A stretch of 64,000 nt of DNA from Phycisphaerae bacterium (lineage in GTDB: Bacteria > Planctomycetota > Phycisphaerae > SM23-33): assembly GCA_039683615.1 (NCBI GenBank), contig JBDKRA010000017.1, positions 266,235-330,234 on the forward strand. Direction: 5' to 3'. This document shows positions 1-64,000 of the stretch, piece by piece. Each line of letters opens with the position of its first letter. Positions within the stretch are counted from its first letter, which is position 1. A program made the translations under genes and the position numbers. The notes under the pieces are model-generated. The model saw only the letters and a list, made by a program, of their open reading frames with translations, did not search any database and had not been told where the DNA came from.

Positions 1-73
1 GAGCGTTCGCCTTCATGACCCTTCGCCGCCGCGCCGCCGGGTCCAGGCACTGACACCGCATCGTCACCGTGCG

Positions 74-1930
74 TTATTCGCTGGGCGTTGCGGCCTCGTC
101 GGCCAGTTCCCGCTTCAGGCTGGGCGTCACTTCGGTTTCGCCCTTGGCGGTCAATTCGACGACCTTGTATCCGCCTTTGGCGCGGAAGTAGACGATCAGG
201 CCGATATAACAGAACGCCATGATGACCGGCAGCAAGGCGATCTGCTTCATGGCATCCTGTTTCCCGATCGTCTGGGCGTCGGTGATCCGGGCCAGATCAG
301 CCTTGGCCGCATCGAGCGCGCCGTCGGAGAGAATCAGACTATTCTCCTTGAGAGCCTGGACCATCTGCTCGAGCGAGGCATTCTCGCCCGCCTTGCCAAG
401 GGGCTTGTAGCTCAGGGCGACGAGGTCGCGATAGTCCTTGTCGGCGGCGCCGTTCTCAGGCGGGCTGGCCAAGTCGACTTGGTTCTTGAGGATCTTGACC
501 TGCTGGGCATTGAGCGGGCGGTACTCGCCCAGGAAGCTGCTCTTGGGACTGTCGACGTACTTGCTGTAGATGGCCGGTTCGCTCTTGAGATTCTTCTCGA
601 TGCTGGAATCCTGTATCCAGCCCAGCAGCGGCCCGCCGATGATCCCCACGCCCAGCATCCCCATCCCGCCGATGGCGTTGATGGTCAATGCCCCGCCCTT
701 GGGGAAGCGCTCGGCCACCACGCCCAGCGTCACCGGCCAGAAGTAGGCCTGCCCGACTCCATAGATTGTAGCCGTCAGAAGAATCCACCAAGCGGCGGTG
801 GCATCGGAGAGCAGGTACAGTCCCGCTGCGGCAAAGAGCGAACCGCCCAGCAGCACGCCCAGGGGCTTGAGCGCCTTCACGATCGGGCCGATGACGAATC
901 GCAGGATCATCATCAGCGTCGCGGTGTAGATGAGGATCCATCCGCCTTTCATGCCCAGCTTCCTCATTGCCGGGTCGCGAAGTTCGGTGATCCAGCCGTC
1001 GGTGCCCAACTCAGTGATGGCCAGCATGATCATTACCAGCAGCAGAAAGATGTACATCGCCCGCCCCAGCGAGCGGGTGTAGATCAGGTACGACACCACC
1101 GAGACGATGATGACGCCGTAGACGATCACATCGACCCAGATGAAGGAGATCGAGAACGCCGAAAACGCCTCACGATTCAGCGTCGCCACCGGAGACAGGA
1201 CCACGCGCCCGATCTCTTTCATGATCATGTACAGCACGATCAGCGCGCCCAGGGCGCCGGCTTCCTTGAGCATGTCGCGATACGGCACGCCGGCGGCCAC
1301 GCGCTCATTGACCGGGAACTTCGCCCTGAGCATCAACAGTCCGTAGGCGATCGTGGGCAGCAGCAGCAGGGCGACCTTGGCCTGCCAGGCCGCAACGGTC
1401 CAACCGGCAAGTTCCAGGACGTGCCGGTCGCCCATGGACAGGATGATGATGCCGCCCAGCACGATGCCTCCCGGCCACGCGGCGTGGAGGATGCTGAGCA
1501 TCTTGGTCTTGTTGTTGGGGAACAGGGTCGCCACGGCCGGGTTGATGACCGCCTCGATCGTGCCGGCCGCCAGGCCGCACAGGCACGCGCCCAGGTACAG
1601 ATGCCAGTACGTCGTGGCGAAGATCGTCAGGGCCACTGACGCCACGTGGCATAGGAAGGCGAAGATCATGCTCTTGCCGTAGCCGATGCGGTCGATGATG
1701 AGGCTGAACAGGACGATGCTGATCCCGAAGGGCCAGAAGCCCGCGCCGATGATCTCGCCCTGCTGGGTCGGGCTGAGATTAAACGTCTTGCCGAGCTCGC
1801 CGATGACGAACCCTCGGATGACGAACGCCACCGAGGTGGCCACGAGCGAGACGAAACACGCCACGAACAGGAACTTCTCATGCCCGGGACGTTCAAGCGA
1901 TCGCGGGGCGTCAATGGCTGCGGTTGACAC
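74..1930 (-). CDS. MFS transporter (sugar-type) with an extra soluble loop before the last TM helix
   Basis: 618 aa ORF with about 12 hydrophobic segments, motif A-like IIDRIGYG and second-half VAERFPKGG. Confidence 0.85.
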   Translation of the reverse strand: MSTAAIDAPRSLERPGHEKFLFVACFVSLVATSVAFVIRGFVIGELGKTFNLSPTQQGEIIGAGFWPFGISIVLFSLIIDRIGYGKSMIFAFLCHVASVALTIFATTYWHLYLGACLCGLAAGTIEAVINPAVATLFPNNKTKMLSILHAAWPGGIVLGGIIILSMGDRHVLELAGWTVAAWQAKVALLLLPTIAYGLLMLRAKFPVNERVAAGVPYRDMLKEAGALGALIVLYMIMKEIGRVVLSPVATLNREAFSAFSISFIWVDVIVYGVIIVSVVSYLIYTRSLGRAMYIFLLLVMIMLAITELGTDGWITELRDPAMRKLGMKGGWILIYTATLMMILRFVIGPIVKALKPLGVLLGGSLFAAAGLYLLSDATAAWWILLTATIYGVGQAYFWPVTLGVVAERFPKGGALTINAIGGMGMLGVGIIGGPLLGWIQDSSIEKNLKSEPAIYSKYVDSPKSSFLGEYRPLNAQQVKILKNQVDLASPPENGAADKDYRDLVALSYKPLGKAGENASLEQMVQALKENSLILSDGALDAAKADLARITDAQTIGKQDAMKQIALLPVIMAFCYIGLIVYFRAKGGYKVVELTAKGETEVTPSLKRELADEAATPSE

Positions 1931-2085
1931 GGTTGTTCCTTTCCAGAAAGTTTCACCCGGGAGCTGCGCGTCGGAACCGGCGCCCGCACCTGCCCGAAAA
2001 AGACTGCAAAAAATCTACCCGCCCCGGCGGCTCGCGACAAGCCCCTTTTCTGCGGCCTTTGAGGATGCGACGAACGGGGGGGGGG

Positions 2086-2249
2086 AAATCACAAGCACCA
2101 ACCACCAGGCACCAAATCCCAAACAAACATCAAAACCCAATGACCAAGGAAACAACAACAGCCAGACGGATCGATCCCGCCGCATGTTTGGATATTGGAG
2201 CTTTGAATTTTGAGTTTGTTTGGATTTTGGGGCTTGGGATTTGGAATTT
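2086..2249. repeat. Inverted pair of degenerate heptamer tandem arrays
   Basis: Left arm aaatcac-aagcacc-aaccacc-aggcacc-aaatccc-aaacaaa (from 2086); reverse complement of right arm aaattcc-aaatccc-aagcccc-aaaatcc-aaacaaa (ends 2249). Confidence 0.8.
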
Positions 2250-2373
2250 GCGCCAGCGTCGATAAGGTACGCTACTGGATGATCCACTACACTGGCATGG
2301 CCCCTCCGCCCGCGGCGCGGTATCATAGACATGTGACCGCACCATTTTCTTTGGGCGGCCCGCTAAAATTCCG

Positions 2374-2398
2374 GGAACATTGTGGCAGATCATGCGTC
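2374..2398 (+). promoter_or_regulatory. Putative ECF sigma promoter GGAAC-N16-CGTC
   Basis: GGAAC at 2374-2378 and CGTC at 2395-2398 with a 16 nt spacer, at the 5' end of an ECF sigma gene. Confidence 0.6.
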
Positions 2399-3053
2399 AG
2401 ACATATTGGCCGGAAAGATAACCGCCCAGCCCGCCGTAGCGGCGAGCGACGAGGCGATCTCTTTCGAGGATGCGGACCTGGTGGCCCGCAGCCGCAAGGG
2501 CGACATGCAGGCCTTCGGCTCGCTGGTGTCGAAGTATCAGCACCGCGTGTTCAACGTGATCTTTCGGATGGTGGGCCGGAGGGCTGACGCCGAGGAACTG
2601 GCCCAGGATGTGTTCCTCAAGGCGCTGGAACGGCTGAGCCAATTTCGAGGGCAAAGCAAGTTTTACACGTGGCTGTTTCGTATCGCGGCGAACCTGGCGA
2701 TCTCCCATCGACGCCGCGACGGGCGGGTAAAGTTCCAGTCGCTGACGCGATGCGACAGTGACGGCGACGACGCGGGGCAGGCCGAGGAGTTGACGGCCGC
2801 CATCGCCGGGCGGCGCGTGCTGGACCCCCACGACGGGGCCAGCGGCGGCGAGATCAACCGCATCGTGGCGGCGGCTGTGGAAGAGCTGGAAGACGAGTAC
2901 CGCGTGGTCGTGGTGCTGCGGGACGTTGAAGATCTGGATTACGCGCAGATTGCCGAGGTGCTGGAGCTGCCGGTGGGCACGATCAAGAGCCGCCTGCACC
3001 GCGCACGCTGCCTTCTGCGGAACCGATTGACGAAGCTGATCGAACCATCATGA
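2382..3053 (+). CDS. ECF RNA polymerase sigma factor
   Basis: Region 2 DAEELAQDVF...FYTWLFRIAAN and region 4 YAQIAEVLELPVGTIKSRLHRAR; true start may be slightly downstream (TTG 2406). Confidence 0.92.
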   Translation: MADHASDILAGKITAQPAVAASDEAISFEDADLVARSRKGDMQAFGSLVSKYQHRVFNVIFRMVGRRADAEELAQDVFLKALERLSQFRGQSKFYTWLFRIAANLAISHRRRDGRVKFQSLTRCDSDGDDAGQAEELTAAIAGRRVLDPHDGASGGEINRIVAAAVEELEDEYRVVVVLRDVEDLDYAQIAEVLELPVGTIKSRLHRARCLLRNRLTKLIEPS

Positions 3054-4861
3054 ACAAGCGTGATGAAATCTCGAACGACCTGTCGGCGTACCTCGACGGC
3101 GAGCTGAGCCCCTCGCGGGTGCGGCAGATCGACGAAGTGCTGGCCTACGACAAGGACCTCGCCGGCGAGCTCGCACGCCTCAAGGCCACCCGCTCGCTCG
3201 TGCAGCAACTGCCCCGCGAGCAGGCGGCGGCGGACTTCGTCCGCCACGTGCTGGCCCGCACCGAGCGCACGCATCTGCTGCCCGCCTCGGCCACCCGGGC
3301 GTACCGCTCGATGCGCTGGATCACCTATGCCGCTGCGGCGGTGGTGCTGATTACCGTCGGGGTCGCCGCGGTGATGACCGTCAACACCGGCCAATACGCC
3401 AGGCTCAAGCAAGGTCCGCAGAAGCTGGGTGAGCTGGCCCGCGCGCCGGAAGAATCCGATAGACAACCCCCGCGGATGAAAGCCGCGCCCGCTGCGCCTC
3501 GAGGGGCCAGCAAAGACGGCGAAATCGAAGATCTCAAAGCGCCGGCGCCGGTCACAACGTTGCCCCCCCAGCCAGGACAGATCAAGAACGACCTGCATCG
3601 CGACCTGGCGCGGGGCGAGCATGGCTTGCCCGAATCTTCCGGCCGCAAGAAGAGCGGCGCGGGTGAACTTGCCGCAACGCCGGCGAGCGTAGCCCCCTCG
3701 GCAGAGGCCCGCGCTCCGGGGGCCGCCGGCCCCGAAGTCGCCGCCAAACAGGCGCAGCCGACAGCGAAGGGAAGACCCCATGACGCAAAGGAAGTCGCGC
3801 AGCGCGCGAAGGCCGTTAACGCGCCCGCCGACGCCCCGAGCGGAAAGCTCGACGCAAGCCGCGTGGCAGGGGGAGCACCCGCCGCGCCGGATGGTCCGGC
3901 GCCCGAACCAGGGGGCGAGCAGGTCGCTGCTTTAGAGAAGAACAAAGGCGCCTTGCGCAGCGGCGAGAACTGGAAGGGCGAGCAGAGCATCGCTCCGCCC
4001 GACGAGCCCGCTCGCCAGGCCGTCGGCCAAGACAAGGCCGCCGGGACGCAGGCGGGTGTTGCCGCCCAGGGCGAGAGCCTGCCGGCTAACAACGTCATCA
4101 TCAATACTGCGAGCCTGGCCGTGGCGCAGCGCGACATCGAGAACGCCATGGTCCGCAACGGCGTGCGACCGCTGGTCGTCAAGGAACAGCGCAGCTTGGG
4201 CGCAGCCACTATCGGAAACTACTACCTCACCAACATCAATAACAGCCGCCAGGTGCAGTACGAAGCCTTCGTCACGGCCGACCAGCTCTCGCGGCTGCGG
4301 GGCGAGTTGAGCGTTATCCGCGCCCAGCAGGATGTGCCTCAGGTGGCGGTCGAACCGGCCCCGCCTGCCCAACAGGCGCAGAAGTCGCAGCAACAGCGCC
4401 AGGATTTCAACGACCGGAACTCGTATGACTACTCGAACGCCGCCCACGCCGCTGACCGCCCCCAGACCAAGGCGGCCGAGGGCAAGGCCCCGGCGACGGA
4501 GGACACCGTGATCGCCGATGCGCCGCCCATGCCGCTGACGCAAGCGGCGGCTGCAAGACCGGAAGAGCCCAAGAAGAAAGCCGCCACCACGCAGCCGGCC
4601 GCTGGCGACGCCGTCATGAAGCAGCTTGACGAGATCGCCGCCCAGGAGGCCCGCGTCCTCAACCCGCTCAACCAGAACACGCTCAACAACAACGCCCGCG
4701 AGCAGACCAACCTGTTCCGCCTGGTGGTGACGCTCAACGGCAAGATGGCCGCCGGCCAAGCCCAATTTGAAGACGCCCGAGCCACCCAACGCCAAGCCCC
4801 CGCCTCCAGCGCGGCCCAGCAGGACATGTACAAGAGTCTCAATCCCCCTGGGAAACAGTGA
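3050..4861 (+). CDS. Anti-sigma factor with one TM helix and a long Ala/Pro/Gln-rich extracytoplasmic region
   Basis: ATGA overlap with the sigma gene; N-terminal LSAYLDGELS anti-sigma motif; TM segment ITYAAAAVVLITVGVAAVM. Confidence 0.8.
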   Translation: MNKRDEISNDLSAYLDGELSPSRVRQIDEVLAYDKDLAGELARLKATRSLVQQLPREQAAADFVRHVLARTERTHLLPASATRAYRSMRWITYAAAAVVLITVGVAAVMTVNTGQYARLKQGPQKLGELARAPEESDRQPPRMKAAPAAPRGASKDGEIEDLKAPAPVTTLPPQPGQIKNDLHRDLARGEHGLPESSGRKKSGAGELAATPASVAPSAEARAPGAAGPEVAAKQAQPTAKGRPHDAKEVAQRAKAVNAPADAPSGKLDASRVAGGAPAAPDGPAPEPGGEQVAALEKNKGALRSGENWKGEQSIAPPDEPARQAVGQDKAAGTQAGVAAQGESLPANNVIINTASLAVAQRDIENAMVRNGVRPLVVKEQRSLGAATIGNYYLTNINNSRQVQYEAFVTADQLSRLRGELSVIRAQQDVPQVAVEPAPPAQQAQKSQQQRQDFNDRNSYDYSNAAHAADRPQTKAAEGKAPATEDTVIADAPPMPLTQAAAARPEEPKKKAATTQPAAGDAVMKQLDEIAAQEARVLNPLNQNTLNNNAREQTNLFRLVVTLNGKMAAGQAQFEDARATQRQAPASSAAQQDMYKSLNPPGKQ

Positions 4862-4931
4862 TCAGTAGCCAGTAGCCAGTAGCCGGGGGAACCGGTTCCA
4901 GCCGGTTTCTGATTACTGATTACTGATTACT
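4856..4931. repeat. Inverted heptamer arrays (CAGTAGC)n / (CTGATTA)n between convergent genes
   Basis: cagtgat-cagtagc-cagtagc-cagtagc ... ctgatta-ctgatta-ctgatta with a central aaccgg...ccggtt palindrome; overlaps both stop codons. Confidence 0.8.
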
Positions 4932-5461
4932 TTCACTTCATACTGCCCAAAGTCTGTCAGGTCGATCCCCATATCCCGCGACTCGGTCACGTAGAACGAC
5001 GCGCCCTTGCCGGCGCCGGGCGCGATGCACTCGCCGTGGGGCACGCCCTTGAGCATCGTGAAGAAGCTCACCTGCGGGTCGTTGTACTTGACCTTGAGGC
5101 ACACAAAATCGTCGGCCGTCAGCCGCCCCGCCGCGATCTTTGCCGCCAGTTCCTCGCGCATGCACAGGGCCACCACCAGGTACATCGCCCGCCAGCCGTT
5201 GTCGCCGAGCATGAGGAACTCTTCATTGTCGACATGCGTCCCAAACGCCGCCAGCGACTCGCGATTGACCGTTACGGCAATAAGCTTGTGCGGCCCCAGC
5301 GACTCGGCGGCCTCATAGATCGACTCGCCCAAAGTCTCCCCCGCCCCCGCCGCCAACTCATGCCGCCCCGGCGCCAGGCGAATGATGAGCTTCCTGTCCT
5401 CCAGCATCTGCATGACCGCCGCTGTCATCTCGACAGGCTTGAGCACGATAGTCTTCGCCAT
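4913..5461 (-). CDS. Hypothetical protein, possibly cupin-like metal-binding
   Basis: 182 aa with host-like codon usage; THVDNEEF and PHGE motifs. Confidence 0.6.
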   Translation of the reverse strand: MAKTIVLKPVEMTAAVMQMLEDRKLIIRLAPGRHELAAGAGETLGESIYEAAESLGPHKLIAVTVNRESLAAFGTHVDNEEFLMLGDNGWRAMYLVVALCMREELAAKIAAGRLTADDFVCLKVKYNDPQVSFFTMLKGVPHGECIAPGAGKGASFYVTESRDMGIDLTDFGQYEVKVISNQ

Positions 5462-5493
5462 GGTGGATTCCTATTCTAGGCGCGGGACAAGGC

Positions 5494-5799
5494 TTAGATC
5501 CAACTCGATCCATCTTCTGTCAAGTGCGGATGGAACTCAATGAGGTGGTAAAGCAAGTATTGAGACAGCTTTTTCCCGCAATGTGGGCATGCATGATCCC
5601 GCCTTAAAATCTGACCGCAACCTGGGCAGTATAGTTTAGAGATATCCGCTCCAACCTCAACGGTCGCGCGTGGCTCTTCGATCGGATACTGCTCTTTCAG
5701 CTTTTGCTGAAAATGAACAGACAGCTCCATCTTGCCCTTTTCACAGGACAACTTCCCGTCCTTGTCTACCAATATTCGACCACACTTCGGACAATACAT
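5494..5799 (-). CDS. Small Cys-rich double zinc-ribbon protein
   Basis: CPKC, CPGC and CPHC motifs; RBS ggag upstream; lower GC than neighbours. Confidence 0.65.
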   Translation of the reverse strand: MYCPKCGRILVDKDGKLSCEKGKMELSVHFQQKLKEQYPIEEPRATVEVGADISKLYCPGCGQILRRDHACPHCGKKLSQYLLYHLIEFHPHLTEDGSSWI

Positions 5800-5836
5800 A
5801 GCGTCTCCTGGGCAGCATGGAGTATATGCATTTTTA

Positions 5837-5868
5837 GGACACGCACAACGGAGTTGTGCGTGGCACCC
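5837..5868. repeat. Palindromic repeat (family B), inverted copy at 21217-21248
   Basis: ggacacgcacaacggagttgtgcgtggcaccc matches the reverse complement of 21217-21248 with one mismatch. Confidence 0.8.
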
Positions 5869-5990
5869 AAGCGGGTTGTTTCCACTTCTCAGGTTCGCTT
5901 GGTTGACGATCTTGGCGGCTATCCGGTTGGTTTGGCTCCGGCCGCGCGGTATTATTCCCGGTTACGCGCTGGGGCGCTGAGGATGACTTT

Positions 5991-8654
5991 ATGGCCGCGA
6001 AGAAACATGTGCCTGCGTACAAGAATCCGGACTTGCCGCCCGAGTGGCGGCTGGATGATTTGATCGTCCGGTTGACGGTCGAAGAGAAGATCTCGCTGCT
6101 GTCGGAGACGGCGCCGGCGATCCCGCGGCTGGGGTTGCGGCCGTACAACCACGGTAACGAGGCGCTGCATGGGGTGGTTCGGCCGGGGCGGTTTACGGTG
6201 TTTCCGCGGCCGACGGGATTGGCGGCGACGTTCAACCCGGCGTTGATCCGCGCGATGGCGTCTGCCGTCAGCGACGAGGCGCGGGCGGGGCACAATCGCA
6301 ATCGCGGGCGGATGATCGGCGGGGACTTCGGCGGAAAGTACAACGGGCTGCTGACGTTCTGGTCGCCGGTGGTGAACATGGTTCGCGACCCGCGCTGGGG
6401 GCGCACCGGCGAAACCTACGGTGAAGACCCGCTGCTGACGTCGCTGATGGGCAGCGCCTTCGTGCGCGGCCTCCAGGGCAGCGGGAAATACATCAAGGCC
6501 GTCGCCACGCCCAAGCACTACACCGCCAACAACGAAGAGCACAACCGCTTCAGTTGCAAGGCCGTGATCCCGCAGCGGTGGCTGCGAGAATACTACCTGC
6601 CTGCGTATCGTGCGTGTGTGGCGGCTGGGGCGCAGTCGCTGATGGCCGCGTACAACGCCGTCAATGGCGTGCCGTGCTCGGCGAACCACTTCCTGCTGAC
6701 CGAGGTGCTGCGCGAGCAATGGGGCTTCGACGGATACGTCGTGGGCGACCTGAACTCGGTGCCGCTGGTGATGAGAGGCCACCACTACACCGCAACGCTC
6801 GAGCAGACGGCCGCGGCGTGCCTCAAGGCCGGACTGGACCTCGACAGCGGGTTCCTCTGCTACCCGGCCCTGGCGCAGGCGCTGGCCGATGGCATGGTGA
6901 ATATCCGTGATATCGACCGGGCAGTCTATCGCATTTTACAAGGCCGCATGCGACTGGGCCTGCTGGACCCGCCGGCGATGGTGCCGTTCAACCGCATAAA
7001 GCCCGACGTGATCGGCTGCCGCAAGCATCAGGCACTGGCGCTGAAGATCGCGCGGCAGTCGATGGTGCTGCTGAAGAATGCACCGGTTGTGTGGCACGGG
7101 CGTCTCGCCCGTGCAGGCAAGAGCATGGGCGAGACGCCCATGCCACACAACAAGGCGCCGCTGTTGCCGCTGGACAATTCCAGGATCAAGTCTATCGCCG
7201 TCATGGGCCCCAACTGCCTGACGTACAAGCATCATCATTACAGCGGCGAGCCGCTCAACGAGCCCATCACGCCGCTGGCGGGGATCATCGCCGCGGCTGG
7301 CAAGAGCGTGAAGGTCACGCACGTGCCGTGGCTGAGCCTGGACGCCAAGGGCTTCATGGTGATCCCGGACATGTACCTGCGCCCCGCCGGCGGCGTCGAG
7401 ACGCAGCAAGGCCTGGCGGGCGAGTACTTCCACAACCACGACCTGCAAGGCAAGCCCGCCGGGCGGCGGGTCGACGCCCGCATCGAGTTCCACCGCGCCG
7501 ACCAGCAGCCCGACCCGATGTTCGCCAGCACGCCGCTGTCGATCCGCTGGAGCGGCACGCTCAAGGCACCCTCGGCAGGCGAATATCAACTCGCGGTTAC
7601 CTGCGGCGGCGGCGTGCGGCTGCACGTTGACGGCCGCACGATCATCGACAATTGGGACAAGCGCGAAGCCGGCCGCGACGCGGCCGCGGTGACCTTCGCC
7701 GCCGGCCACGAGGCCGCCATCGTCCTGGAGTATCGCGACCTGCCCGACCGCCGCGTCGAGGAGGGCGTGACGGCGGCAGTGAAGCTCGAATGGCTGCCGC
7801 CGGCCGGGGCGATGGCTCGCCGCAGCGATCCGTACCTGGCTGCCGCAGCCGCGGCCGACGTGGTCATCGCCGTGCTGGGCACCAATGTGCAGTACGCCGG
7901 CGAGGGGCGCGACAAGTTCACGCTGGACCTGCCGGCCGAGCAGGAGCGGTTCATCCGCCGCGTGGCGCGCGTGAACCCGCGCACGATCGTGGTGCTGGTC
8001 AACAGCGAGCCGCTGGCGATCAACTGGATCGACCGCAACGTGCCGGCCGTGCTCGAGGCGTGGTTCCCCGGCGAGCAGGCCGGGCGGGCCATCGCCGACG
8101 TGCTCTGGGGCAAGCACAACCCGGCCGGGCGCCTGCCGATGACTTTCTACAAGAGCACGGCCCAACTGCCGCCGTTCAACAATTACGACATTGCCCGCGG
8201 CCGCACGTATATGTTCCTGCACGACAAGCCGCTCTACGCCTTCGGGTTCGGCCTGAGCTACACGACATTCGCGTATTCGAGCGTGGGGCTCAGCCGCGGC
8301 AGCGTTTCGCCGGGACAGCGCGTCATCGTCAGCGTGCAGGTGACCAACGCCGGCGGGCGCGACGGCGAAGAAGTGGTGCAGCTCTACGTGTGCAACCGCC
8401 GCTCGCGCGCGCCCCAGCCGGTCAAGCAGCTCAAGGGCTTCAAGCGAATAGCGATCAAGGCCGGGCGCACGGCGAAGGTCGATATCCCGCTGGCGATCGA
8501 CGATCTGGCATGGTGGGATGAGCGCGCGGGCGAAGAAGGCCGGTGGGTCGTCGAGGGGGGGGCTTATGAAATCATGATCGGCGCCGCCAGCGACGATATC
8601 CGCGCGCGGGCGACGTTGAACGTCGTAAACGCGACGGGTCAGGCGAGAGAATAG
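5991..8654 (+). CDS. GH3 beta-glucosidase/beta-xylosidase with PA14 and Fn3-like domains
   Basis: EALHGV, RDPRWGRTGETYGEDP, KHY, LREQWGFDGYVVGD, PA14 insert (SIRWSGTL), PLYAFGFGLSYTTF, QLKGFKRI. Confidence 0.93.
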   Translation: MAAKKHVPAYKNPDLPPEWRLDDLIVRLTVEEKISLLSETAPAIPRLGLRPYNHGNEALHGVVRPGRFTVFPRPTGLAATFNPALIRAMASAVSDEARAGHNRNRGRMIGGDFGGKYNGLLTFWSPVVNMVRDPRWGRTGETYGEDPLLTSLMGSAFVRGLQGSGKYIKAVATPKHYTANNEEHNRFSCKAVIPQRWLREYYLPAYRACVAAGAQSLMAAYNAVNGVPCSANHFLLTEVLREQWGFDGYVVGDLNSVPLVMRGHHYTATLEQTAAACLKAGLDLDSGFLCYPALAQALADGMVNIRDIDRAVYRILQGRMRLGLLDPPAMVPFNRIKPDVIGCRKHQALALKIARQSMVLLKNAPVVWHGRLARAGKSMGETPMPHNKAPLLPLDNSRIKSIAVMGPNCLTYKHHHYSGEPLNEPITPLAGIIAAAGKSVKVTHVPWLSLDAKGFMVIPDMYLRPAGGVETQQGLAGEYFHNHDLQGKPAGRRVDARIEFHRADQQPDPMFASTPLSIRWSGTLKAPSAGEYQLAVTCGGGVRLHVDGRTIIDNWDKREAGRDAAAVTFAAGHEAAIVLEYRDLPDRRVEEGVTAAVKLEWLPPAGAMARRSDPYLAAAAAADVVIAVLGTNVQYAGEGRDKFTLDLPAEQERFIRRVARVNPRTIVVLVNSEPLAINWIDRNVPAVLEAWFPGEQAGRAIADVLWGKHNPAGRLPMTFYKSTAQLPPFNNYDIARGRTYMFLHDKPLYAFGFGLSYTTFAYSSVGLSRGSVSPGQRVIVSVQVTNAGGRDGEEVVQLYVCNRRSRAPQPVKQLKGFKRIAIKAGRTAKVDIPLAIDDLAWWDERAGEEGRWVVEGGAYEIMIGAASDDIRARATLNVVNATGQARE
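7086..7151. repeat. REP doublet (family A) inserted in frame in the GH3 gene
   Basis: gttgtgtggcacgggcgtctcgcccgtgc-N8-gcatgggcgagacgcccatgccacacaac; 66 bp inverted repeat. Confidence 0.85.
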
Positions 8655-8663
8655 AGGCCCGCC

Positions 8664-11318
8664 ATGTCGGCAATCCTTCCCAGGTTCCTCAAGCCCCGAG
8701 TCGCCAAGGAACTGGCGACGGTCAAGGTCGCATCGGAAGTGATCGAGGCGGCGCGGATCGACGCGGCGACCGTGCTGGAAAAGCTGGCCACCACGCCCAA
8801 GGGGCTCACGAGTGAGCAGGCCCAGCAGCGCCTGGAGGAACTGGGACCCAACATGGTCTCGCGCGAGAAGCGCCACACGCGCCTGCGCCTTCTCGGCCAC
8901 GCCATGGTCAACCCGCTGGTGATCCTGCTTCTGATCCTGGCGACGCTGGCGTGGGTGGGGGGCGACCACAGCGCGGCGATGGTCATGACCGCGATGGTCG
9001 TGCTGGGGGTGGTGTTGCGGCTGGTGCAGGAATCGCGGGCCGACACCGCCGCGGCCAAGCTCAAGGCGATGATCCGCGTGACGGCCACCGTCGTGCGAGA
9101 CGGCGCCGCGATCGAGACGCCGCTGGCCCAACTGGTCAGGGGCGACGTGATCCGCCTGGCGGCGGGGGACATGATCCCCGCCGACGTGCGGATCCTCTCG
9201 TGCAAAGACCTGTTCATCACGCAGGCGAGCCTGACGGGCGAATCGCTGCCGGTGGAAAAGGCCGATGCGCCCGACGCGCGAACCGACCGCAGCGCGCTGG
9301 AACTGTCCAACATCTGCTTCATGGGCACCAGCGTCGAAAGCGGCTCGGCCACGGCCGTGGTCGTCGTGACGGGTCTCAAGACGTACCTGGGCCGCATGGC
9401 CGGGGCGATGGCGGCCCCCGCGCCGGTGACGAGTTTTGACAAGGGCGTCAATCAGTTCACGTGGCTGATGATCCGCTTCATGCTGGTGATGACGCCGCTG
9501 GTGTTCCTGATCAACGGCCTGACCAAGGGCAACTGGCACGAGGCGTTCTTCTTCGCGGTGGCGGTGGCGGTGGGTCTGACGCCGGAGATGCTGCCGATGA
9601 TCGTGACGGTGTGCCTGTCCAAGGGCGCCATCGCGATGTCGCACAAGAAGGTGATCGTCAAGCGCCTCAACTCGATCCAGAACTTCGGGGCCATGGACGT
9701 GCTGTGCACCGACAAGACCGGCACGTTGACGCTGGACCGCATTATCATCGAGAAGCACTGCGACGTCGTCCGCCGCGAAGACGACGACGTGCTGGCGATG
9801 GCGTACCTCAACAGCCACTTCCAGACCGGTCTCAAGAGCGCCTTGGACCGCGCGGTGCTGGAACACCGCGAGGTGCACCAGGAGATCAACGTCCCGCAGT
9901 GGGAGAAGGTGGACGAGATCCCCTTCGATTTTTCGCGGCGGCTGATGTCGGTGGTCGTCGAGACGCCCGAGGACACGCACCGGATCATCACCAAAGGCGC
10001 GCCCGAGGAAGTCTTCAAGCGATGCTCGCGATTCGAGCTCAACAACCAGCTTTACACGCTGGAGCACATCTTTATCCAGGACCTCAAGGAAGAGTACGAG
10101 AGCCTCAGCAGTGACGGCTTCCGCGTGGTGGCGCTGGCGTACAAAGACACGCCGCGAAAGGCCGTCTATTCCAAGGACGACGAGACCGACATGATCCTGC
10201 GCGGGTACATGGCGTTTCTCGACCCGCCCAAGGAGTCGGCCGCCCCTGCCCTGGTGGCGCTGCAGAAACACGGCGTCACGGCTAAGGTGCTCACCGGCGA
10301 CAATGATCTCGTCAGCCGCAAGATTTGCAACGAGGTGGGCCTGTCCACCGAGCACATGCTGCTGGGCAGCCAGGTCGAAGCGATGTCGGATGCGCAACTG
10401 GCCGATGAGGCGGAAAAGACCACGCTCTTCGCGCGGCTCTCGCCGGCCCACAAGCAACGCATCATCCGCGCGCTGCAAAGCCGCGGCCACGCGGTAGGCT
10501 ATCTTGGCGACGGGATCAACGACGCCTTGGCCCTTCGCGCGGCCGACGTGGGGATCTCGGTAGACTCGGCGGTCGACATCGCCAAAGAGTCCGCCGACGT
10601 GATCCTGCTGGAAAAGAGCCTGCTGGTGCTGGAAGAGGGCGTGCTGGAGGGGCGCAAGGTCTTCGCCAACATTCTCAAGTACGTGCGGATGGGGGCCAGC
10701 TCGAACTTCGGCAACATGTTCAGCGTGCTGGGGGCGAGCATCTTTCTGCCTTTTCTGCCGATGGCGCCGATCCAGATCCTGACAAACAATCTGCTGTACG
10801 ATTTCGCCCAGGTGCCGATTCCCACCGACGAGGTAGACCCCGAGCAGATCGCCCGCCCGCGACCCTGGTCGATCAAGGAAATCACGCGGTTCATCCTGTT
10901 CATCGGCCCGTGCAGTTCGATCTTCGACTACACGACGTACTTTATGATGTTCTGGATCATCACGCACTGGCTGGGCATTCAGTTCAACAGCCCATCCGCC
11001 GAGTCGCTCTTCCAGGCGGGCTGGTTCGTAGAGAGCCTGCTGACGCAGACGCTGATCATCCACGTGATCCGCACCAACCGCATCCCGTTCCTGCAAAGCC
11101 GCGCGAGCTGGCCGATGATGGCGATGACGACCGTCATCATGGCCATCGCCATGTGGCTGCCTTTCTCGCCTGTGGCCGAGGCGCTGGGGTTCCAGGCCCT
11201 GCCGGGGATATACTGGCCGCTGCTGGCGGGCACGCTGCTGGCGTACCTGCTGCTGACGCAGGGCGTGAAGACCTGGCTGCTCAAGCACGCATGGATCAGT
11301 AAGGAGTCTGTCAGATGA
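8664..11318 (+). CDS. mgtA: Magnesium-translocating P-type ATPase
   Basis: TGES, GLTPEMLPMIV, DKTGT, PFDFSRR, GDGIND, ASSNFGN and QILTNNLLYD motifs typical of MgtA/MgtB. Confidence 0.93.
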   Translation: MSAILPRFLKPRVAKELATVKVASEVIEAARIDAATVLEKLATTPKGLTSEQAQQRLEELGPNMVSREKRHTRLRLLGHAMVNPLVILLLILATLAWVGGDHSAAMVMTAMVVLGVVLRLVQESRADTAAAKLKAMIRVTATVVRDGAAIETPLAQLVRGDVIRLAAGDMIPADVRILSCKDLFITQASLTGESLPVEKADAPDARTDRSALELSNICFMGTSVESGSATAVVVVTGLKTYLGRMAGAMAAPAPVTSFDKGVNQFTWLMIRFMLVMTPLVFLINGLTKGNWHEAFFFAVAVAVGLTPEMLPMIVTVCLSKGAIAMSHKKVIVKRLNSIQNFGAMDVLCTDKTGTLTLDRIIIEKHCDVVRREDDDVLAMAYLNSHFQTGLKSALDRAVLEHREVHQEINVPQWEKVDEIPFDFSRRLMSVVVETPEDTHRIITKGAPEEVFKRCSRFELNNQLYTLEHIFIQDLKEEYESLSSDGFRVVALAYKDTPRKAVYSKDDETDMILRGYMAFLDPPKESAAPALVALQKHGVTAKVLTGDNDLVSRKICNEVGLSTEHMLLGSQVEAMSDAQLADEAEKTTLFARLSPAHKQRIIRALQSRGHAVGYLGDGINDALALRAADVGISVDSAVDIAKESADVILLEKSLLVLEEGVLEGRKVFANILKYVRMGASSNFGNMFSVLGASIFLPFLPMAPIQILTNNLLYDFAQVPIPTDEVDPEQIARPRPWSIKEITRFILFIGPCSSIFDYTTYFMMFWIITHWLGIQFNSPSAESLFQAGWFVESLLTQTLIIHVIRTNRIPFLQSRASWPMMAMTTVIMAIAMWLPFSPVAEALGFQALPGIYWPLLAGTLLAYLLLTQGVKTWLLKHAWISKESVR

Positions 11319-12400
11319 AAGGCCGTGAAATTGCGCTGGCGACTCTGATGCAACAAGAAGTCAAAGAGCCGTGTATTAACTATTGCTGGATGACGAACTC
11401 GAAGTTTCTCAGCAAGGCCGCCGGGCGCAACTACTGGGACGATAGCGAAAATGCGTTCTACGATTATCTGCGATACGCCGGGATCAACCTGGTGCCGCAG
11501 TACTATCTGCCCGGCGAGGGGCAGCGCAACATCGAACTGGGCCACATGGCCCATGAGCCTCTGCCCGGCGGCTGGGAGCGCGTCAGCGGGCCGCAGGGCG
11601 TGCTGGCGGCCATCGAACGCCTGCCCAGCGACGAGCAGGTGATCCGCGAGTTCAATATCGAGAAGGCGGCCGCCGATTACGCCAAGTCCAACAATGACCA
11701 CATGGCCCGCGCCAATGACGAGACGCTGTTCATCGACTGGTTCGGCCAGGCCGACTTCATGGGCGGCTATAATCGCTGGGGCTATGAGAACTATCTCATG
11801 GCGATGCTGGACTACCCCGAGGCGATGCGGCGCTACTGGCATCACACGGCGCTGCAGGGGCGGCTCTGGAACCAGGCCATCGCCCTGGCGGTGGAGAAGC
11901 ACCACATCGCCCCGTTTGTCTACAGTGGGCAGGACATCTGCTCGGGCAAGGGCCCCATCGCATCGCCGGTGCTGCTGCGCGAACTGTATTTCCCCGAGCT
12001 CAAGTGGTGCCTCGAGCCGCTGATCGAGGCGGGCATCGACATCATCTGGCACTGCGACGGCAACATCATCCCCATCCTGGACGATCTGCTGGACCTGGGC
12101 ATCGCCGGCCTGCAGGGGTTCGAGGAAGAGCACGGCGTCGATTACGCCCACATGGTCAAGCTCAAGAGCACCGCCGGCCGCTTGCTGGGGATCTGGGGCT
12201 GCGTCTCGGTCACCAGCACATTTCCCCACGGCAGCGAAGAGGATGTCCGCCGCAGCGTCGAGCGATCGTTCACGCTGGCGGGCAAGGGGCGCGGGTTCGT
12301 GCTGTCATCCACCAGCAGCGTGATGCCGGAAGTGTCCATCGAGAACATCGAGACGTTCTTCAGCTACGGCCGCCAGTTCGGGCGAGAGTTCCTGAGCTGA
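11315..12400 (+). CDS. Uroporphyrinogen decarboxylase-fold (MtbA/CmuA-like) protein
   Basis: QDIC...PIASP, WHCDG, GKGRGFVLSST; overlaps the mgtA stop codon. Confidence 0.8.
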   Translation: MKGREIALATLMQQEVKEPCINYCWMTNSKFLSKAAGRNYWDDSENAFYDYLRYAGINLVPQYYLPGEGQRNIELGHMAHEPLPGGWERVSGPQGVLAAIERLPSDEQVIREFNIEKAAADYAKSNNDHMARANDETLFIDWFGQADFMGGYNRWGYENYLMAMLDYPEAMRRYWHHTALQGRLWNQAIALAVEKHHIAPFVYSGQDICSGKGPIASPVLLRELYFPELKWCLEPLIEAGIDIIWHCDGNIIPILDDLLDLGIAGLQGFEEEHGVDYAHMVKLKSTAGRLLGIWGCVSVTSTFPHGSEEDVRRSVERSFTLAGKGRGFVLSSTSSVMPEVSIENIETFFSYGRQFGREFLS

Positions 12401-12404
12401 GCAG

Positions 12405-14174
12405 CTATTCGTCGCCGGCGGGCATGCTGACGCCGCGGGTGGTTGCCGGTTGGGACGCCGGCGGTTTCGTCGTCGCCGCATCGCGGCGATTCGTCACGAG
12501 CCATCGCTGGCCGACGTGTCCGAGTTCTTTCACACGGCGCTGTCCCATGGCGTGCAACTGCGTGAGGGCTTCTTCGCCAGTGACGAAGAAGTACACCGGG
12601 GCGTCCGACAGCATCGCCTGCGAGACGATGGCCGCGTGCTGCTGGAGGGTGTCCTTGCCGGTTTTCTTGTCCCGCGAGTCCTTGAGCTGCTCGATCTCGG
12701 CCACGTCGGCGTAGTACTGGAACGAGCGGTTCTCGCTAGGCCAGTAGTAGTACTTTGCGGTCTTGGCGTCGGCGGGATCGATCAACCGCACCAATTGCCG
12801 CATGCTCTTCATCTCGTAGCCGGCCGGGGCCGTGTGGATCAGCAGGTACATGAACGAAGCCATCACGCCGGCCACCGCCAGGATGAGCACCAATCCGCGG
12901 CGGTTGCGGATGAGGGCGACGATCATGGCCGCGATGACGGCCCCGCCCGCCAGCGCCGGCAGGATGATCGCCGGCGAGAGGATGCCCAGCCAGTATTCCA
13001 GGCCGCCCAGCAGCAGCACGAAGGCGCCGACGGTCACCATCATCGAGATCGCGCCGTGCTTGAGCAGGCCGTCGCGCTGGTTGGACTGTGCCCATTGCGT
13101 CGCCAGGGCCGCCATCAGGACCGTCAGGGGCGCAAAGACCGGCATGATGTAGACGGGCAGCTTGGTCTTGCTGCACATGAAGAAGATCAGCGGCAGCAGG
13201 GCCGCCAGCCACAGGAACATCACCGCCGGCGAGGCGTTGCGAAGACGCCATCGCCGCGGGAACATCCGGATGCACGCCCCGGGCAGATAGACCGTCCAGG
13301 GCAGCAGCCCGCCCAGCAGGATGGGAATGTACGCCACGCCCGGAAAACCGTGGTTCTTGCCGAATGTCTGCGTCCCAAATCGGGCCAACGTGTGCTGTCC
13401 GAAAAATTGCTCGCCATAGTGCGGGACCGTCCAGCACATGCTCGCGTAAAACGGCAGCGTGATGATGAAGAATGCCAGCAGCCCACGCAGATGAAAGACT
13501 TCGAGCAACCGCCGCGGCCGCCCCGACAGCAGCAGGTATCCGCCCACCACGATCCCAGGCAGCCCCAGGCCGGCGATGCCCTTGAACAGACACGCCACGC
13601 CGCAGCAGGCATAGAATCCCATCCATCCGCCCCATCCGCTGCCCTGGCCTTTGAGCCGCTGGTCCTCGCCGCGCCAGAAGAACCACAGCGCCGCCCACAT
13701 GGCGGCCGTGAATGGCATGTCCATGCGGTACCATCGCCCGACGAACAGGAACATGCCGCTCGAGGCCAGCATGATCGCCGCCAGCAGGCCCGCCGAGGGG
13801 CCGAACATCCGCCGCCCCAGCCGCCACGTCACCAGCGCAGCCAGCAGCGCCGCCAGAGCGGAGATGCCGCGCCCGCTCAGTTCGCTGCTGCCGGTGAGGA
13901 TTTCCGCCCCGCCGACGATCCAGAAGTATGGTGCGGGCTTATCGTAGTAGATCTCGCCGTCGAGCATCGGGACCCACCAGTTGCCGCTGCGGATCATGTT
14001 GCGCACGACGAGGGCGCAGCGCGGTTCGTCCGGGTCCAGCAGCGGCAGCGAGTTGATGGCTGTGAAAAACAGCGGCAGACAGACGGCCAGCAGAATCGCC
14101 AGATGCGTGAAAGTCTCAACGCGCGGGTCGCGCCATAGCGATAGCCGCCCCGCATCCTGTTTTGCCCGCTTCAT
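12405..14174 (-). CDS. ArnT/PMT-like GT-C membrane glycosyltransferase
   Basis: LDPDEPR, YYDKPAPYFW, LFKG, LLPWT, SKTKLPVYIMP; many TM helices; start chosen at MKRAKQ. Confidence 0.88.
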   Translation of the reverse strand: MKRAKQDAGRLSLWRDPRVETFTHLAILLAVCLPLFFTAINSLPLLDPDEPRCALVVRNMIRSGNWWVPMLDGEIYYDKPAPYFWIVGGAEILTGSSELSGRGISALAALLAALVTWRLGRRMFGPSAGLLAAIMLASSGMFLFVGRWYRMDMPFTAAMWAALWFFWRGEDQRLKGQGSGWGGWMGFYACCGVACLFKGIAGLGLPGIVVGGYLLLSGRPRRLLEVFHLRGLLAFFIITLPFYASMCWTVPHYGEQFFGQHTLARFGTQTFGKNHGFPGVAYIPILLGGLLPWTVYLPGACIRMFPRRWRLRNASPAVMFLWLAALLPLIFFMCSKTKLPVYIMPVFAPLTVLMAALATQWAQSNQRDGLLKHGAISMMVTVGAFVLLLGGLEYWLGILSPAIILPALAGGAVIAAMIVALIRNRRGLVLILAVAGVMASFMYLLIHTAPAGYEMKSMRQLVRLIDPADAKTAKYYYWPSENRSFQYYADVAEIEQLKDSRDKKTGKDTLQQHAAIVSQAMLSDAPVYFFVTGEEALTQLHAMGQRRVKELGHVGQRWLVTNRRDAATTKPPASQPATTRGVSMPAGDE

Positions 14175-14230
14175 TGCACACAGCATACCGTAGCGGAGGC
14201 CCCAAGGCCACACTTGAACCGCTCAAGACG

Positions 14231-15544
14231 CTAGAGACGCTGCTCTAAAGAATGTTCTGCTGCCACCAGGCCCTTCTGTACATAGATAGGATGGGCAGCG
14301 CGGCCGAGCATCGGCAGGCGTGTCGCGAAGGCGATTCCGCACAGCACGCAGCCGGTCCCGCCGATAACGACCGCCCATGGCGCGCCCAGCCAGTGTGCCA
14401 GCCACCCGCTCAATAGACTGCCGAAGGGCATCATCCCCATAAAGCAGACCGTGTAGAGGCTCATGACGCGGCCTCGCTTGTCGTCGTCGACGATCGTCTG
14501 CAGCAGCGTGTTGCTGGCAACCATCTGGATCATGAAAGAAAATCCCACCACAGCCAGCAGCGCCAGCGAAACGTACAGGTTTCGCGACATCGCGAAGACC
14601 GCCAGTGCCAGACCGAACAGCACCGCCGCGGCGGCCATCGTCTTGCCTAGACCTCGCGCGCTGCGCCGCCAGGCCAGCAGGACCCCGCCACCCAAGGCGC
14701 CCAGGCCGGTGGCGGCCGTCAAGAACCCCAGCGTGTGCGGGCCGCCACTAAAGATGTCCCTGGCAAATACCGGCATCAGCACCGTGTACGGCGTGCCCAA
14801 CAGGCTCGTGACCGCCAGCAGCAGCAGGATAGCGCGGATGGGGGCGAATCGCATTGAGTACGCCAGCCCCTCGTGGAGATTGTGCAGGAGGCTCTTTCGC
14901 GGCACGGCTGGCGACGGGCGCACCCGCATGGCCAGCAGCGCAGCGATTACCGCTACGAACGTGGCGCCGTTGATCAGGAAGGAAAGGCCTTCGCCCACCG
15001 CATAAATAATCCAGCCAGCCAGCATCGGCCCGACCAGCTTGGCCGAGTTGACCAGGAACGAGTTCAGGGCGATGGCGTTGGGCAGGTCTTCTTTCTTCTC
15101 GAGCATCTCGACGACGAACGACTGGCGGATCGGAATGTCGAAGGCGTTGATGAGCCCCAACGCACAGGCCAAAGCGATGATCTGCCAGACCTGGATGGTT
15201 CCCGTCAGCGTCAGGGCGCCCAGGGCGAAGGCCTGCACCATCGCCAGCGCCTGCGTGACGATCAGCAGCGTGCGGCGGTTGGTGCGGTCGGCCAGCACCC
15301 CGGCCAAGGGAGCCGCCAGAAACGTGAAGATGGAACTGGCAAAGCCCACGACGCCCAGCAGCCACTCCGAATCCGTCAGGCGATATACCAACCACGCCAG
15401 CGCCGTGCGCTGCACCCACGTCCCGATGAGGCTAGTGCCCTGACCGAGGAAAAACAGTTTGTAGTTGCGATGACTCAGGGCGCGCACCAGCGTGCGCCAT
15501 CGCGGAATGTTGCTCGAGGGAATGGGCGGCTCGGCCGTTGACAT
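14231..15544 (-). CDS. MFS transporter (MFS_3-like)
   Basis: RALSHRNYKLFFLGQ, GVLADRTNRR, DDKRGRVMS. Confidence 0.88.
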   Translation of the reverse strand: MSTAEPPIPSSNIPRWRTLVRALSHRNYKLFFLGQGTSLIGTWVQRTALAWLVYRLTDSEWLLGVVGFASSIFTFLAAPLAGVLADRTNRRTLLIVTQALAMVQAFALGALTLTGTIQVWQIIALACALGLINAFDIPIRQSFVVEMLEKKEDLPNAIALNSFLVNSAKLVGPMLAGWIIYAVGEGLSFLINGATFVAVIAALLAMRVRPSPAVPRKSLLHNLHEGLAYSMRFAPIRAILLLLAVTSLLGTPYTVLMPVFARDIFSGGPHTLGFLTAATGLGALGGGVLLAWRRSARGLGKTMAAAAVLFGLALAVFAMSRNLYVSLALLAVVGFSFMIQMVASNTLLQTIVDDDKRGRVMSLYTVCFMGMMPFGSLLSGWLAHWLGAPWAVVIGGTGCVLCGIAFATRLPMLGRAAHPIYVQKGLVAAEHSLEQRL

Positions 15545-15663
15545 TAACTTATGTCCTGACAAAGGTGATATGATACCGCGCACCTTCGAGCCGCTCAATG
15601 CGGGCGCGGGTTAGACAGGCGTGAGTCTGTAGATCGCACGGCGCAACGCCCCAGAGCGACAGA

Positions 15664-16905
15664 ATGACCCCACGACAACGAATGCGAGATTTCTTTGCCG
15701 GCCTGCCGGTCGACCGGATCCCCAACGGCCTGGGCGGCTGCGAGACAGCCGGCATGCACCTGCTGGCATACGACAACCTCAAGCGCGTCCTGGGCGTGAC
15801 CGACCCGGCCAATCGCATGTACACGTTCATGACCAATGCCGTCTTCGAGCCGACCGTACTGGCCGCGATGGAAGGCGACATGATCGTGCTCAACAGCCGC
15901 ATGAGCGCCTCGCCGCTATGGGGCCCGCCGGCCCGCGGGCGATGGAAAGACCAGATCTTCTGGGGCAAGACCTTCCAGGTGCCCAACACATGGCAGTTCC
16001 AAACGCACGAGGACGGCACGGTCTGGTGGGATAACGCCCTCAAGTGCCCGCCCGGGGGCATTTATTTCGACTGGCCCAGCGGCCCGCCGAAGGTCCTCGA
16101 ACTGCCCGACATGGACGCCCAGCCTTCGCCGGACGACTTCAACCCATCGCACGAATTGCCGCAGGAGATGCTGGCCGACATGGAAGCGGCTGCGAGATTC
16201 CTGCACGAGACGACGAACTACTCGATCGTGGTGGGAGAGTCGATCCACGACCTGCAGCTCAAGCCCGGCGGGATGCACGCATGGTGGATGCGCATGCGCA
16301 TCGAGCCGCAGGCGTGCCACGAGTACCTGGCCAAAGCCGTCGACGCGGGGCTGGCCCATCTGCGGCAGGTGCACCAGGCCGTGGGCAAGTACGCCGACGC
16401 GATGATCATCGCCGACGACATCGGCGACACGCGCGGCGTGACGTGCGGGCCGGACCTGTGGCGCGACATCTACAAATCCCACTACAAGCGATTCTGGCAG
16501 GAGTGGAAGAAGATCACGCACTTGAAGTCGCTGCTGCACTGCTGCGGCAGCGTGGTGGACATCATGGACGACTTTATCGACTGCGGCCTGGATATCTTCA
16601 ACCCCATCCAGGTTTCCGCGCGAGGGATGGACGTCGAGACCCTGGCCGCGCGATTCGGCGGGCGAATCATCTTCTACGGCGGCGCGCTGGACGCGGTGGT
16701 CACGCCGCCTTCGACGAGCGACGAGGTGGTCTACGAGCAGGCCCGCAAGGTCATCCGTACTCTCGCTCAGGCCGGGCGCTACATCTTTGCCGGCACGCAC
16801 AATATCCCCGGCGACACGCCGCCGGGACATCTCAAGGCAATTCTCGACGCGTACAACAACGTTAAGTATACTGCTGCCGCCCAAACGGCAAAGGAGCAGC
16901 CATGA
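15664..16905 (+). CDS. Uroporphyrinogen decarboxylase-fold protein
   Basis: MTPRQR...DRIP start, ADDIG, LHCCGS, NPIQVSARGMD, YIFAGTHNI. Confidence 0.85.
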   Translation: MTPRQRMRDFFAGLPVDRIPNGLGGCETAGMHLLAYDNLKRVLGVTDPANRMYTFMTNAVFEPTVLAAMEGDMIVLNSRMSASPLWGPPARGRWKDQIFWGKTFQVPNTWQFQTHEDGTVWWDNALKCPPGGIYFDWPSGPPKVLELPDMDAQPSPDDFNPSHELPQEMLADMEAAARFLHETTNYSIVVGESIHDLQLKPGGMHAWWMRMRIEPQACHEYLAKAVDAGLAHLRQVHQAVGKYADAMIIADDIGDTRGVTCGPDLWRDIYKSHYKRFWQEWKKITHLKSLLHCCGSVVDIMDDFIDCGLDIFNPIQVSARGMDVETLAARFGGRIIFYGGALDAVVTPPSTSDEVVYEQARKVIRTLAQAGRYIFAGTHNIPGDTPPGHLKAILDAYNNVKYTAAAQTAKEQP

Positions 16906-18056
16906 ACGAACGACAGAGGACGATGGCCGTCCTGCATTATGAACCGTACGACCGCCTGCCCATCGTGCACTTCGGCTACTGGGGCGAGACGCTCTGGAAG
17001 TGGGTGCAGGAGGGGCACCTGACCGAGGATGATGCCCGCGGCTGGTACGACGGCGGGGGGACCGACCCGGCGATCTGCAAAAAGCTGGGCTTCGACTTCG
17101 ATTACTACGCGTGCTTCCACACCAGCACGGGGATGAACCCCGGCTTCGAGTACAAGGTGATCGCCGAGTTTCCCGACGGCGCCAAGCACGTGCAGACCGG
17201 CGAGGGCGTCGTCGTGCTCCAGCGCCCCGGGGCGACGGGAATCCCCTCCGAGATCGATCACATCTTCAAAGGCCGCAAGGAATGGGACGAGCAGTACAAG
17301 CACCGCTTCAATTTCTTCCCTGATCGCGTCACCAAATGCCACGTGCGGACCAACAGCGGCACGCTGCCGCTGGATGCCGGCGGGGCCGACTTCCTCAGGG
17401 CCGACACGCGCGAGTTCCTCTACGGCCTGCACTGCGGCAGCCTGTACGGGAGCATCCGCAACTTTATCGGCGTTGAGAACTCGGCGTACCTGGTCGTGGA
17501 TGACGAGCCGCTATTCGACGAGATCATCGCCACCGTCGGCGATCTGTGCTACCGCTGCACCAAGCAGGCCCTCGAGAGCGGGGCCAAGTTCGACTTCGCC
17601 CATTTCTGGGAAGACATCTGCTTCAAGAACGGCCCGCTCATTTCCCCGCGGGTCTTCATGGAGAAGGTCGGGCCGCAGTACAAGCGCATTACCCAACTGG
17701 TCAACAGCTACGGCATCGACATCGTCAGCCTCGATTGCGACGGCATGATCGACGCCCTGATCCCGACGTGGATCGAAAACGGCGTCAACACGATGTTCCC
17801 CATTGAAGTGGGCACCTGGAACGCCAGCATCGCCCCGTGGCGAGAGCAGTACGGCAAGGAACTCCGCGGCGTGGGCGGCATGGACAAGAAGGTCTTCGCC
17901 CGCGACCGCGCTGCCGTCGACGCAGAAGTCGAGCGCCTCCGCCCGCTGGTGGAGCTTGGGGGATTCATCCCCTGCCCCGACCATCGCATCCCGCCTGACG
18001 CCCAATGGGACACCGTGCGCTACTATTGCGACCGCATGCACAGGGTGTTCGCCTAG
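16902..18056 (+). CDS. Uroporphyrinogen decarboxylase-fold protein
   Basis: MNERQR...DRLP start, WEDICFKNGPLISP, LDCDG, GGFIPCPDHRIPPD. Confidence 0.85.
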   Translation: MNERQRTMAVLHYEPYDRLPIVHFGYWGETLWKWVQEGHLTEDDARGWYDGGGTDPAICKKLGFDFDYYACFHTSTGMNPGFEYKVIAEFPDGAKHVQTGEGVVVLQRPGATGIPSEIDHIFKGRKEWDEQYKHRFNFFPDRVTKCHVRTNSGTLPLDAGGADFLRADTREFLYGLHCGSLYGSIRNFIGVENSAYLVVDDEPLFDEIIATVGDLCYRCTKQALESGAKFDFAHFWEDICFKNGPLISPRVFMEKVGPQYKRITQLVNSYGIDIVSLDCDGMIDALIPTWIENGVNTMFPIEVGTWNASIAPWREQYGKELRGVGGMDKKVFARDRAAVDAEVERLRPLVELGGFIPCPDHRIPPDAQWDTVRYYCDRMHRVFA

Positions 18057-18100
18057 AACTCGCAACGCCACCGCACTGATCTGCCAGTCGCTCGGGATCC

Positions 18101-19366
18101 TCACAGACCCAGCGCCATCGTCGTGGCGCCGCCGTTGATGAACTCGGGTTTGCGGGCGAAGTCCAGTTTGATGATCGTCACGCCGGCGAGTTTGTCGGGG
18201 CTTGTCGGGGGGAGGTTCTTCAGGATGATGCACTTGGCGCGCTGCTCGTACTGGATCTCTTTTCCGCTGACCAGGAAGGAGACCTTCTTGAGCTTGGTCG
18301 GGTAGTTGCCCAGCCGGATCTCACGCCCCGGCCAGTTGCGGCACCAGAAGTACGACGTGTTGCCGCGCAGCGATGAGATTCCGCACGCCGAGCCCCAGAG
18401 GTTGTTGCGGTCCAGGCGGCCGTAGACGGCCTCGCCGTTGAGCTTGAGCCACTTGCCGACGGTCAGCAGCGGCTCTGCCGCCGTGGTGGGGATCGTGCCG
18501 TCCGGCGCCGGTCCGACGTTGAGCAGCAGGTTGCCCTGGTTGGCGCTGGCGGTGGCGAGCATGCGCAGGATGTCGCGCGGCGTCACGGTGTCTGCCGCGG
18601 CCGAGGGCATGTAGCCCCAGGAGGTCTCGTCGGACATCATGCACGCCTCCCAGCCGCGGCCGGCTTCGGAGGGTTTGACCTGCCCCTCGGGGGTGTTGAA
18701 GTCCTCGGGAATCTGCGAGCGGTCGTTGATCAGGATGTGCGGCTGGAGCTTGCGGGCCATGCCATTCATCGTGACGCTTTCCCACTGCTCGGCTTTGCTC
18801 AGCGGCCACGAGACGTCGTACCAGAGGATGTCGACCTTGCCGTAGTTGGTCATCAACTCGCGCACGCAGCTGTGCGTGAAGTCGACGAACCGCCGGCGGG
18901 CCGCTTCGTCTTTGCCGCAGCGCATCCCGTCTTCATGTCGCCAGTCCATCAGCGAGTAATAGAAGCCGACCTTGAGCCCGAACTCGCGACAGGCGTCGAC
19001 GAACTCGCCCACCAGGTCGCGATGCGGGCCGCGTTTGACGGCGTTGAAGTCGGTCTGCTGGGTGTCCCAGAGGCAGAAGCCCTCGTGGTGCTTGGTCGTC
19101 AGGACCATGTACTTCATGCCGGCCTTGACGGCGAGCTTCGCCCATTCGCGCGGGGCGCCGGGCCTGGGCTTCCACGTGTCGGCGAAGGCGTCGTACTCGT
19201 CCTTCTCCCAGGCCTCGAAGTTCATGACCCACTCGTTGCGGGCGATCTGCGCGTACAGCCCCCAATGGACAAACATCCCGTACCGCGCCTCGTTCCACCA
19301 CTTCATCCGCGCCGGCCGAGTCTTATCCACCGCCGCCAGGTACCGCTTGGTCACTGCATCAGGCAT
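18101..19366 (-). CDS. GH29 alpha-L-fucosidase
   Basis: WWNEARYGMFVHWG, TTKHHEGFCLW, ILWYD nucleophile, GNLLLNVGP. Confidence 0.92.
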   Translation of the reverse strand: MPDAVTKRYLAAVDKTRPARMKWWNEARYGMFVHWGLYAQIARNEWVMNFEAWEKDEYDAFADTWKPRPGAPREWAKLAVKAGMKYMVLTTKHHEGFCLWDTQQTDFNAVKRGPHRDLVGEFVDACREFGLKVGFYYSLMDWRHEDGMRCGKDEAARRRFVDFTHSCVRELMTNYGKVDILWYDVSWPLSKAEQWESVTMNGMARKLQPHILINDRSQIPEDFNTPEGQVKPSEAGRGWEACMMSDETSWGYMPSAAADTVTPRDILRMLATASANQGNLLLNVGPAPDGTIPTTAAEPLLTVGKWLKLNGEAVYGRLDRNNLWGSACGISSLRGNTSYFWCRNWPGREIRLGNYPTKLKKVSFLVSGKEIQYEQRAKCIILKNLPPTSPDKLAGVTIIKLDFARKPEFINGGATTMALGL

Positions 19367-19405
19367 GCGTCAACTCCAATGGTAGTTGGGATAGAGAACG
19401 ATCAT

Positions 19406-19912
19406 CTAGTGGGCTTGTGCTGGTTGGGTGGCCGACTGCCGCGCCGCTTTTGCTTCACTGCCAAAACACTGCTGCATGCCCATGAGGAATACGAGGTTGT
19501 TCTCCAACGGGGTTATGATGCGCCAAGGAGGCGAATCCCATTTTTCCTCCAGCGGTTTGCCGTCGGGGCCCAGACACCGCTCATGGCAACGGTTGCCGCC
19601 GGCAAGGAACAGGATCCAATACGAAACGGAATACTCATCGAGCTTTAGCCGGACAATCCGCCCTTGCGGATCCTGCTCAACACAAAGAGTATTTCGGATC
19701 ATACCGACGGGGAACACCAACTGCCGATATTCCACGACTTCGTATCGGTTCTCCTTATCTTCCCGGACGATTACGTCCTTTGGAAATGTAGATTTGTCCA
19801 AGGGCCTGCCCAGTTCCAGGGTCTGATAAGACCGCGGCAACTGCGCGCAGCCCCCCAACGCCAAGAAGCAGCCCGCTATGCATATTGTGAATCGTTGCAC
19901 GTGCTCATCCAT
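19406..19912 (-). CDS. Hypothetical lipoprotein
   Basis: Lipobox LGGC after a hydrophobic stretch; overlaps the Fic gene stop. Confidence 0.55.
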   Translation of the reverse strand: MDEHVQRFTICIAGCFLALGGCAQLPRSYQTLELGRPLDKSTFPKDVIVREDKENRYEVVEYRQLVFPVGMIRNTLCVEQDPQGRIVRLKLDEYSVSYWILFLAGGNRCHERCLGPDGKPLEEKWDSPPWRIITPLENNLVFLMGMQQCFGSEAKAARQSATQPAQAH

Positions 19913-21071
19913 CCTGATTAGGGGTGAGCCTGGCCGGTTCGTCCAGGATGTCCATGATGGCGGTGGCGCAGAAGACGCGGTCGCGGCGGGCGTCGGTGGT
20001 CTGCTGCAGGATGCCCGACTGGACGAGCTTTTCCACCGCGCGGCGAGCGGTAGTAAAAGCAACGCCCAGGCGCTGGGAAGCTTTGCTGATTGTCCAGTAC
20101 GGGTTCTCTGCAAGCAGGTCGATCATCTGCGCAGGGACGCGAGACGTGGCGGTTGACACGTTCTCACGCCACTTGGACGTCAATGCGTTGATGCGTTCGG
20201 CGCGGCTGAGGGCGTCTGCGGACATGCGGGCCACGCCGTTGAGGAAGTACTCCAGCCACGCACCCCATGCCGCGTCGGTGCCGACGGCCGAGAGATGATC
20301 GTAGTAATCGCCCCGGGTGGCGTCGAAGAACGCACTGAGATACAGCAGCGGCGTGGGCAGAACCTCGCGATCGATCAGAAACAGCGTAATCAGCAGCCGC
20401 CCCACGCGGCCGTTGCCGTCGAGGAAGGGATGGACGGCCTCGAACTGGTAATGCATCAACGCGGCCTGGACCAGTGGCGGCAGCGAGCGGTCGTGCAGAA
20501 ACTTTTCCCACTCGCCCAGGCACGCCATCAATTCCTCCGGCGGCGGGGGCACGAAAGTGGCATTGGCCAGCGTGCCTCCGGGCGGGCCGATCCAGTTCTG
20601 GCTGCGGCGGAACTCGCCCGGGGTAGCCACGCCGCCGTGGACCCCCTGCATCAGCTTCGCGTGGATCTCCTTGACCAGCCGCAGGGAAAGGGGAAGCTTC
20701 TTGAGTATCTTGATGCCATGGTCCAGGGCGACCACGTAGTTGCCCACTTCGCGCAGGTCTTCGGGGCTGCGGGCCACGGCCGCTCCGGCGTCGGCGGCGA
20801 GCAATTCCCCCAGCGTGGCCTGGGTGCCTTCGATCCGGCTGGACAGGACGGCCTCACGTTTGATGAACGGCCGCATGAGCAGGTGCGGGTTGGGCAGGCT
20901 GCGGCCCTCGCCGGCGAGCTGGCCAATCAGGCGATCGGCCCCGGACAAGGCGCGGAGCAGCTTGGGCGTCCAGATGATTTCGGGGGGCAACGGGGCGGGA
21001 ATAAACGCCCGAACCCCGCCCGCACATCGCACGTAGCGCCCGGTGAGAGGTTGAGTTGAGGGCTTCTTCAT
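19905..21071 (-). CDS. Fic family protein with N-terminal inhibitory motif and C-terminal HTH
   Basis: Canonical HPFLDGNGRVGR; SSRIEGT inhibitory motif. Confidence 0.92.
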   Translation of the reverse strand: MKKPSTQPLTGRYVRCAGGVRAFIPAPLPPEIIWTPKLLRALSGADRLIGQLAGEGRSLPNPHLLMRPFIKREAVLSSRIEGTQATLGELLAADAGAAVARSPEDLREVGNYVVALDHGIKILKKLPLSLRLVKEIHAKLMQGVHGGVATPGEFRRSQNWIGPPGGTLANATFVPPPPEELMACLGEWEKFLHDRSLPPLVQAALMHYQFEAVHPFLDGNGRVGRLLITLFLIDREVLPTPLLYLSAFFDATRGDYYDHLSAVGTDAAWGAWLEYFLNGVARMSADALSRAERINALTSKWRENVSTATSRVPAQMIDLLAENPYWTISKASQRLGVAFTTARRAVEKLVQSGILQQTTDARRDRVFCATAIMDILDEPARLTPNQDG

Positions 21072-21216
21072 GTCTGGAATCTTATTTGCGGAGGCGAAAA
21101 TAAGCAAGGGCGTTATTTTCGATTTTGGGCAAACTCGCTAATAGCAGATTCGGCATCTTTGATCGCGGCGCGGGCGAGCACCTGGCGGGGCGAAACGTCC
21201 AGCGGCACGAGGGGAC

Positions 21217-21359
21217 GGGTGTCACGCACAACTCCGTTGTGCGTGTCCCCGATCGTTGACCCCAGATCCGCTGAGCACGGTTGACCCCTATGCCACCCAA
21301 GAGCATGGGCGGGACGCCCATGCCACACAGAAAGAGCATGGGCGAGACGCCCATGCCAC
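21217..21359. repeat. Cluster of palindromic repeats: one family B copy and 2-3 tandem family A REPs
   Basis: gcatgggcg(g/a)gacgcccatgccac at 21303-21326 and 21336-21359, a degenerate copy near 21274-21296, family B at 21217-21248. Confidence 0.85.
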
Positions 21360-21605
21360 GCGGGGGCGGGCAGCAGATCGTCGAGGCTCTGGATGTTCAC
21401 GCCGGTGATGATCGAGCCGCCGGCGCTTGTGATGTACGCGGCCAACGCGTCGGCGAGGCTTTGCGAGCGGCCGCGGGGCAGCGGCTTTGGACTTCTTGCC
21501 GGCGACCATGCCGCATAGAATAGACTGCTGTTGTGTCATGTTCGGGCACTTGTGATCTTTGCGGCCCGATGGTCCGCCGCGGCGGCACGGAACTGGAGAC
21601 ATCCC

Positions 21606-22037
21606 ATGGCGACAGGTAAGTTGCATCTGCTGGTGCTGCACTTTCCGCTGGCGCTGATTATCGTGGCGGCCTTGGCCGACGCCCTTTGGCTCTGGCGGCG
21701 CAAGACGATTTTTCAGGAGGCCGGGTATTTCTGCATCGTGCTGGGGGCCGCCGCGGCCATCCCCGCCATGGCAACGGGGATCATGCTCATAAGCACGATG
21801 AATCTCACGGGCGATGTCGCCGAACTGGGCGAGATGCACGAGTCGCTGGGGATCATGACCACGACGGTCGCGGCCCTGGCGGCGGTGGTCCGGATACTGC
21901 GGAAGAACAAGCTTTCGGGAACGTGGGGCTGGGCCTATGCCGTGCTGATCGCCGCGGCGGCGGCCTTGGTCGCGCTGACCGGGCACTACGGCGGGCTGCT
22001 GGCGTTCGGCAAGGACTACCTGTCGAATATCTTCTGA
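21606..22037 (+). CDS. DUF2231-like membrane protein
   Basis: LHLLVLHFPLAL start, H in EMHESLG, C-terminal TGHYGGLL; RBS ggag. Confidence 0.75.
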   Translation: MATGKLHLLVLHFPLALIIVAALADALWLWRRKTIFQEAGYFCIVLGAAAAIPAMATGIMLISTMNLTGDVAELGEMHESLGIMTTTVAALAAVVRILRKNKLSGTWGWAYAVLIAAAAALVALTGHYGGLLAFGKDYLSNIF

Positions 22038-22111
22038 CGCGGTCGTGCGGCCAACCGCGCGCCCGGCGCGCTTATAATTATAAAGGATGCCGGGCAGTGG
22101 AGGGCCAAGCC

Positions 22112-22411
22112 ATGAAGTATTTCGTGATCGCATCGTACTGGGTCAAGGACTTTCAGGCGTTTCGCAACGAGTTTGACTCGGCGCAGGAGATGCTGCAATC
22201 GTCGGGCTTCAAGAGGACCTACCTCAACCGCGACGTGGAAGACCCCAGCCACCTGATCGTCGTCCACGAGTGCGAGGATGTCGACAAGGCCCGCGCGTTC
22301 TATGAGTCCAGGGAATTCAAGGACTGCCTGGGCCGGGCCGGGGTCGTCGACGGGCCGCATCTGACGTACATCGAAGAGCTGGCGCGGACTCGCGAGACGA
22401 TCATCGTCTGA
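22112..22411 (+). CDS. Small dimeric alpha/beta-barrel (ABM-like) protein
   Basis: 99 aa with RBS ggagg; VKDFQAF...EDPSHLIVVHE...KARAFYES. Confidence 0.65.
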   Translation: MKYFVIASYWVKDFQAFRNEFDSAQEMLQSSGFKRTYLNRDVEDPSHLIVVHECEDVDKARAFYESREFKDCLGRAGVVDGPHLTYIEELARTRETIIV

Positions 22412-22423
22412 CGAGCGAACCCG

Positions 22424-22711
22424 TCAGAGACCTTCGACGATCACCGCGCGGTAGTCGGCGCCTTTGAAGCGGTGCTCACGCACCTTGCGATACGCCGGGC
22501 TGTCGTACCACGCCTTGGCCGCGGCGATGGAGGGGAACTCCAGGATTACCACGCCCTCGACGGCCGCGCCCTCGAGCATCACCTGCGGCCCATACGCCGC
22601 CAGCACCTTGACGGGATGCCCCTCGAGCGTCGGGCCAACCTGATCGGAGTACTGCTTCATCTCAGCCGCATCGCGCATTCTCTCGCGCGTGAAAACAGCA
22701 TACGCTGCCAT
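22424..22711 (-). CDS. DUF1330 family protein
   Basis: VVILEFPSIAAAKAWYDSPAY...VEG; RBS aggag. Confidence 0.85.
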   Translation of the reverse strand: MAAYAVFTRERMRDAAEMKQYSDQVGPTLEGHPVKVLAAYGPQVMLEGAAVEGVVILEFPSIAAAKAWYDSPAYRKVREHRFKGADYRAVIVEGL

Positions 22712-22843
22712 AGTGGTCTCCTTTGAGAACATTGTACCGCCGCGCCTCCTTAGCCCACTTACAGAATAGTAGAAGCCGCCAATGGAGGCTGCGGGGTATA
22801 ATCCCGCCGACTTGGTCCATCCCTCTTTCAAGGCGAAAGAACC

Positions 22844-23950
22844 ATGCGACAACCTTACGACATCGCGGCGTACTACTGGCCGGCGTATCACGACGAGCCT
22901 CGGTGGCGGCGGTTCATGCCGCAGGGGCAGGGAGAGTGGCAGACGATCCGCGCGGCGGCGCCGAAGTTCGAGGGGCACTGGCAGCCGCGCGTGCCGGCAT
23001 GGGGGTATCAGGACGAGTCCGACCCGCGCGTCATGGAGCAGAAGATCGCCGCGGCGGCTGGGCACGGCGTCAACGTGTTCATCTTCGACTGGTACTGGTA
23101 TGACAATCAGCCGTTCCTCGAGGAGGCGCTTAATCGGGGCTTCCTCGGCGCGGGGAATAACGGCGATATCCGCTTCTACATCATGTGGGCCAACCACGAC
23201 GCCTCGACGCTGTGGGACCTGGAGCAGTCGCACGCGTACAAGCAGATCTATCCCGGCGCGGTGGACCGCCCGACGTTCGACACTGCCACGCAGCGGCTGA
23301 TCGAGCGGTATTTCGGCCATCCGTCGTACTACCGCATCGACGATAAGCCGGTGCTGTCGATCTATGAGGTCGGCACGCTGATCCGTGGCCTGGGCGGGCT
23401 CGATGCTGCGCGAGAGGCGTTGGAATCGCTGCGCCGGCGCGTAGCGGCTGCGGGTTTTGCCGGCTTGCACCTCCAGGCCATCCTGTGGCGCAATGTCCCG
23501 CCGTCCAAGGGCGGTGTTCTGGACGCCCCGGGGGGCTCACAGGCCGAGACGATCGCCTACCTGGGCTTCGACAGCCTCACCAACTACCAGTGGGCCCACT
23601 ACGTCCCGGCCGACGGTCCCTACGACGCGTGGGGCCGAGCGGCCACTGCAGCTTGGGGCAAGTGGGCCGACGAGTTCTCGATAGCGTTCTATCCGCATGT
23701 GTCGATCGGCTGGGACACCAACCCACGCTTCAAGACGACCCTGCACGGCCTTGTGACGCAGACGAGTCCTGAGCTCTTCGGCGGGTTCATGCGTCAAGCC
23801 ATGGATTTCGTGGACGCTCGCCGGCTGGCGCCGCGCCTGATCACCGTCAATAGCTGGAACGAATGGAGCGAAGGGAGCTATCTGGAGCCCGATACTGTTT
23901 TCGGCAACGGATACCTCGAAGCCGTGCGCCGCGCTCTGGGTGGACTGTAG
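22844..23950 (+). CDS. GH99-like / WbsX-family glycoside hydrolase
   Basis: AAYYWPAYH, FIFDWYWY, MWANH, NSWNEWSEGSYLEPD. Confidence 0.85.
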   Translation: MRQPYDIAAYYWPAYHDEPRWRRFMPQGQGEWQTIRAAAPKFEGHWQPRVPAWGYQDESDPRVMEQKIAAAAGHGVNVFIFDWYWYDNQPFLEEALNRGFLGAGNNGDIRFYIMWANHDASTLWDLEQSHAYKQIYPGAVDRPTFDTATQRLIERYFGHPSYYRIDDKPVLSIYEVGTLIRGLGGLDAAREALESLRRRVAAAGFAGLHLQAILWRNVPPSKGGVLDAPGGSQAETIAYLGFDSLTNYQWAHYVPADGPYDAWGRAATAAWGKWADEFSIAFYPHVSIGWDTNPRFKTTLHGLVTQTSPELFGGFMRQAMDFVDARRLAPRLITVNSWNEWSEGSYLEPDTVFGNGYLEAVRRALGGL

Positions 23951-23982
23951 CCGCAGGCGGCAGCGGCCTGCAAAGAATACCG

Positions 23983-24007
23983 GGAACTCTTGGGCCGCTG
24001 CGGCGTC
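23983..24007 (+). promoter_or_regulatory. Putative ECF sigma promoter GGAAC-N16-CGTC
   Basis: Same CCGGGAAC-N15-GCGTC layout as 2371-2398; 40 nt upstream of ATG 24048. Confidence 0.55.
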
Positions 24008-24047
24008 CAACCCGGCGAGACAGATTAACCCGAACCGGAGACTTGGA

Positions 24048-24677
24048 ATGAAGACGATCGTTACGATGCTGACGTTGGCGGTCTGCTGCGGCGTGGCGGC
24101 GGCTGGGCTTTGTTCCAAGTGCACGGGAAAGATGTTCACGTGCGACATCGGCAAGTGCACGGGCTGCGGGGGCGACACCTCCAGCGGGGCCTTCAAGCTC
24201 TGCCACGCGTGCTCTGACAAGCAGGGCAAGTGTCAGGCCTGCCTGGCCCCGCTGGCGGCAGCGACCCAGCCGGCGGCCCAGGCGGCGGACAAATCTGCCG
24301 GGAAGTCCGCTGAGAAGCCCGCTGCGCTGATGGTGCTTGACGACCAGAACGGCAAGAGCGTCGAACTCGTCGTCGGCCAAAGCGTGGTCATTCGCCTCAA
24401 AGGCAATATGACCACGGGCTTTGCGTGGCACCTGGGCAAGGTCGAGGGTGACGCGGCCAAGCTGCTGGGCAAGATCGAGTACGAGCCTGACCCCGCGCGT
24501 GGGCGCGTCGGATCGGGTGGAACGTTCGTCACTACATTCGAGGCCGTCAAGGTCGGACAGGCGACTGTCGTCCTGGAATACAAACGCCCATGGGAAAAGG
24601 ACACCCCGCCGGCCAAGACCTTCAAGCTGACCATGCAGGTGAAAGCCGCCCTCGCTGCCGCGGATGCTGTCCCATAG
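24048..24677 (+). CDS. Secreted protein: Cys-rich 4xCxxC domain plus chagasin/I42 protease-inhibitor domain
   Basis: Signal peptide; GNMTTGFAW, VGSGG and YKRPWE chagasin loops. Confidence 0.85.
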   Translation: MKTIVTMLTLAVCCGVAAAGLCSKCTGKMFTCDIGKCTGCGGDTSSGAFKLCHACSDKQGKCQACLAPLAAATQPAAQAADKSAGKSAEKPAALMVLDDQNGKSVELVVGQSVVIRLKGNMTTGFAWHLGKVEGDAAKLLGKIEYEPDPARGRVGSGGTFVTTFEAVKVGQATVVLEYKRPWEKDTPPAKTFKLTMQVKAALAAADAVP

Positions 24678-24762
24678 CCTCTTACGCTATCGACGTGCGA
24701 GCCTACGCGGAGTTGATATCATCGAGAATATCAGCTTATGCGTAAGCTCCGGCCGTCTGCGT

Positions 24763-25389
24763 TCAGACTCGATGCCCGGCCACGGCGAGCCGTTTGACGG
24801 CGGACTGCATGCGGAAGGTGGCCACAATCGACACGATCATCCATATCGGCCAGCCGATGAAGAACAGCCCGTAGAGCGTCGTGCGGCAGTATCCCAGGCA
24901 ATCGAACGCCATCCGCTCCGCAAAGAGCAATATCCACCCCGATACGAAGAGGGCGACATGAGCTACAACCCAAACATATGTTGCCCCCAGAGACAGCCAG
25001 TTATCCGATTCAGCTCTTGCTCCCCCCAGGAGGAACAGGGCTATCATGAGCAACTCCACGCCAAAGGCCGGTCCGGCCACGAGCATCACACGGAACTGCT
25101 TGCGGGCCGCCTGGACGATAATGCTGTATTGCTCAGATGTCGCTTGAGGCTGCCCCGCGATCCCATGCGTCTGCGTGGTGCGTTTGCATTGTGGGCACGC
25201 AAAAAGCACGCCCACCTTGTCCCAGGCGCGATAAGTGACTCGTCCGCACTTGCGGCATTGAACCGCTATCGTTCCCCAATCAGGCATAGCTGCGCTCCCA
25301 GCCACGTTTACGAATGTCACAAAATGGAACGAACGAGAAACTACGCGATGTTCGCCATGTGTTTCAAGGAGGATCTTGAGGATATTCAT
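24763..25389 (-). CDS. Hypothetical membrane protein with N-terminal zinc ribbon
   Basis: CRKC...CPQC followed by three hydrophobic segments; start uncertain. Confidence 0.5.
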   Translation of the reverse strand: MNILKILLETHGEHRVVSRSFHFVTFVNVAGSAAMPDWGTIAVQCRKCGRVTYRAWDKVGVLFACPQCKRTTQTHGIAGQPQATSEQYSIIVQAARKQFRVMLVAGPAFGVELLMIALFLLGGARAESDNWLSLGATYVWVVAHVALFVSGWILLFAERMAFDCLGYCRTTLYGLFFIGWPIWMIVSIVATFRMQSAVKRLAVAGHRV

Positions 25390-25458
25390 GAATGATGTTC
25401 GGTCCCACGACGCAAAGACCAGCGCGGGAATCGATCCAGACCGGAGCGATAACTCAGT

Positions 25459-25504
25459 ACGGGCGGGACGCCCGTGTTGCTCATGGGCAAGATGCCCATG
25501 CTAC
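25459..25504. repeat. REP-like palindromes (family A variant)
   Basis: acgggcgggacgcccgt and catgggcaagatgcccatgctac; its GTAG end supplies the stop codon of the adjacent gene. Confidence 0.75.
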
Positions 25505-27384
25505 TCCTGAGATGGCGTAATCCAGAATGGGCTCAGCCAGGCGCAGTGGCCGTCGCTCTGGCGCAGGCGGATGTAATAGTACTCGTGGGGCGGGTTCTTG
25601 CGGGCGGCCGGCGGGGTGTCGGTCCACTCGATGCTCACATCGTGCTGGTCGGCGGTGGCCTGAAAGCTCTTGAGCACCTTGCCGCAATGGATGATCTGCG
25701 TCTCTGCGATCGGCGCCGTGCCGCGCACGACGATCGTGAACTTCCGCGGCTGGTTCGGGGCGGCCTTGACGTCGCTGCCGATCGGGGCGCCGTTCAGGCG
25801 GGCGTCGGCCACGATCCGCGCGCCGCTGGTGGCGTAGCAGCGGCGCTGGGCGATGGCGTCGTAGACCCCGGCCGTGTCGAGCGTCTGGGCCTGAACGGCC
25901 GTGATGGCGTGGAAGACGGCCTGGGGCTGGCCCGGCAGCGGGCGGTGGTTGTCCGAGTCGCCGGTGAAGGCCGGCTTGTACCCCAGCGACAGCGCGTAGC
26001 GGATGGAGCTGTCGTCCTTGCCGGCATGACCGCCGGCGTGCCACTGGGGCTCATTCTCGTACGATTCCTGCGACGCCGGTCCGCGCATGATCTCGCCGGC
26101 GGCGAACGCGGATTTGTCGGCGATGTCGGGCCAGCGGGCGTTCTCGCCCAGCGGATGGGCCACGGCGATCATCGTCTTGCCGGCGATCATCACGCCGCTT
26201 AAGGCCTTGCAGAAACCCGCCGAATCGAGCCCGCCCCGGGAGCCCACGTGCTTGACGTAGGCGGCCATCGCCTTCTCGAAGCTGTCGAAATCGCGCGCCA
26301 TGAGCAACTGGTGTCCGGGCGGCCCGGCGATTTCCAGCGCCGGCACGCGGCAGAACTTGCCGGTCTGCTCGTGCCGGCGGCCGATGCGGGCGTAGTCGAC
26401 GTACGTCAGGTTGGCGAAGTCGCCCTGTTCGCTGATGTGGTCGCCGGGCCCGGTGAAGTCCAGGCCGATGCGGGTCCGTGCCCACGCGATCACGTCGTCG
26501 GTGGGGTAGTCGCCATCGGAGAAGCTGGTGTGCACGTGGATGTCGCCGAAGTAGATCGCCCGGGCGTCCATGCCCCGCGGCAGCGGGCTGCTGCGGCAGG
26601 TGCGCCCGGCGCTGTCGCTCACGTGCAGCGCGGGGGCCTCCTGCAGCTCCGCCGGCAATGGCGCCTCGGTCAACTCGCAGCCGGCCCTGGCCGGCACCGT
26701 CATCGACTTGCCGCCCTCGCCGCGGATCGTGTAGGTCACGCCCGCGCTGTCGGCGGGATTGTCGGCCTTGTCGAAGGCCTGGATCTGCAGCCGCCCGTCG
26801 GCCTTGCGGTATGCCTTGATGTACTGCGCCGGGCCGCTGAGGGTCCGCACGATCAGCGGCTCGCTCACCGGCGCGGCGGGCTCCTTGGCGGCCGTCACCG
26901 GCTCAAGCCACACGCCCGCCTGGCGCATCGTGTATCGCTGCGTCACGGGCGAGACGCCGTCATACTTGCGGCCGCGGACGGTGACCTTCGTGCCGGCGGG
27001 CAGGTCGCGCGGGGCTTTGACAATGGCCATGAGCCCGGACTGCTCGTACGCGCCCCACTTGCCCATGATGTCCGCAAAGGTCGGCACGTCGCGCAGGGCC
27101 AGCGGCTCGGCCACCCCTTCGACCGTGACGCTGGTGACCTGGAAGATGCCGACGATCAGCGGTCGCAACCGGCCCTCCTGGCGCAGGCGCAGCTCGGCGC
27201 CTGCGACAACCTTGCGGCTGAGCACCAGGTCAAAAGCCATCTCCGCCAGGTCCAGCCGCACGCCCGCCACCTTTGCCTGCCGATCCGCGCCAGCCCCGCT
27301 CGGTGTCGCAGCCGCGGCAGAACTCGCCGCACAACCGGCAATGAAGATGCTCGCCACCAGAAGAACGATGATCACCTGCGTCAT
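25501..27384 (-). CDS. Lipoprotein, PHP-family (DUF3604/CehA-like) metallohydrolase
   Basis: Lipobox IAGC; FGDIHVHTSFSDG, GDH, GDSDNH, RRCYATSG, AWLSPFW. Confidence 0.8.
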   Translation of the reverse strand: MTQVIIVLLVASIFIAGCAASSAAAATPSGAGADRQAKVAGVRLDLAEMAFDLVLSRKVVAGAELRLRQEGRLRPLIVGIFQVTSVTVEGVAEPLALRDVPTFADIMGKWGAYEQSGLMAIVKAPRDLPAGTKVTVRGRKYDGVSPVTQRYTMRQAGVWLEPVTAAKEPAAPVSEPLIVRTLSGPAQYIKAYRKADGRLQIQAFDKADNPADSAGVTYTIRGEGGKSMTVPARAGCELTEAPLPAELQEAPALHVSDSAGRTCRSSPLPRGMDARAIYFGDIHVHTSFSDGDYPTDDVIAWARTRIGLDFTGPGDHISEQGDFANLTYVDYARIGRRHEQTGKFCRVPALEIAGPPGHQLLMARDFDSFEKAMAAYVKHVGSRGGLDSAGFCKALSGVMIAGKTMIAVAHPLGENARWPDIADKSAFAAGEIMRGPASQESYENEPQWHAGGHAGKDDSSIRYALSLGYKPAFTGDSDNHRPLPGQPQAVFHAITAVQAQTLDTAGVYDAIAQRRCYATSGARIVADARLNGAPIGSDVKAAPNQPRKFTIVVRGTAPIAETQIIHCGKVLKSFQATADQHDVSIEWTDTPPAARKNPPHEYYYIRLRQSDGHCAWLSPFWITPSQE

Positions 27385-27542
27385 GCTCTCAGCTCCCTTG
27401 CTCGTCAGTGAGTCCGGCAGCGCCGCCCGCGCAGTGATTCTACCACGCGATGGTCCCTCGCACAGGCTCTCTGTTATAATGACCGCATGCCTATGTCACG
27501 AGAGAGTCACTCTGAACATTGATGGCGTCACAGGAGCACTCC

Positions 27543-29339
27543 ATGCACCAAATGAAAGCAAGCCTCGTCCTGGGTCTGGTCATCGCCGCGGCCATCGCCC
27601 TGGCCGCCCCGCTGCGGGCCGAAGAGGCCAACGGCCCCTTCGAGAACATCAAGTTCACACCTGTGGCCGCCACCTGGCAGTACAGCAACGACGGCGGCAA
27701 GACGTTCTCTGCCAAGGTTCTTCCCCCTCCTCCGCCAGGCCGCGAGAGCCCCAAGGACCACGTCGATACGTCCATGTACCAGTATGTCTGGAAGGGCACG
27801 TTCGACATCCCCGACCCGGCGAAGGTAGCCGGCGCGTTCGTCCGCATCTTTGAGAACAGCAGCCTGCCCGCAGGACCCCGCGCGTCCATCTGCAATGGCG
27901 ACCTCACGGCGGCCTCCGGCGGCTACTGGAAGGACCTGGGCTACTGCCCCACGCTGCTGGATGCGGTCATCAAGCTCAACGGAAAGGAAATCGAGTTGGC
28001 CCACGGGCCGATGCTGCAGTTCTGGGTCCCGCTGATCGGCCTTCAGGCCGGCGCCAACACCATCGAAATGAGCGGCCACGTGTACTCGTTCTGGGGCGGG
28101 GGTGGAGCCCGGGGGCCCTCCAGCGCCCTCGACGCCAAGATCATCGCAGCCGAGCCGCAACCGGCGAATATCTTCAACGGTCCGATCCTCGGCGACTTCG
28201 GCGGGGGATATTTTACACTGGCCTGCCGCACGCAGCTCCCAGCCGATCTGACGATCGAGGCCACGCCCGTCGAACCGCCGGGCCCGCCCGTGACGGTCAC
28301 CTCCAAGGGCGCCGTCTGGCACCGTGTGCGGGTCGAGGTGCCCAAGGGCACGAGCAAGCTTACCTACACGGTTTCGGCCAAGGTGGGCCAGCACGTGACG
28401 AAGCGAGGTCCCTATGCCGTCACGTTACCGGGCAAGGATTTCCGCTTCATCGCCTTCGGTTTCGCGATGCAGCACCCGGTCGATGACGCCAACGTGGCGA
28501 AGGATCCCTGGGCCATCGGGTCGCGGTTGATTCTCAAGGCCCGCCCGGACTTCGTCTGCAACACCGGCGACCTGCTCGAGCAGGAGGCCTGGTCGTTCAA
28601 CTGGGAGTCGGCGTATACCGGTCCGGCGGCCGAGATGCTGGCCCGCGTGCCGACGCTGATCACGCCGGCCAACCGCGACTGGACGGGCATCCTTAGCGAG
28701 CTGCACTGGTCGCCCGCGGCCGACACGTACGCCCACAACTGGACGAAGGTGGTAGGCCCCGTACGATTCATCTGCATCGACGGCAACGAGTCCTGGGTGC
28801 GGGGCGGCGCGAACGCCAAGTGGCTCGAAGGCATTCTCGTCGCGGCCAAGGACAAGTTCATCGTTGTGCTCAGCGGGTATCCGGCGTATTCCTCCGGCGT
28901 CAACAGCAAAGGTCTCTATGGCGGGCGAAAGCAGGTCCGCGACGTCGTCATGCCGCTGCTGGACAAATACAAGGCCACCATGATGCTCTCCTGTTGGGAC
29001 CCGGGGTATGAGCGCATCGAACCCCAGCCGGGAAAGGGCTGTACTCAGATCGTCACCAGTTGCAGCGGCTGGAAGGCCTTCCACCGCTGGAACACGCAGT
29101 TTGGTTCGCACGGCCAGGGGCCCACCGGACCCACCGCCAACGCCCGCGGCACCTTTGGCAAGGTAACCCTCCCTGACGGCCGAGAGTGGTGCGGCTACTG
29201 CGGCACCCGCCATTTCTGCGTCTTCGATGTCAAGGACGACGTGATCCGCATGCAGGTTCTGGCCTGCGGCAGCAGCCCGGATGTCGACATCAAGGACTTG
29301 AAGGTTCTCGACGAGAAGACCTTCAAGCCGAGGCCGTAG
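27543..29339 (+). CDS. Secreted purple-acid-phosphatase-fold protein with degenerate metal ligands
   Basis: Signal peptide; PDFVCNTGDL, VRFICID and YER in PAP order; His ligands replaced. Confidence 0.7.
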   Translation: MHQMKASLVLGLVIAAAIALAAPLRAEEANGPFENIKFTPVAATWQYSNDGGKTFSAKVLPPPPPGRESPKDHVDTSMYQYVWKGTFDIPDPAKVAGAFVRIFENSSLPAGPRASICNGDLTAASGGYWKDLGYCPTLLDAVIKLNGKEIELAHGPMLQFWVPLIGLQAGANTIEMSGHVYSFWGGGGARGPSSALDAKIIAAEPQPANIFNGPILGDFGGGYFTLACRTQLPADLTIEATPVEPPGPPVTVTSKGAVWHRVRVEVPKGTSKLTYTVSAKVGQHVTKRGPYAVTLPGKDFRFIAFGFAMQHPVDDANVAKDPWAIGSRLILKARPDFVCNTGDLLEQEAWSFNWESAYTGPAAEMLARVPTLITPANRDWTGILSELHWSPAADTYAHNWTKVVGPVRFICIDGNESWVRGGANAKWLEGILVAAKDKFIVVLSGYPAYSSGVNSKGLYGGRKQVRDVVMPLLDKYKATMMLSCWDPGYERIEPQPGKGCTQIVTSCSGWKAFHRWNTQFGSHGQGPTGPTANARGTFGKVTLPDGREWCGYCGTRHFCVFDVKDDVIRMQVLACGSSPDVDIKDLKVLDEKTFKPRP

Positions 29340-29359
29340 CACGGGCGTCTCGCCCCTGC
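29336..29359 (+). repeat. REP (family A) overlapping a stop codon
   Basis: gtagcacgggcgtctcgcccctgc; the TAG of GTAG is the upstream gene's stop. Confidence 0.75.
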
Positions 29360-29386
29360 TCCCTGACCGTTCAAAGGAGAATCGTG

Positions 29387-30886
29387 ATGCACTGCACGCG
29401 TGCCCTCGTTCTTGCCGCTGCGATTCTTGCCGCTCCCGCGCTCGTAGCGGCCGCCGATCCGGCGGCGCCTGAAGCCGTGTCCGGCCGTGTCTTCCTCGAC
29501 GCCAACGGCAACGGTATCCTGGACCCGGGCGAGAAGGGCGTGCCCGGCGTGCGCATCACCGACGGCGTGCAGTTCGTCGCCACCGGCCCCGACGGGTCGT
29601 ACTCTATCCGCATCGCGGCCGATCCGACCTTCCGCTACCGCCTCGCCCAGACGGTCGGGATGTGCTGGCCGAGCGGCACCTGGCCGAGCGGGCCGTGGTG
29701 GGTCCGCCTGAGCAACATCAAAGACGCGGCGGCCGTGAACTTCCCCCTGCGGCAGGAGGTGCAGAAGATCCCCTTCGTCTTCCTGCACATGACGGACCCG
29801 CACGAGTTCTTCAACGCCGGCAACGCCGACTTCCTGGAGTGGATGAACGCCATGGCGCCCGACGTGAAGTTCATGATCGACACCGGCGACTCCTTCCGGC
29901 CCAGGGATGTCGAGAAGCCCTACAGGCTCATGTTCATCACGGCCGTGGGCAACCACGACACGTGGGAGTCGGCCACGCCCAACCCCATCGCCGACGAGGA
30001 TGGCTACGGGCCCTTCACCAAGCGCCTGGGCCCGGCGCGCTGGAGCTTCGACTGCGCCGGTGTCCGCTTCGTCGGCGTCGACGTGATCGAGGATCGCAAG
30101 CAGCCGGCGATGATCGACTGGCTGGCCAAGGACCTCGCATCGGTCAAGCCCGGCACGCGAATCGTGCTGTCGTATCACTACCCCGACCCCGGCGGCGACG
30201 CGCGCTTCGTCAAGCTCCTGCGCGACTACAAGGTCGAGCTCATCCTCGGCGGGCACAGCCACACCTACGCCTTCTCGGCCAACGGCCCGGCGCCGCTGCT
30301 GGCGGCGTATCACTGGCAGCCGCCGGGAACGTGCAACGTGCTGGCCGTTTCCGACACGCGCATCGACCACGCCGTGTACTGCCTGGGCTGCCAGTGGAAG
30401 GTGAAGGCGTTGGGCGGCCACTCGCGCCGCTGCCCGATCGTCGACCGCACGCCCGTCTCGGCCGTCACCGCGCGACTGGCCGCCAGGCATGAAGTCCCGC
30501 CCGGCCCCCTCGATGCCGCCAGGACCATCACCCTGACGCAGCCGCACGTGTACGTGCAGGCCAAGATCGCAATGGGCAGTGCCAAGCGCATCGCCCTGCG
30601 CCTGGGCCCAGCCGACAAGCCGGTGGAGATCATCTACACCGGCCAGCGCCTGAACGTCGACGGCGCCGACTACCCCTTCTCCCCGCGCCCGCCGCAGACG
30701 ACGCTGAACCTGACCTTGGTCACCCAGGACAACACCCTGACCCTCTGGGCCAACAACTTCTTCTTCATCCCCAAGCGCACCGCGATGACCAAAGCCACCG
30801 CCCTGACCATCACCGCCGAAGGCGGCCAAGCCAAGATCGAATCGATGACCGTCCAGGAGATCAAACCCGACTCTGACAAGAAATAG
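29387..30886 (+). CDS. Secreted calcineurin-like metallophosphoesterase
   Basis: VSGRVFLDANGNG N-domain; TDPH, TGD, GNHD, YHYP and GHSH motifs intact. Confidence 0.85.
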   Translation: MHCTRALVLAAAILAAPALVAAADPAAPEAVSGRVFLDANGNGILDPGEKGVPGVRITDGVQFVATGPDGSYSIRIAADPTFRYRLAQTVGMCWPSGTWPSGPWWVRLSNIKDAAAVNFPLRQEVQKIPFVFLHMTDPHEFFNAGNADFLEWMNAMAPDVKFMIDTGDSFRPRDVEKPYRLMFITAVGNHDTWESATPNPIADEDGYGPFTKRLGPARWSFDCAGVRFVGVDVIEDRKQPAMIDWLAKDLASVKPGTRIVLSYHYPDPGGDARFVKLLRDYKVELILGGHSHTYAFSANGPAPLLAAYHWQPPGTCNVLAVSDTRIDHAVYCLGCQWKVKALGGHSRRCPIVDRTPVSAVTARLAARHEVPPGPLDAARTITLTQPHVYVQAKIAMGSAKRIALRLGPADKPVEIIYTGQRLNVDGADYPFSPRPPQTTLNLTLVTQDNTLTLWANNFFFIPKRTAMTKATALTITAEGGQAKIESMTVQEIKPDSDKK

Positions 30887-31079
30887 CTCGCCTCCCCCCG
30901 ACCCGACAAGCTCTCATGCCTTCGGCCTGGTCAGTTCACTGACCCAGGGCAGTAAAAACGAAACCGCGCCCGGTCACATGACTGATGACGACACATTGAG
31001 GGTTGACGCATCGGGGGTCAGAGGCGAAATTGGCGGGCGTTGGGAAGCGGCGTCTTTCACTTGTGGGAGAATCGACAGC

Positions 31080-32618
31080 ATGAGACACATTTGCCTTCTG
31101 ACGGCGGTATGCGTTTTCAGCGGTGCGGCGCTGGCCGACGGCAAGAGCGATTTCGACCTTCTCTTCGCCCAGGAGGCGCGCAAGGTCGAGGCCGCCAACA
31201 ACGCACAGGCCTTTGTCGCCTTTGCCGGCAAGATCATGGACGCGGCCAAGGAGATGCGGGATGCGCCCGCGTCGCAGGCCTTCTTCTACGAGCAGGCGAT
31301 GGAGTACGGCTCCAGGAGCCCCACCGGATATCCCTGCGCGCTCAATGCCATCCAGGCCCTGGTTGCCCTGCAACCGGATCAAAAAGCCAAGTGGAGCCAG
31401 AAGACTCTCTCGATCGCGCAGCGCTGGTTTCAGGCCGCGCGCGGTCAGGATCGCCAGGACGCCGCCCGGCCCTATGTCGACGCGCTGATCGAGCAGGCGG
31501 AAATCCAACTGCGAGCCGGCAACGCCGGAGCCGCCGCGGACCTGTACAACAAAGCGATAGAGCCCGGCACGCTTGCGGTCTATCGCGTGGCCGAAATTCG
31601 CAGCGGCGCCGGCGCTGCGGCTGCGCTGATCCAGACGGCCGAGGCGCGCGAAAAGCTCACGGCGAGGCTGGCCGAGAACCCCAAGGACGTCCCGACCAGG
31701 GAGGCGATGATCTATCTGTATCTCATCCAACTGGACAACCCCGCTAAGGCGAAGGAACTGCTGGCCGAGGGAGTAAACAAGCCCCTGGAGTCCGGCCTGC
31801 AACTGGCGTGCAAAGACGTGCAGGCCCTGGGTGATCGGGACGCCCTGACGTTGGGCGAGTGGTATCTCAATGAGATTATGCCCAAGGCCTCGGGCGAGGG
31901 GAAGATCAAGATGCTGGTTCGCGCCAAGGCATGCTTCACGCGATTCAAAGCCATTCACCCCGCCCGAGACGCCCTGGGGTACAAGGCCCAGCAATCGATC
32001 GACAAGTTGGAGACCCTGATCGAGAAGGTCCCGGCGCCGATTGCAGGCACCCCCCAGCCTACCGCCTTGGAGCTGCGCGGGACGGAGCTCTGGCACAAAT
32101 TCGTCAGTGATTACTCCAAGGCTTACATGGGCGGCGACGTGGGGCCAAAGCGGGCTGAGGCGGTGAAAAAGCTGGTGCAGGAGTTTACCGCCAAGGTCAA
32201 TAACCGCAGGATGTGCCTGACGGGCACAGTCAAGTGGGTCTCTTATCGGGCAATCGGCGCGTACGCAATGCAGATTAATCTCGATGCTGGCGGCGACACC
32301 GCAAATCCCAACTTCGCGGGAGGGTACTACGCTGACGGGCGGCCCATTGAATTGCTCCTGACGATGGCCGCGGCGACGGCCGACAAGATATCCCGGGGCG
32401 ACGCTGTGACGCTGCGCGGTCTTTGCGCCGCCTCCGTGCGGGAGGGCAATAACCAGCCCACTACTCCCGTGGGGCAGCCTCTGGTCTTCATGATTGCCGT
32501 GGGCTCCGACGGCAAGGGGACCATCGAGCATCTGGTCGTGTCGTTGAAGGAATGCAAGGTGCACGTCGCCGGCGCGGTGGCGGCGATACTGACGCTGCCA
32601 AGCCGGCGTGGTTCCTGA
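31080..32618 (+). CDS. Secreted hypothetical protein (helical repeats plus beta-rich C-terminus)
   Basis: Signal peptide ending ALA; RBS ggag; long uninterrupted ORF. Confidence 0.7.
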   Translation: MRHICLLTAVCVFSGAALADGKSDFDLLFAQEARKVEAANNAQAFVAFAGKIMDAAKEMRDAPASQAFFYEQAMEYGSRSPTGYPCALNAIQALVALQPDQKAKWSQKTLSIAQRWFQAARGQDRQDAARPYVDALIEQAEIQLRAGNAGAAADLYNKAIEPGTLAVYRVAEIRSGAGAAAALIQTAEAREKLTARLAENPKDVPTREAMIYLYLIQLDNPAKAKELLAEGVNKPLESGLQLACKDVQALGDRDALTLGEWYLNEIMPKASGEGKIKMLVRAKACFTRFKAIHPARDALGYKAQQSIDKLETLIEKVPAPIAGTPQPTALELRGTELWHKFVSDYSKAYMGGDVGPKRAEAVKKLVQEFTAKVNNRRMCLTGTVKWVSYRAIGAYAMQINLDAGGDTANPNFAGGYYADGRPIELLLTMAAATADKISRGDAVTLRGLCAASVREGNNQPTTPVGQPLVFMIAVGSDGKGTIEHLVVSLKECKVHVAGAVAAILTLPSRRGS

Positions 32619-32965
32619 GCCTTTTCTCTCGCTCCGCGGCAGCTGACGAAGGGGACAAACGACTTTTCTGCGCTGGTCGCGCCGGGCACTCTACCCGATG
32701 ACGGGAAATCGCGGACGACGAGGAGGCTTGCGCCCGGGTGGCATGTACAAAACTCCGTCGGGCGCGTCCCTGATCTGTCACCGCGCGACACCGGTCGCGC
32801 GGGCGTGGGTGGCGAATCTGCTTGTGGGCTATGCGGCGTGCGTGGCGGCAGAAAGTGCGTTGGCAGCGATGCTGTCGCGGTGGGGTGCGGAAGATTTCTT
32901 TGAGGCGTACACGGTCAAAGTCGTGAACCTGGGCGTCGAGGATCCGGATGCTGACGAAGGGGTGG

Positions 32966-33187
32966 ATGATGACATTCCCGTCTGACAAGCCGGCGGCCTC
33001 TCCATTCATTCGGCCCAAGGAACTGGCGCAGCGGTGGCAATGCTCGCGCACCAGTGTCGACAGGATCGCCAGGCGAGCGGGGCTGTCTCGCGTGTGTCTG
33101 GGCGAAGGGAAGAACGGGATCGTCTGCTATGTGCGAGAGGAGGTGATTGCCTATGAAGGCTCCCGGCGGGTGCAACTGCAGCCGTGA
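32966..33187 (+). CDS. Excisionase-like HTH DNA-binding protein
   Basis: FIRPKELAQRWQCSRTSVDRI...YVREEVIAYE, a MerR/Xis-type winged HTH pattern. Confidence 0.7.
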   Translation: MMTFPSDKPAASPFIRPKELAQRWQCSRTSVDRIARRAGLSRVCLGEGKNGIVCYVREEVIAYEGSRRVQLQP

Positions 33188-33263
33188 CCCGCCCTGCTAT
33201 CTGACAAAGGCTGCTCTACCCAAAGACTACCCCGGAGAACGTGCAAGTCCGCCGGGGTAGTTT

Positions 33264-34187
33264 TCAGTTAGCAGATTGGTCTTCCTGTGTCGGAGCAGGC
33301 ACGGGTTGCGAGGTTGGAGGTGTCTTGGGTACGGCGATTTTCAGGTAGGCCTCAGCGAATCGTTTCCCGATTATCATCTGACTGGCAGTGGTAAAGTGGA
33401 TGTTGCCGGGATTGTAAGGGAGGTCAGCCGTAGTGATGAAACCATAATGGTCAAGTTTAACAGAGGCTTGTTGTTCCTGAACAGATCTCCATGCGGGGCT
33501 GTTACCTTGTCCTATCTGGGCAAGGATAATTGGTAGGTTGGGCTCGCGAAGATCTTGCCGAATGTCAGTGGCGAATCGTTCGAACATTCGAGCCCAATCA
33601 TGTGGATGGTCATCCGGCTTGCCTTCGGCGTCGTTCTCGCCCTGCAGGAACAATATTCCTGCCAAATTGCCCATGGCGGACGCGCCCTTGGATTTCATGA
33701 GGCATCGGCCGTACAAAGAAGATTCTGCCAGGTTCCTTTGCCATTTGCTGATGTTAGTCCCGCCTGCCGCGCAGGGAACCAGACCGACAGCGCAAGTGGA
33801 ATTCCCTTGAACAAGTTCGGCTGCAAAAGCAAGGCCGGGGCCAACCATGTTTCCGTCTAGTGGTTCACGGGCGACAGCCCATATGTACTCTTTCTTCGGA
33901 AAAACAAAAACGCGGTTTTTGGTATCCAGCGGCACGTACTCTTTGGGCAAACCCCCACCTTCCATGTTAGACTGGCCGGCCAAGATGAATATGTCGAGTT
34001 TGCCTTTATAGGTATCTGGTACGGCACAGGACGGTGGAGTTCCGTGTCGTGGGTTGAGAAGTTTAATGAGATTGCCGAGTCCGTATGATTTCTGGAGGGC
34101 CGCGCCTCCAATGAAGGAAACCGCTACAAGTGAGATTGGCAGGAGTAGACGAATGGCAACGGTACGCGTGGTCGTAGTGTGGCCCAT
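33264..34187 (-). CDS. Sialate O-acetylesterase / CE6-like (SASA) esterase
   Basis: ILAGQSNMEG, GILFLQGEND, NIHF; N-terminal membrane anchor; lower GC. Confidence 0.85.
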   Translation of the reverse strand: MGHTTTTRTVAIRLLLPISLVAVSFIGGAALQKSYGLGNLIKLLNPRHGTPPSCAVPDTYKGKLDIFILAGQSNMEGGGLPKEYVPLDTKNRVFVFPKKEYIWAVAREPLDGNMVGPGLAFAAELVQGNSTCAVGLVPCAAGGTNISKWQRNLAESSLYGRCLMKSKGASAMGNLAGILFLQGENDAEGKPDDHPHDWARMFERFATDIRQDLREPNLPIILAQIGQGNSPAWRSVQEQQASVKLDHYGFITTADLPYNPGNIHFTTASQMIIGKRFAEAYLKIAVPKTPPTSQPVPAPTQEDQSAN

Positions 34188-34292
34188 AAACAAAGCAGTC
34201 CTTGTACGTAAAGGGAGTAAACTCTCAGCCCCAAGTTACTGAACTAGCCAACCCACTGATGGGGGACTTATTGTCCTGTTTATTGTTTTCGG

Positions 34293-34590
34293 CTAGCCTA
34301 TGATTCGAGTTGAATCTTTGTTGGGGATAAAGCTGGGGCTGAATTCCACGCTATCCATGAGTGTCTCAGGAATGAGACAGGCATAGTGGTGGCGGCATAT
34401 GTCGGGGCTGTTGCCCATCAAGGTGCTGATCTTGTAGAGGCTCTCGCCCTTTGAGGCTAACTGACTGCCGAAGGTATGGCGGTAGTCGAGGCAGCCCCAG
34501 GATAGCTTGGCGGCGGTGTTGGCGGCGCGCAGGTCCTGGCTGAAGTTGTCGGCGTCCCAGCGGGGTTCGGATGGGCCGGGGAAGAGCAGG
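34293..34590 (-). pseudogene. C-terminal fragment of a tyrosine recombinase/integrase
   Basis: Not in the ORF track. Translates LLFPGPSEPRWDADNFSQDL...LDYRHTFGSQLASKGESLYKISTLMGNSPDICRHHYA; in-frame stop upstream and no ATG. Confidence 0.8.
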
Positions 34591-34733
34591 AGAGCAGTAG
34601 AACAGCCCTTCGACTCGCTTTGCTCGCTCAGGGCCAGGAGACCGCAGTGGAGGCCGTGCAGAAAGCAATGGTCCGCTGGGGCTGTGCGTTCTTCCCCTTC
34701 TCCTGCTCTCCTGATCTACTCTCCACTGCTCTG
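34582..34733. repeat. Inverted octamer arrays (AGAGCAGG-like) enclosing a cccttcgactcgctttgctcgctcaggg palindrome
   Basis: agagcaggagagcagtagaacag ... ctcctgctctcctgatctactctccactgctct; abuts the integrase truncation point. Confidence 0.6.
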
Positions 34734-34734
34734 T

Positions 34735-34766
34735 AAAAAAGGCCACGCCGTTGGCGTGGCCTTTTT
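34735..34766 (-). terminator. Rho-independent (bidirectional) terminator, likely the original tRNA-fMet terminator
   Basis: aaaaaaggccacgcc-gtt-ggcgtggccttttt directly after the displaced tRNA 3' fragment. Confidence 0.85.
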
Positions 34767-34768
34767 CA

Positions 34769-34787
34769 TAGCGGGGGCAGGTTTCGA
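34769..34787 (-). repeat. att site: duplicated 3' end of tRNA-fMet
   Basis: tagcgggggcaggtttcga versus tagcggggggaggattcga at 40250-40268 (17/19 identical). Confidence 0.88.
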
Positions 34788-34872
34788 CGGTAGTAAGAAG
34801 CCGCGACAGGTAGGATTCAGATACTGAGTAGATTAGGCCATTCGCAGTTGGATGGTCTTCGATATGTTAGTG

Positions 34873-35151
34873 CTAGACACTAAATATAGCCCCAGTATTC
34901 CAAGTCATTACTGCGCTAGCCATCATGGCTATAGCACTAATCAAAAGCCCAACTCCAAGGGTAATGAGTCGGGTCTTCCTTTTCGGGATCAACCATTGCA
35001 TTGCGACACAAAGAATAGTGGAGAGTAGTGCGATAGCTCCCACTGTAGCCTTGGCATTACCATGTCCAACCTGCAAGGTGAGGATTCCATAGAGTAGAGT
35101 GATCCAAAGCGCCAGAACGTAAGAGGGGTGGATAAGCAATGCGCTCTTCAT
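34873..35151 (-). CDS. Small 3-TM membrane protein (island cargo)
   Basis: RBS aaaggag; three hydrophobic segments; AT-rich. Confidence 0.6.
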   Translation of the reverse strand: MKSALLIHPSYVLALWITLLYGILTLQVGHGNAKATVGAIALLSTILCVAMQWLIPKRKTRLITLGVGLLISAIAMMASAVMTWNTGAIFSV

Positions 35152-35570
35152 GATCAGATCTCCTTTCCGCATCTTCCTCTGACAACGTCGCGTCGCGTGT
35201 CGGTAAATCGCTAGAGTAGTTGGCATATGTCCCATAGAGGTATTGTAAACGTGTGAACCTTATCGGGCAATTGTGCCAGCACGCAATGGGGCCGCCGCGA
35301 GTCGGGATAACCTCAACCAGGCAGTAGGGCTCTAACGGCGCTGATAACCTTTCCCGGCAAATGCCGCTCCAATGGCCCGACATAGGGGGGGCGACTCGCG
35401 GCGGCGGGTCCCATTGCGGGCGGTGGCATGAGCAGGACTCGGGCTGGCCGAATCCGGATCGCTTCCTTATCATGCGGGACATGGTCGGGCGTCACGTGCA
35501 ATCTTGGTGTCGGGGAAAGCCGGTGATCATTGCGTCCATCGGGGTCACGGTGGTGGGATGCGCAGAGGCG

Positions 35571-36515
35571 ATGTCTGAATTGGTGGATGCAGCGAGAGAG
35601 GGAGGGCGATATCCCGCGCTGAAGTGGCCTGTTGATCCGGAGGCATGGGTCAAGCTGTACCGTGGGCATCGGCGGCTGCAGCGGGTGGTGTTAGATCAGT
35701 TTCTGGGAGGGCGAGAGGTCATCGAAGGCGGTGAGGCGGAGGCTACAGTGTCCGACGTCGTGGAGTTGATGCAAGTGGGTCTGCGGCGGTCTGGAAGGAT
35801 TACGGGGGCAGAGGTGCATGAGGTGACGCGGATTCTGAAAGAGCACCCAAAGGAAGTCATGGAGGGGGCGGAGGCGGCGAGAGAGGCCTGGGAAGGGCTG
35901 ATGTCGGATGATGACAAGATTGGACCGGAAGACGACAAGGAGATGAAGGAAGCTTTGCGCCAGCCGGAGGTACTGTTCTTTTTGCTTGTTTGGGGGCCAT
36001 GCTTCTTTGAGTACGGGCAGTATCCGCCTCGACTGATGCGGAAGGCCCGCCAGGGTGACCCTGACGCGCTAGAGAAGATTCTGCGGCTGGACAAGCGGGC
36101 AATACATGATCCAAAGATTGCGCGGGAGTGGTCCACGGCCAGCATGAATCGCAACGCGTATTTTGATCGGCTGGCTGGGGCGCTTGCCGGGGAACCGGTC
36201 AAGCTATTGGGTTTGTCTCAAGTGAAGGTTCTGATGGCCGCGCTTCTATCGAACTTGTCGAAGCTGCTTGCAGATGGGGTAGAGCGGGCGTGTGAATCGA
36301 TGGGGCAGCCGGTTCCGCCTGCACTGATCCCACTGGCAAAGCGACTCAGTGGGCGGGATATCCGGGAGCTCTTTGACGCGTACCAGAAGGATGTTAAGAG
36401 GAACAGCCTGGCCTGCGATAACGATCTGCCTGGGGATAATGAGGCGCTGAAGAAAGCTCTGCAGCGGAATCGGCCTTTGTGGGATTTCCTCTTCGAGTCG
36501 GCGGGTCTTTCCTGA
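35571..36515 (+). CDS. Hypothetical protein (island)
   Basis: Long helical, charged ORF; start uncertain (ORF is open from 35361). Confidence 0.6.
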   Translation: MSELVDAAREGGRYPALKWPVDPEAWVKLYRGHRRLQRVVLDQFLGGREVIEGGEAEATVSDVVELMQVGLRRSGRITGAEVHEVTRILKEHPKEVMEGAEAAREAWEGLMSDDDKIGPEDDKEMKEALRQPEVLFFLLVWGPCFFEYGQYPPRLMRKARQGDPDALEKILRLDKRAIHDPKIAREWSTASMNRNAYFDRLAGALAGEPVKLLGLSQVKVLMAALLSNLSKLLADGVERACESMGQPVPPALIPLAKRLSGRDIRELFDAYQKDVKRNSLACDNDLPGDNEALKKALQRNRPLWDFLFESAGLS

Positions 36516-36582
36516 GGCGGGACATAGATTGCCTCGCCGGGTGTCCCGGCGCTCTTGACTGTGCAGCCGTAGAGTTGGCTGC

Positions 36583-36801
36583 ATGGTTCCAAAGAAGTCA
36601 ATTCGTGGCGGCGAGACGGCGGGCGGGATCCGGCCCCATGGGGCCGGGTCCGCGCGCGTCGCGGCCGCTGCTGATCCCGAGCCTGTCCTGGGGCGTATTG
36701 TCGTGCCACGGATGGATAAGGCTGGGGATGCGGACCGCTTGCGGCGGATCCTGGCGTCGCTGATCGCGCGGCGGGTGGTCCAAAGGGGGGCTTATGACTA
36801 A
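36583..36801 (+). CDS. Small basic protein overlapping the rep start
   Basis: 72 aa ORF whose stop lies in the nick-site hairpin; start uncertain. Confidence 0.35.
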   Translation: MVPKKSIRGGETAGGIRPHGAGSARVAAAADPEPVLGRIVVPRMDKAGDADRLRRILASLIARRVVQRGAYD

Positions 36802-36811
36802 CAGCCCCCCT
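36784..36811 (+). promoter_or_regulatory. Putative rolling-circle nick site (dso/oriT) hairpin
   Basis: AGGGGGGCT-tatgactaac-AGCCCCCCT: perfect 9 bp stem containing CTAACAG, the core seen at Rep_trans/MOBT nic sites. Confidence 0.75.
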
Positions 36812-38002
36812 GCAAAGGTGAGACTAGAGGATGGAGAGGCAGCAAGGGTCCTGGCATCGGGGATCGATTCGCTGGTGCTGACGGTATACCTCCAATGGGT
36901 GAAAGAGGACTTCCTGGAGAAGCTGCACCAACTCAAGGGCCAAGCTCAACTGACTGGGCGAGAGGTTCCCGTTAGCCTGGAGGGGCAAACACCAGAGGAC
37001 GCGGTTAGCTGCAATATGCAGACGAGCGGCGCGGGGGCCTGGGCATATCGGCTGGAAAGTGCGGAGTACACGCTGTGCGTCGGGACTTGGGCCAACGTCA
37101 TATCGCGCCCCAACGTAAAGATCGAGGTGCGGTCCGAAACATTGTGGAGACTGGGGGCTCGGCGTTCGGTGGAGCGGATCGTGGGGATTCTCAAACGGCA
37201 CGGAGCGTCGGTGGGGCTGGTGAAAGTCAGTCGGGCGGACCTCTGCGCGGATGTGCTGCTGCCGGAGACGTCCTGGCGGGAAGACCTTCGGGGTTGCCTG
37301 GTCAGCCGGGCCTCGGATATTGAGCCTCGCTACAGCCGCCGGGAGTTCTCGGGCTTCTCGCTGGGCAAGGGTGCCATCGTCGGGCGTCTTTACAACAAGC
37401 CCAAGGAGATTGCGGAAAAGTCTTTCAAGGAGTGGATGTATCCGATCTGGGGCGTCGAGGCCGTGCCGGAGGGATACAAGATCGTGCGCGTGGAGTACCA
37501 GCTTCGCCGCGAAGCGCTCAAGGAACTGGGCGTCGATGTCGTGGATGATCTGTGGCGGTACGAGCCGAACATCTGGGCGTACTGCTGCCAGAATTGGCTG
37601 ACGGTAAAAGACAATCCTGGTGCGCATCACACGCAGCGGAATCTGTTGGATTGGTGGGAGGTGGTGCAGAACGGATACAAAGGCGCTCAGGGAGCCTGGC
37701 CCCAAGTACGTGCCAAGGCCGTGAAAGCCAATCTCAGGGCGCTGCTGCAGCAATGGGTGGGGCTGACCGGCAGCATCGCGGCAGTGATTCGTGGAGAGAA
37801 CCCTTACGAGAAGGACGGGGCGCTGAGCCTGGACGGATGTATTCAAGACGCGCTGCGTCTTGCACGGGTGGCGGGATTGACCGACGAATTGCTGATGGAG
37901 AAGGTGCGATTGAAGGACGCGAAGTACAGGCGCGGCGGAGAAAAATACCGCAAGGCTGTTGCCAGTCGTCCAGGTGCTGCAGAGTTCTATCGAGGTGCGT
38001 GA
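36794..38002 (+). CDS. Rep_trans-family rolling-circle replication initiator / MOBT-like relaxase
   Basis: GIDSL, VSRADLCAD, FSLGKG...GRLYNKPKE (catalytic Tyr) and VRVEYQLRR motifs in Rep_trans order. Confidence 0.8.
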   Translation: MTNSPPAKVRLEDGEAARVLASGIDSLVLTVYLQWVKEDFLEKLHQLKGQAQLTGREVPVSLEGQTPEDAVSCNMQTSGAGAWAYRLESAEYTLCVGTWANVISRPNVKIEVRSETLWRLGARRSVERIVGILKRHGASVGLVKVSRADLCADVLLPETSWREDLRGCLVSRASDIEPRYSRREFSGFSLGKGAIVGRLYNKPKEIAEKSFKEWMYPIWGVEAVPEGYKIVRVEYQLRREALKELGVDVVDDLWRYEPNIWAYCCQNWLTVKDNPGAHHTQRNLLDWWEVVQNGYKGAQGAWPQVRAKAVKANLRALLQQWVGLTGSIAAVIRGENPYEKDGALSLDGCIQDALRLARVAGLTDELLMEKVRLKDAKYRRGGEKYRKAVASRPGAAEFYRGA

Positions 38003-38040
38003 TCTGGAGCGGAGACAGCGTGAAAAGAAATATGAGGGAA

Positions 38041-38093
38041 TATTCTTGATTTACTCTCAGAGCATAGAGTAGAATATACGGTGTTCTAGAGTA
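38041..38093 (+). promoter_or_regulatory. Sigma70-like promoter overlapped by TACTCT/AGAGTA operator boxes
   Basis: TTGATT (38046) N18 TAGAAT (38070); inverted repeat TACTCT-N8-AGAGTA at 38052-38071; another TAGAGTA at 38087-38093. Confidence 0.55.
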
Positions 38094-38105
38094 AGGAGTG
38101 GTGAT

Positions 38106-38525
38106 ATGAAGATCGAGGTATCGGCGGAGACATTTGAGAGGCTGCAGCGGCACTCTGAGCCATTGGTTGACACGGCCGAGAGCGTGATCATCAAACTATT
38201 GGATAGCTACGAGGCACGAAAGGGCGCGAAGATGACTATCGGGACAGAACGTCAAGATGACTCCAGGAGCGATGTGCCTACGAAAGTGGCAGAGCCGCAT
38301 GATCTACGAGGCTTTCAAAAAGAGGTTTGGGAGTTGGTTATCGAGCCGATGCCGACGAAGAGTTTCACTCTCCGAGATGTCTATGCGAGGGAGACATCGT
38401 TGGCAAAGCTTCGCCCACACGTGAAAGAGCTGCGAGCGTCAATTCGGGGTACGCTTGAGAAGCTGAGAGACAGAGGGCTTATCGAGTTCATCGACAATCA
38501 AGGAACGTACAGGAAGAATCGTTAG
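38106..38525 (+). CDS. SeqA-N-like RHH domain fused to a DpnI-C-like winged helix
   Basis: MKIEVSAETFERLQRHSEPLVDTAESVIIKLL resembles the SeqA N-terminus; FTLRDVY...IRGTLEKLRDRGLIEF...GTYRK resembles the DpnI C-terminal wH; RBS aaggag. Confidence 0.7.
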   Translation: MKIEVSAETFERLQRHSEPLVDTAESVIIKLLDSYEARKGAKMTIGTERQDDSRSDVPTKVAEPHDLRGFQKEVWELVIEPMPTKSFTLRDVYARETSLAKLRPHVKELRASIRGTLEKLRDRGLIEFIDNQGTYRKNR

Positions 38526-38535
38526 GGGGTGCGAG

Positions 38536-40323
<1,788 letters not shown>

Positions 40324-40334
40324 ATCATGTCTTA

Positions 40335-40363
40335 ATCGTAAACGGGCGTGCGCGCGAAGTCAA
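40335..40363 (-). promoter_or_regulatory. Sigma70 promoter of tRNA-fMet
   Basis: TTGACT-N17-TACGAT on the minus strand, 11 nt before the tRNA. Confidence 0.75.
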
Positions 40364-40388
40364 CGGCCTCGAAATATTTGTGGGGGAA

Positions 40389-40556
40389 GCTGTCGGCTCT
40401 CAGCTTTCAGCTTTCAGCAAGAACGGGCGGGGATGACGGCGGCCCCGGTAACTGATGGATGCCAGCTCTCTCGCTCTCAGCCTTCAGTTATCAGCAAGAA
40501 CGGGAGGGATTGGCTGCGGCCGCTGTTACTGATGGCTGAGAGCTGATAGCTGAAAG
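40389..40556. repeat. Tandemly duplicated heptamer-array element (GCTTTCA-like / GCTGATA-like)
   Basis: Two ~75 bp units, each with gctctcagc..tcag...tcagcaagaacggg...actgatgg, closed by the inverted arm gctgagagctgatagctgaaag. Confidence 0.8.
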
Positions 40557-40565
40557 TTTGGGGCT

Positions 40566-41669
<1,104 letters not shown>

Positions 41670-41706
41670 GCGTTTATTATGGGCGGCGCTCGGGGAAAAA
41701 ACTAGT

Positions 41707-41832
41707 CCACGAATGTCACCAATGCCACGAATGGGGACGGGGAGAGCGGGATTATTGGATTGAAGGGGATTAAGAGGATTAAGAAGCGTCTGCTCTTTGT
41801 TTCTACATTCGTGCAATTCGTGACATTCGTGG
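41707..41832. repeat. Inverted nonamer arrays (CACGAATNN)x3
   Basis: ccacgaatgtcaccaatgccacgaat ... attcgtgcaattcgtgacattcgtgg; internal ggattgaaggggattaagaggatt array. Confidence 0.85.
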
Positions 41833-41880
41833 ACGTAACACGTTTCTTCCCCTGCTACGATTGACCAAAAGGAGCCAGCC

Positions 41881-42906
41881 ATGAAAGCGGCAGTGCTGGA
41901 GCGATTTGGCGAGGTCGATGCGATCGCGGTGCGCGAGATCGAGCGGCCGCGGCCGGGGCCCGGCGAGGCGCTGCTGGAGGTGCGGGCGGCGGCGCTGAAC
42001 CATCTGGACATCTGGGTGCGCCGCGGCGCCCGCAAGGACGTGCCGCTGCCGTGGGTGTTGGGCAGCGACGCCGCCGGCGTGGTGGCCGAGCTCGGCCCGG
42101 GCGCACGCGGACTTGAGATCGGGCAGGAGGTCGTCATGCACGCGGGGCTGGACCGCCTGGTGGCCGACGCCCCGCTGTCGCACGGGCGGCGGATGACCGA
42201 GGCCCTCATCGGCGTCGCGCGGCGAGGGGCGTTCGCCCAGTACGTCGCCGTGCCGGACTACTGCCTGCACCCCAAGCCGGCGCATTTGGATTTCGCGGCG
42301 GCCGCGGCGATCTGTGTCGACCATCTCACCGCCTGGCGGATGGTCTTCTCGCGGGCGCACCTGATCGCCGGCGAGAGCGTGCTGATACACGGCATCGGCG
42401 GCGGCGTGGCGCTGGCGGCGCTGCAGTTGGTCACGGCCGCCGGCGGGCTGGCGATCGTCACCTCCAGCAGCGACGAGAAGCTCGCCCGCGCGAGGGAGAT
42501 GAGTGCCGCGGTGGGCATCAACTATCGCACGGCCGCCGACGTGGCCGACGCGGTGTTGGCCGCTACGGACGGGCGCGGCGTGGACGTGGTGATCGATTCG
42601 GTCGGAGCGGCCACGTGGCCGATCAACTTCAAGGCCGCCCGCCGCGGCGGACGCATCGTGCACTGCGGCGTCACCGGCGGGGCGGAGGCGACGGCCGACG
42701 TCTCGGCGTTGTACTGGAAACAGCTCTCGGTGCTCGGCGCCACGCTTGGCAGCCAGGAAGAGTTCGACGAACTGCTGCGCATGATGTCGATCCGCAAGAT
42801 GGCTCCGGTGATCGATTCAACGTGGCCGCTTGAGCAGATCCACCAGGCCACCGAGCGTATGGAGGCTGGCCAGCAGTTCGGCAAGATCGTCCTGACGGTC
42901 TCGTAA
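41881..42906 (+). CDS. MDR-family NAD(P)H quinone oxidoreductase/alcohol dehydrogenase
   Basis: ALNHLD, LGSDAAGVV, VLIHGIGGGVA, QFGKIVL. Confidence 0.88.
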   Translation: MKAAVLERFGEVDAIAVREIERPRPGPGEALLEVRAAALNHLDIWVRRGARKDVPLPWVLGSDAAGVVAELGPGARGLEIGQEVVMHAGLDRLVADAPLSHGRRMTEALIGVARRGAFAQYVAVPDYCLHPKPAHLDFAAAAAICVDHLTAWRMVFSRAHLIAGESVLIHGIGGGVALAALQLVTAAGGLAIVTSSSDEKLARAREMSAAVGINYRTAADVADAVLAATDGRGVDVVIDSVGAATWPINFKAARRGGRIVHCGVTGGAEATADVSALYWKQLSVLGATLGSQEEFDELLRMMSIRKMAPVIDSTWPLEQIHQATERMEAGQQFGKIVLTVS

Positions 42907-43027
42907 GGATTCACCGCAGAGATCGCAAAGGCCGCAGAGAAGAATGGCATGGTGGATGATTTGATGGATGGAACCGATTAGCGGCGGGGCTTGCCCCGCG
43001 CGGTTTTGCAGTGAGCGGATCGGAACA

Positions 43028-43056
43028 TTGACTTTGACCGCAATCGGTGCAAGAAT
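43028..43056 (+). promoter_or_regulatory. Sigma70-like promoter of tRNA-Arg
   Basis: TTGACT-N17-AAGAAT. Confidence 0.55.
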
Positions 43057-43073
43057 GGTTTATCCGGTTCTTC

Positions 43074-43113
43074 AATTGGCAATTGCCAATTGGAAATTGG
43101 AAATTGGAAATTG
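43074..43113. repeat. Heptamer tandem array (AATTGGA-like) in the tRNA leader
   Basis: aattggc-aattgcc-aattgga-aattgga-aattgga-aattg. Confidence 0.8.
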
Positions 43114-43118
43114 AAGTC

Positions 43119-43192
43119 GCGCCCGTAGCTCAGCTGGATAGAGCGTCTGCCTCCGGAGCAGAAGGCCAGAGGTTCGAATCCTCTCGGGCGTA
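43119..43192 (+). tRNA. tRNA-Arg (CCG)
   Basis: GCGCCCG acceptor, TAGCTCAGCTGGATAGAGC D arm, TCTGC-CTCCGGA-GCAGA anticodon arm, GGTTCGAATCC T arm. Confidence 0.95.
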
Positions 43193-43200
43193 GTTGCCAC

Positions 43201-44625
43201 ATGAAGATCCTTTTCCTCGCTGCCAAGCTTCACACCATTGAACCTTTCGGGGTGATGAGCTTGACGCCGGTACTTAAGCGGGAAGGGCACATCGTTGCGC
43301 TGATGGAAGCTGAAGATTCAGGCCTGCTCAAGCAGGTGCGGCAATTCGCGCCCGATGTCGTCGGCTACAGCGTTTGCACTGGTTCGCAAGGGTACTACCT
43401 GCGGCTCAATCGCTGGCTCAAGAATCATTTGGCGTTTGTGTCGGTTTTCGGCGGCCCGCACCCGACATTCTTTCCCGAACTGATCGGCGAGGATGGCGTC
43501 GATGCCATCTGCCGCGGCGAGGGCGACGAGGCCATGGCGGAGTTCTGCCGCACGCTGCAGGCGGCCGGGCGCCCGCGGGCGGTGGCCAACTTCTCAGTCA
43601 AGATCGACGGACGGGTCGAGTCGCTGCCGCCGCGGCCTCTGGCGGGCGATCTGGACGAGCTGGATTTTCCTGACCGAGAGCTCTACTACAGCGTTTCAAA
43701 CGAGATCGCGCATCATCGCGTGCGGTCGTTCCTGGCGGCGCGCGGCTGTCCGTTCGCGTGCACGTATTGCTTCAATGCGGCGATGGACGGCCTGTACGAG
43801 GGGCGCTGGCGGCACGTGCGCCTTCGCAGTCCGCAGAACCTGGTAGACGAGATCGCCTCCGTCGTCGGCCGATACCCGACGGACTTCATCGCGTTTCGCG
43901 AGAGCATTTTTCCGCTGCAGATCGAATGGCTGGAGGACTTCGTGCGGCGGTACACGTCGCGCGTCGGCCTGCCGTTTTACTGCCACCTGCGGTTGGACCT
44001 GCTCGACGAGCGCAGCGTTTCTTTGCTGGCGGCGGCGGGTTGCCACAGCGTCAACGTGGGGATCGAGACGGGCAATGAGGATCTGCGCCGCAGGCTGCTG
44101 GGCCGCGGTGCGTCCAACGAGCGGCTCATTGACGCCTGCCGGCTGCTGCGGCGGCACAAGATCCGGATCCTTGCCAACAACATGCTGGGCCTGCCCGGTG
44201 GGACGTTCGAGCACGACCTGGAGACGCTACGGCTGAATCAGCGATGCAAGGTGGACTACGCGCTGGCGATGCTCTGGCAGCCGTACCCGGGCACCGAACT
44301 GGCGCGGTACGCCCGCGAAAATGGCTACTATGACGGCCGCGGCGACGACCTGGACTTCACGTACTACGGCCGTTCGCATCTGCGATTTGAAAGGCCTGGC
44401 GACAAGCGTCGCATCGAGAATCTGCAGAAGCTTTTCGCGGTGGGGGTGGCGATGCCCTGGAGCATGCCGCTGATCAAGCTGCTGGCGCGGTTGCGTCACA
44501 ACCGCGTGTTCAATACGATATTCCGAAGCGTGTACGTTGTGTTTCATCAGAGCACGATATTCCCTCACCGCATGACGATGAAGGACTGGCTGGCGAACAT
44601 CAGGCACATGGGCTTGGAGTCATGA
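43201..44625 (+). CDS. B12-binding radical SAM protein
   Basis: GGPHPT B12 domain; [10 protein letters not shown]; GIETG; PYPGT. Confidence 0.9.
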
Positions 44626-44626
44626 C

Positions 44627-44827
44627 ATGAAAGCGTTCAAGTGCATCATCGCGGTGATCCTGGGGATCTTTGTGGGCGTCTGGTCGGCCTGCACGTCGCA
44701 TAAGCGTTCGCCCTCCGCGTCGCCGACGGGCGCTGCGACTCAATCGGCCACCAGCGCCGCCGACACACAGCCGACGCAGCCGGGCCAGGAAGAAAATCTG
44801 CCCATCCGCAGACCGATGTACGAATAG
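44627..44827 (+). CDS. Small lipoprotein-like peptide
   Basis: Hydrophobic N-terminus with WSAC; Ser/Thr/Pro-rich; RBS ggag. Confidence 0.5.
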   Translation: MKAFKCIIAVILGIFVGVWSACTSHKRSPSASPTGAATQSATSAADTQPTQPGQEENLPIRRPMYE

Positions 44828-44893
44828 CGTCGCTCAGTATTCGTGGCTGTCCGTCCCCGCGGGACTCCCTGCCACGGCACCCGTTGCGGACGA

Positions 44894-46723
44894 TCAGACT
44901 TCTTTTTCGATCTCGTCTGCTGTTTCATGCCAGGCTGGCAAGGCGGGATGGAACTTGGGGGTGTGGGTGGCGGGGGTCATTTTTGTCAGGGGCGCGGGGG
45001 TCAGGCGGTGGCAGACGATCGGGCCTTTGCGCAGGCGGCGGGTCCAGGACAGCATTCTTGGGATCGTCCGCAGCAGACCCCAGAAGCCGGTCAACTGGAT
45101 GCCGACGTCGCCAAGGAACTCGCTGCTTCGCGGCCGGACGATCGCCCGCAGCAGTTGCAGGGGGCTGTAGATGTAGCACAGCGTCGCCAGAACGCGAAGC
45201 TGCATCTTCCACGCGTCGGGGCCGGGGTTGGCCACCACGTAGTTGGCGTCGAGCATGTACGACTCGACCGGCCGCCCGCCAGCCGAGGCAATCATCTGGC
45301 CGGATTCGTACGCGGCCTCATACGTGCGCGATCCGACGGCGGGGGTCATCGTCAGCACCTGCACGTCGACAGCGCCGGCTTTGCGCAGCATGCGGACCTG
45401 GTTGAGCAGGCCGTACGAACTGCCGCGGCTCCAGAGCGGCTGGCCCTGGTGGTGCATGAGCATGGGCACGGCCATGATGTCGTTGCGGCGCAGCAGGTCG
45501 AAGGCGTCGTTAATCTTCGAGACGCTCTGGCCTTTCTTGACGAACGTGGCGGTGATGTCCTCGACGCCCATCCACAGGATCAGCGCCCCGGCCTTGCGGA
45601 GCGTGGGCAGGTGGTCTTTCATTGCCAGCGTGTCGTGCACGGTGGCCTCGGTGCCCCAGCCGATGCGCTTGTGGAACGGCTGGCCGTCGATGGTCGTCGC
45701 GGCGAGCTTCTCGATGATCTCGACCGTGCGCTTGGGATTGTTGAAGAAGTTGTCGTCGGTGCCGAAGAAGTACCGGATGCCAAACTCGCGATTGAGGTTC
45801 ACCATCTCGTCGGCGATGCGCTGGGGGCTCTTGAGGCGGTGCTGACGCTGGTTGTACGCGGGGATCGGGCAGTACGGGCAGGTGAACTTGCAGCCGCTGG
45901 TGAACACCAGAGCGCCCAGGGGCGAATACCGGCTCACCTTGCGCGCCTCCAGCGGCGAGGGCGCCAGGTCGTGGCGGCGCGAGGGCGCCTCGAGCAGACG
46001 GAACCCGGCGGCCGGGTCGGGCAGCTCGTCCAGGTCATCGACGAGGCGCTGTACGCCGGTGTCGATGAGTTCCTCGACCACCGGCGTGTCCGACGCTGCG
46101 TAGGTCAGCCCGGGAACGTTGGCCAGCCATCCGGCGCCGCGTGCGGCCCGTAGCGCCGAGCGCAGCGACTGCCCGGGCGTGCGCCACTGCAGCAGCGTCT
46201 CGATCAGGTTCAGCAGCACGTACTCTTCGCCGCGGACGGCGATGTCGACGCCCCAGGGCGCGTCGGCGTCGCTGCCGAAAACGCTCCAGGGCTCGTAGAT
46301 CACGCGCGGGCCGCCGGCGATGATCAGGGGGCGCACAGCCGCGTCCATCCGGCTGGCGTCCTCGATGAGTTCCTGGCACGCCGCGCGGTGAATCTGCATG
46401 CTCGAGATCAGCAGCATGTCGGGCGCGCGGCCGTCGATGCGGATGCGGCTGGGCGTAATGTTGGGGTTCCACTGCTGCAGGACGACGCGCGTCTTGACGA
46501 CGCCGCTGTCGTGCAGCGCCGCGCCGATGGCGCGAGGCCCGGCCGGCGCCATGCGCTTCGAGGAGTAGTGGAAGGGCAAGATGCGCGTGCGCGGGTCGAA
46601 TGCGGCGATGACGACGGCTGTCAGGTCATGTCGCGGCGTGATGCGGCGCAGGCGGCGGCGGATATCGAGGCACTCGCCGGCAGGCAGCAGGCGGTCGCCT
46701 TCGTTGCGGACGGGAAGCTCCAT
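44894..46723 (-). CDS. B12-binding radical SAM protein
   Basis: IIAGGP, VRGEE, GCKFTCPYC, TDDNF. Confidence 0.88.
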   Translation of the reverse strand: MELPVRNEGDRLLPAGECLDIRRRLRRITPRHDLTAVVIAAFDPRTRILPFHYSSKRMAPAGPRAIGAALHDSGVVKTRVVLQQWNPNITPSRIRIDGRAPDMLLISSMQIHRAACQELIEDASRMDAAVRPLIIAGGPRVIYEPWSVFGSDADAPWGVDIAVRGEEYVLLNLIETLLQWRTPGQSLRSALRAARGAGWLANVPGLTYAASDTPVVEELIDTGVQRLVDDLDELPDPAAGFRLLEAPSRRHDLAPSPLEARKVSRYSPLGALVFTSGCKFTCPYCPIPAYNQRQHRLKSPQRIADEMVNLNREFGIRYFFGTDDNFFNNPKRTVEIIEKLAATTIDGQPFHKRIGWGTEATVHDTLAMKDHLPTLRKAGALILWMGVEDITATFVKKGQSVSKINDAFDLLRRNDIMAVPMLMHHQGQPLWSRGSSYGLLNQVRMLRKAGAVDVQVLTMTPAVGSRTYEAAYESGQMIASAGGRPVESYMLDANYVVANPGPDAWKMQLRVLATLCYIYSPLQLLRAIVRPRSSEFLGDVGIQLTGFWGLLRTIPRMLSWTRRLRKGPIVCHRLTPAPLTKMTPATHTPKFHPALPAWHETADEIEKEV

Positions 46724-46871
46724 GCGGGACGCTCCAAGGGTATACGGGTTAGCCCGCGAGAGGTTTCCTGTCTCAGGCGAGAGTTAGTGGTGGGAACAAC
46801 ACGGAACCGAATGGAGCTATTGTAACAACATTGCCTGCCGCGGCGCGGATAATATTGGATTTTGCCGGGGC

Positions 46872-46925
46872 ATTGCGGATTGTGGATTCGGATTGCGGAT
46901 TGCGTTCGCTGACCTGATCCGCAAT
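46872..46925. repeat. Heptamer array (ATTGCGG-like) with a short inverted arm
   Basis: attgcggattgtggattcggattgcggattgcg ... atccgcaat. Confidence 0.7.
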
Positions 46926-46930
46926 CTGTC

Positions 46931-47401
46931 CTATCTGCCATGCCCTGTTGGCAATGGGCCAGAGATGTACCGCGTCCCATCAGGACCGGTGGCGCTGAGT
47001 TGGAGGATGACTTCTTCATTGCCGGTGCGGGCGAAGTGGGGCATGTTGGCTGGCTCGGTGAAGAAACTGCCCGGCGGCAGGGCGCGCAGCCTGCTCTCGT
47101 CCCAGGCGTTGCCATAGGCAAAGTACATCGTGCCCGACAGCACCGTCACGATGCGCGCGGAGTTGGGATGGCTGTGCGGCTCGAGGCGATGGTTGGGCGG
47201 CAGCTTGATGCGCTGCACATACGGCGCCGGTTTGGCCGGGTCGCCTAGCAATGTGGCTGTCTGCAGCGAGTGAAGGGCCGGGCTGCTCTTCCACTGCAGA
47301 TCGCCCGGAAGCAACTGCACCGACTTTGTCACATCCTGCTGCGCGCAGCCGCTCAGCAGTGCGGCGGTCATGAGTAAGGCGATCGTCAAACGTGTCTTCA
47401 T
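46931..47401 (-). CDS. Cupin-domain lipoprotein
   Basis: Lipobox LSGC; PHSHP...TVLSG...PANMPHFA. Confidence 0.8.
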   Translation of the reverse strand: MKTRLTIALLMTAALLSGCAQQDVTKSVQLLPGDLQWKSSPALHSLQTATLLGDPAKPAPYVQRIKLPPNHRLEPHSHPNSARIVTVLSGTMYFAYGNAWDESRLRALPPGSFFTEPANMPHFARTGNEEVILQLSATGPDGTRYISGPLPTGHGR

Positions 47402-47590
47402 CGGCCTGTTCCTTTTCTGGGTTTAGGGATTGGGACGTTCACCACTTTCGCCGCTTCACCATGCGGATCCTCAATCATCGCCGTTGCCGGATGGAACGGC
47501 CGGCTCAATTCGCGGCGGTGAAAGCGGTGAGCGTCCCTTCATTATCGGCGGGAGCTTGCGTTGGTGCAATGGACGGGCCATCATGTCGGG

Positions 47591-49051
47591 ATGCGAATCC
47601 TCTATCTCGACATCGACACGTTGCGGCCGGACCATCTGGGCTGCTACGGGTATCTGCGGAACACCTCGCCGAACATCGACCGCCTCGCCGCACAGGGCGT
47701 CCGGTATGACCACTGCTACGTCAGCGACGCGCCGTGTCTGCCCAGCCGGGCGGCCATGTTCACCGGGCAGTTCGGCATCCACAACGGCGTGGTGAATCAC
47801 GGCGGTCTGGCGGCCGATCCTTTCCCGATCGGGCGCGACCGCAATTTCAACACGCAGGGCCAGCATCCCGGGCTGATCTCGGCGCTGCGGCGGACGGGGC
47901 TGTACCCGGTGAGCTTCAGCCCCTTCGCCGAGCGGCACAGCGCGTGGTGGTTCTACGAGGGCTGGCGCGAGATGGTCAACAGCGGCAAGTGCGGGGGCGA
48001 GTCGGCTGACGAGATCGTGCCCGCGGCGATGCGCTGGTTGGGCGAGAACGCCCGCCGCGACGACTGGATGGTACACATCAACATCTGGGACCCGCACACG
48101 CCGTACCGCAGCCCGGAGGATTTCGGCAACCCCTTCGCCGGCGAGCCCATTGAGGGCTGGTACACCGAGGACCTTCGCCGGCGGCAGTGGGAGAGTTTCG
48201 GTCCGGGCGGCCTGCAGGACCCCGGCGGGGGGTGGGGGCTGTTCGATTACTCGCGCTACGCCCGCATGTGCAATCAGATCGCGTCGATGGACGACTACCG
48301 CCGATGGATCAACGGCTACGACTGCGGTATCGCCTACGCCGACGCCTGGTGCGGACGGGTGCTGAACCTGCTGGCCGATCAGGGCGTGCTCGACGAGACG
48401 GTCGTCGTGATCACCTCCGACCACGGCGAGGCGTTCGGCGAACTGGGCGTCATCGGCGACCACGCCACGGCCGACATGGCCACCTCGCGCGTGCCGATGA
48501 TCGTCCGCTGGCCGGGCCTGCCGGGCGGGCGTGTCGACGCCGGGCTGTACAACCAATGCGACATCGGCGCCACGCTGGTCGAGCTGGCCGGGGGACAGGC
48601 GCCGGCGCACTGGGACGGACGCAGCTTCGCCGACGAGTTCAAGAGCGGCCGCCGCGGCGGGCGCGATGTCGTCGTCATGAGCCAGTGCTGCTGGAGCTGC
48701 CAGCGGTCCGTGCGATGGGACGACTGGCTCTACATCCGCACGTATCACACCGGCCTCAAGAACATTCCCGAACGCATGCTGTTCAACGTGGCCGCCGACC
48801 CGCACGAACTGCACGACCTGGCCCCCGCGCGGGTGGACCTGGCCGTGCGCGGCCAATCCCTGCTCGACCAGTGGCACGATCAAATGATGAGCACCTCGCC
48901 CGGCCAAGTTGATCCGCTGCAGACGGTGCTGGCCGAAGGCGGCCCGTACCACACGCGGCCGTACCTGGAGCGGTACTGCCAGCGCCTGCGCGAGACGGGG
49001 CGCGCCCGCCACGCCGAGTTTCTGCAGCGCCATCCGACAGGGTTGATCTGA
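47591..49051 (+). CDS. Formylglycine-dependent sulfatase (no signal peptide)
   Basis: DIDTLRPDHL, CLPSRAAMFTG, DPHTPY, SDHG. Confidence 0.92.
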   Translation: MRILYLDIDTLRPDHLGCYGYLRNTSPNIDRLAAQGVRYDHCYVSDAPCLPSRAAMFTGQFGIHNGVVNHGGLAADPFPIGRDRNFNTQGQHPGLISALRRTGLYPVSFSPFAERHSAWWFYEGWREMVNSGKCGGESADEIVPAAMRWLGENARRDDWMVHINIWDPHTPYRSPEDFGNPFAGEPIEGWYTEDLRRRQWESFGPGGLQDPGGGWGLFDYSRYARMCNQIASMDDYRRWINGYDCGIAYADAWCGRVLNLLADQGVLDETVVVITSDHGEAFGELGVIGDHATADMATSRVPMIVRWPGLPGGRVDAGLYNQCDIGATLVELAGGQAPAHWDGRSFADEFKSGRRGGRDVVVMSQCCWSCQRSVRWDDWLYIRTYHTGLKNIPERMLFNVAADPHELHDLAPARVDLAVRGQSLLDQWHDQMMSTSPGQVDPLQTVLAEGGPYHTRPYLERYCQRLRETGRARHAEFLQRHPTGLI

Positions 49052-49287
49052 TCCGGGTTTTTGTAGCGCAGGCAATTGTTGCACGGTCATCCCGCAATTG
49101 TTCAACCGTTGTTCTTTCTTGTCTGTTTTCAGGCACTGTGCGATGAAGCGAGTAGCTGTAATTGTCTGATAGGAAAGCAGTTACAATATTGTTTCGTGTT
49201 CGGTTCCCTCGCAGGTGGACAAACCTGTCGAGAACCATCGCCAGAACCCGGCTGGCCCATTCATGGGCCATGATTCACCGCCGGTGA

Positions 49288-50514
49288 TCAATCCGGTATG
49301 GGTGCTGGTGCGGTGTTGGGGAGATCCGCGGCGCCGGCGGCTGCGGGCACGCGGATCAGGGTGGCGCAGATAAACATGATCACGGCGATTCCGGCCGCGG
49401 CGAAAAACACGACCTGGTAGGAGGAGGCGATCCACGCCAATCCGGCGGCCGCTGGGAGGGTCATTGAGGCGATATGGTCGATGGACGTGCCAGCCGCCAG
49501 GGTGGGCGAGACGTCCTCATCTTTCAGCGCGATCTTTCGCAGATAGGTGGTGCGGGCCATGTTCACGCCGAAGAGCAGCATGTCGCCGACGTAGCAGGCG
49601 CAGACGACCCACAGGGCCAGCGTGCGGTTGTGCAGCGAATCCGAAAACGCGTAGCCCATGCACACGCCCAGGATGCACACGGCGTCGACCATCAGCACCG
49701 TCCGCTCGCCGAAGCGGTCGATGGCCCTTCCCAGCAGCGGCTGGAAGAAGATCCCGATGACGGCCCCTATGACGAGCATCTCGGCGAAGATCGTCGGCGG
49801 CTGTTTGAAGACCTCGATGATGACCCACGGGCCGAAGGTGATGAAGATCTGCTTGCGAGCCCCGAAAAGAAACGCCAGCACGTAGTACAGGCTGTACTTC
49901 CGGTTGAAGGCGAAGCGCGGACGCTTGAGATGCGCCTCGGGCATGTTCATGAAGTGGAAGACGACCGCCGCGGCGAGGGCGACCACGCCGCCGCCGATGA
50001 AGACCTGGGCATAGCTCCAGTGCAGGTACTTCATGCCGGTCCAGATCGCCGCTGCGCCGACGATGCCGGCCGCCAGCGAGACCGCCCGCAACTGCCCCAG
50101 GCGCCGCCCGTGGCGGCCTTGCGTGCCCAAGGCGATGGCCAGCGAGGAGCTGACGGGCATCATCAGGTGCGTGCCGGCGCTCCAGAGGATCATGAAGACC
50201 ATCATGCCCCACCAGGCGCCGCCGCCCAGGCCCAGGCCGATCAGCCCCGCGCCGATGATCAGCGAGCTGACCGAGGCGATGCGCGTCTCAGGAAGGAAGA
50301 ACAGCAGCCCGGCCAGCAGGGCCGTCAGGAACCCCGGCAACTCGCGCGGAAACTCCAGCGCCCCGCGGGCGTCGGCGGCAATGTTGAACGTGTCCTTGAG
50401 ATAGTTGGGAAAGACGATGTCGAAGACGCCGCCGCCGGCGGCCAGCAGACCCGCGCCGATTACGAACAAGACCAACTGGCGATTCGCACGCAACCGTTCT
50501 ATCACGCCGTTCAC
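49288..50514 (-). CDS. MFS transporter
   Basis: About 12 TM helices; GRAIDRFGER; GTG start with RBS ggagg. Confidence 0.82.
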   Translation of the reverse strand: MNGVIERLRANRQLVLFVIGAGLLAAGGGVFDIVFPNYLKDTFNIAADARGALEFPRELPGFLTALLAGLLFFLPETRIASVSSLIIGAGLIGLGLGGGAWWGMMVFMILWSAGTHLMMPVSSSLAIALGTQGRHGRRLGQLRAVSLAAGIVGAAAIWTGMKYLHWSYAQVFIGGGVVALAAAVVFHFMNMPEAHLKRPRFAFNRKYSLYYVLAFLFGARKQIFITFGPWVIIEVFKQPPTIFAEMLVIGAVIGIFFQPLLGRAIDRFGERTVLMVDAVCILGVCMGYAFSDSLHNRTLALWVVCACYVGDMLLFGVNMARTTYLRKIALKDEDVSPTLAAGTSIDHIASMTLPAAAGLAWIASSYQVVFFAAAGIAVIMFICATLIRVPAAAGAADLPNTAPAPIPD

Positions 50515-50659
50515 GTCGCCCTCCGGGGAAAACAAAAATCTACCACAAGGGCGGGCGCAGCGCAGAGAAAAAACAACTGGCGGCAGGCGAAACAACCCTG
50601 CCATTGGCGCGGGTGCCACGTCCCCAGGGGACGTGTCCCTGACCGCTGAAGATCCAGGG

Positions 50660-50684
50660 AGCATGGGCGAGACGCCCATGCTAC
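50660..50684 (-). repeat. REP (family A)
   Basis: agcatgggcgagacgcccatgctac. Confidence 0.8.
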
Positions 50685-50690
50685 GGTCGC

Positions 50691-51299
50691 TTATTGCCTG
50701 GCCGGTTGCGTGAGTGCTGGTGGGGCGGGGGCGACGGCCGCGGGCTTGTAGTTCTTGAACGCATCGGCATGCACCCAGTAGGCCATCCCGGCCGTGACCG
50801 CCCAGATGCCCGATGCTGCCAGCACGACCAGGGCGGCAAAGACGCGAACGGCAACCGACTGCCGCACGCACACCACGAACCCCAGCAGCAGCCCGCCGGC
50901 GCCGGTGAGAATGAACCCGATGCCCGACAGCAGCGGCACGGCCGTGAGGTTCAGGTGGATGATCCGCGCTCCGACCAGGATCGCCGCCAGGCCGGCGATG
51001 AAGGCGTAGATCGACAGCGGTCTGAGCGTCCAGCCCAGACCCAGCGCCAGAGCGGCCGCAAGATACACAGCTCCCAAGAGCACGGACATCTCGCCGAAGA
51101 AGCTGTTGTACGGGCCGATGACCGGCCAGGTGAATACCATGTGCAGTCCGCACAACGTCGCGACCAGCCCCGTCGCGGCGAAGGGCGCTGCCCACGGCCG
51201 CAGGTCGTCCTTGCCCAACCCGCGTGCATAAAACCACGCCAGCACCAGCAACCCCGCTGCCATATTGGTCAGCAACAGCGTGATGTAGTCGATGAACAT
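50691..51299 (-). CDS. DUF981-like membrane protein
   Basis: MFIDYITLLL start, TWP..GPYNSFFGE; six TM helices; RBS aaggag. Confidence 0.75.
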   Translation of the reverse strand: MFIDYITLLLTNMAAGLLVLAWFYARGLGKDDLRPWAAPFAATGLVATLCGLHMVFTWPVIGPYNSFFGEMSVLLGAVYLAAALALGLGWTLRPLSIYAFIAGLAAILVGARIIHLNLTAVPLLSGIGFILTGAGGLLLGFVVCVRQSVAVRVFAALVVLAASGIWAVTAGMAYWVHADAFKNYKPAAVAPAPPALTQPARQ

Positions 51300-51327
51300 C
51301 GCTGATCTCCTTATTGACTCATTCTAG

Positions 51328-51390
51328 CGTAGCACAGGCTTTCCAGCCTGTGACTCACGGGCAATCCACAGCCTGGAAAGGCTGTGCCAC
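51328..51390. repeat. REP doublet (family C)
   Basis: gtagcacaggctttccagcctgtg ... cacagcctggaaaggctgtgccac. Confidence 0.8.
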
Positions 51391-52274
51391 TAAGGCCGCC
51401 AGCCTTCAAAGATGATGTTGTCACACTCGCCGGCGAGTGCAGACTTGTCGGCCGCGGATCGGACCGTCCAGGCCAGCACCGGCAGGCCGCCGGCGCGTTT
51501 CTGGTTGACGGCCCAGGCCGGCAGGGCCCGCTTGTCGTAAGCGATGAACGACGGACGGCTTTGTCCGCTCAGCAGAAGATGCCGCAGGGCGACCTTCTGA
51601 TACCAGGGCATGTCCGGTTCGGCGGTGTCGGACGAGTTGAAATCCGTCGCCAGTTGTCCCCGGGCGATGCTCGGCCGGTGGGCGGCGAACCACTTGAGCG
51701 AGTAGGGATTGAACGACTGCACGGCAACCGCTCCGGCGTACTTATCCATTGCCACGGACAGGGCTTTCTCGAGCCGACGGTCGGTGCGGCTGCGGGATTT
51801 GATCTCGATCAGGATCGGCACGCGACCGTGAACCTGTGCGAAAAGATCCTCCAGCAGCGGCACGCGCTGGTCGGCGCCGCCCAGACGCAGTGCGGCGAGA
51901 TCGGTCGACGTGCATGCGCCCACGTCGCGCGAGTCGCCGGTCATTCGCTTGAGGTTGAAGTCGTGAAACACGGCCAGCCGCCCGTCGGCCAGCAGGTGCA
52001 CGTCCGTCTCGATGGGATATCCCGCAACCGCGGCGCGCTCAAACGCGGCCAGTGAGTTTTCCGGCGCCCCTGCGGCGGCATCGTGCAGCCCGCGATGCGC
52101 AATGGGCCGCTGCGTGATCCACACCGGCAGATTCCCCATCGGCGCGACGTGGCGCATCCAGATCGTCAAAGCGCCCCAAGCAGCGCTGCAGAGGATGATG
52201 AAAATGCACAACCACCTCGCAAGTCGCTTGAGTCGCGGGCGCCCCGCTGCTGTGATGTCGGAATCAGCATTCAT
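51390..52274 (-). CDS. Glycerophosphodiester phosphodiesterase family protein
   Basis: IAHRG, PENS, IETDV, VFHD, IEIK, QSFNP, AWTV. Confidence 0.9.
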   Translation of the reverse strand: MNADSDITAAGRPRLKRLARWLCIFIILCSAAWGALTIWMRHVAPMGNLPVWITQRPIAHRGLHDAAAGAPENSLAAFERAAVAGYPIETDVHLLADGRLAVFHDFNLKRMTGDSRDVGACTSTDLAALRLGGADQRVPLLEDLFAQVHGRVPILIEIKSRSRTDRRLEKALSVAMDKYAGAVAVQSFNPYSLKWFAAHRPSIARGQLATDFNSSDTAEPDMPWYQKVALRHLLLSGQSRPSFIAYDKRALPAWAVNQKRAGGLPVLAWTVRSAADKSALAGECDNIIFEGWRP

Positions 52275-52363
52275 CGGGCGCAATAGTAGCGGCGGAGGCA
52301 TCAAGTGAGAAGAAAAAGACTCTAAGCCGCAAGCGGAAAGCTAAACCCCGTGCGAAAGCAGCG

Positions 52364-52999
52364 TCAGTCTTTGAGTTCGACGTTCCAGTACGCCGCGTCG
52401 AGGAACTGTTTCCAGGAGGCGTATTTCAGGCTCGTCAGGCGCAGGGTGACGACAGGGGAGCGTTTGGGGCGCACGGGCTCGGTGATGAGTTTCATTCCGG
52501 CCTCTTCGGGCAGGCGTCCGCCCTTGCGGCTGTTGCACTCGACGCAGCAGCAGACGATGTTGGTCCAGGAGGCCCCGCCGCCGCGGCTTCGCGGGACGAT
52601 GTGGTCGAGGCTCAGTTCGGTGGTGGGGAACTTCTTGCCGCAGTACTGGCAGCGGTTTCGGTCGCGGGCGTAGATGTTGCGCCGCGTGAACTTGACGGGG
52701 ATCTTCGGCAGGCGATCGTAGAACAGCAGCCGCACGATGCGGGGCACGGCCAGCTCGAACTTCACGCAGCGCACCCAGTCATAGTGGTCGCGCTGGTACT
52801 TGGCTCGCTGCTCGCTGACCTCGCGCCAGGTATCGAAGTCGTAGGAGAGGTATTGGCTGTCCTCGACGGAGACGATCTCGGCGATGTTCTTGAACAACAT
52901 CGTCAGCGCCCGCCGCGCCGAGACAACATGCACGGCAGCATAGTGCCTGTTCAGCACCAGCACATTACTATCCAACGCACTGTATGTGCCAGCGGTCAT
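52364..52999 (-). CDS. HNH endonuclease
   Basis: RDRNRCQYCG, LDHIVPRSRGG, WTNIVCCCVECNSRKG. Confidence 0.9.
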   Translation of the reverse strand: MTAGTYSALDSNVLVLNRHYAAVHVVSARRALTMLFKNIAEIVSVEDSQYLSYDFDTWREVSEQRAKYQRDHYDWVRCVKFELAVPRIVRLLFYDRLPKIPVKFTRRNIYARDRNRCQYCGKKFPTTELSLDHIVPRSRGGGASWTNIVCCCVECNSRKGGRLPEEAGMKLITEPVRPKRSPVVTLRLTSLKYASWKQFLDAAYWNVELKD

Positions 53000-53050
53000 G
53001 TAGAAGAATATACCCACGCGGGGCGGGGTGTGCAATGACCGTTGTTGAGG

Positions 53051-53218
53051 GAGACGAGAAGACAAAACCGACGACGAGGACAAGGACGAAAAGAGAGAAC
53101 CACTCCAACGAGGCGGTCCCCATCTTCGTCTTTGCTGTCCCTGCAGTCCTTGTCGTCCTTTTCGGGTCCGGGCAAGAGAATGGGGACAGTCCCAGACAGC
53201 GGGACAGTCCCCATTTTC
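53051..53218. repeat. Mosaic of short repeats: ACGAGG-type hexamers, GTCCTTGTC-type nonamers and GGGACAGTCCC palindromes
   Basis: aaccgacgacgaggacaaggacg; gctgtccctgcagtccttgtcgtcctt; gaatggggacagtccc...gggacagtccccattttc. Confidence 0.7.
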
Positions 53219-55050
53219 TAACTCAGCTTCGCCTCGGTCAGTTTCAGGCCGCCGCGGGTTCGCTCGAACTTCACGACCGCCCGCCCGGCGTGGACGGTGA
53301 TTCGCCCGTCGGCGTTTTCGCTGATGGTGACTTTGCCGGTGATCTTATTGCGCGAGAAGACGCTGGCGATGCGCACCTGCGAGGCGGCGGCCGCCGCGGC
53401 GCAGAGGGTCGTGTGGCGTCCGCCGTGGAAGGCGCCGCGGGTGCTGATGTCCATCTCGACGGGCACGCTGGATGCGATGGCGAAGTGGACTCCGGCCTTG
53501 GCGCCGACGATGGCGCCGGACTGATCGAGCAGGTCCAGTTCGCCCAAGGTGTGCCAGAACAGTTCGACCGGTTCGGGCACGGCGTTGTCGACTTCGTCGA
53601 GCACGATGAGCTTCTGGCCGGCGCCCTTGGCGTCGAGCAGCATGACGATCTGCCGCAGGAATCGCACGTTGTCGCCGCAGGCGGTCTGGGCGTCGCAGGA
53701 GACCCAGCGGCTGGCGGCGTCCGACGAGCAGGCGGCGATGGTGCCTTGGCTGTCCATCTGGTGGTCGCGCCGCCCGACCGTCAGCGTGTTGTGCGCCCGG
53801 GCCTGCACGTGATAGAGGCTGCCGCGCTGGGCGCCGAAGTGCTCGGCCGTGAACGACGGGCTGCCCGGATCGATCAGCAGCATCTCGCCGTCGACCTGGA
53901 GCTGCAGGCTGTTGATGTCGTGGTGGGCGTGATTGGCCGAAAGGTCGCCGCTGCGGATGGCGGCGTAGAACGCCGGTCGCGGCCACTGATCCGCCATCGC
54001 CGCCAGTCCGGCGGCCGTGAAGGGCTTGACCGGCTCCATCTGGACGCTCTGGGGCGTGGCCAGGCCGGCCGGACGCATCAGCAGCGAAAATCCGCCGGTG
54101 GAATATCCGCCGGCGGAAATATCGTGCGGCGAGCTGTATGTGTCGAGCCACCATAGCAGCGGCTGGCACTGATGGTGTTTGACCAGCAGGTACAGCGCGC
54201 CGTGGAGCGGGATGGACCAGGAGTCGCCAAAGCCCACGGCGTGAGCATTGGGCGAGAAGTACACCGGGAACTCGCCGGTAGCGCTCATGCCCCGCGCGTG
54301 CAGGATGCGCTGGTCGTCATCGAGGCGGGCTGCGGCCTCGCCCAGCAGCAGGACGTACCGCATGGCGTAGCCCCAGAAGTCCGGCCCCTCGTCCCAGCCA
54401 CCCTGGCCGCTCAGGGCGTCGAAGAAATGTTTGAGCCCGGCCATCGCCATCTCGCGCACAGGCGCACCGAGCGGGTCGTCGTCCTCGACGGCCATCGCCG
54501 CCAAGGCCATCCCGCCGTTGATGACGGCGTTCCAATTGTGATAGCACGTGTGCCACCAGGTGTTCTGGGCCACCGCGCCGCGATAGGGGCCCAGCGCGTT
54601 GTTCGAGACGGCCTCGAGCACGTGGCGGCGGTCGGCGTCGCGCATGTCCTCCCACAGCCAGTCCAGTCCCAGCACCGCCGCCACGGCCGCCTCGGCGGTG
54701 CAGAGGTCGGCCGCCATGTCGCCGTGGCAGGGGTCGAGCCACTGGCTCCACGAGGCGAGATTCTTGAGCTCCTCGATCGCGCGGTCGCGAAAGGCTGCGT
54801 TGGGGTCGATGTGATGGGCGATGGCCAGGTCGAGGATGCGACCCTGCGTGGCGCGAGCGGCCAGCAGGGCCGAGCACCACTGCCCGCCCCGCCAGGACGA
54901 ATCCCACTGCATTTGCGAGATGGGCGCGGTTTCCAGGATCAGGCCGCATCGCTTGTGCAGGCGCTGGTAGATCTGGTCGAAGGGGCGCTGCGAGATTCTG
55001 CTCCGCAGGGCAGTCAGTTCGTCACGCGTTGCCAGCAGACCTCGTCGCAT
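53218..55050 (-). CDS. Heparinase II/III-like polysaccharide lyase
   Basis: HNWNAV, WDEGPDFWGY, HAHHDINS, LLIDPG, AHNTL. Confidence 0.82.
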   Translation of the reverse strand: MRRGLLATRDELTALRSRISQRPFDQIYQRLHKRCGLILETAPISQMQWDSSWRGGQWCSALLAARATQGRILDLAIAHHIDPNAAFRDRAIEELKNLASWSQWLDPCHGDMAADLCTAEAAVAAVLGLDWLWEDMRDADRRHVLEAVSNNALGPYRGAVAQNTWWHTCYHNWNAVINGGMALAAMAVEDDDPLGAPVREMAMAGLKHFFDALSGQGGWDEGPDFWGYAMRYVLLLGEAAARLDDDQRILHARGMSATGEFPVYFSPNAHAVGFGDSWSIPLHGALYLLVKHHQCQPLLWWLDTYSSPHDISAGGYSTGGFSLLMRPAGLATPQSVQMEPVKPFTAAGLAAMADQWPRPAFYAAIRSGDLSANHAHHDINSLQLQVDGEMLLIDPGSPSFTAEHFGAQRGSLYHVQARAHNTLTVGRRDHQMDSQGTIAACSSDAASRWVSCDAQTACGDNVRFLRQIVMLLDAKGAGQKLIVLDEVDNAVPEPVELFWHTLGELDLLDQSGAIVGAKAGVHFAIASSVPVEMDISTRGAFHGGRHTTLCAAAAAASQVRIASVFSRNKITGKVTISENADGRITVHAGRAVVKFERTRGGLKLTEAKLS

Positions 55051-55053
55051 AAT

Positions 55054-55139
55054 GTCCTCGTTCTCGTCCTCGTCGTTCTTCGTCCTCGTCGTCGGTTGTT
55101 TCCCCGGCACCAAAAACCGAGGACGACGACGAGGAGGAT
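55054..55139. repeat. Inverted hexamer arrays (CTCGTC / GACGAG)
   Basis: gtcctcgttctcgtcctcgtcgttcttcgtcctcgtcgtcggtt ... aaccgaggacgacgacgaggagg. Confidence 0.75.
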
Positions 55140-55313
55140 CTCGGAAGCCGGCTCGCCTTCCCCGCTCAGGATAGCCCACCCGGCGAAAAAGGCAAAGGCT
55201 TTTGCCCTCGGGCGTTGCACGTGGTATCGTGTTGCGCCCGATGAGCGCTCGCCCATGCGGTATAATGGGTTGCGGCGACGGAGTGTCGCCGTCTCAAACG
55301 GTGGAAGCGACGT

Positions 55314-55910
55314 TTGCCCACAATCGAGCACATTCCGCAGGATATCCAGTTTCTCCAGCGCTATCTCGATGGCGATCAGGAAGCCTTCGCTGCCTTGATC
55401 GACCTCTACCGCAATGAATTGTATAACTTCCTGGCCCGCTTCACCGGCGATCCGGCGCTGGCCGAGGACATTTTTCAGGAAACTTTTCTGCAGCTTCATC
55501 TCTCCGCCGCCCTGTTCGACCAGACCAAACGCCTCAAGCCCTGGCTATTCACCATCGCCGCCAACAAGGCCCGCGACGCCCTCCGCAGCCGCTCGCGCCG
55601 CCGGGCGGTCTCGCTTGATGTGGCCGTCGATTCCAGCGCCGAGAGCATCTCGTACGGCAACCTCATTCCCTCCGATGTTCCCCCGCCGGAAGAAAGTCTT
55701 TCGAACCTTGAGGTCCAGGAGGCCGTACAGAATATTGTTGATGAGATGCCGGAGCATCTGCGCGTGGTGCTGTTGATGAGCTATTTCCACGGGATGCCCT
55801 ATAAGGAGATCGCGGAAATACTGGATGCACCGCTCGGTACCATCAAATCGAGGATACATGCGGCAGTGTCGCTTTTTGCACAAAAATGGAGGGCCTCTGC
55901 GAAGAGGTAG
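55314..55910 (+). CDS. ECF RNA polymerase sigma factor
   Basis: AEDIFQETF, KPWLFTIAANKARD, YKEIAEILDAPLGTIKSRIH. Confidence 0.92.
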   Translation: MPTIEHIPQDIQFLQRYLDGDQEAFAALIDLYRNELYNFLARFTGDPALAEDIFQETFLQLHLSAALFDQTKRLKPWLFTIAANKARDALRSRSRRRAVSLDVAVDSSAESISYGNLIPSDVPPPEESLSNLEVQEAVQNIVDEMPEHLRVVLLMSYFHGMPYKEIAEILDAPLGTIKSRIHAAVSLFAQKWRASAKR

Positions 55911-55915
55911 ATGAC

Positions 55916-56932
55916 ATGGCGATTGGACAAGAAGACCAGGCGCTGTTGATCGACCTTCTCCTGGGCCAGGACGGCGAGCATGTCGACGCCGTAAAACGGC
56001 GCCTCGACGCCGAACCTGATTTGCGAGAACTTCACGATAGCATCGCCAATGCGCTGTCGGCCGCCAAACGCCTCCCGCCCGTGGCCCCGCCGGACGACCT
56101 TGTCCAGAAAACCCTTCACCGCATCCGCCAGTACCAGCACACTAACGAATTGCTCGCGCGCGAGCAGATCGGCCGCACCGTGCGACGCCCGACGTTTTCG
56201 CTGCGCGAACTGGCAGCCGTGGCGGCGATCTTGTTGGTGCTCGTCAGCGTCTTTGGCATGTGGCGCAGCGAGGCTCGCCAGAAAGAGCTCTCGATCCTGT
56301 GCCAGGGGCAACTGGGCCAGATCGGCACCGGCATGACCGCCTACGCGCACGCCAACGACGGGTTCCTGCCCGCCGCCCGCGCTCAGGCGGGGCGATGGCT
56401 CGACGGTTCGGCCCGCGCCGCGGCCAGCAACTCCAGCGCGTTGTTCCGCCTGGTCTCCTCCGGATACGTCGACCAGCGGGCGTTTCGCTGCCCGGGCGCC
56501 GCGCAGGAGCGCCCGCGTGTCGAATACGATGCACGATCGCTAAGGGACTTTCCCCAAGCCGACGACGTGACCTATTCCTATCAGCACAGCCTGGGCAGCC
56601 GCGGGCTGTCCATCGTGCAGATGGGCAACCTCGCCGGCTCGATGGCCATTCTCGCCGACCGCACCCCGGTCTTCGCCGGCGGGCGATTCGTCCGCAGCAG
56701 CGTCGAGAACCATCGCGCCGGGCGGCTGGTCAGCCCCAACCACGATGAGAGCGGGCAGAACGTCCTTTACCTGAACATGCGATCGGCCTGGTCGAGCGGG
56801 CCGCTGGTGGGCGTCAATGGCGACAACATCTACCTCGCCGGCGATATCACTGACTACCGCGGAGACGAAAAACCCGTCAGCGACACCGACACCTTCCTCC
56901 TGCCGGACTTCTGCAGTACCCCGCAGCCATGA
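55916..56932 (+). CDS. Anti-sigma factor fused to a pilin-like DUF1559/H-X9-DG-type domain
   Basis: Follows the sigma gene; LIDLLLGQ N-domain; FSLRELAAVAAIL; CQGQLGQIGTGMTAYA..NDGFLP; FRCP; NHDESGQNVLY. Confidence 0.75.
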   Translation: MAIGQEDQALLIDLLLGQDGEHVDAVKRRLDAEPDLRELHDSIANALSAAKRLPPVAPPDDLVQKTLHRIRQYQHTNELLAREQIGRTVRRPTFSLRELAAVAAILLVLVSVFGMWRSEARQKELSILCQGQLGQIGTGMTAYAHANDGFLPAARAQAGRWLDGSARAAASNSSALFRLVSSGYVDQRAFRCPGAAQERPRVEYDARSLRDFPQADDVTYSYQHSLGSRGLSIVQMGNLAGSMAILADRTPVFAGGRFVRSSVENHRAGRLVSPNHDESGQNVLYLNMRSAWSSGPLVGVNGDNIYLAGDITDYRGDEKPVSDTDTFLLPDFCSTPQP

Positions 56933-56945
56933 GCGGCATGCAGAA

Positions 56946-59360
56946 CTACTCGAACACGAACCAGTCGACGAACCCGCCGCCGGAGAAGACCAGGTAGAGC
57001 ATGTGTGCGCCGGCAGTGGGCGCGGCCGGGGCGGTGTGGATTTGCGTGCCTTTGGCGCCGGCGCTCTTGACCGTCGCGATCACCGGGCCGGTCGGGCTGT
57101 CGAGGCGGGCGGTCACGGTGATGTCCTTGCCCAGGTCAGCGAAGAGTTTGAAGGTCTTGTGCCCGCCTTTGCCGAAGTCCACGTTGGCGTATCGGGCCCA
57201 GGACCCATCGCCCATGTTGTAGATGCCCGTTCCGCCGGCGGTGCGCAGCGCCTGCATGCGGTCGAAGTCCTCGGCCTGGATTCGCTCGCCGGCGTCCTTG
57301 CGGAACATCAGCGACTTGTCGAAGGGGAAGTCCGCCGTCAGCCCGATCTTCTCCAGCGGGATCGGCTTGAACCCCAGCTTGAGGGCCGGGCTGGCTGGCT
57401 TGAGGGCGTAGTCTGTGTACGTCGAATCCCACGCCGCGCGCTTGCGGTCGAACTGCGGGTCCTCCTGCACGCTGTGCTTGTCGAAGCCGTGCTGGTGGAA
57501 ATCGCGGTGCGGCGGGAAGATCACGTTGTAGTCGATCTCCTTGATCCGGGCCGCCCGGTTATTGCCGGTGGTGTACAGGCCGCCGCGCATGTTGAAAATG
57601 TTGTGAGCCACCGAGATGTTCCCGCCCGGCTCGTACTGCGGAAAGATCGTGATCATGCGGCCGAAGCTGCTGTCGGCTACGATGTTGTTCACCAGGGCGT
57701 TGTCGAGCCCCTTGAGGTTCGTCAGGCCGAACAGCCCGCCGCCGTAGCAGTGATAGACGACGTTGCCCTGCAGCGTGAGGTACTGGCTGCCGTCGTCGCC
57801 GTAGATCACGAATCCGTAGCCGTTCCAGTCCACCGCCTTGTCGATGTCGTGCAGGGCGTTGTACTCCCACACGCAGTCGCGCCCGACCCCCCAGCTCTCG
57901 ATGGCCCCGCAGTCGTGGCTGTCGCGGCAGACATTGGAGATGTCGTTGTACGCCACGCGGACGTTGCGGCCGTGCGCGGCTTCGAAGTACGTCTCGAGCG
58001 TCTTGGGCTTGCCGTAGAGCGTCTTGCCCAGTGCGCCCATCCGCAGGCCCTTGTAGCTGACCCCGTACCGCGGCGCGCGGGCGATGCGGTTATGCGAAAT
58101 CTCGTTGTCGCCGCTCTGGTAAAACTGGATGCCCACGCCGTGGCCGGCGAAGAGCCCGCAGTCGTGAATGAAATTGTTCGTGATGACGTGACCCTTGTTC
58201 ACGTCCGACTCGGCGGCCGACTTGAACTGCGGATCGCCCTGCCGGAAGCCGCACATGTAAATGCCCGCGAAGCCCGCACGCTCGATCCAGCAGTTCTTGA
58301 CCGTGTTGTTCTTCGCACGCCCGGCCATGTAGACGCCCGCCATGCCGGGGTTGAGAATCTTGCAGCCGTCAATCGTGATGTGGTGGGCGTTCTCGATGTG
58401 GATCGCGCCGTTGGCGTCGGAGAAGCTGTTGTTGCCCGAGAGGCCGAAGCTCGATGAGAAGTCCGCCCCGCCAATGGTCAGCCCTTCGATGCGGATGTTG
58501 GAGACCTGCTTATCGGGCCCGCTGCCGCGAATGTCAAAGACGCGCGGGGCGGTCGGGGCGATGATCTCCTGACGCTCGATGGGCCCCCGCGGCCAATAGT
58601 ACAGCCAGCCTTCCTTGTGCTTGAGGCACCATTCGCCCGGTTCGTCCAGCAGCTCGAGCACGCCGGCGATCCACGCGCGGCCGCCGTAGGGCTCCAGCCC
58701 CGCCTGGGGGCTCAGCGTCAGGCGGCGCGCCGCGAAGTCGACGGCCGTCACCTGGCAGAAGTTCGAGAACCAGTTGCTCTTCATCCAGACAAAGACATTG
58801 GCGTCGGCGAAGTCGAACGTGGCCGGGAGTACGCCCTCGGGATAAAAGTACCCGTCGCGCCCCGCGCCCTTTCCGCCCAGATACCCGCTGCCGCGGTTAG
58901 GCGTACGGGCCATCGGTTCGTCGCGCAGGCCGTTGAAGAGCTGAAAAAAACGCCGCCCCTTCTCAACCGGCGCGCGATAAATCTCGCCCTTCCATTTCTG
59001 CCAGCCGGTAATCGGCCGCCCCGAATACAGCACCGCCTGCTCGCCTGCGGCTGCTTTATAGATGACAAAATGCCCACCCCGCCCGCCGTCGCGCTCGTCC
59101 AGCCGTAGCGGCTCAGCCAGAAGATACTTGCCCCCATGTAGCACAACGACGGCGTCTTCCGTCATCCCGCCGGCAATCTTAGCCCGCACCGCCTCGCGCG
59201 CCCGAGCGAGCGTGGCAAACGGTGCCGCAGCCGTCCCCGCCGCCGCATCATTGCCGGAGGGGGAAACATAAATCTCGCCCGCTCTGGCCAGCGGTTGCGC
59301 AACCGCCGCCAGAAGAATCGCTATTGCGGCTGCCGTTGGAATATCCATCAACAACTTCAT
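56946..59360 (-). CDS. Secreted right-handed beta-helix protein with C-terminal CBM6-like module
   Basis: IYVSPSGND...APFATL; parallel beta-helix repeats; IQAEDF...YANVDFG...RLDSPTG...VDWFVF. Confidence 0.82.
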   Translation of the reverse strand: MKLLMDIPTAAAIAILLAAVAQPLARAGEIYVSPSGNDAAAGTAAAPFATLARAREAVRAKIAGGMTEDAVVVLHGGKYLLAEPLRLDERDGGRGGHFVIYKAAAGEQAVLYSGRPITGWQKWKGEIYRAPVEKGRRFFQLFNGLRDEPMARTPNRGSGYLGGKGAGRDGYFYPEGVLPATFDFADANVFVWMKSNWFSNFCQVTAVDFAARRLTLSPQAGLEPYGGRAWIAGVLELLDEPGEWCLKHKEGWLYYWPRGPIERQEIIAPTAPRVFDIRGSGPDKQVSNIRIEGLTIGGADFSSSFGLSGNNSFSDANGAIHIENAHHITIDGCKILNPGMAGVYMAGRAKNNTVKNCWIERAGFAGIYMCGFRQGDPQFKSAAESDVNKGHVITNNFIHDCGLFAGHGVGIQFYQSGDNEISHNRIARAPRYGVSYKGLRMGALGKTLYGKPKTLETYFEAAHGRNVRVAYNDISNVCRDSHDCGAIESWGVGRDCVWEYNALHDIDKAVDWNGYGFVIYGDDGSQYLTLQGNVVYHCYGGGLFGLTNLKGLDNALVNNIVADSSFGRMITIFPQYEPGGNISVAHNIFNMRGGLYTTGNNRAARIKEIDYNVIFPPHRDFHQHGFDKHSVQEDPQFDRKRAAWDSTYTDYALKPASPALKLGFKPIPLEKIGLTADFPFDKSLMFRKDAGERIQAEDFDRMQALRTAGGTGIYNMGDGSWARYANVDFGKGGHKTFKLFADLGKDITVTARLDSPTGPVIATVKSAGAKGTQIHTAPAAPTAGAHMLYLVFSGGGFVDWFVFE

Positions 59361-59529
59361 GATTAAGTCAACCCGCCAGCCCGTGTTACGGTGCCGCTGG
59401 AAAAATCTGTCGTTCACCTGAAGTCGGCTGCGCAACTAGACGATACCAGAACTACAAGGACTCTCTTCTTTTCCTTACTGTGACGCTTGGCTGTTCTTTC
59501 TTTTTGGGTTGTGTTAAAAGGAGTCTGGG

Positions 59530-60483
59530 GTGAAACTGAGCATTGTAATTCCCTGTTTCAACGAAGAGCAGGCCTTGGGGATCACGGCGCAGCGCCTGAA
59601 GTCTTTGTGTGAGGGCTGGGTCCGCCAGGGCGTGATTGAGTCGTACGAACAACTCTACGTCGACGATGGCTCCAGCGACGGGACGCCAAGGATTCTCCAG
59701 GAAATGTCAGAACGGGATCCGACTGTCCGGGTGGTGCTGCTGAGCCGCAACTTCGGTCATCAGGCCGCTCTGCTGGCGGGTCTTCATCATGCCACTGGCG
59801 ATGCGGTCGTCTCTCTTGACGCTGATCTACAGGACCCGCCAGAGGTCATCGAGCAGATGATTGCGAAAGTGGCTGAAGGATGCGACATCGTCTACGCCGC
59901 CCGCAGCTCGCGCGAGACGGACACCTTTTCCAAACGAACGACGGCTCGGGGGTATTACAAACTGCTGAAACGGCTGGGGGTGCCGCTCATCCACGATTCA
60001 GCAGACTTCCGGATGATCACGCGGCGCGTGGTCGAAACGCTTCGCAATTTCCGGGAAGTGAATCTGTTTCTGCGCGGAATGTTCCCGATGATGGGTTTCC
60101 GCAACTGCGTGCTTTATTATGAGCGACAACAGCGGGTGGCGGGGGAGACAAAATATCCGCTGCGCAAGATGCTGGCGCTGGCCGTCGAAGGCATCACCTC
60201 GTTCACATATGTTCCCCTGCGGCTGGCCTTTGCCGCCGGTGCGATCCTCTTTCTAGTTTCTCTCCTGATGGGGCTTTGGGTTCTGATGGCAGCTGTGGTC
60301 GGCAGCACGATCCCAGGATGGGCGTCGTTGGCTCTGCCGCTGTACACCTTCAGCGGGCTGCAGATGATGCTGGTGGGGATGCTCGGGGAATATGTCGGTA
60401 AAACGTATATGGAAGTCAAGGCGAGGCCGCCTTACATCGTCGACCGCCTGCTGAACGGGCCACCTGTCGGGACAGCTTTATGA
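59530..60483 (+). CDS. GT2 polyprenol-phosphate glycosyltransferase (GtrB/ArnC-like)
   Basis: IPCFNEE, VDDGSSD, LSRNFGHQAA, DADLQDPP; two C-terminal TM helices. Confidence 0.92.
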   Translation: MKLSIVIPCFNEEQALGITAQRLKSLCEGWVRQGVIESYEQLYVDDGSSDGTPRILQEMSERDPTVRVVLLSRNFGHQAALLAGLHHATGDAVVSLDADLQDPPEVIEQMIAKVAEGCDIVYAARSSRETDTFSKRTTARGYYKLLKRLGVPLIHDSADFRMITRRVVETLRNFREVNLFLRGMFPMMGFRNCVLYYERQQRVAGETKYPLRKMLALAVEGITSFTYVPLRLAFAAGAILFLVSLLMGLWVLMAAVVGSTIPGWASLALPLYTFSGLQMMLVGMLGEYVGKTYMEVKARPPYIVDRLLNGPPVGTAL

Positions 60484-61166
60484 GTAACTCGAACGATTAC
60501 AGCGATGGCTACTGCCAAAGAGTTCAGGCATCACAAGCCTTCATCGGCAATCGGCATCAATTCTTCATCCGTCTGAAGGCTGAGCACTTCCTGGACCTGT
60601 CGTCCCGGCACGTGGGAGATCCGGCGAAACTCAAGATACTGGATTTTGGATGCGGTATCGGGTTGGCGGCAGCCGTGCTGGCTGAAAAAGTAGCTCAATA
60701 CCATGGAATCGATATCTCGCAATCCGGTATCGAGCGGGCACGGGCGGCGGTGCCCCAAGGGCAGTTTATCAGCTACGAAGGAAAGACCCTCCCGTACCGG
60801 GATAATGCCTTTGATGCCGCTTTCTCTATGTGCGTCTTTCATCACATTCCTCCGCAGCAGTGGACCGGCGCGGCCGGCGAACTGATGCGGGTCGTGCGGC
60901 CGGGAGGGTTGGTGGCGCTGTTTGACCATAATCCCTGGAATCCGCTGACGCGCCTGGCTGTGGCAAGATGCGATTTTGATCAGGACGCGACATTGCTGAG
61001 GGCTGGCAAGGCCGAAGAGCTACTGCGCGGCGGAGACTGCCGGATCGTTCAGAAGCGGTTCATTCTGTTGACACCATTCGATGGAAAATTGTGGCGGTGG
61101 CTGGACTTTTCGCTGGGAAATCTGCCGCTGGGGGCCCAGTACTGCATAGCAGCCACACGGCATTGA
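60480..61166 (+). CDS. Class I SAM-dependent methyltransferase
   Basis: ILDFGCGIG, VFHHIP, HNPWNPLT, PLGAQY. Confidence 0.88.
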   Translation: MSNSNDYSDGYCQRVQASQAFIGNRHQFFIRLKAEHFLDLSSRHVGDPAKLKILDFGCGIGLAAAVLAEKVAQYHGIDISQSGIERARAAVPQGQFISYEGKTLPYRDNAFDAAFSMCVFHHIPPQQWTGAAGELMRVVRPGGLVALFDHNPWNPLTRLAVARCDFDQDATLLRAGKAEELLRGGDCRIVQKRFILLTPFDGKLWRWLDFSLGNLPLGAQYCIAATRH

Positions 61167-61197
61167 GTTGCCGGAAAGAGAACCCAAGAGACAAACT

Positions 61198-62622
61198 ATG
61201 GCTCAGACAGGAACATTGTCAGCCGTGGGTGGGGCGGTGGTTAATGAGGAACCTGATGGTCTGGCCAGACCCTCGGCCATGCCGCTGACTGCCCGCAGCT
61301 GGGCATGCCTGATCCTGCCGGCAGCAGCTTTTCTGGGCCTGTACGGTTCAATCGTCACGATTCCGCCTACGGATTGGGACACGCTGATCTGGATGGCGGC
61401 GGCAGAGAGAAACTCGCCCGTCCACTACATGACTCATGGGGTCGAAATAGAGGTTTATCCCTGCTACCGCCCTGCAACCCACGCCTCGTTTTGGCTGGCC
61501 AACAAGACGTACGGGCGCAACGGATGGGGGTACTGGGTTAATGCGCTGGTGTATCAGCTCCTCACGCTAATCCTGCTATTCTTCCTGGTGCGACGACTGA
61601 CGCGGTCGGATGTCGCGGCGGGTATAGCCGCGTTCTTCTTTGCTCTGAACTCCCAGAACTCCGGCGTCTTCTGCTATCTCTGCGAAAGCCATCAAGGCGT
61701 CCTGCCGGGGCTCTTCTTCCTGGTGTGCGTGCTTTGCTTCCTGAACTACCAGGACAGTGGGAAAATGCTTCTTCTTATTGCAGCTGCAGTCTCGGCCTGG
61801 GTCTCGGTAGCCGCCAAGGAGCATGGAATCGCCTCAGTGGCGGCGATGGGTCTGCTATGCCTGTGGCGTCGGAAGGTCCGTTCCCCGCTGCCGGGGCTGG
61901 TGGCCTGCGGGATGGTCATCTGCAGCTATTTCTTCTTGCGCTATATGGCTCTGGGCACGTTCACAGGGATGCATCCAGGGGAAGACATGGGCTACTTTGA
62001 GCAGGATCTGATTGGAGCTATTCCATCAAATATGCCCTCTGGCCAGCGCACCGCGCTATACCTATACACATTTGGTGCAAATGTCGTCGGCACCTTTTTG
62101 CCGCACCTCTTTGGAGGCCACGGAGAGCTCCGCACTAAGCTTCTTCTCGCTTTCCCCCACGAGGGGATGGCTAAGTGGCTATTTTCCTGGGTAATGCTTG
62201 TCTGCGAACTGGTGATGCTGACGTTCGTGCTGCTGGCGGTCAGCAAGCGCACGCGGGCGCTCTTGCTAGGTTCGGCCGCTTTGATCGTTGTTGTGGCGGC
62301 TACTGCTTTTGTGGAATTTCGCTTCCGCCTGCACTTTGTGGGAGTGATCGCCTTTGCCGTCATGGTCGGGTTGGCCGCAAAAGCTTATCTTAACTCCGGC
62401 TCTCGCTGGCAATTGCTGGTGGGGGGGGTGGTGCTGTGTCTGCTCCTTCTTGGATATGTCCGGGAAGATACGTGGCACATCCAGTCCTGGCGCCAGATTC
62501 ACCAGTCCATGGACGTGACTAAGGGCCGATTTGTCACCCCCAATATTCCGGCGGAGCTGACCCAGGACATCCACAAGCGATATCCGCCAAAGGTTGTTGC
62601 GCCCAAAAGCAGCAAAAACTAA
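61198..62622 (+). CDS. Multi-TM GT-C-like membrane protein
   Basis: DWD loop, YRP and AKE motifs; about 11 TM helices; downstream of the GT2 gene. Confidence 0.65.
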   Translation: MAQTGTLSAVGGAVVNEEPDGLARPSAMPLTARSWACLILPAAAFLGLYGSIVTIPPTDWDTLIWMAAAERNSPVHYMTHGVEIEVYPCYRPATHASFWLANKTYGRNGWGYWVNALVYQLLTLILLFFLVRRLTRSDVAAGIAAFFFALNSQNSGVFCYLCESHQGVLPGLFFLVCVLCFLNYQDSGKMLLLIAAAVSAWVSVAAKEHGIASVAAMGLLCLWRRKVRSPLPGLVACGMVICSYFFLRYMALGTFTGMHPGEDMGYFEQDLIGAIPSNMPSGQRTALYLYTFGANVVGTFLPHLFGGHGELRTKLLLAFPHEGMAKWLFSWVMLVCELVMLTFVLLAVSKRTRALLLGSAALIVVVAATAFVEFRFRLHFVGVIAFAVMVGLAAKAYLNSGSRWQLLVGGVVLCLLLLGYVREDTWHIQSWRQIHQSMDVTKGRFVTPNIPAELTQDIHKRYPPKVVAPKSSKN

Positions 62623-62741
62623 GCGGGGCCGAACCGTTTCGTTTCTGAAAATTTAGACATGGCGGCAAAAATCTCTGGGCATCTACGTTCTCTGCTGGCA
62701 CAGTGTTGTTAGAATACCGCTCCATAATCAGGAGCAATTTC

Positions 62742-63821
62742 ATGACCCACCGTGAGCGGATTATCAAAACGCTGTTGTGCGAGAAGACCGATCGGCCGCC
62801 GTTCCCGTGCTGGCTGGGGTTCTGGCCCTGGGGGCAGACGAACGACCGCTGGAAGAAAGAGTCCGGCATCGCAGACCTCGACATCTTCAAGTACTTCGGC
62901 TTTGAGCCGTTCTTCCATGGCGTGCCCGTTGAGTACGGGCCCTTTCCGCATTTCGAGTACAAGGTGATCTCCGAGACCGACGAGTTCATCACGGCTATCG
63001 ACTGGCGCGGCGTCACGACGCGCAACCGCCGCGACGGGATGTCCATGCCCGACTGGGTCGCCCACCCCGTGCGCAACTGGGACGACTGGAACAAATACAA
63101 AGCCGAGCATCTGCAGCCGCAGATCGATGTGCGCACCGCCAGCGTGGCCGCCTGGGCCAAGGACGCCGCCAAGCTGGACCTGCCCATCCAGATCGGCAAC
63201 CCCGGCTGGGGCGTGTTCGGAACCGCCCGCGACATGATGGGCGCCGAGGAACTGTTGATCGCCTTCTACGACATGCCCGACCTGGTACACGACATCATGA
63301 AGACGTACGTGGACCTGTGGCTGGCCATGTACGAGGCCGCCGCGCGGCACATCCAAATCGACCACATCCACATTTGGGAAGACATGTCGGGCAAGCAGGG
63401 CTCGCTGATCTCGATGAAGATGACGCAAGAGTTCATGATGCCGCACTACGACCGTATCGCGGCCTTCGCGAAACGTCGCGGCGTGGCGATCATCTCGGTG
63501 GACAGCGACGGCGACGTGCACGAGCTCGTCCCGTTGATGATGCAGCACGGCCTCAATGCGTTCTTCCCCTTCGAAGTGCAGGCCGGAAACGACATCTGCG
63601 AGTACCGCAAGCTCTACCCCAAGCTGGGCATCCTGGGCGGGCTGGACAAAAACGCCCTGTCCAAGGGCAAAAAGGAAGTGCACGTCGAGCTAGATCGAGC
63701 GGCTTGCATGTTAGCCGCCGGCGGCTACATCGTCGGCTTCGACCACCTGATCCCGCCGGACGCCAAGTGGGAAAACTTCAAGTACATGGTCGAGCACCTG
63801 CGCACGATGTGCGGGCTGTAG
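62742..63821 (+). CDS. Uroporphyrinogen decarboxylase-fold protein
   Basis: MTHRER...DRPP, WEDMSGKQGSLIS, VDSDG, GGLDK, DHLIPPD. Confidence 0.85.
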   Translation: MTHRERIIKTLLCEKTDRPPFPCWLGFWPWGQTNDRWKKESGIADLDIFKYFGFEPFFHGVPVEYGPFPHFEYKVISETDEFITAIDWRGVTTRNRRDGMSMPDWVAHPVRNWDDWNKYKAEHLQPQIDVRTASVAAWAKDAAKLDLPIQIGNPGWGVFGTARDMMGAEELLIAFYDMPDLVHDIMKTYVDLWLAMYEAAARHIQIDHIHIWEDMSGKQGSLISMKMTQEFMMPHYDRIAAFAKRRGVAIISVDSDGDVHELVPLMMQHGLNAFFPFEVQAGNDICEYRKLYPKLGILGGLDKNALSKGKKEVHVELDRAACMLAAGGYIVGFDHLIPPDAKWENFKYMVEHLRTMCGL

Positions 63822-63828
63822 AACAGCA

Positions 63829-63936
63829 GATCCTAGGTCCTGGATCCTCGATCCTCGGGGAATAGAAAACTCCGGGACGCCCACGGGAGATATGTTCTTC
63901 CTGGTATCCAGGACCGAGGATCTAGGATCTAGGATC
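63829..63936. repeat. Inverted heptamer arrays (GATCCTA-like / TAGGATC-like)
   Basis: gatccta-ggtcctg-gatcctc-gatcctc ... gaggatc-taggatc-taggatc. Confidence 0.8.
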
Positions 63937-64000
63937 AGTTCTTCAGCAACTGTTTGCCCAACTGCTGGCAAGCGGTAATGAGGCCTTTGAGCTGATGGGG
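63935..64000 (-). CDS. Possible 3' end of a gene running off the window
   Basis: Open frame PHQLKGLITACQQLGKQLLKN-stop; too short to assign. Confidence 0.35.
   Translation of the reverse strand, partial: PHQLKGLITACQQLGKQLLKN

Follow-up and report, generated by a model that had tools for sequence, protein, structure and literature searches.

We found, in the 64,000-nt stretch of DNA analysed here (the window), a gene for a 139-aa protein that joins a SeqA-N-like module to a DpnI-type winged helix, contains no nuclease domain, sits in an operon-like position before a serine integrase gene and is preceded by a conserved array of short half-sites over its own promoter. The protein is probably a dimeric or oligomeric autorepressor, which would also gate the co-transcribed integrase of a strain-specific island of ~9.4 kb. 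The SeqA-N-like module would assemble the protein as a dimer, or perhaps a higher oligomer, and the flexible linker would tether two or more winged helices, which may read AGAGT(A)/(T)ACTCT half-sites across the gene's own promoter. Occupancy of the half-sites would block RNA polymerase and so repress the gene, and this repression would extend across a 10-nt gap to the integrase. Among the roles listed in the original prediction, that of a repressor appears to fit best. Known winged helices of DpnI type serve as readers that direct nucleases to methylated DNA, whereas the known source of SeqA-N is one gamma-proteobacterial replication factor. Here, a mobile island combines both modules in what would be a small regulator without a nuclease, the DpnI-type reader has changed recognition residues, and the conserved putative operator of the family offers a directly testable DNA target.

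The genes and domains lie in the window as follows.

30870-40249, no strand: strain-specific segment (the island), ~9.4 kb, absent from the same-genus genome G1182
36794-38002, + strand: Rep_trans-like rolling-circle replication initiator, 402 aa
38106-38525 (stop included), + strand: ORF for the SeqA-N-like module, linker and DpnI_C winged helix, 139 aa
38106-38219, + strand: N-terminal module, residues 1-38, with a short strand, helix 7-16, a loop of ~7 residues and helix 24-41
38220-38297, + strand: linker, residues 39-64, of varying length and sequence among family members
38298-38522, + strand: DpnI_C-type winged helix, residues 65-139
38430-38471, + strand: recognition helix, residues 109-122, placed by alignment with DpnI (PMC3424567)
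38536-40290, + strand: large serine recombinase (the integrase), 584 aa, with Resolvase, Recombinase and Zn_ribbon_recom
40249-40324, - strand: tRNA-Met (CAT), with same-genus homology resuming at the 3' end of the tRNA

The ORF has an AAGGAG sequence 7 nt 5' of its ATG, and its stop codon is separated by 10 nt from the integrase ATG (38536) on the same strand, in agreement with the operon-like position before the recombinase that had been proposed. No terminator-like site was found between the ORF and the integrase, the single match in 36400-40600 being at 39593-39606. A second promoter-like site lies within the 3' end of the ORF (38491-38519), and the integrase may therefore be transcribed independently too. 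The island abuts the tRNA-Met gene, which the last 42 nt of the integrase gene overlap. The left end of the island is approximate, and an 18-mer search found no tRNA direct repeat there; the G+C content is lower from ~33100. An 11-nt match at 33211-33221 was rejected as an att repeat (score of 22, compared to 17-21 in three control stretches).

In a Pfam scan of the 139-aa protein, DpnI_C alone passed (PF17726; E 4.5e-12, 46.4 bits against a cutoff of 23, residues 72-137), and this family was also matched in 16/16 family members. With the winged-helix protein as query, the sole PDB match of phmmer at E <0.01 was DpnI (4esj, residues 189-256), and the family profile found DpnI in the PDB at E 2.8e-6. 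The AlphaFold model of residues 65-139 (pLDDT ~90) is a winged helix of three helices and three strands that superposes on DpnI residues ~186-254, and the best three Foldseek PDB matches were chains of DpnI, with 33-34% identity and an rmsd of 1.1-1.5 Å across 67-70 aligned columns. The DpnI-type C terminus of the original prediction was therefore confirmed by family, sequence and predicted structure. A disordered linker of ~26 residues (pLDDT <50 for residues 40-59 in the AlphaFold model) joins the winged helix to the SeqA-N-like module. No nuclease family (PD-(D/E)xK, HNH, GIY-YIG, or PLD; Pfam) was detected in the protein, nor was any found among relatives of any length that carry the N-module, in an exhaustive search. 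The prediction of a nuclease-free two-domain protein with SeqA-like architecture was supported, the N-terminal part being a remote relative of SeqA-N that was matched by profile. Judged from its domains, the gene product would be a DNA-binding protein with a SeqA-type pairing module, a DpnI-type reading domain and no cutting domain.

That the winged helix does the reading would be in keeping with DpnI, whose isolated winged helix is described as binding DNA alone and competing with the enzyme (PMC3424567). The DpnI_C relatives retrieved here included fusions with DpnI, PLD, HNH, T5orf172, and SRA, as also described in PMC11037411. The type IV winged-helix fusions FcyTI, HhiV4I, Ahi29725I, and Aba4572I of that paper have the reader domain family in common with the 139-aa protein but are nucleases, which the 139-aa protein is not. 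The screen in PMC11037411 targeted nuclease and NTPase fusions, and no description of the present N-module was found in it.

The recognition helix differs from that of DpnI. In the phmmer alignment, A111-S112-I113-R114-G115 stood opposite DpnI E228-K229-I230-R231-Q232, and IRQQLQ of DpnI reads IRGTLE here, exactly as had been noted. R114 was invariant in 16 family members, and the family pattern was x-[S/A/T]-I-R-[G/A/N/H], whereas at least 92 of 160 related domain instances kept x-K-[IVL]-R-Q. The position of DpnI E228, A111 here, varies in canonical members too. K229 and Q232 wall the two methyl pockets of DpnI (PMC3424567); with S112 and G115 at these positions, the helix (A111, S112, R114, and G115) lacks the residue set of a Gm6ATC reader. 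The proposal that the protein reads Gm6ATC or GATC methylation was not supported, since K229 and Q232 are replaced and the upstream motif is not GATC. Proven 6mA readers exist within the DpnI_C family (PMC11037411, PMC3424567), and the 6mA/GATC motif is reported to be kept in only ~10% of winged-helix fusions (Helbrecht et al., PMC11037411). A DpnI_C match should not be equated with a methyl-adenine reader unless the recognition helix has been checked. Compared to the C-terminal winged helix of R.DpnI (4esj, 4kyw; PF17726), fold and family are identical and R231 is kept as R114, but there is no nuclease domain, whether of PD-(D/E)xK or another type, K229/Q232 have become S/G, and the apparent target would be AGAGT-type half-sites instead of Gm6ATC.

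For the N-terminal part, which had been predicted to follow the SeqA oligomerization domain, an in-register profile similarity to SeqA-N was found, but not a match to the Pfam family. Pfam SeqA_N (PF17206) gave no match to the 139-aa protein at E ≤1, none to the 16 family members at E ≤10 and none at the locus at E ≤10 in a six-frame genome search, and BLASTP against E. coli SeqA returned nothing below E 3. A 21-sequence N-domain profile, on the other hand, placed residues 2-32 on residues 3-33 of E. coli SeqA without gaps and with an hhalign score of 20.5, ~6 sd above shuffles of SeqA 1-45 (n = 300; mean 8.2, sd 2.05, maximum 16.9), 0/300 of which reached this score. When a 9-sequence N-module profile was compared with 177,635 PDB sequences, the best match was SeqA-N (1xrx_A; E 0.0099; residues 1-35 on 1-35). 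The N-domain of one relative (L032) touched Pfam SeqA_N at E 0.038. By these profile comparisons, the likeness to SeqA-N is real but remote, at the level of a superfamily and not of Pfam SeqA_N membership. Complex prediction with two copies of residues 1-45 and a 16-row alignment reached 0.30, compared to a mark of 0.42, which tells in neither direction on pairing. The 45-residue monomer model (pLDDT 73) retrieved one row from the PDB in Foldseek (E 6), and a wide search with VIA-align gave nothing above Z 3.5, with long helices only; such weak monomer searches are expected because the N-module would fold as a dimer.

Compared to E. coli SeqA (1xrx; full-length, 3fmt), the N-module is in register from residue 1, the hydrophobic I21 at the SeqA loop tip corresponds to a conserved L20, and the order of parts is alike, with a pairing module, a flexible linker of ~26-30 residues and a C-terminal DNA reader (PMC2691817). 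Pfam detected no SeqA_C in the 139-aa protein, however, the SeqA dimer anchors D7/E9 are unconserved in the family, and the gene lies on a mobile island whereas SeqA is a chromosomal replication factor. The N-terminus of NF047386 ("T4SS effector SepA family") was matched by 16/16 members (best E 1.2e-10) and Pfam DUF7557 by 10/16 (best E 4.3e-5). To the 139-aa protein, NF047386 matched with 39.1 bits against a cutoff of 110, over residues 2-50 and not the full length. The first 45-50 residues are what these two families have in common with the protein; beyond them, SepA-family proteins consist of an unrelated domain, and the repeats upstream of their genes are of other sequence. Proteins borne on islands appear to use the SeqA-N-like module more widely as a building block, among them the family to which NCBI has given the name of a secreted effector.

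In the 103-nt gap that follows the Rep gene, the region upstream of the ORF contains these elements.

38046-38075, + strand: promoter-like site TTGATT-18-TAGAAT
38053-38063, no strand: imperfect palindrome ACTCT-C-AGAGC, a putative operator, just 3' of the -35 hexamer
38066-38070, + strand: AGAGT half-site that abuts and overlaps the -10 hexamer
38088-38092, + strand: AGAGT half-site 22 nt further on, directly next to the AAGGAG ribosome-binding site (38093-38098)

The stretch 38041-38093, which the original prediction had singled out as a DNA to be tried in binding assays, therefore holds conserved repeated half-sites. The statistics were based on the four family loci with DNA (the window, L020, L021, and L022), at which ACTCT/AGAGT occurred 3, 5, 4, and 3 times, respectively, in the 100 nt upstream of the start codon, compared to a background of 0.06-0.18 per 100 nt in three long sources. 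ACTCT/AGAGT was also the top class in an unbiased 5-mer count over these loci (minimum of 3 per locus, total of 15), with the overlapping GAGTA as runner-up, an enumeration that only in part meets the objection that the motif had been noticed before counting. None of 20,000 mononucleotide shuffles reached a total of 15 (shuffle maximum, 7). A -35-like hexamer was present at -58 to -60 in 4/4 loci, and the half-sites lay between -55 and -14, with one more at -74 in L021. A sigma-70-like promoter was called in 2/4 loci (the window and L020); L021 and L022 have a perfect TTGACA but TACTCT at -10, which fails the promoter-scan criterion. The pattern looked for in an autoregulator, with repeated or inverted sites that cover the promoter of its gene and are kept among orthologues, was thus found at 4/4 loci, and the protein would be expected to bind these sites. 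The geometry of the half-sites varied by locus (inverted with 0-1 nt between them, everted, or direct at 22 nt). This varied arrangement would suit reading heads that are tethered independently, as described for the SeqA linker (PMC2691817). GATC was rejected as a target, the only copy near the promoter overlapping the Rep stop codon; in the whole window GATC was not depleted (456 found, ~337 expected).

An autoregulator in which the N-module itself reads the operator, through a two-stranded β-ribbon of RHH-like type with the winged helix as an accessory contact or sensor, is possible but unlikely. Upstream of relatives that have only the N-module there are distinct palindromes (ATGT[A/T]ACATAT, twice each, in L028 and L029; GGTTACC/GTAACC in L030 and L031), from which the N-module may be an operator reader; their C-terminal parts differ from that of the 139-aa protein and had no Pfam match. 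The N-module has the order strand-helix-helix in the predicted models, and SeqA-N is classed with Met-repressor-like folds, a membership that also favors a ribbon reader. Against this, the 139-aa protein has Glu in the centre of the ribbon (K-I-E-V-S), which it shares with SeqA (I-E-V-D), and not the Arg of the relatives (V-I-R-I-S); the 9-sequence N-module profile found no Arc, CopG, or MetJ chain in the PDB at E ≤10; the E. coli RHH control YbfE scored at background (8.8) with the 21-sequence profile; and the variable half-site geometry is a poor fit to a symmetric ribbon. In SeqA, moreover, the N-terminal domain dimerizes or oligomerizes and the C-terminal domain binds DNA (PMC2691817), and we favor the same division of labor here, with pairing by the N-module and reading by the winged helix. 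The parallel with SeqA, domain for domain (residues 1-35, linker, DNA reader), also raises the question of whether the protein is an oligomerizing reader of modification state. Its diverged winged helix would then respond to some mark other than Gm6ATC, or to the lack of that mark, and expression of the integrase or replication of the element would be coupled to replication or to entry into a new host. The 6mA readers within the DpnI_C family point in this direction, as does a D12-class adenine methyltransferase encoded elsewhere in the genome (contig C19), and the small side chains that replace the pocket walls could form a different pocket. We consider this reading improbable, and its specific form, in which an altered DpnI-type pocket reads the modification state of the element's AGAGTA-type sites, quite improbable; if true, the integrase and rolling-circle replication would switch on in newly replicated DNA or in a host lacking the mark. 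The equivalents of K229/Q232 are lost family-wide, few winged-helix fusions keep the 6mA/GATC motif, and the conserved motif lacks GATC and is not consistently centred on ApT (CTAG in L021, TATA in L022). The motif also persists across four different genomes, in favor of recognition that is intrinsic and independent of a host methylase, and neither the ORFs listed for the L021 and L022 loci nor those scanned in the island showed a methyltransferase.

The position of this small gene directly 5' of the co-oriented integrase, on an island ending at a tRNA, would suit a recombination directionality factor or an att-site accessory protein. This role, also among those first proposed, was weakened by the absence of an adjoining recombinase at both relatives with enough flank (L021 and L022; the flank of L020 is too short to judge), and we regard it as very unlikely. 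L022 has no same-strand gene after the homologue, and in L021 the ORF that follows has no Pfam family or usable Atlas lead; members of the family thus occur without an integrase partner. Half-sites in the window cluster at the promoter, and neither 40200-40300 nor the island's left end has any nearby. To our knowledge, the known factors of serine integrases work through contacts between proteins and belong to no family that includes the 139-aa protein. There is least to be said for a nucleoid-associated or silencing protein of the element, or a shield against restriction, to which we give very little chance. Rok is built of an oligomerization domain, a linker and a winged helix, and the present protein resembles bridging proteins of this class in its architecture, which is thin support. 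In the literature, Rok has been called a xenogeneic silencer (PMC6212790), and DNA-bridging proteins are treated in PMC6936261. AGAGTA is somewhat frequent in the island (9/14 copies of the window lie between 33886 and 38093), but this count is inflated by the higher A+T content of the island relative to the remainder of the window. No sign of broad binding was seen, and a conserved array of half-sites, exactly positioned at the promoter of the gene itself, argues for a specific operator.

The family is rare, with ~15 full-length cluster representatives in the exhaustive protein search. The openly accessible literature that we searched described neither the family nor an architecture of SeqA-N-like module and DpnI winged helix, and had no paper for PF17726, DpnI_C, or "Dam-replacing HTH". 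A scan of GTDB genomes gave no full-length family locus with alignment A1 and one, L022, with alignment A4. There were none among viral contigs, and 400 further genomes of the phylum of the window (401 with G000) gave only matches confined to the winged helix, while 400 genomes of the class of L022 held no full-length member besides L022's own. Two family loci were found in metagenome contigs. The proteins at the loci with DNA had 49-68% identity to the query alignments that found them, and their gene neighbours differed from locus to locus.

The focal ORF is real at the position originally predicted, directly before an integrase gene. The gene and its immediate surroundings comprise the following:

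38093-38098, + strand: AAGGAG ribosome-binding site, 7 nt 5' of the ATG
38106-38525, + strand: focal ORF, 139 aa, confirmed as real
38536-40290, + strand: large serine recombinase, 584 aa, with Resolvase, Recombinase and Zn_ribbon_recom domains

The stop codon of the focal ORF is separated from the integrase ATG by 10 nt (38526-38535). These three domains, together with a match to PHROG 95 'integrase' (E 4.8e-81), identify the 584-aa protein as a large serine recombinase. On the 5' side, across a gap of 103 nt, a 402-aa protein is encoded which matches PHROG 33635 (E 8.6e-13) and lies closest, among Atlas clusters, to replication initiation factors of the Rep_trans type (feature scores 0.96-0.97, TM 0.80). 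A 36-nt stretch in this Rep_trans-like gene (37118-37153) shares 72% identity with the opening codons of the focal ORF (38109-38144), the encoded peptides being K-I-E-V-R-S-E-T-L-W-R-L and K-I-E-V-S-A-E-T-F-E-R-L, respectively; this likeness may be due to chance or may be a trace of recombination.

The window is part of contig C17 in a 4.6-Mb assembly. Between ~33100 and 40300, G+C drops from ~0.65 to 0.52-0.60, and GC skew is positive throughout. A genome of the same genus (G1182) has both ispG and tRNA-Met, and its similarity to the window ends at 40250, the 3' end of tRNA-Met. When window positions 26000-40300 were compared with this genome, matches covered 26000-30869 and the tRNA, while 30870-40249 was unmatched save for one 245-nt stretch at 69% identity. 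Since the relative has the flanks and the tRNA without a counterpart of 30870-40249, the focal gene lies in a strain-specific segment of ~9.4 kb abutting tRNA-Met. The integrase ORF overlaps the opposite-strand tRNA-Met gene (40249-40324) by 42 nt. No repeat of the tRNA was found at the left end of the island, which is not unexpected with a serine recombinase, as the sites of these enzymes share a short core only. The remaining island genes encode a SASA-family esterase, a small membrane protein, a small helix-turn-helix protein and two proteins without a family match. Elsewhere the setting of the family differs: at locus L021 the homologue is followed by an ORF of no known family instead of a recombinase, with an opposite-strand tRNA-Met (CAT) 0.85 kb away, and at L022 the gene stands alone amid housekeeping-type genes. 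We also observed, between tRNA-Met and ispG (40396-40544), two 72-nt direct repeats, 81% identical and each flanked by inverted GCTCTCAGC-type arms. This stretch looks like a small dispersed repeat, given that pieces of ~40380-40425 recur, with ~90% identity, on several further contigs, both in the window's genome and in relatives.

The C-terminal part had been predicted to be a nuclease-free, DpnI-type winged helix, and this was borne out. Pfam DpnI_C matched residues 72-137 with 46.4 bits (gathering score 23), and no nuclease family was matched in the Pfam search. Among all PDB sequences, DpnI was the sole chain below E 0.01, and a 7-sequence family profile lowered its E-value to 2.8e-6. In the AlphaFold model, residues 65-139 had a pLDDT of ~90, and the three best Foldseek matches in the PDB were the DpnI chains 4kyw_A, 4esj_B and 4esj_A (rmsd 1.1-1.5 Å, 33-34% identity), followed by forkhead and MukE winged helices with E-values ~40-fold or more weaker. 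The absence of a nuclease is not unusual for this domain, as 64 of the 150 representatives listed from an exhaustive profile search do not exceed 120 aa; longer representatives have DpnI, PLD, HNH, T5orf172, SRA, MTaX1, TFIIB or sigma-70 region 4 domains.

In the account of DpnI by Siwek et al. (PMC3424567), one methyl pocket is walled by E228, R231 and Q232 and the other by E228, K229 and Q232, and Q232 is described as the sole side chain contacting a pyrimidine. The PDB-search alignment pairs E228, K229, R231 and Q232 with A111, S112, R114 and G115 of the focal protein, and the corresponding helix pattern over 16 members of the family is x-[S/A/T]-[I/V/A]-R-[G/A/N/H]. We aligned 160 winged-helix instances from 156 proteins for comparison, of which at least 92 have x-K-[I/V/L]-R-Q. 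Because their first helix position varies (A, D, P, E or S), the loss of E228 means little; the loss of both K229 and Q232, judged from this alignment, is what sets the family apart from related winged helices.

For the N-terminal module, the predicted likeness to SeqA-N held with profile methods but not with the curated family. Pfam SeqA_N did not match the focal protein at E<=1 or any of 16 family members at E<=10, and a six-frame search of the whole genome gave no match at the focal locus. The nearest curated models are the start of NCBIfam NF047386, whose first ~50 positions were matched by 16/16 members (best E 1.2e-10, with scores well short of the full-length cutoff), and Pfam DUF7557, matched by 10/16 (best E 4.3e-5). 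In hhalign, a 21-sequence alignment of the module placed residues 2-32 on residues 3-33 of E. coli SeqA (MG1655) without gaps, with a score of 20.5. The control YbfE, an E. coli ribbon-helix-helix protein, scored 8.8, and 300 shuffles of SeqA 1-45 gave a mean of 8.2 (sd 2.05, maximum 16.9); among 68 natural 45-mers of the same E. coli stretch, 20.5 was reached by SeqA's own N-terminus alone. A 9-sequence profile (A5) that takes in more distant N-modules had SeqA-N (1xrx_A) as its best match among 177,635 PDB sequences (E 0.0099, 1-35 on 1-35). A longer chain of SeqA, 3fmt_A, also surfaced (E 0.7); chains of Arc, CopG or MetJ were absent from the hits. One distant N-module, at L032, touched Pfam SeqA_N directly (E 0.038). 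From the hhalign, PDB and L032 results we conclude that the module is a remote relative of SeqA-N, outside the Pfam SeqA_N family.

Models of the module contain a short N-terminal strand-like stretch, a helix (7-16), a loop of ~7 residues and a second helix (24-41), with modest confidence (pLDDT 58-61 within the full model, 73 when modelled alone). As described by Chung et al. (PMC2691817), SeqA consists of a dimerisation/oligomerisation domain (residues 1-35), a flexible linker (34-63) and a DNA-binding domain (64-181); filament formation requires A25, T18 and I21, the last of which is exposed at the aA-aB loop tip, and its linker allows the heads to reach GATC pairs at varied spacings and orientations. 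The focal protein has the same order of parts, i.e., module, disordered linker and DNA reader, and residues 40-59 of its model, a stretch of variable length within the family, have a pLDDT below 50. In the gapless alignment I21 corresponds to L20, a position kept as Leu or Phe in the family and preceded by a nearly invariant Pro. The SeqA dimer anchors D7 and E9 are not conserved in the family.

Upstream of the gene, the motif ACTCT/AGAGT recurs in all four family loci with DNA:

38046-38075, + strand: promoter-like site TTGATT-18-TAGAAT from the promoter scan, in the 103-nt gap 5' of the gene
38053, no strand assigned: ACTCT half-site, part of the imperfect palindrome ACTCT-C-AGAGC
38066, + strand: AGAGT half-site, in the 103-nt gap
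38088, + strand: AGAGT half-site, in the 103-nt gap
L021, metagenome contig: ACTCTAGAGT, then TACTCT
L020, metagenome contig: ACTCT-T-AGAGT, ACTCT-G-AGAGT and a fifth ACTCT
L022, genome contig titled Pseudomonadota MAG: AGAGTATACTCT and another ACTCT

By themselves, the three short repeats of the window are no more than expected by chance in 150 nt. Within 100 nt 5' of the start codon, the window has 3 copies, L021 4, L020 5 and L022 3. When all 5-mer classes were enumerated, ACTCT/AGAGT came first (minimum 3 per locus, total 15) and the overlapping GAGTA second; none of 20000 shuffles of the four upstream regions reached 15 (maximum 7), and the background in three long sources was 0.06-0.18 half-sites per 100 nt. 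All four loci have a -35-like hexamer (-58 to -60 relative to the start codon), with the half-sites between it and the ribosome-binding site. The consensus scan called a promoter in the window and L020 and none in L021 and L022; there, TACTCT, which agrees with TATAAT at only 3/6 positions, comes 16-17 nt after a perfect TTGACA. Elsewhere in the 64-kb window, three AGAGT within 80 nt occur only at 35020-35100, inside another island ORF. This cluster (AGAGTA at 35022, 35091 and 35213, AGAGT at 35096; 35020-35220) lies within the minus-strand ORF of a small membrane protein, just before a 384-aa ORF. An inverted pair, AGAGT-TTC-ACTCT, is also found within the focal ORF (38359-38371, codons for K-S-F-T-L) and may be a coincidence or an internal site.

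We propose that the focal protein would pair via its SeqA-N-like module, that the tethered winged helices would bind AGAGT-type half-sites across the promoter of its own gene, and that this occupancy could switch off the gene together with the integrase behind it. The differences in half-site orientation and spacing among the four loci would suit independently tethered heads. The original prediction was of an oligomerising reader of DNA modification, here a less probable rival. Three points weigh against methyl reading: both conserved pocket residues (K229 and Q232) are absent from the family, the conserved upstream motif contains no GATC, and the one motif is retained across four genomes without a linked methylase. 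A D12-class adenine methyltransferase is encoded in the window's genome, on a different contig. Among winged-helix fusion proteins, according to Helbrecht et al. (PMC11037411), a 6mA/GATC motif occurs in only ~10%, the rest being described as of unknown specificity. The half-sites could alternatively be read by the N-module, in the manner of ribbon-type proteins, and relatives sharing only this module do have other upstream palindromes (ATGT[A/T]ACATAT at L028 and L029, GGTTACC/GTAACC at two others); in these relatives, however, the residue at the centre of the strand is Arg, as against Glu in the focal family and SeqA. As rival roles to autorepression, the protein might act as a recombination directionality factor or as a nucleoid-type silencer or shield.

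The family is rare. A word-based search gave 8 clusters and the exhaustive profile search 1009 proteins at E<=0.001, with both domains matched by ~15 of the 150 listed representatives. No full-length relatives were found in a sample of 400 more genomes from the window's phylum, in 400 genomes of L022's class (its own genome aside) or in viral contigs. The literature searched, with supplements and subscription journals outside its scope, yielded no paper on the architecture; both domains were already known, and as far as we have seen their combination is new, as are the altered recognition helix and the conserved operator.

The N-module also occurs in other company. L028:1489-2058(-) and L029:1501-2073(+) encode full-length members of NF047386 ('T4SS effector SepA family') that begin with the same SeqA-N-like module, and in the ~130 nt taken upstream of each the ATGT[A/T]ACATAT motif appears twice, a layout like that of an autoregulated DNA-binding protein. 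According to a review of Brucella effectors (PMC12676571), the founding member came from a genomic island, with a tRNA and recombinases nearby; the family name may misdescribe the role of most members. A third architecture of 137-144 aa (L030:1495-1926, L031:1495-1905 and L032:36-458) combines an N-module having the strand Arg (V-I-R-I-S) with an unassigned C-terminal domain of ~90 residues, the GGTTACC/GTAACC palindromes lying upstream of L030 and L031; no N-module other than that of L032 touches Pfam SeqA_N directly. Finally, one representative, P0047 (300 aa), has all three parts in one chain, with a SepA-like domain between the N-module and a C-terminal DpnI_C whose helix is Q-K-L-Q-Q, and this three-part build indicates that the modules have been shuffled in several combinations.
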